This document shows positions 1 to 64,000 of a DNA stretch of 64,000 nt, one piece after another. A model generated the notes under the pieces. It was not told the origin of the DNA. It did no database searches and was given only the letters and a program-made list of their open reading frames with translations. The position numbers and the translations under genes are program-made. Source of the stretch: Nitrosopumilaceae archaeon (GTDB lineage: Archaea; Thermoproteota; Nitrososphaeria; Nitrososphaerales; Nitrosopumilaceae). Numbering within the stretch: position 1 is the first letter of the stretch; each line of letters begins with the position of its first letter. The DNA lies in NCBI GenBank assembly GCA_965207375.1, contig CBDBMG010000001.1, positions 192,001 through 256,000 on the forward strand, read 5' to 3'.

Positions 1-99
1 GTAGCATAGATAATGTGTTAACATATGTAAACATCTTAACATACATAGCATATACATACTTAGTCAAGAACAACATGATAGAAAGTTTCATTCCTGTGA

Positions 100-1100
100 A
101 AGCCAACCACTATTGACGATTTTGCTGTACATGTTTACTCGGGCTCTCAAATCAATGCCATCCTGCTTGGGCCTTTGATAAGGTGCCAAATCAACACTGA
201 TGTATCAGTTTGCAAAATTTGCCTACAATGGTATCCAAGGGACATTAGTGGACTGGGTTAAAGGCCTTTCAACTAACAGATCACAAAAAGTGACTTAAAT
301 AATGCTAGCAGAGACCCATCCAATGTTCTCTCAGATGTGCCTCAAGGCTCGGTGTTGAGACTCATACTTTTCCTGCTTTTCATCAACAATCTATCTACCT
401 AAACATGTCTCATCTAAGATTTATATGCTGATGATACATCACTATATAGAGTCATCCATTCACCAAATGATACAGCCATGCTTCAATAAGACCTTAAATT
501 TTTATCACTATTAGCACACAAGTGGCACTGAAATGGTCTTCAATGCTTCTAAATGTATGCATCTCATCATCACTCACAAAGCACTCCCCTTTCCCATCTG
601 CTCAATATTTTATCTCTAATCAAGCTATCCAACAAGCTACTAGTGCATGCCGTAATCTTTCGTGGTCTGAACATATTACAACAAAGCTAATTCTAACAGG
701 GATTTCTCATCTTACAAAAATTTAAGTCAATGTCAACCTTCTGTGAAATCAGCTTGTTACACCACCTATGTTAGGCCTATACTTGAGTATGCTTCAGCCA
801 TTTGGTCACCACACTTGTTATGTGACATTAACAGGATCGAATGGTACAACACCAATAAGCCAGGCTTGTATAATGATTTCTCCAGAACTTCAAGTGTTAC
901 ATCCTCTATGCTAAGTAACTTAAATTGACCTATTTTGGAACGGCAAAGAAGGAATATTAATGTGGGAACCTTATATCCATTTCACATCAGGTGATCATCT
1001 TTCTAAATCCCCGATACTAGTACTGATCCACTCTTGGACACAATTTGAAGTTACCAGCTGACAGCCAGAACTAACACATACTCTTTCTGCCATTATGGAA
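100..1100 (+). mobile_element. Degenerate non-LTR (LINE, CR1/L2/jockey-type) reverse transcriptase remnant
   Basis: RT motifs in broken frames: (K)AFDKVP ~170, VPQGSVLRLILFLLFINNL ~337-395, LYADD at 421-435, YTTYVRPILEYASAIWSPH (ORF 743-928). Many stops and frameshifts. Confidence 0.85.
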
Positions 1101-1355
1101 TTCTTTTATCAATTTCACAGATTTGAAGATACAATAAACACTTTAGATGCACATTATCATAGATAGTATACCCTACGTCAGTACTCACGTGCACCCTACC
1201 CGAAAACGTGATCGCTTGGCTACCCGTACACCTCTCCGTATACTAATCTTTAGCTAGTTTACAAAGTATAATATACGGAAAACAAAGGAACAGCACACTT
1301 TACTGCTGTTGTCGAGGCTGTTGTCTAATTGCAAGGAGAGTTGATCACGAGTGGC

Positions 1356-37477
<36,122 letters not shown>

Positions 37478-39311
37478 TCAGTGTGACTTCATCCCTCTTC
37501 ATGCTGGCATTTGACTATAGTAGTTTATATTTCTTTGTTAGGTTTCTGCACTGAAATTAGATTTAGAATTAACTGCTACTCTTTATTGTGCATTTAACTT
37601 TTAACTTCATAATTATGCCAACCATATGAGATCTGTATGCTAGCTTAAGTTGAAGACAAATATATGTAGCTAGCTAATACTTAGCTACATCTGGATCAGA
37701 GGCTAAAACTAAGTCCACCATGCTACGCTACCTATGCATGAATGTATAGCTACTTAATGCATCAACATGCACTGTTGCAACTAATGAGTTGTTATAGTTA
37801 AATCTCACACTTTTAAAACAGCTTTTCTAGCTATATGTGACAGGAAGACACTGGCATGGATTGTGGTTTGAGACTATAAAGCAGCACGATTACCTCAAAG
37901 AAGGCTCCTGTATCCTCTAAATACCAGGCATTGGAAAGCATTAGGCATAATAGGCTAATTATCTGGCACAGCAATCAATAAAGATCACCAAGAGAACACC
38001 GACCCTACAGGATTACATGGAGGCATAACTGATGCTTCAGTTCATTAATACATCAGAATGTGGCTAAAGGCTTAGCATGAAGTGATGTGCTCACATTATT
38101 TACCAAATTAATTGTATAAATTAATTTTGAGAAGAATATTTCAACAATTGTCTATAGAGTCTACTACGTAGCTATAGCTAGCTACATGTTTACAGTTTTA
38201 CACCGTCTAGTTTGCACTTAGTAGCTAGCTACTAGCTAGTCTAGTGCATGCTGTTTTGTAATATGCATGTGTTTCAAAATATCTAATTGTAAAAGTTGAC
38301 TTCAGATCATCTACCATATATGCGGTAATTTTCAAGGGTCTTACATTTCATGGAAGCCAATTAAGTCTGTAAGGATTTTTGCTGATCATCAAGCTGAATA
38401 CAGTGTTTCCTTAAGCCATGCATTGCTTCTTTTCGAGGATTAACCGGGGTTGTGAGTGCTACATTTTAAAAATTAAGCACAAATATTAGCTACACACACA
38501 TAAGCATATAGCTGATATTGAGCATAGCTACAGGTGAAATTTATGAGCACTGTAGCATACTATAATAATGACTGGCCCCTGCATGTCTATAGCTACCTAG
38601 GAGAAATAAGATCACATTCTCCTATATGACTGATTATATGGGTAGGTAACTAAGGTAACTAAGGCCCTGACTCTTTCTCTTAGGATTTGTATGCAAGTCA
38701 CTGGATGTACAGTACTTATATAAAATATATATTATACGTACTTATACATTCTACATATTACACTATACAAACCTTGTATTAGTTTCTGTTTCTGTACTTG
38801 CCACACTTATATTAGCTATAGCTATATTTATTTATTTAGTAAGTCATGTAGCTATGTAGCTATGCACATAACTTACTGACTAAAATGTTAACACAGTAGC
38901 ATATGTCATGAGAAGCAGGGATACTGAAGGTGTGGCCCAGAAGCTATGGGCTGTGTGTAAAGTACAGAAACAGCACTTGTGTAATGCAAAGGTTTAGCAT
39001 AATATGTAGAATCAACCTATAGCTATAGCTCTGAGATAGTACAGCCCCCAGACCTCTGCTTCTTATATATGCTAGCTAGCTACTATGTTTTGGCTCCCTT
39101 TCTCAGTAAGTTATCCATAGCTATATACATGCAACTAATTAGATAAATGTGTCATCTGGAGCAAACTACTGTGTAATTAACTGACACAACAATATATTGG
39201 TTACAAAATATTTATTATAGCTACATGAACTATTATATTATAGGTATGGTGACTGTTCTATTAGAGTGTATTGATCTTTTGATCTTTATGCTCAGTGCTC
39301 TTAATTATCTA

Positions 39312-40431
39312 TCATTAAGTACGGTAGTACTTAATAGTAGGGATTGGTAAGAAATTGTACGGCTTCGGGAAAATTTCGAGCTTTAAAAATCAACCTTGCA
39401 ATAGGCTTTACCCGAAAAAACCAGCTGGAATGCATTGGTAAGGCTGTAATGATGCTGTACCTTGGTTAAACGAAACGACAAGTCGAATATTTCGACCTAC
39501 AGCCAACTTTGAAAATTTCGAAATTCACCTGTATTTCGTCTGCCAGCCTGCCAGCCAGCCTGCCAGCCAGCCAGCCAGCCAGCCTGCCAGCCTGCCAGCC
39601 TACCGTAAGACCGGGTTGCGCTAGGTGTAGGGCTCCAGAAATTTCACACAATAAAGGTAATGGCGGCGCATTTACGAAAATCTTATTCCGAAGACGATTT
39701 ACCCACTGCGCCATGGCGATTCCCTTTATCCTTCATTCCTTTCCTTGTTCTTCTTTATTCCTTAGCAAGGTGCGAATTTCACTGAAGGTGACGATAGCCT
39801 GTAACGGCTTCTGCTTATTGCGTCACACAAAAACCTGGCTTGCACGTGATATAATTAGTTACAGTGGTACGATGTTTTCGCGTGTACTTTATTACATCGT
39901 GAACTTCGAGATTATAGCCTTGGACAAATAGCTTTTGCTGTTTTTCGAGCGTTATTTGCTATCACACAGCTGCTTTGCCATGTCAGCGCGTTGTTAATAA
40001 GCGCCTGTAAACAAGCATAATTATTACGTAAGCGCCTGTAACATTTTGTGCGCCTGCTAAAAGATTATTGAATGCTTAGCATGTATAAAAAGTAAACAAA
40101 CTAGAATGATAAAAATTAAAAATTTAAAAAGTAAGTAGGGATTGAACTTTGGATTCAATAGTGCTACAAAAAGTAAGGAAACAAGGAATAAGATTTTGGG
40201 ACGAGAGAACATTCTGGCATGAGATAATTTATAAAAGTTTAATCCCTACGTTTGGCTCACTTCATAGGTTTGCCAAAAGTAGGGATTAAATTTTTATAAA
40301 TTATCTCATGCCAGAATGTTCTCTCGTCCCAAAATCTTATTCCTTGTTTCCTTACTTTTGTAGCACTATTGAATCCAAAGTTCAATCCCTAGCTACTTAC
40401 TTTTTAAATTTTTAATTTTTTATCATTCTAG
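39312..40431 (+). mobile_element. Non-autonomous Helitron-like element with a 5' hairpin, microsatellite and ~330-bp 3' palindrome (copy A)
   Basis: A|TC start, CTAG|T end, no TSD; ATTAAGTAC-GGTA-GTACTTAAT hairpin; palindrome 40101-40431. Confidence 0.85.
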
Positions 40432-40807
40432 TTATATAATCAACTGGTGTCTAATTATATTGGCCAACTCAAGAATGCATTCCTAATATAGGTGGCTAGC
40501 CACATACCGTATCTGCCCCTGAACCATTAAAAGATTAGTCAGTATGGAGTGTAGCTATGACTGCCATGTATCAAAAACTCAAATTATATATAGCTAGATA
40601 TTACTATATACGTACGTAGCTAGATGTATAGATCAACAGTAGGCCATTATTACATTATGCTGGAAGTAAATATATTTACTGCATGAAAATTTGGCCTTTG
40701 TTCATGACACAGAAGGTTAATATACTCTAATAGAACAGTCAAGCAATCATCAGATTGCTGAGTGCTAAACAAAAATTTAAAGTGATGGGTTTATGACAGT
40801 GTTTATT

Positions 40808-41030
<223 letters not shown>

Positions 41031-44000
41031 CTATATATTAACCACTGATCAGTGATGTGATCCATTAACTATAATAATTAGCTAATAGAGGCTGGCCTAG
41101 CTATAGTTTTTCAAACTGGTGATTGCCTCTAATTAACAGCTATATAGTATAATATAAGTACCAAGCTGTTGTGCCTTGTAAAACTGCAACTAAAGAATTA
41201 AAACTACATGCCAGCCAGCTTATTGAAAGAGCTACTAACCAAACATGATATATAATTTATACTGACCAAGCTAATTGAATTATTGACCAATTTATTGGCT
41301 AATTTATTGTTAGGAACCACATGAAATCTGATTGGCTAAAAATGTCAGGTCATGCAACTACACATATAACATTAAATTCGGACCACACAGCAGGCTGAAT
41401 GGCTATATGTAGGCTACATAGGAAGTTCAAATGAACTGATAAAATATCGTTAATTGTGTGGCCGGAACAAGAAGTGCAGATTTTTTCAGTTGCAAGTTAT
41501 TCATGTCCCTAAGTGATAATACATTGGTAGAGCTCAGGCTTAGCTGCTGACTTTCAACTGAAATGATCATGTACCATTTTGATACGTAAAATTCCGTATT
41601 CCATAGTGCATCTGATAGGTTTCACCTCGCAACTATCGAGTTGATTGTCAGAATTGTGGAGTTGGATCAAGATGGCTCGTCTAGCTATATACTTGTTAAC
41701 AGCATTGGATTTAGTAAGTTCTTGGTTATATCTAGCGTGATTTTTGTAATACACTAAGTAGCCTGAGGGATATTGCGAGGTAGTTTATTGTGGCAGCCGG
41801 GGGGTCAGTAACGAGACAAAATCGTCGACGTAATTTGAAAGTTGGGCTCAAAGTTGGGTTAAATTTCTTCAAATTTCACATGAACTTAAATTATTCTATT
41901 ATAAGCGCGCCTTTGTAATTAACGCCATAACGAAATTTAAATCCTGCCCTGCAAAAGCCAAGCAGTTTTCCGCATGCCGAATAATTGTGTTTGTGCATTA
42001 ATACCCTTTGCGTAGTTCTACTGCTGGGAGTGAGGCCGGGAGTTTACTGTTTAGAGACTCAGATTTCCGAACGGTTATCCCCTCAAGTTACTTGATTATT
42101 GTAGAGCTAGCTAGCCAGCCATTGCACTATACCTAGCAATGTGGAACACACAGAGACACTGACACACACATACACAGTTCAAACAGCCGGACTCTTCCTG
42201 TGAAAGCCATAGCTATGGCTATAGCTACGGCGCACGTGCAGTGCATGATGGCCAATCAATAATAGCTATAGGTACAGTAAAGTATCTGTTTGACTCATAT
42301 CATCTAGGCTACAAAGCCTCACACCTCACCTTGCACAAAACCTTCATATACTTCATGATTCCGTGCATAATGTAAGCGTAAGTCCCCTGTGCACCCACTC
42401 TTGCAAGTCTGACAATCAGCAGCCATCTTGGTAGCTGTTAAAGCATGTGGTAACTAGCTAGCTATATTCTAGTACACGTGATATATTGCTAACTATGCTT
42501 TAGCTAGTAAGTATCTATAGGTATATAGGTATATGTATATAGCTAGCATTATAACATATATAGCTACGTAAAAGATTCATACATGATAAGTAACATGTCA
42601 CTGAATATAGGTATAGCCAGATAAGGACGTCTGAACTGATATCAGCCAGCTAGCTGTAGCTATATACCTGCTACAGAGCTAGATATAGTTGGAATTTCAG
42701 CCTCCTATTAGTCTGCTTTAATTGCTGAAATTTTATAGCTTTGGTATACTGAGGACCCAAAAATATCTTGTAAGTCTGGCCTGTCCAGCAGTGGTGATTC
42801 TGCATGTGGAGAAAAGCAAAAGAAAACCATTCAAATATACGCAGCTATTTAGCTAATTTAGCTGATAATGGTAACCATATTTGTTAAAGTCTATTACTGG
42901 CCTTGATTCATAGACCTTTATTATAATTGAGATGCATATTTGAAGTCAGATTTCAAATTTCTAATTTCAAGCCAAATTTCAGATTTCAGAAATAAATTTC
43001 ACAAGGCATTGACAAAATTTCAGGTTGTTACTGACCCTTTGGTGGCAGCTAGGCAGCCGGCTATGTAGAATCAAGGGGGCGGCGACACAATCAATTCTCT
43101 TTTACCATAGGTGATTTTAAAGGGTCTGGGGTACAGCCCCCCACCCCTGCCCTGTTGAAAATAAGTTGTGAAAAATCTTACAGTATAGCTACAACACTGA
43201 TGGTAATTGATTAAGCAGTGAGTCTATAGAGTCTAGCACATCCGAAGTTTCCTAGGACATAGCTATAGCTATACTTAATTAAGGAGCAAACTTCACAAAA
43301 TTTATATTTCTGAGTGAAGTAGTATAACTTCCTTGGTCCCCTGACAAAAAACTAAGCCTCCTGTGTCCTAGTTCTAGAATTATCACTGGTTTTTATACGT
43401 ATACACCTTAAAATGCTACTAGTTTGATTATATCATGTATAAGTGCTCTCTCTGCTTAAAGTGTGTGTCATGTTATACCATCTTGATAACACAGTGCATG
43501 GTTAGCCCCCTCACCTGCCACCTCAGTCAAAAATACAAAAGGATGGATATGTTGTTAGAACACTAATTCTTGTCCATTTAATTGCATAACAATTTATACT
43601 AAAGGGGTAGCTTTGCCTTGAATTAAATACACTCTAAACCTGGCATTTCTGTACTTTACAAAATAGAACATCCCATAGCTTCTGAGGGCTACACCCCATA
43701 GCCCCTGCTTTAGAGATCCACTGTACTAGCTGTGCTTAGCTCCCCTCTCTAGATCTGGCTATGGCTGGGTGGGATAACCTATACCACTCTACTTCATGAA
43801 TTTTTAATCATATAGCCCTTTCTGTCTCATTCACAAACTAGCGTGAATGATGGAGGTTATAGAATATGGATCTAACTAGATATAAAATCTGTAAAGTCTG
43901 GGGGGTTGAAACCCCCTGGGTACCTAACCATGGCACTGAGGGATACTAGTTTCCCAGTGAATAAGTCTTGTGATTAGCAGTGCAGCCTCTATTATAATAT

Positions 44001-44678
44001 CCTTCTTTTCTTTCCACAGTTAAGGGGTTTATCACAAACACTACACTATATCCCACGGCTATAAACCTGTGAGAAGGCTTATAATTATATAGCTTGTTTG
44101 ACAGGGATGCAGAAAAAATCATGTCACGATACTCGTAATCAGTATGCACTTCACACATGCAGTCTGCTATACACCAGACTATATATACATATGAAGACAG
44201 GCCATACTGGAACAAAATTGAACAAAAAATTTATTACATTATATATGTGATCTGTTAGACTACACCCACTGAGAATAACCTTCAAAGCATAGTGCTTGAA
44301 TGCCTTCCCTATACAATACTCTCTGTGGTGCTTAGCCCTATTGAAGCACATTTAAATACTGGGCTTCAGTTTATGGCAATATAAATTTTGTCCTACAATG
44401 TCTGCAGTGAATGGAAAAGAATAACAGTAAACTTGAAAAACATACTATGCACCATGTATAATGTCTTGCATGATAAGTAAAATAGACTGTACATGAGCTT
44501 GTGCATGATATTTTTATAGGCACTGGTGATATGGGGTCAGCAGACATTTGCACCGATCGTTCCAACCTTTCCCCCTCCTCCAACCATGAATGCTGGTATA
44601 GTCAAAATATTATTATTTCATTATTTAGTTATAAAAATTGTATTTATAAACATAGGAACACACTCTGGCAATGAATGA

Positions 44679-46142
<1,464 letters not shown>

Positions 46143-46411
46143 TTTATATAAGACTAATACAAAAATGTCCATCAAAAGTATGTAGTTATAGCTAGAATTT
46201 AAAAAAATCTTGTGCCAGTATTGTTCCATATATCCTACTGCATTTTCCTTGGAATTTTAGGCATGGGGGTTAGGCATGGGAGAGACAAGGTAGGCAAAGG
46301 AGACTAGAAAAATAAAGAAGAGGCAATGATAAAAATGACTAGATAGGCATGAGAGTAGCTACATAGCTATATACTTGAAAAATATGTGGGTGAAAGAACA
46401 AAAAATTAAAT

Positions 46412-46655
46412 GTGACTGAATTTTGGAAAACCTACGTACCATCTACACACAAGTGAAATAATTAACTTTGCCACTTCATAACTCAGACCCACAAGCCAAC
46501 TAAAAGTATTTCTACAATTATTCTGGTAATTCAATGTATCCCTAACAGATATATCAGACTATTTAACCAAAGTCTCATTTCAAGCTTAGTGAAATACTTG
46601 TAATTATTTTGTTTGTCTCTTGTGTGTAGATGGTAGGTTTTCCAAATCCGGTCAC
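46412..46655. mobile_element. Sola1-like MITE with AAAT TSD
   Basis: AAAT|GTGACTGAATTTTGGAAAACCTAC ... GTAGGTTTTCCAAATCCGGTCAC|AAAT. Confidence 0.8.
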
Positions 46656-47093
46656 AAATATTTACTGATTGAAAAGGACCAAAAAGGCTATTTTTAGAAG
46701 TAGAATATTGGAAGTCACCAATGATAGGTTATGTATCCTTACTGGTGAGTTAGCATTCTACATTGTGTAATGCATAAAGCTATAGCTATGTAGGTATATA
46801 CTAACATACTGATGGTACAAGCATAAGATGTAATAGCCGCTTGTGATTAACATATATCATATGCTTATGTAGCTTCTTCAACTCTCAGACACCTTTAAAT
46901 ACAAAATTTCCATTATTTCATCTTTTCAGTTCATAGTTACCATCCCTGTAGCTGCACTGTTGCTTGTACACTGAGAACATACAGTGTATTGTCCTTATAA
47001 TTATTATTGCATGTGAAGGTCATCAGTGGTAAGTATCTATCATAGCACCAGGCTCACCCCACAATGCCATGCATTTCACCTAGTAATTTATAG

Positions 47094-50000
47094 ATGTTGC
47101 CTTTATTACTAGTGATAAATGGATCAGTGGTTGTGTTTGTTGGAGAACCTGTTGTAGTTGGAGAGGATGTACGAGTGACTATTGACTGTAGTCCACTGAT
47201 AGATGAAGCAATAGCTGGTGGAATTTCAAATCCCACTGTAACTTGGTTTAGAGATGGAAATGAACTTACAAATGCAACTGTAACAAATGTTCAAATATCT
47301 GCTGATATGAGACTTTGTATAATTACTGATACCTTACTGGCTGTTGGTGGTCAACTTGGAAATGAAGGCAATTATTCCTGTCAAGTTTGTGATGATCCCA
47401 CAGGTCCAAATTGCAGAAATGAAATCACTTGCAATGCAGTTTGTGGTGAGTAAGATTTTTGTTCTTTTTTGTTATAATGATATTGGTACCTATATTTCTT
47501 TAGGCTACCCTCATATAGTGCCACCAACTGTACCAGCAACTGTGAATCCATTTTTTATATCACTAACATGTGGACAAGACGTTACTATTGAAAGTTTAGT
47601 AGGAGTAGTTTCTCTTTCTATTGGCTGTCAGGCATTGAATGGATCAGAACCTTTGGTTACAGAAATTTACAAGGATGGTGAACTCCTCGGAGGTACAGGT
47701 TTTACATTTACAATGCTACCTCCTAGTGATGATGATTTTGGTACATATACTTTTGCACTGTCAACTGAAAAGTGTGGTACAACTACAGCAGTGTCTAGAA
47801 TAATTCGTCATGGTTAGATCTTTTTACTTTTTATAAAGTGGTAGTTACAGGGTAACTATATACCATGGTTAATTACAAGTGTTACTATACGGCTATAAGC
47901 TATTATAATATATACACAACTAATGATGGGGAAATATGATGAAAAGTCCGAAGTGTTAACTTGCTACTCCTTTTCATATTTAAGCTGTTAATGACACTTC
48001 AATTACTCTACATGGTTTCTTGTCAGCACTTGCTTATAATTAACACTTAAAAGTAGCAGTGATACAGTGGTGGCTGAAGGGTGGTTGAGAGGCTCCCGAC
48101 TTTATAAAATTCATGGGCAGAGCCCCTTCAAAACTAATGAATTGTGATGTAGTATAACATTTACTACCCTAATAGAACAGTCGATAGGAACACATCAAGA
48201 ATCCTATTTGTTTCCACTGCATCTGTGATATGCTTAACAATAACAGCCTGGCTGAAAAAGTGTGAGGCCAATCAGAAGGAGCATTATCAAATGGTTATAG
48301 GTAACCAAAAACTTTGATATCAAGTAGCTATGGCCAAGAAGGTAAAATTAATCCTAAACAAAAACAGTCTGGCTGTAAAAAAAGTCCAAGGCGGCATTGT
48401 ATCAAGTGACAACCAACCAAAGACTTTGATATCAAGTACAGCCAAGAAGGTAAAACTTTTTGTTAAAAATCCTTTCACTTGAATGATATAGCTACAATAA
48501 TTCACAGGACATTTTCACAACTATGATTGGTTTTGTCACTTGACCACCTTTATAAATAATGGATGGTACAAAAAGGTGGCCAAGTGACAAAACCAATCAT
48601 AGTTGCGAAAATGTCCTGTGAACTAGTATATTTACCCTGTAAAGCAATGAAGAGTCATAAAAGAGCCTGTGGGGTCACTGAAGGGCATTATTAATGTGGC
48701 ATGGGGTGCCAAGCAGCTCCCTATGTCCACCTCAGCTTGTGCTATGGTCTGGAGCCACTGTGATCAACTACTAAACATATCATGAAGCTTGGCTGCCTCT
48801 GTCTACTGGCAGTTATAACCAACCCACCATCACCCTCTCCACCCCCTTCCCACCTGTTCACCCCTTATATGCAACGTTCATGATATTCCGGAAGCCTCTC
48901 AAAAATCAATGATTTCAACTAGCTGCCAACTTTGTTCATATAATGCTAGGTATGTATAAAACTAGTCTACCTTGTTGCAAATCTAGAGTGATTATATACA
49001 ATTAAGCATACAGTGTCTTGAATAATTAAAATTGGTATTTGTGACAATACAGCTAGTATTCAGGTACAAATAGTACAAGATTAGCTATGATGCATAGCCA
49101 GCACTGAGCTCACCATATCATGAAGCAGCTACAGTAAAACTCAACTAAACTGCTACTGTTCTGGGCTTTGTATTGTTAATGCTAAACAAAAACAGCCTGG
49201 CTGTAAAAAAAGTGCGAGGCCAATCAGAAGCCACAAATATAAGCGACCAAAAACTCTGATATCAAGTAAGGCCAAGAAATTGAACATTTTATTAAGAATC
49301 TTTTTACTTGAATGACATACAATAGTTTACAGGGCATTTTCACAACTATGATTGGCTTTGTCACTTGGCCACCTTATAAAAGATGATAGTGCAAAAAGGT
49401 GGCCAAGTGACAAAGCCAATCATAGTTGTGAAAATGCCCTGTAAACTATTGTATGTCATTCAAGTAAAAACATTCTTAATAAAATGTTCAATTTCTTGGC
49501 CTTACTTGATATCAGAGTTTTTGGTCGCTTATATTTGTGGCTTCTGATTGGCCTCGCACTTTTTTTACAGCCAGGCTGTTTTTGTTTAGCATATCACTGC
49601 TTTTTGTAAATATTCAAAAACAGATTATATACTATAAATAAGTCCTGACAAGAAACCTTATATATAGTATGCAGAGTAATAAAATTTTAAAGGGAAGAGG
49701 AGGAAGTTAATATTTTGGGTATTTCCCTTGTATTCCCCCAAATAACTAATGAACATTATAAAGTATGTGTTATTATAATATAATTGTTAGCTATGTAGGT
49801 GGAGAACAGTTGAGAACTTCAATGAAGGCTACATCATTGCCATCCTCTACTGTTGATTGATCTACAGGAGAAGACAATTAATATTATAGTGCAAAATATT
49901 GTGTATGCTAATAGTGACAGTGGTCTCCTATTTGTAATGTGTGGCCATTGTTCACCTCTTGTTGTTTGGTATAATTATCATGGCACATTAACATGAATGA

Positions 50001-53000
50001 AATCGTTAAAGGCTAATTTTGATAAACTGAAGTGTCATAATTTCTTTAAACTTATCCTGAAGATTCATATATCAATATAGCTTGTGTATCTGAAATTTCA
50101 TTCAAATGATTTAGAGGGGGTCCGAGTTATGGAAACTATCAACATACAGTGTAAAAGTATCTCTCAAATACATTGAGGTATTTGCTTAATGCTGAAAGTT
50201 GTTTGTCTGGTAGAGCATACATAGGAGAAGTGTTGATACAAATTTGGTTGAAATCCATGCAGAAATGAATGAGTTATTAGACAAACAAGTGTATGTACTA
50301 AATGAGTGTTTTAAATATAAATTCCGGGATTCACGCCGGGGGTCACGCAAGCCCACGAAAAGTGTGCGATGAAAATAAAAGAAAGAAAGTAGAAAGAAAG
50401 AAAAAGAAAACGACGGCCGCGTAAAAAATTTTTTACTGGAAGGAGGACTTTATAAGGCTGTATCAGAAGACTGGCTGGTCCGATTTCGATGAACTTTGGG
50501 TTACTGATTCTACATTAAATGAAGGTACTAATTCTCTAATCAACGAACGAAAAGGGGCGGGGCAGATGGTTCGTCGTGCGTTGTCGCAAAACGAGCGCCA
50601 TAAAACTCGCAATGGCTGATACTCAGGAATGGAGGCAGCTATTTACTTCATTGTTGGTATATTGATTCTATATAGTAAGAACGTACTAGGTCTGTAATAA
50701 CTAAGCGGTAGCTTTTATGGCGGCTTAGTTACAGCGTCTGCGAATTTTTGAGCGGTGCTACCTGTAAATAACTCACTCGTTCGTCGTGTACGGCTGCTTC
50801 TTCTTGGCCTCGCGACTCACTATCGTGAGTCTTGATTTACTGGATTGTAAGTCAGTGTGAAAATAGTCTGCATTAGCTATACATCACTGATCCTTTAAAT
50901 AGCTCTCCTGTGTGTTAGCACATTATAGTATAACCGATTTTCCAACATACAAACTAGCTATATTCTGTATAAGCAACAATGCAGTCAAATGATTGGTGTG
51001 CTATAGTTAGCATTTATCCTATGGTGATCATGAGAGTGGCTGATAGCCATTAATATGATATACATGGATAGTCACTTTACTGAAATTTTTGAAAGTTTGT
51101 TCATATATAGAATAGTTGCATAAGTGGCTAATTAATTACTTCCGTGTAGCAAAATTGTATGCTTTGTTATATGAGTATTTCATGAGTAGAAGTTTTATTA
51201 CAATGCCTCTAAACATTGCTATGTTAGCAGGAGGCAAGGAGGAAGGTACGTATAGTAGAAACATGTAGCTAGAGTGGAGAGATTTCATTTTCACAGTCAG
51301 CGAATTATTGCTAAGTATTAGCAGGTTTTGTGTGGGCAGCAAAATCCTTTTCCCTTGAATAGAGTGAGTGACAATAAGAGAATGCTAAGATGATGGTATT
51401 GGGCAGTAGCTACACACTTAACATTTCATTGGCAAAGCTATGTATGTTACAGCTTTGTTTAGAGAACGTGACCTTTGATGATTTAAGTAGAGCACTTGTT
51501 CTTGTTGGACACAGTAGAACCACTCTGATTTTAAGTGTCTTTTGCCATAGTATTTCCCAACCACCTTCCTGTTATTTTTAACAAATCAGTATCCAATTTA
51601 TGTCAAAAGAATATAGCTAACAGACAGCTGAACTACAGCAAAAAAATGAAATTATGCCACTCTTTTTATTTGCCACATGGAAGTTGTTTTACATCATGTT
51701 TGTGACGTGTTTGCAACTACTCTGTACAAGAAACAATTTGACAATTTGTATGTCTGACTTACCGTATATTGCTTTTTGTTCACGGTGAAAAAGTTTTGCG
51801 GATGGATGAGGTACTTCTAATTCGCTGGTAAACTTTCGCGGTTCACTGCAGAAGTTTGCTGCTTATCAGGTGTCATAGAATTGTTTATTGTATGAATGAA
51901 AAGGTTTCAATGAAAAAGTTTCATGGAAAAATTTTCACGGTTACCGATTGAACTGCGAAAACAGCGATAGTTTTTCACCACAAACAAAAAGCAATATACA
52001 GTATTTAATTACTCTTGTTTTGTTTTTCAATTTATCTATTTTATTAGGTGTTCCACCAGACATTGATGAGGGGCCATTTATACCACAGCCACCTACTGTT
52101 ATGCCTGGAGACATGACAGTTACAATAGGAACTCCTACATATATAGTTGATGGATTTGAAGTTACTCTTGTCTGTAACATTGTTAGTGGAACACGCCCAA
52201 TTACCATTATGTGGATTCGTAATGGAGCATTTTACCCAGCTGGAGGAAATCAATCTATTATTACAGTACCTGATACTGATTATAATGATGGCGATGTCTT
52301 CACTTGTAGAGCTGATAATACTATAGGGTTTGACATGGAGAATACTACTATAAATGTGTTTGGTAAGTGAAATTTCCATATTTTCATTCATAGTAACATA
52401 CAATTAATATACAAGTCAGTCTTATTGCATAATTTCATGTCAATGATATAAGAATTGAAATATTGACAACTTTACTGAAATCTGTGTTATCAAGTGGTAA
52501 TGAGTTACACAGCCAAGTAAAGTAGACTTAATTCATGCATAGTCATAAAGCATGCCACCACCACAATGAGTATTGCAAGCATGTAATAAAACACCAAACT
52601 GAACTGTTACTAAACCTTTTAAATACTGGGCTCCATAAAACCACTTACCAGTAATCTTCACTATGTCTTCCAACCTAGGATGTTAATCCTTTTCTAGCTT
52701 CTACTTATGGATTCTATAGGACATTCTAAGTCTAGACCTGTCACTGGTTTTTACAAAAGTTTCTTGACTTAAATAGTATCATGCACTTATGATATAGTTT
52801 GGTCTTTCTCTAAATCAACTTTGTGGGTTTGTAAAATTTCAGGCTGAACCACCTCTGTAATATTGTATGGCTCATGTGTCCTTGACTAATTAAGGTGTGA
52901 ATTTTATGTTTTACATTAGCTAATAACATTGTACTGCATAGCATATGTGAGAGCAACACTGATTGTCAGCCTTGTTTGAAATTTATATTTGTTTTAATGT

Positions 53001-56000
53001 ATAGAAGCCATTCATATCATTTTCATAAGTGACTATGCTAATGTAACACATAAAAATTCCTCCAAACTGTTTTTATTCAACCAATAAAGTTATGATACCT
53101 TTAGGAGAGGGGAGACTTATCAGACAAAGAAATTAAAGACGATAGTATCGTTACAGTTGGAGTTGGAATTGCCATACAATATGCTCTATATAATTCCCAC
53201 TCAAGTCACATTAATCACCTAAACTAAAGTATGCATGCAAGTACCACACTTAGTGCTTTTTATACATGCATCTATCTACTTAACAGTAGTCAGACATCAT
53301 ACCACTGTTACTGTTCATTACATAATTTTTGAGACCTATTAAAATCAGGTGATACTTGTCTTTATCAGGTGGTCATAATATAAGGGTTATTGATAAGGTG
53401 TGTCATTGTACACATATCCGGCTTAATTTTTTCTCATTGAGTAGCTAGCTATAATTAATAGTCTGTTTTCTGGGCAATGATGTAGTTTATTTTTGCATTT
53501 CACTATCTCAGTAAAGTAACTCTTACTCTTTTAACAAGCAACCTAATTTTTCTAAGAAAGTAAGTCCTCAGACCCCGCCCTTAATTTAAACATCCTTTGA
53601 ATTTTGTTCCATATATGTAGAGCTTGTCTTTGCTCTTCGTACTTTAAGATCACGGAGTTACCAAATAAAATATGATTAAGGTGCTTAATTTATAAGCCTT
53701 CTATGACTGTTTTAAGTTACAGAAGATACTTCACATTTGTATTAAAAGAATAATATAAACTACCCAATAAGTTAACCACTTAGCTATAAGAGTTGACAGT
53801 TATAAGTGATGAAACTATAAGAACTAATTCGGAATGTTCAGGGAATGTAAATTAGGTCCTTTTGAACATTTTTATAGCTTAACATGACTTTTGATAATAT
53901 TTGCAGTGCATTATCACTTTGCTTGTATAGAAGTCATTATTAGACCATCATCTTTTCCAAATCATTCTGAATTGAGAGAATGGAAACACTATAATATTAC
54001 TTAAACAATATTCATTTCTATTGATACCAGTATAGCAAAATTTGTATAGATTACTTGATAGTTGGTATTTTTGATGAATAGTGTGCCTGTATACATGCCA
54101 ACTAACTGCATGTATCGGAATGTATCAAAAACCCCTTAAGGTGATGAGGTAATACAACTAACACGCAACCCATGTATTTCTGTAAGACAGTTGGTATTTT
54201 TGATGAATAGTGTGCCTATATACATGCCAACTAACTGCATGTATCAGAATGCATCAACAACCCCTTAAAGTGACAAGGTAATACGACCCATGTATTTCTG
54301 TAAAACACGCAATCATTACGTAACAGTTGGATTAATAACTACCCACTCCAGGTTTTGTTTAGCAAAAGTTTATAAATTCCTATTATGACTGCTGTCACTA
54401 TGGCTACTGTCGCTATGACTTCTGTGACTATCACTAGTTACTATGACTACTATGACTATGACTACTGTGACTATGACTACTGTGATTATGACTACTGTGA
54501 CTATGACTACTATGACTATGACTACTGTGACTATGACTACTGTGACTATGACTACTATGACTATGACTACTGTGACTATGACTACTATGACTATGACTAC
54601 TGTGACTATGACTACTGTGACTATGACTACTGTGACTATGACTACTGTGACTATGACTACTGTGACTATGACTACTATGACTATGACTACTATGACTATG
54701 ACTACTATGACTATGACTACTGTAACTATTGTGACTATTGTGACTGTGACTGCTGTCACTATGAGTATTGTGAATTTGTGTTGTTTGCAGAGCCACCACA
54801 AATTCTACCTATTCCTTTCCCAACTCCTCCACCTGGTGAAATAACAGTCAGTACTGGTCAACCTATGAATACTACTATTATTACACTTGGCACAGATGTT
54901 ACTATTTACTGTCCATCCAGTGGTATTGATACTCCTAGTATTGAATGGTTCAGAAATGGTGTAATGGTTGTGGCTGGTGGTCGGTTTACAATCTCTACAA
55001 CAACATTACCTGGAGCAGTCATTACTAGTGTTTTAAGAATTGATGATTTTCAAGGATCAGATGCTGGTACTTATACCTGTACTGCTACCAATGTAGTGGG
55101 TTCAGATGATGGAGGTACTACATTGCTAGGAGGTTAGTTGTTACAGGCTACATATTTCATTTCATTGTTATGTCAAATTTGTTGTAACACCTTCACACAA
55201 TTACATCAAAGGATGCAGGTGTGGATATCAGCACACTTGGCTGTGGTATCACCTGGACATCAAAGTGTATAAGTGTGGCATAATCTGATGTCACCTATTT
55301 GAAGTGTTCAAAAACTTTAACTTGGTCTTTATATAGTCACACCAATGCAATATCGATTGTAGTTTTTAGTTTTTAAGCTGATTATTAATTGCCATTTCAA
55401 TACAGTTTTGTTTTTAATCTAAAAATGTTTCTAAAGGCTATCTGTTATCTATTTCAAGTTTATAAGCTGAAGTATAACTAAGCGCCATTCGAGCTGAGTT
55501 GCTCACGTGACAAAAATAATCTATTTACTGTGTGACTGTATGTAGCTATATTAATCTACTTTAGTTACAATACTCACCATTATATTAAGCCCATTATAAA
55601 TCTTGCAGCTTTATAAAAAGTTGTGGTAAACCCACAATCACTGCCACTACCATGCAAGAACGTCATGACAATGATAAAATAGAGACCCACAATGAGTACT
55701 CATTACTATATAAAGAGGCTGAGAGTTTAGCATCAAGGCCATCCAATTGGTAGTGATGTGTGATATTGAGTTTTTATAGACTATACGATATCAATATAAT
55801 AATTACTTTACAAGGTCAATATCAATACGATAATAATATCTGCTATATGTACCAAGTACCCACTGCCAAGTAAATGATTAGTTACTATAAGGGTTTGCTA
55901 CTGCAGGTTTTTATAAATGCTTGCTAATTTCAGTAGAGAAGTTTAATATTTTTTACAGCAAACTCATCAAAGGTATGATATTTGAACAACTTTACATGCA

Positions 56001-57163
56001 AAAATCTTTAAACGATAAATTGTTTATGTAAAGTAAAAATCGATAATGAAATCGATACGGTATCATCGATTATTGCAATGTGGATAAAAGAAACGATATA
56101 TTGCACATCATTACCAATTGGTGTCCTCTATAGGCACCATTCTTTTAATTGTGACATCACAGCGGCAAGATGCCCTCCAGAAAAGCAGACCAGTTCATAT
56201 TGGACAATAGAGACCGAGGGGTCCTTCATTCTTTGAAATGTCGTTGATCAACTCTGAAATTTATTTGAAATTTTTTATTAAAATAAATTTTGAAATTTGA
56301 AATCTTATTTTTGGTTATGTTTGGATATTGGAAGTCATTGTGTTCGGGAAATTTAAAATTCAGCCTAAATATTAGCAAATTTTAAATGTTGTTGACAAAT
56401 TTGAGGAGTGAAGGACCCCAGTAGAGACACTGTACATGGGGTTGAGTTTCTCAAAGTTGGGGGCTCTTCCCCTCCAGCTCCCTAGTCCCCATTCCACTGC
56501 CACCAATAATAAGAGTTGAAGAAAGTTTAAATACATAGTTTCTAAGATCAAGATTTATCCATCAAATTCCAAAAAGAGTTATAGCCATGCAGCCTGTCAT
56601 CAAAATTTTACCAATAATTTTAATGGCTCATGTAATCATCAAAACTTTAGCTAGTTACATGACTACCTATCAATTATTTGCACTACTATATTAAATAGAC
56701 ACAGTTACTAACTGCATAAGTATACAGCTAGCTATTATAAATTTATCAGTGAAGTATTTATAGTGTATATAATATATATAGCTATAACTACATAGGTAAT
56801 GTAAATGTTGTCAGTTAACAGAAATTTTAATTGATATAGCAACAGCTCCACCAGTTATTGTTGAGGGACAATGCATACCACAACCAGAAGTTATTCCTAA
56901 TAATGATGTAACAGTGATGATAGGATCTCCTGCATACATTGCTGATGGATATGATCTCACTATCACTTGTAATATTATTAATGGAATACCTCCAATAAAT
57001 ATTAGTTGGTATCGTAATGGAGTAGTTGATTCATCCAGAGGAAGCACATCAACTATCACAATATCAAATGTGGACATTAATAAAGATAATGGTGTAGTCT
57101 ATACCTGTAGAGCTGAAAATGATAACGGATATGATGAGCAGCTCACTAGTGTTAATGTGTTTA
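47094..57163 (+). CDS. Multi-Ig-domain (hemicentin/IgSF adhesion-like) gene, partial
   Basis: One Ig domain per exon with phase-1 donors: ~47094-47445, 47504-47812, 52048-52362, 54791-55132, 56840-57163. C..W.RNG/RDG..(D)xGxYxC motifs (TIYCPSSGIDTPSIEWFRNG..DAGTYTCTATN). Start and end not located; 5' edge of the first exon uncertain. Confidence 0.85.
47900..48625 (+). mobile_element. Family-B element: body followed by a truncated long palindrome
   Basis: Body (GGTTTCTTGTCAG..AGCAGTGATA) lies to the left of the AACAGCCTGGCTG arm; hairpin 48500-48622. Confidence 0.65.
49179..49790 (-). mobile_element. Family-B element: ~414-bp near-perfect palindrome (49179-49592) with the body on its right
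   Basis: ATGCTAAACAAAAACAGCCTGGCTG ... CAGCCAGGCTGTTTTTGTTTAGCAT, then ATCACTGCT..CTGACAAGAAACC (reverse complement of the body at ~48010-48063). Confidence 0.8.
49990..50835 (-). mobile_element. Helitron/Helentron-like non-autonomous element
   Basis: Minus strand starts A|TCAA-GACTCAC-GATA-GTGAGTC hairpin; internal CCGATTTCGATGAA and GAGTTAT motifs; CpG-rich. The other end is unclear. Confidence 0.55.
54058..54305. repeat. Tandem duplication, ~130-bp unit
   Basis: AGTTGGTATTTTTGATGAATAGTGTGCC... at 54060 and 54189. Confidence 0.85.
54385..54765. repeat. 15-bp minisatellite GACTATGACTACTRT just upstream of an Ig exon acceptor
   Basis: Directly visible; gives the YDYCD, MTTVT, VIVTV and SHSSH ORFs. 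Confidence 0.95.
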
Positions 57164-57227
57164 GTAAGTTAACAAATGTATATGGAGAGAGGAGTTGTAT
57201 TGTTGTATGTGAAAATTAATAATCATA

Positions 57228-57727
57228 CTAGAAGGTGAGAGGTGATAGTACTGTCGCTACTGAAATCACCACTCATGTCACAACGATACACAGTGAATAA
57301 TCAACAAAACTGAAGTTTGCCCAGAGCCACCGTGCCTTGTTATATACGGTACAGTCCAACTACAACTCCACATTATCATGCGTTATTACGTGTGTTCACA
57401 CATGGCTACATGGAAAGAGCTGTCGTGCCCCACACTATGTGGCTGCATGTCCCACGGCCACATCCAACATTGTCACGCATGTCCATGCGTGGAAATTAAC
57501 AGCTACACGGCTATAAGAGCTGTTGTGGCTGCGTGTCCTACTCAACTTCATGCAGAGGGCATTCATAGAAATTATATCACTGTACCTGTTAATATTGAAA
57601 TATAATTGGTACGCCTCATCACGGTTCTTTAGTTCCGGCAACATTGTAACGGCCACAACTATGTCATGGAGGACACTTCAGAATGCACCACTACCTTTTG
57701 TTTGCTACTATTAATATTACTACCAGA
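57228..57727 (-). mobile_element. Canonical non-autonomous Helitron
   Basis: Minus strand A|TCTGGTAGTAATATTAATAGTAG ... hairpin GGTGAT..AGTA-GCGACAG-TACT-ATCACC, 9 nt, CTAG|T. Confidence 0.8.
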
Positions 57728-58448
57728 TTAACTAAGTAAGTAAAGAGGCCTTCAAATCATCAGTTTTCTTGTACCTCAAAACTTTGAAATAATTGACATG
57801 TGAGCCAAACAGTTTTCGTTTCGTGGTTTTTGTGATGATCAGGTGAAGGCTAAGGTGTTAGAGATCAAATGTCTCCTTGAAACTTATTGCGTAAGTAAGT
57901 TATGTTTTATGTATTGAAGTAGTTAGGGGTGAATATATGGCGATGGAAAGATTTCCTCGTCTAGCACACCAAGTATTTTATTTCAAGTTTCAATTGATAA
58001 TAGTTTGCAAAAGCAGCCTGTAGGCAAATAATGTGTCTTAACATCAATAAGTTAGTTATATGAAGTTCTTAGTTTATAACCTTAATCTGTGTAATATGCA
58101 GAGGATATCTGATGATTTACATGCCGGGAATACTGGCCCATGTGTGAAACAGACCCATGTAGAAATAACACGTCCTTTGTGAGTTGTGTAAACAGTAGAT
58201 TCACGCATGATTATTTTTCTCTTTCATGCTGAAACACATACCTTATTTGCTATAGCTACGTATGTGCATGGTGGTTAAGATAGTATATACCACTTTGCGT
58301 GGGAGGATCAAGGGGAATTGCAGGGCAATATATCTTATATTGCCCTCTGCAGGGGGCAATATATATATTGCCCTCTCCAGAGGGCAATATTCAGATATTG
58401 CCCGGGAAGGTGGTTTCCAGCAATCCTTTGAACCACTCTTTGATACAA

Positions 58449-58890
58449 AGCTTTCATAGCTTTGATCCAAATGCTGTTTGGACTGCATTTGTGTAGTAAG
58501 TATTGATCAATCCTTTATATAGTGAGCCATATGGGATTTGATTGTGGGTTTCAATATAGTATCACAAAGGCGCTTTCATAGCTTTGATCCAAATGCTGTT
58601 TGGACTGCATTTGTGTAGTAAGTATGTATGTATTGATCAATCCTTTATATAGTGAGCCATATGGGATTTGATTGTGGGTTTCAATATAGCATCACAAAAA
58701 CGTTTTGATCATCAAATCACAGTGCTATGATGTATGGGGTGGGGCTTGGGGTGATGTTCGCCCACACATGATTGCATATTGAGCTGATGTTTGCCCATGG
58801 GTCACTAGTATGATTAATTATTTATATAGTGAGCCCTACAAGATTTAATTGTGGGTTTCAATATGACATCATAAAAACGTTTTGATCATT
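58449..58890. repeat. Tandem duplication with a 122-130-bp unit plus a partial third copy
   Basis: GCTTTCATAGCTTTGATCC... at 58450 and 58572; TATATAGTGAGCC..TTGTGGGTTTCAATAT occurs three times. Confidence 0.85.
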
Positions 58891-58992
58891 AAATTCAAAC
58901 CCACAATGCAATCCAATAAGTCCCCATATAAATACAGGGAGGCCATGAAGCTATGATTGTGCTGGTTTGCCCACACATTAATTGGTATATAA

Positions 58993-59096
58993 TAGTTATA
59001 CCATGTGCACTTGTGGTTTGTCTGATATATACACCCTCGGCCCTCGGGCTTTGGGTGTATATATCAGGCAAACCACTCGTGCCCATGGTATAACTA
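58993..59096. mobile_element. ~105-bp hairpin element (Crypton-like MITE)
   Basis: TAGTTATACCATG..GTGGTTTGTCTGATATATACACCC / GGGTGTATATATCAGGCAAACCAC..CATGGTATAACTA. Confidence 0.65.
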
Positions 59097-59479
59097 CTAA
59101 ATATTCTACATTTGTTTTCATGATCACTGTGCTATGACCAAAGGTACATAGATGCATGCAATGTTTTGTGAATACTATGGATGGCATAGCTAGTAGCTAG
59201 CTATAATGCAAACATCAGCATCAATATTGTATTCACATTAGCTGATGGTATAAAATATGCATGCACATACTACAATTGTAGCTTATAGATAGCTAGCTAG
59301 CTTGCTACGTAACATCCTGTCAACTAGTTATGTTTGTTATTGTTCTAGCTCCATTATGTTCTCATGAAATTTGTAGATCTAGAAGAAATATCTTGTGCAT
59401 AATGTAAGTTGCTCTATAGTCTACATACGTACGTAGGTAATAACAAAGGGCCCCAACTCCAAAAAATCTTGTATGATAT

Positions 59480-61714
59480 GTGACTGTCTCTGCAAAAACC
59501 AGCCATGTTCGCACTAAAATTTAAATTCATTTTTTTGCCCCAGCTTATAGCTATACTTAATAGCTAGCCTAACACCATATCTCCTATGGCCAGACTCAAG
59601 TGGTCTGCTTTTCTGAGGGGTGGATTTGGGGCCCTGTGAAACCGTGACTGACACATTGGCACCTGTGGAGCGCACCAATTGGGCGTTGTCAGCCTGGAAT
59701 TCTACCCTTGACCAGAATGATGTCCCTTCGGCCTGGTTGTATGGTCAGGACCATCTGTGGGCAGCTGGTCACCTCGTGTCTTCACCTGGGGAGGTTTTTC
59801 CTCCTCCCTCCCCACCCCCCCACCCCACCCTCCCCTCCCCTCCTCCCTCCCGCCCACCCCCTCATAACACTGGGCTAAAATTGATGCACACCTTCGAAAA
59901 AATCGTCTGAAAAGGCCTGAAATCAAGCAAGGAACAGCTTCAAAGGTAAACTGTATTTTATTCAATAGATTACTAAGTAAAGTTTTGCTAAACAAAAGCG
60001 GCCTAGTACGAGCAAAAGCTGGTAATTTCACTTTAAAAACTTTAAACGCCTGTTTCTCTAATTACTACCAGGTGCGAACATGGCGGGTTTTCGCAAGGAG
60101 GGTCACATGTGATTATATAAAAGTGTTGTGTATGCCTAGTGCGTCTCTATACTAGCTATTCCTCACCTTATGTGCAAAGGGAAGCTTCCACGTACAAGAG
60201 GTGGCCCTGTGAAGGCCAGAGCACTACTCCCAAGAATGACAACGTCAGGGTAGCTCACGTGATCCACATGTTATTTTATAAATGTGACTGTCTCTGCAAA
60301 AACCAGCCATGTTCGCACTAAAATTTAAATTCATTTTTTTGCCCCAGCTTATAGCTATACTTAATAGCTAGCCTAACACCATATCTCCTATGGCCAGACT
60401 CAAGTGGTCTGCTTTTCTGAGGGGTGGATTTGGGGCCCTGTGAAACCGTGACTGACACATTGGCACCTGTGGAGCGCACCAATTGGGCGTTGTCAGCCTG
60501 GAATTCTACCCTTGACCAGAATGATGTCCCTTCGGCCTGGTTGTATGGTCAGGACCATCTGTGGGCAGCTGGTCACCTCGTGTCTTCACCTGGGGAGGTT
60601 TTTCCTCCTCCCTCCCCACCCCCCCACCCCACCCTCCCCTCCCCTCCTCCCTCCCGCCCACCCCCTCATAACACTGGGCTAAAATTGATGCACACCTTCG
60701 AAAAAATCGTCTGAAAAGGCCTGAAATCAAGCAAGGAACAGCTTCAAAGGTAAACTGTATTTTATTCAATAGATTACTAAGTAAAGTTTTGCTAAACAAA
60801 AGCGGCCTAGTACGAGCAAAAGCTGGTAATTTCACTTTAAAAACTTTAAACGCCTGTTTCTCTAATTACTACCAGGTGCGAACATGGCGGGTTTTCGCAA
60901 GGAGGGTCACATGTGATTATATAAAAGTGTTGTGTATGCCTAGTGCGTCTCTATACTAGCTATTCCTCACCTTATGTGCAAAGGGAAGCTTCCACGTACA
61001 AGAGGTGGCCCTGTGAAGGCCAGAGCACTACTCCCAAGAATGACAACGTCAGGGTAGCTCACGTGATCCACATGTTATTTTATAAATGTGACTGTCTCTG
61101 CAAAAACCAGCCATGTTCGCACTAAAATTTAAATTCATTTTTTTGCCCCAGCTTATAGCTATACTTAATAGCTAGCCTAACACCATATCTCCTATGGCCA
61201 GACTCAAGTGGTCTGCTTTTCTGAGGGGTGGATTTGGGGCCCTGTGAAACCGTGACTGACACATTGGCACCTGTGGAGCGCACCAATTGGGCGTTGTCAG
61301 CCTGGAATTCTACCCTTGACCAGAATGATGTCCCTTCGGCCTGGTTGTATGGTCAGGACCATCTGTGGGCAGCTGGTCACCTCGTGTCTTCACCTGGGGA
61401 GGTTTTTCCTCCTCCCTCCCCACCCCCCCACCCCACCCTCCCCTCCCCTCCTCCCTCCCGCCCACCCCCTCATAACACTGGGCTAAAATTGATGCACACC
61501 TTCGAAAAAATCGTCTGAAAAGGCCTGAAATCAAGCAAGGAACAGCTTCAAAGGTAAACTGTATTTTATTCAATAGATTACTAAGTAAAGTTTTGCTAAA
61601 CAAAAGCGGCCTAGTACGAGCAAAAGCTGGTAATTTCACTTTAAAAACTTTAAACGCCTGTTTCTCTAATTACTACCAGGTGCGAACATGGCGGGTTTTC
61701 GCAAGGAGGGTCAC
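59480..61714. mobile_element. Composite array: three 627-bp TIR-bounded modules separated by two 177-bp spacers (804-bp period)
   Basis: Modules 59480-60106, 60284-60910, 61088-61714, identical by eye. TIR GTGACTGTCTCTGCAAAAACCAGCCATGTTCGCAC / GTGCGAACATGGCGGGTTTTCGCAAGGAGGGTCAC. ATAT on both outer flanks. Confidence 0.92.
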
Positions 61715-62699
61715 ATATTTCAAATCTTGATTTTGAGCAAGATTTCAAGATTTCTGTAAAGATGTCTACAAGATTTTAAATTGTATTTACTATTTTTCTA
61801 TGAATATATTTAATTTTGAATTACGACAGAAAGCAAGCTCATGGATCTGTGTATATCCAGAAACATTTGGTTTTAAGATTTCAGACTTCAAGATTTCTAA
61901 GAACCTATACGAGATTTCAATGGATTTGTTGTATGTATGTATATATGTATATATACCCCATAGCCCTAACTCTATGTGCTTGTGTAAACCTCAACTGGGA
62001 TATTGCTCTGCTGCATATTACTCTACTGAAACACGACCACTCCCAAAAGCATGTAAAAGATGCAGAATTCCTACTGACTTGGATTGCATAAAGATGTGGT
62101 CTCAATGTGTTAAGAAACAAGATGAAGATGTTCATGGCCGAGTAAGTGCTATAACTAACTGTATAATATGTTATTGTTCAATGTCACATTAGTGACCAGC
62201 TAATATACATTCAGGAATAGCCACAGCTATCTTAGTTTGCCAAATCAGAATGTAAAATAGATCAGAGATTCGGCTTGTATGTTAGCTAACTAAAGGTAGC
62301 TATAGTAGCTAGGCTTAAAGCTGATTATGTGTGAAAATATGAAATTAATCAAGTCATGTGGATAATAGTCAGCAATGCAAGATGTGGCTACAAGAATAAA
62401 ATTGCATATCATAGAAATTATTTTAATCTTTAACTATAGAAGGATTAATACACTATTATATAGCTAGCTATATACACATGTAGCTATAACTACGTATTCA
62501 GTTGAAATACCTGTAGTCACTGACATTGCAGTATAATGTGACTCACCTACCTAATACTCACAAAGATTTGTACCTATAAAATTAGCAGATAGCTAGCTAG
62601 CTCAATTAGGCATTGTTACCTTACAAGCTAAGTAGCTAGCTATAGCTACTAGCTAAATATAGCTACATGTTGAGGGATATTACTTGCAATAGAAAAGCC

Positions 62700-62990
62700 C
62701 ACAGTATTAATTCCCTCCTAGTTTGTTGATACTTAAAATTATGGTTTCTTGTCAGGTATAACTAAACATTGTAGCTATAGTTACTTATAAAAAGCATTGA
62801 TGTCCTAAACAAAAACCCTGGCTGATTGTAAAAAAAGTGTGAGGATATAGTTAAAGGTGGCTAAGTGACAATGCCAATCAATAAAAGCATTTTTTAATGA
62901 AGTTTTGGTCACTTATATAACCATATTACAATGCCACTTATGATTGCATGGTCTCACATTTCTTTTACAGCCAGGCTGTTTTTGTTAGGT
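62700..62990 (+). mobile_element. Degenerate family-B element (body plus collapsed palindrome)
   Basis: ATGGTTTCTTGTCAG..CTAAACAAAAACCCTGGCTG ... CAGCCAGGCTGTTTTTGTTAG. Confidence 0.6.
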
Positions 62991-63007
62991 TATATACGTA
63001 TATAGGT

Positions 63008-63193
63008 TATACATACATACATACATACATACATACATACATACATACATACATACATACATACATACATACATACATACATACATACATACATACATAC
63101 ATACATACATACATACATACATACATACATACATACATACATACATACATACATACATGCATGCATGCATACATACATACATACATACATACA
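63008..63193. repeat. (CATA)n microsatellite
   Basis: Directly visible. Confidence 0.97.
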
Positions 63194-64000
63194 TTATTAC
63201 TGTCTGTTGTCACTTGTAGCCTACACGACGTATGAGGACTGCTACTAACTTCAAAATCTACATGCATCCTTGCTGACAAGTGAAGTCACAACAAAAAACT
63301 GGATTGAATAAATATTGTGTGCAAATAGATTTACTTTTGTATATTTCCCAATTTAGTTGATTTAGCCGTTATATAACCTGATGTTGTAGTTTAATGTGTA
63401 GCTATAGCTAGCAACAATGATATAGCTACATATTCAATCATAAAAATGAGTTGTTTAACTCTAGAGATAACCTTGCACAATAGCATGATGATTATACTCA
63501 CATGACGTGAATGTATTTTTAGTGCATTAATCTGTCATAACTACTCTCTGTACAGCCACATGTGCATGCACGGTCTGGTAATAGAAATTTACTAGCAGAT
63601 GTACCTGCCCTATTATGTAAGGTGTCTATGCATAGATCATAACAGTCAACTACTCCACAATGGATTCCCTAGTCTACTGAGTCTACTTAGTTTCCCATGC
63701 TTGTTGTCCTATGGCTACATCGGTATAGTCTCTGCCTAATCTCCAACACCTATAGCAAAATCACCCCAATCTTAAAAAGGTGATAAACACCTAATTCCTC
63801 ATTATTGACCGATCAGTCTAACTCAAAGGTCCATTTAAAACAATGCATTGGTGATGTTTAGTAGGAAACTTGAGAGATCTAGAAACAAAACAATGAGTGA
63901 TATAGCTAATAGTGGTCATTCAGAGTTTGACCCAATCATCTATAGCTACTGTATGTAATACCATGTTGTTCAGGTCTGTAGAGGAGTGGTTTTGAAAGCC

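Follow-up and report, generated by a model that had tools for sequence, protein, structure and literature searches.

A candidate Helitron-like element with a giant 3' hairpin and recurrently inverted loops in probable sponge DNA

Our data suggest, with a probability of approximately 70%, that the 414-bp palindrome at positions 49179-49592 belongs to a non-autonomous Helitron-like element, probably in sponge DNA, which carries a giant hairpin flush with its 3' end and whose loop is inverted, non-obligatorily, by template switching or inverted-repeat exchange. Positions are those of the whole 64,000-nt stretch of DNA analyzed (the window), and positions elsewhere in the assembly carry a contig name (C1 to C4).

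Copy B, its ends and its target site

We found that palindrome B (49179-49592) consists of two 197-nt arms (49179-49375 and 49396-49592) which are 99% complementary and enclose a 20-nt loop reading ATAAAAGATGATAGTGCAAA on the plus strand. As single-stranded DNA it is predicted to form a single hairpin of -251.6 kcal/mol, compared to a mean of -48.0 kcal/mol for shuffled sequences (z = -46.6; 0/100 shuffles fold as well). The palindrome forms the 3' end of a non-coding repeat of 1656 nt on the minus strand (50835 to 49180), referred to here as copy B, whose interior contains no ORF of 60 aa or longer. Eight more copies are 97-98% identical to copy B over its full length or most of it, and a subfamily at approximately 85% identity aligns with it end to end. 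With the ends set from 14 full-length copies, homology among copies runs from 50835 down to 49180 and the body measures approximately 1243 nt, not the approximately 73 nt of the initial annotation. The features of copy B are:

49180..50835, minus strand: copy B, a complete, putatively Helitron-like non-autonomous element of a young subfamily, 5'-TC ... TTTAGCA-3'
50814..50835, minus strand: 5' terminus TCAAGACTCACGATAGTGAGTC, containing a hairpin with a 7-bp stem (GACTCAC-GATA-GTGAGTC)
50796..50817, minus strand: 22-nt subterminal motif AGTCGCGAGGCCAAGAAGAAGC (element positions 19-40), with imperfect repeats in both palindrome arms
49645..49657, minus strand: internal motif GGTTTCTTGTCAG, 1178 nt from the true 5' end, previously taken as the start of the body
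49396..49592, minus strand: body-proximal (5') arm of the palindrome
49376..49395, minus strand: 20-nt loop, TTTGCACTATCATCTTTTAT in element orientation, the majority 'E' state
49180..49375, minus strand: distal (3') arm; 49180 is the last element base (A of ..TTTAGCA)

The 5' terminus is matched once in the window, where chance predicts 0 matches, and 50 times across the assembly at up to 3 mismatches. All 14 full-length copies start with TCA(A)GACTC (i.e., the 5'-TC of Helitron-like elements). The base before the element is A in 17 of the 18 copies that retain the 5' end, and the base after the ..GCA 3' end is T in 23/24 copies. It had been proposed that both ends and any target-site duplication (TSD) be defined; with both ends in hand there is no TSD. 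At three independent paralogous empty sites (C2:36850-36990, C2:352610-352750 and C2:345890-346030) ..GTATTGTTAA continues into TTTACTGG.. uninterrupted by the element, an exact rejoining of A to T with zero target duplication. The window itself contains an empty site for another family member, whose nearest paralog, C2:31892-32199, has the exact junction ..GGGA/TAACC... These neighboring sequences are:

48632..49179, no strand: host or older-repeat sequence between copies A and B, which joins 50836 onwards in the paralogous empty sites
43625..43888 (C2:235625-235888), no strand: paralogous empty site for the insertion at C2:24956 / C2:393340

Since 5'-TC, host A and T flanks and the lack of target duplication are hallmarks of Helitron-like rolling-circle transposons, copy B is probably an element of this kind.

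The 3' end of the family reads ..GTTTTTGTTTAGCA and the stem extends to its last base, so that the hairpin of copy B, approximately 20 times the usual length, ends right at the 3' cleavage site; the pairing also takes in the host T at 49179. The 22-nt subterminal motif recurs as an inverted copy 31-52 nt from the 3' end, inside the stem. By local alignment it matches the arms at 19/22 positions with a single gap in either orientation, a similarity whose significance is not established. A search of Rfam with 39000-64000 returned 0 families at the gathering score.

Distribution of copies and the host contigs

Two further copies of the copy B family lie in the window:

48004..48631, plus strand: copy A, old and diverged, its 5' limit undefined and reaching left beyond 48004
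62743..62989, plus strand: copy C, old, with the body motif on the left and the centre of the palindrome deleted

The arms of copy A (48493-48551 and 48572-48630) are 59 nt long, the right arm being truncated to that length, and 92% complementary; its outer-arm unit is present in a tandem duplication (48225-48340 and 48351-~48470). The loop at 48552-48571 reads ATAAATAATGGATGGTACAA on the plus strand. The motif GGTTTCTTGTCAG lies at 48015, left of palindrome A, and on the reverse strand at 49645-49657, right of palindrome B. Because the body motif is on opposite sides and the loops read alike on the plus strand, the loops of A and B are inverted relative to their bodies, as the initial annotation had observed, and copy A is in the inverted state. 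Copy C was correctly recognized (as 62700-62990) by its body motif, but without a loop it is uninformative, leaving A versus B as the one informative comparison within the window.

The same region has been read as one foldback or MITE-type cut-and-paste element (47900-49790) with long diverged inverted ends. The motif GGTTTCTTGTCAG and its complement do flank the region, and the segments 47988-48038 and 49633-49683 are 71% complementary. Yet B alone is missing at three paralogous sites which keep A and the spacer (paralog C2:32288-38337 has A and exactly lacks B), copies elsewhere are single and one-sided, and no TSD is present. The empty sites refute the one-element reading, the outcome that would have undone the earlier interpretation, and its probability is next to nil.

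We found the palindrome core at 61 loci, all in contigs C2-C4 and none in C1. At 42 palindrome loci the body motif (..ACAAAAAG, then C, A or T, then AGTGAT) was sought on both sides; 32 of them carry it on exactly one side and none carries it on both. Among the remaining loci, 5 have a one-sided body by other evidence and 5 have no body. The link between a one-sided body and a terminal palindrome, proposed from the window, is thus consistent across the assembly. A hairpin palindrome at the 3' end only is Helitron-like, though 414 bp and a flush position are atypical.

Contigs C2-C4 (2.14 Mb) have a long-ORF cover of 8-15%, compared to 72% for the prokaryote-like C1. C2-C4 of this 'prokaryote' assembly appear to be eukaryote-like host DNA binned with a prokaryote, the host probably being a sponge, and in practice should be treated as host DNA. 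A genome scan returned 4 loci, of which only 2 are real, both on one contig of a sponge-symbiont MAG. A related host contig has the same architecture at 69-82% identity, with arm changes mirrored. Scanning metagenomes with a conserved 20-mer returned no element copies, the 2 matches being to single arms and due to chance. In Logan contigs, which are short (approximately 100 nt, too short to link loop with flank), the summed element depth is 10^3-10^4x that of the flank, a figure that is not a copy number.

The element-bearing contigs contain Helitron-type Rep/helicase genes (4 PF14214 matches), including one candidate partner:

C3:312056-319217: candidate autonomous element encoding a Rep with DUF6570, a PIF1 helicase and UCH

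This element has a palindrome of approximately 360 bp flush with its 3' end, the outer ~33 nt of which resemble those of the copy B family. Local alignment, motif search and direct alignment over 2.1 Mb of host sequence found no autonomous copy with the 5' end of the copy B family, and the same three approaches did not locate the 5' end of the C3 element. The Rep of the C3 element had 0 sequence matches in the PDB. A 2-kb inverted segment at C3:209886-211923 has no terminal inverted repeats of 20 nt or longer.

A second (first-described) family is represented in the window by two palindromes:

45816..46142, plus strand: first-family palindrome, flush with the 3' terminus ..TTATCATTCTAG, then T; loop state 'same'
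40101..40431, plus strand: second copy of the first-family palindrome; loop state 'inverted'

The first family ends in CTAG and its stem is also flush with the terminus. The initial annotation called the two families unrelated; they are not unrelated in kind, as both look Helitron-like with a giant palindrome running to the 3' end.

Loop orientation and mirrored arms

Loop isomerism was claimed for both families, and our counts bear this out. In the copy B family, 22 of the 29 orientable independent loci carry the 'E' state and 7 are inverted, and in the first family the states stand at 20 versus 19 inverted (n = 39). Inverted loops are the precise reverse complement of the other state, and their borders are ..CCACCTT / AAGGTGG.. 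in the copy B family and ..TTTTGG / CCAAAA.. in the first family (i.e., exactly the spacer between complementary arms is inverted). This inversion is recurrent in both families, in at least 4 independent lineages each; in the copy B family these are lineages whose closest relatives differ in loop state. The first family has at least 4 loop haplotypes, each present in both orientations.

Two young bursts of the copy B family (0.6-3.8% divergence) contain 0/14 inverted loops versus 7/15 in older copies. All first-family copies are at least 1.9% diverged, loop state is fully randomized at 1.9-3% divergence from the consensus, and 17/30 pairs at d = 2-4% differ in state; the 20:19 ratio is compatible with equal isomer production. 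A single in-place flipping clock fits these two families poorly. Among 6 insertions that were duplicated along with their surrounding segment and keep an intact or partial loop, none differs in state between the duplicates (0/6), which counts against the model favored below. Loop state was not significantly clustered on a tree of 22 first-family copies, from which 4 rows had been dropped (3 very divergent or partly flank, 1 a duplicate). The tree requires 6 changes, shuffled states need 7.5 on average, and 81-105 of 500 shuffles reach a count as low; it does not separate in-place from lineage flips.

Short reads cannot resolve the orientation of a spacer between perfect inverted repeats, which raises the question whether the loop orientations are artefacts of assembly or polishing at near-perfect palindromes. 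We regard this as very unlikely. The 14 most perfect young palindromes share one state, where an arbitrary choice would scatter states; duplicated loci agree, and the loop haplotypes turn up again in exact reverse-complement form. Furthermore, contigs of 0.4-2.2 Mb which resolve 1.6-kb repeats at 98-99% identity suggest a long-read assembly.

Subfamily arm consensuses show 8-14 differences, all mirrored in both arms, including 3-4-nt indels. Relative to the group consensus, changes occur in both arms in 44 columns and in one arm in 160, and 13 full copies have 15 mismatches between their arms, where doubling the body divergence predicts approximately 94. In insertions copied by segmental duplication (3 pairs, 26 differing columns), most arm changes affect one side. 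Since only 1 of these 26 columns is clearly mirrored and 1 more possibly converted, in-place homogenization of arms is weak. We also looked for arm-to-arm mismatches common to independent insertions, which would disprove re-templating: 143/151 states are singletons, and the 8 shared states are transitions or homopolymer lengths, one recurrent CpG site included. Because the arms of source copies are perfect, this search carries no information. The proposal that arms are re-templated at each transposition is upheld in part: re-templating occurs at least sometimes, as the mirrored subfamily differences and indels indicate, but not at each transposition (0/14 young flips).

One alternative, which we hold to be possible but unlikely, is that loop flipping and the re-templating of arms are both tied to transposition. 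On the displaced strand, the giant hairpin with its 3'-OH paired at the stem base would provoke template switching during donor-strand resynthesis, complementary-strand synthesis or self-priming, and source copies would change state while amplifying. This fits the 3' end being flush with the stem in the copy B family, the first family and the C3 candidate, the near-equal first-family ratio with all loop haplotypes in both states, the agreement of duplicated insertions, and the rarity of in-place arm conversion next to mirrored lineage changes. However, the lack of flips in the two young bursts has a probability of approximately 2e-4 if isomers arise 1:1 per event, and the unclustered first-family tree equally fits independent flips per copy. 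A similarly tentative extension is that the 330-414-bp hairpin evolved to end at the 3' nick, in which case isomers and mirrored arms would record a hairpin-dependent rolling-circle step.

Parvovirus-like rolling-hairpin replication, in which terminal resolution inverts the whole palindrome every round (true flip/flop), would also account for a palindrome at the terminus whose 3' end is paired and for the 1:1 ratio of the first family. It would produce equal isomers at each replication, which the young bursts contradict. In addition, the hairpin occupies a single end, the ends and target are Helitron-like, and Rep/PIF1 genes are present where no parvoviral genes were seen. One arm-specific marker of subfamily 3 stays in the right arm in two copies, one in the E state and one inverted, a weak indication as it is a single site. 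Taken together, we consider true flip/flop extremely improbable.

We favor loop inversion which is not obligatory at each transposition and may happen either in copies already resident or in active source copies. In this element the 414-bp near-perfect palindrome takes the place of the usual 16-20-nt 3' hairpin, and the end of its stem coincides with the point of 3' cleavage. If Helraiser is a guide, the displaced single strand would fold into this hairpin, which would then be expected to serve as the transposition terminator. An inter-strand template switch during DNA replication, or an equivalent inverted-repeat exchange, would recurrently invert the 20-nt loop between the complementary arms and yield the two orientations. 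Intra-strand switching or arm-to-arm conversion would keep the arms mirrored, helped by selection for an intact hairpin in propagating copies.

The 3' hairpin known from Helitrons is a short, weakly defined terminator, and this weak definition is the basis of gene capture. In the present elements, entire families carry a near-perfect hairpin which is approximately 20 times longer and flush with the cleavage site, and they do so in at least two host genomes, offering a natural test of the terminator reading. The dispersed copies are likewise a replicated natural experiment on palindromes in one animal genome (i.e., on loop inversion, arm-to-arm copying and central deletion). If a hairpin-dependent transposition step is real, the isomer ratio of a family would report how its copies were made.

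Comparison with known systems

The terminal hairpins of parvovirus/AAV exist as flip/flop isomers. The elements described here similarly have a terminal palindrome with an asymmetric tip in two orientations, and differ in having the hairpin at one end, unequal young isomers (0/14 flipped), transposon ends and no viral genes. Membership among TIR or foldback cut-and-paste (MITE) elements was rejected given the asymmetric ends and the absence of a TSD.

HLE1 elements, e.g., Helibat and Helraiser, are described in PMC4778049 and PMC4067079 as having the form 5'-TC...CTAG-3', with a 19-bp palindrome located 11 nt before the 3' end, and the Helraiser hairpin is presented as a transposition terminator (PMC4778049). 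The elements analyzed here share the 5'-TC, insertion between A and T without TSD, a one-sided 3' hairpin and non-autonomous derivatives, and the first family also shares the CTAG terminus, followed by T. They differ in hairpin length (327-414 bp versus 16-20 nt) and position (flush versus approximately 11 nt upstream of the end). The copy B family ends in TTTAGCA rather than CTRR, at odds with the 3' end of HLE1 and with a Helitron-like reading, and the sole candidate partner has HLE2-type domains.

DUF6570 and UCH are listed as HLE2 markers in the HELIANO paper (PMC11417382). The C3 candidate, carrying both, resembles HLE2 (Helentron, proto-Helentron, HINE/DINE-1, with some subgroups carrying UCH) as described in PMC11417382 and PMC4067079, and so does the 22-nt 5' subterminal motif of copy B, which is inverted near the 3' end. 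The combination of a Helentron-type Rep in the C3 candidate with insertion between A and T recalls proto-Helentrons. The candidate partner has HLE2 marker domains, yet the target preference and the 5'-TC are traits of HLE1 or of proto-Helentrons. The T|T insertion of HLE2 is not seen: empty sites are one T short, and if the boundary is moved to ..GCAT, a T follows in only 6/14 copies. The stem-loop is also an order of magnitude longer here and encloses the inverted motif instead of following it. HLE2 elements have terminal inverted repeats of 12-16 nt with the stem-loop after the right one; a candidate counterpart here is the imperfect 22-nt match (19/22), which lies within the stem.

Template switching is reported to perfect quasi-palindromes and invert hairpin loops (PMC10710096), and recurrent minute inversions of hairpin loops in chloroplasts are described in PMC2903610 and PMC3123225. 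Our elements share with these systems an exact reverse-complement loop between inverted-repeat stems, recurrence within lineages and the perfecting of one arm from the other. They differ in that dozens of dispersed nuclear transposon copies are involved, with stems of 170-200 bp and isomer ratios that can be read per family (7:22 and 19:20).

Insertions, termini and linkage

Palindromic copies in the window (G000:C2:192001-256000; bare positions are window positions, and C1 to C4 are the four contigs of assembly G000)
49180-50835, - strand: copy B, Helitron-like element; palindrome arms 49179-49375 and 49396-49592, 197 nt each, 99% complementary, 20-nt loop
48004-48631, + strand: copy A, old copy; palindrome arms 48493-48551 and 48572-48630, 59 nt each
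62743-62989, + strand: copy C, old copy; centre lost, without loop
45816-46142 and 40101-40431: first family, the other giant-palindrome family; ends ..TTATCATTCTAG then T, palindrome flush with the end

The initial annotation had described these palindromes and loops correctly: on the + strand the loops of copies A and B read alike, with the GGTTTCTTGTCAG motif on opposite sides. We found with an extended query that copy homology passes beyond GGTTTCTTGTCAG and covers 1656 nt of the minus strand (50835 to 49180). The 3' 500 nt of copy B, as single-stranded DNA, are predicted to fold into one hairpin (-251.6 kcal/mol, z = -46.6 against 100 shuffles) in which the last base of the element is paired. 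Neither an ORF of at least 60 aa nor an Rfam family was found in the copy B element.

Copies A and B are separate insertions. A single element with diverged TIRs is refuted because C2:32288-38337, a 95-99% segmental duplicate of window 44000-52500, has copy A and the spacer and is without exactly copy B, and because A resembles B only in the palindrome and 37 nt around GGTTTC. Copy A has its outer-arm unit in tandem duplicate and a truncated right arm. Just upstream of it, a 151-aa open frame (47362-47817) stops at GT; this may be a host exon, in which case copies A and B would be intronic.

All 14 full-length copies start with TCA(A)GACTCACGATAGTGAGTC, and in 13 of them the end is ..GTTTTTGTTTAGCA or very similar to it (two have ..TTTTGCTTAGCA), the remaining one, C3:28355, having mutated last bases. 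Flanks outside both termini are unrelated among these 14 copies. With partial copies counted, A precedes TC in 17/18 cases and T follows GCA in 23/24. Paralogous empty sites were found for three insertions (B, C2:63274 and C2:24956), and in each the left and right flanks together equal the paralog without a gap or duplicated base, joining at A|T. At C2:61642-63274 the copy sits in the arm of a first-family palindrome, so that dozens of first-family copies represent its empty site.

The linkage of palindrome and body proposed in the initial annotation holds across the assembly: ..ACAAAAAG[CAT]AGTGAT lies directly on one side at 32 of 42 palindrome loci and on both sides at none. At five further loci other evidence places the body on one side, and the five without body comprise one solo palindrome and copies that are truncated or very diverged. 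A solo palindrome (C3:371357-371773, within C3:370800-372800) is followed base for base on the minus strand by a 5' end (..TTTAGCA|TCAAGACTCACGATAGTGAGTCGCGG..), a precise tail-to-head junction after which family homology ends within ~26 nt; it looks as from insertion into an A|T made by the resident 3' end, or a tandem or circle junction. One young copy has two tandem 5' termini: 66 nt of 5' end are present a second time immediately upstream of it, at C4:432146-432210.

Loop orientation and arm evolution

C2-C4 contain all 61 loci of the palindrome core; the body occurs about 35-44 times. The young subfamily comprises 8 loci that are 97-100% identical, and the second comprises 6 loci, ~85% (body) and ~93% (palindrome) identical to copy B. 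Two second-subfamily copies 9 kb apart, C4:744705-746341 and C4:753730-755366, share 99.94% identity across 1639 nt, and their flanks are unrelated; this suggests a very recent, possibly local, transposition. A third subfamily has a different middle part and includes a mini-element of ~600 nt; remaining members are older, scattered copies. Regions C3:206990-214990 and C4:37737-45737 are 99.5-99.7% identical in opposite orientation, while their central 2038 nt, carrying a subfamily-3 copy, match in the same orientation and are therefore inverted relative to the flanks in one region; no inverted repeats of at least 20 nt were found at the ends of this segment.

Among 29 independent orientable loci with a loop, 22 have the loop oriented relative to the body as in copy B (B state) and 7 are inverted (copy A, C2:175507, C3:107932, C3:391159, C4:243765, C4:631695 and C4:676942). 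Duplicated loci were taken once, and the count leaves out three loci without body, three very diverged loci, the C2:136200/C2:312963 pair with half a loop, and three loop-deleted loci (two mutual duplicates, counted once, plus copy C). Every locus of the young (8) and second (6) subfamilies is in B state; the other 15 divide 8 B to 7 inverted, with three inverted and two not in subfamily 3. Since closest relatives differ in state (C2:175294 vs C4:683933; C3:390954 vs C4:575104), our data indicate that loop flips recurred at least four times. None of six duplicated loci differ in state.

In the first family, 39 oriented copies divide 20 to 19; among them are two pairs of duplicates and two rows in which the body match is not upstream. 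Each of four loop haplotypes, marked by small indels or substitutions, was found as exact reverse complements. Pairs at 2-4% divergence differ in state in 17/30 cases, and the first-family tree has no significant clustering of loop state.

The palindrome arms also carry shared changes. Subfamily arm consensuses differ in 8-14 columns that are mirrored in both arms, among them the loss of 3-4 nt in the young subfamily and ACAGCCTGGCTG vs ACACCTTGGGTG in subfamily 3. In C3:63944 both arms carry a 4-nt insertion, and both private changes of the young copy C3:388259 are mirrored. Relative to group consensus, changes affect both arms at 44 columns and a single arm at 160. Across 13 full copies (two truncated ones dropped) we counted 15 arm-to-arm substitution mismatches vs ~94 expected from twice the body divergence from consensus, an expectation that is too high if body differences arose before insertion. 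Where an insertion was segmentally duplicated, arm changes that postdate the duplication are nearly all one-sided (of the 26 columns that differ in 3 pairs, 1 is clearly mirrored and 1 possibly converted), and one right-arm CpG decayed independently, uncorrected, in 3 lineages. Mirrored subfamily changes set against these one-sided changes and CpG decay indicate that arm copying does occur but is infrequent in place; arm perfection is mainly characteristic of the propagating lineage.

Replication template switching has two described outcomes (PMC10710096): exact spacer inversion between complementary arms, by inter-strand switching, and copying of one arm from the other, by intra-strand switching; hairpin loops inverted in a single event are among its published cases. 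Loop flips in both families would reflect the former and mirrored arms the latter. We rank generic template switching first, as part of a reading that is likely overall, because it accounts for both families without a special step. Obligatory hairpin transfer, with 1:1 states at every copy, is contradicted by the two young bursts (the young and second subfamilies), in which 0/14 loci are flipped. At 1.9-3% from consensus the first family shows complete mixing of loop states, whereas the bursts at 0.6-3.8% have no flips. This contrast may mean that flip rates are unequal between families, or possibly that only one loop orientation is transposition-competent in the copy-B family; in Helraiser, loop sequence matters (PMC4778049). 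A third reading of the contrast, flipping in amplifying source copies, would be the novel one and seems rather unlikely. The recurrent loop inversions of chloroplast hairpins (PMC2903610, PMC3123225) are the classic parallel to the template-switching flips proposed here.

Host DNA and neighbouring repeats

ORFs of at least 150 aa cover 72% of C1 (2.16 Mb) and 8-15% of C2-C4 (0.43, 0.78 and 0.93 Mb), where microsatellites and dispersed repeats are abundant. On these grounds C2-C4 are eukaryote-like host DNA binned with a prokaryote, and C1 is the prokaryote. The assembly was scored as a 99.95% complete, 0.06% contaminated 'prokaryote', yet C2-C4 (2.14 Mb) carry transposons and microsatellites. 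The host DNA examined amounts to 2.1 Mb. Outside this assembly, the copy-B family was found in one other record, a contig of a sponge-symbiont MAG, and small parts of the window are common to sponge and marine metagenome runs; these leads point to a sponge as host. That contig (2.57 Mb, titled Candidatus Poribacteria MAG) has 5-6 copies at 69-82% identity at ~2.26-2.48 Mb, all four with a loop being in B state, and the end of the contig probably represents host DNA, either fused to the bacterial sequence or binned with it.

In the window, three 100% identical tandem units spaced 804 nt apart occupy 59478-61385, and each unit carries inverted repeats of 37-46 nt (..GTGCGAACATGG..) that belong to another repeat family. 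An array at 54365-54798 comprises ~20 or more tandem 15-nt units within a 250-aa ORF (54385-55137). Several copies of both families have (ATAC)n or (AT)n microsatellites that begin directly at their 3' end or close to it (63009-63200; flanks of C3:388259, C3:496647 and C3:754138).

Comparison with Helitron-like elements

PF14214 (Helitron_like_N) has 4 matches in C2-C4, including one candidate partner.

C3:312056-319217: element with Rep (1214 aa, DUF6570 + Helitron_like_N), PIF1 helicase (632 aa) and UCH protein (546 aa)

Its 3' end is a ~360-bp palindrome whose outer ~33 nt resemble those of the copy-B family, and which ends ..GTTTTTGATTGAGA then T at both loci having it. DUF6570 and UCH are HLE2 markers according to the HELIANO authors (PMC11417382), and A|T insertion with 5'-TC is a trait of HLE1 or proto-Helentrons (PMC4067079, PMC11417382). 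The 5' end of the C3 element was not found by local alignment, motif search or direct alignment, so that it is a possible partner of the copy-B family and any HLE group is tentative. Each arm repeats, with 19/22 matches, a 22-nt motif from positions 19-40 of the copy-B element; the motif is tentatively reminiscent of HLE2 subterminal inverted repeats. Downstream of a C4 Rep/Hel element lies a perfect palindrome with 123-nt arms. Together with the copy-B family, the first family and the C3 element, this makes giant terminal hairpins seem the rule for Helitron-like elements of this host. Within the text our literature search covered, we found no paper on giant terminal palindromes or loop isomers in such elements. 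The copy-B family shares the hallmarks published for canonical Helitrons (PMC4067079, PMC11417382): it begins 5'-TC, inserts at A|T without a TSD and carries a hairpin at the 3' side. It deviates in ending in TTTAGCA rather than CTRR and in having a 414-bp hairpin that reaches flush to the end, whereas the canonical one is 16-20 nt and lies ~11 nt upstream.
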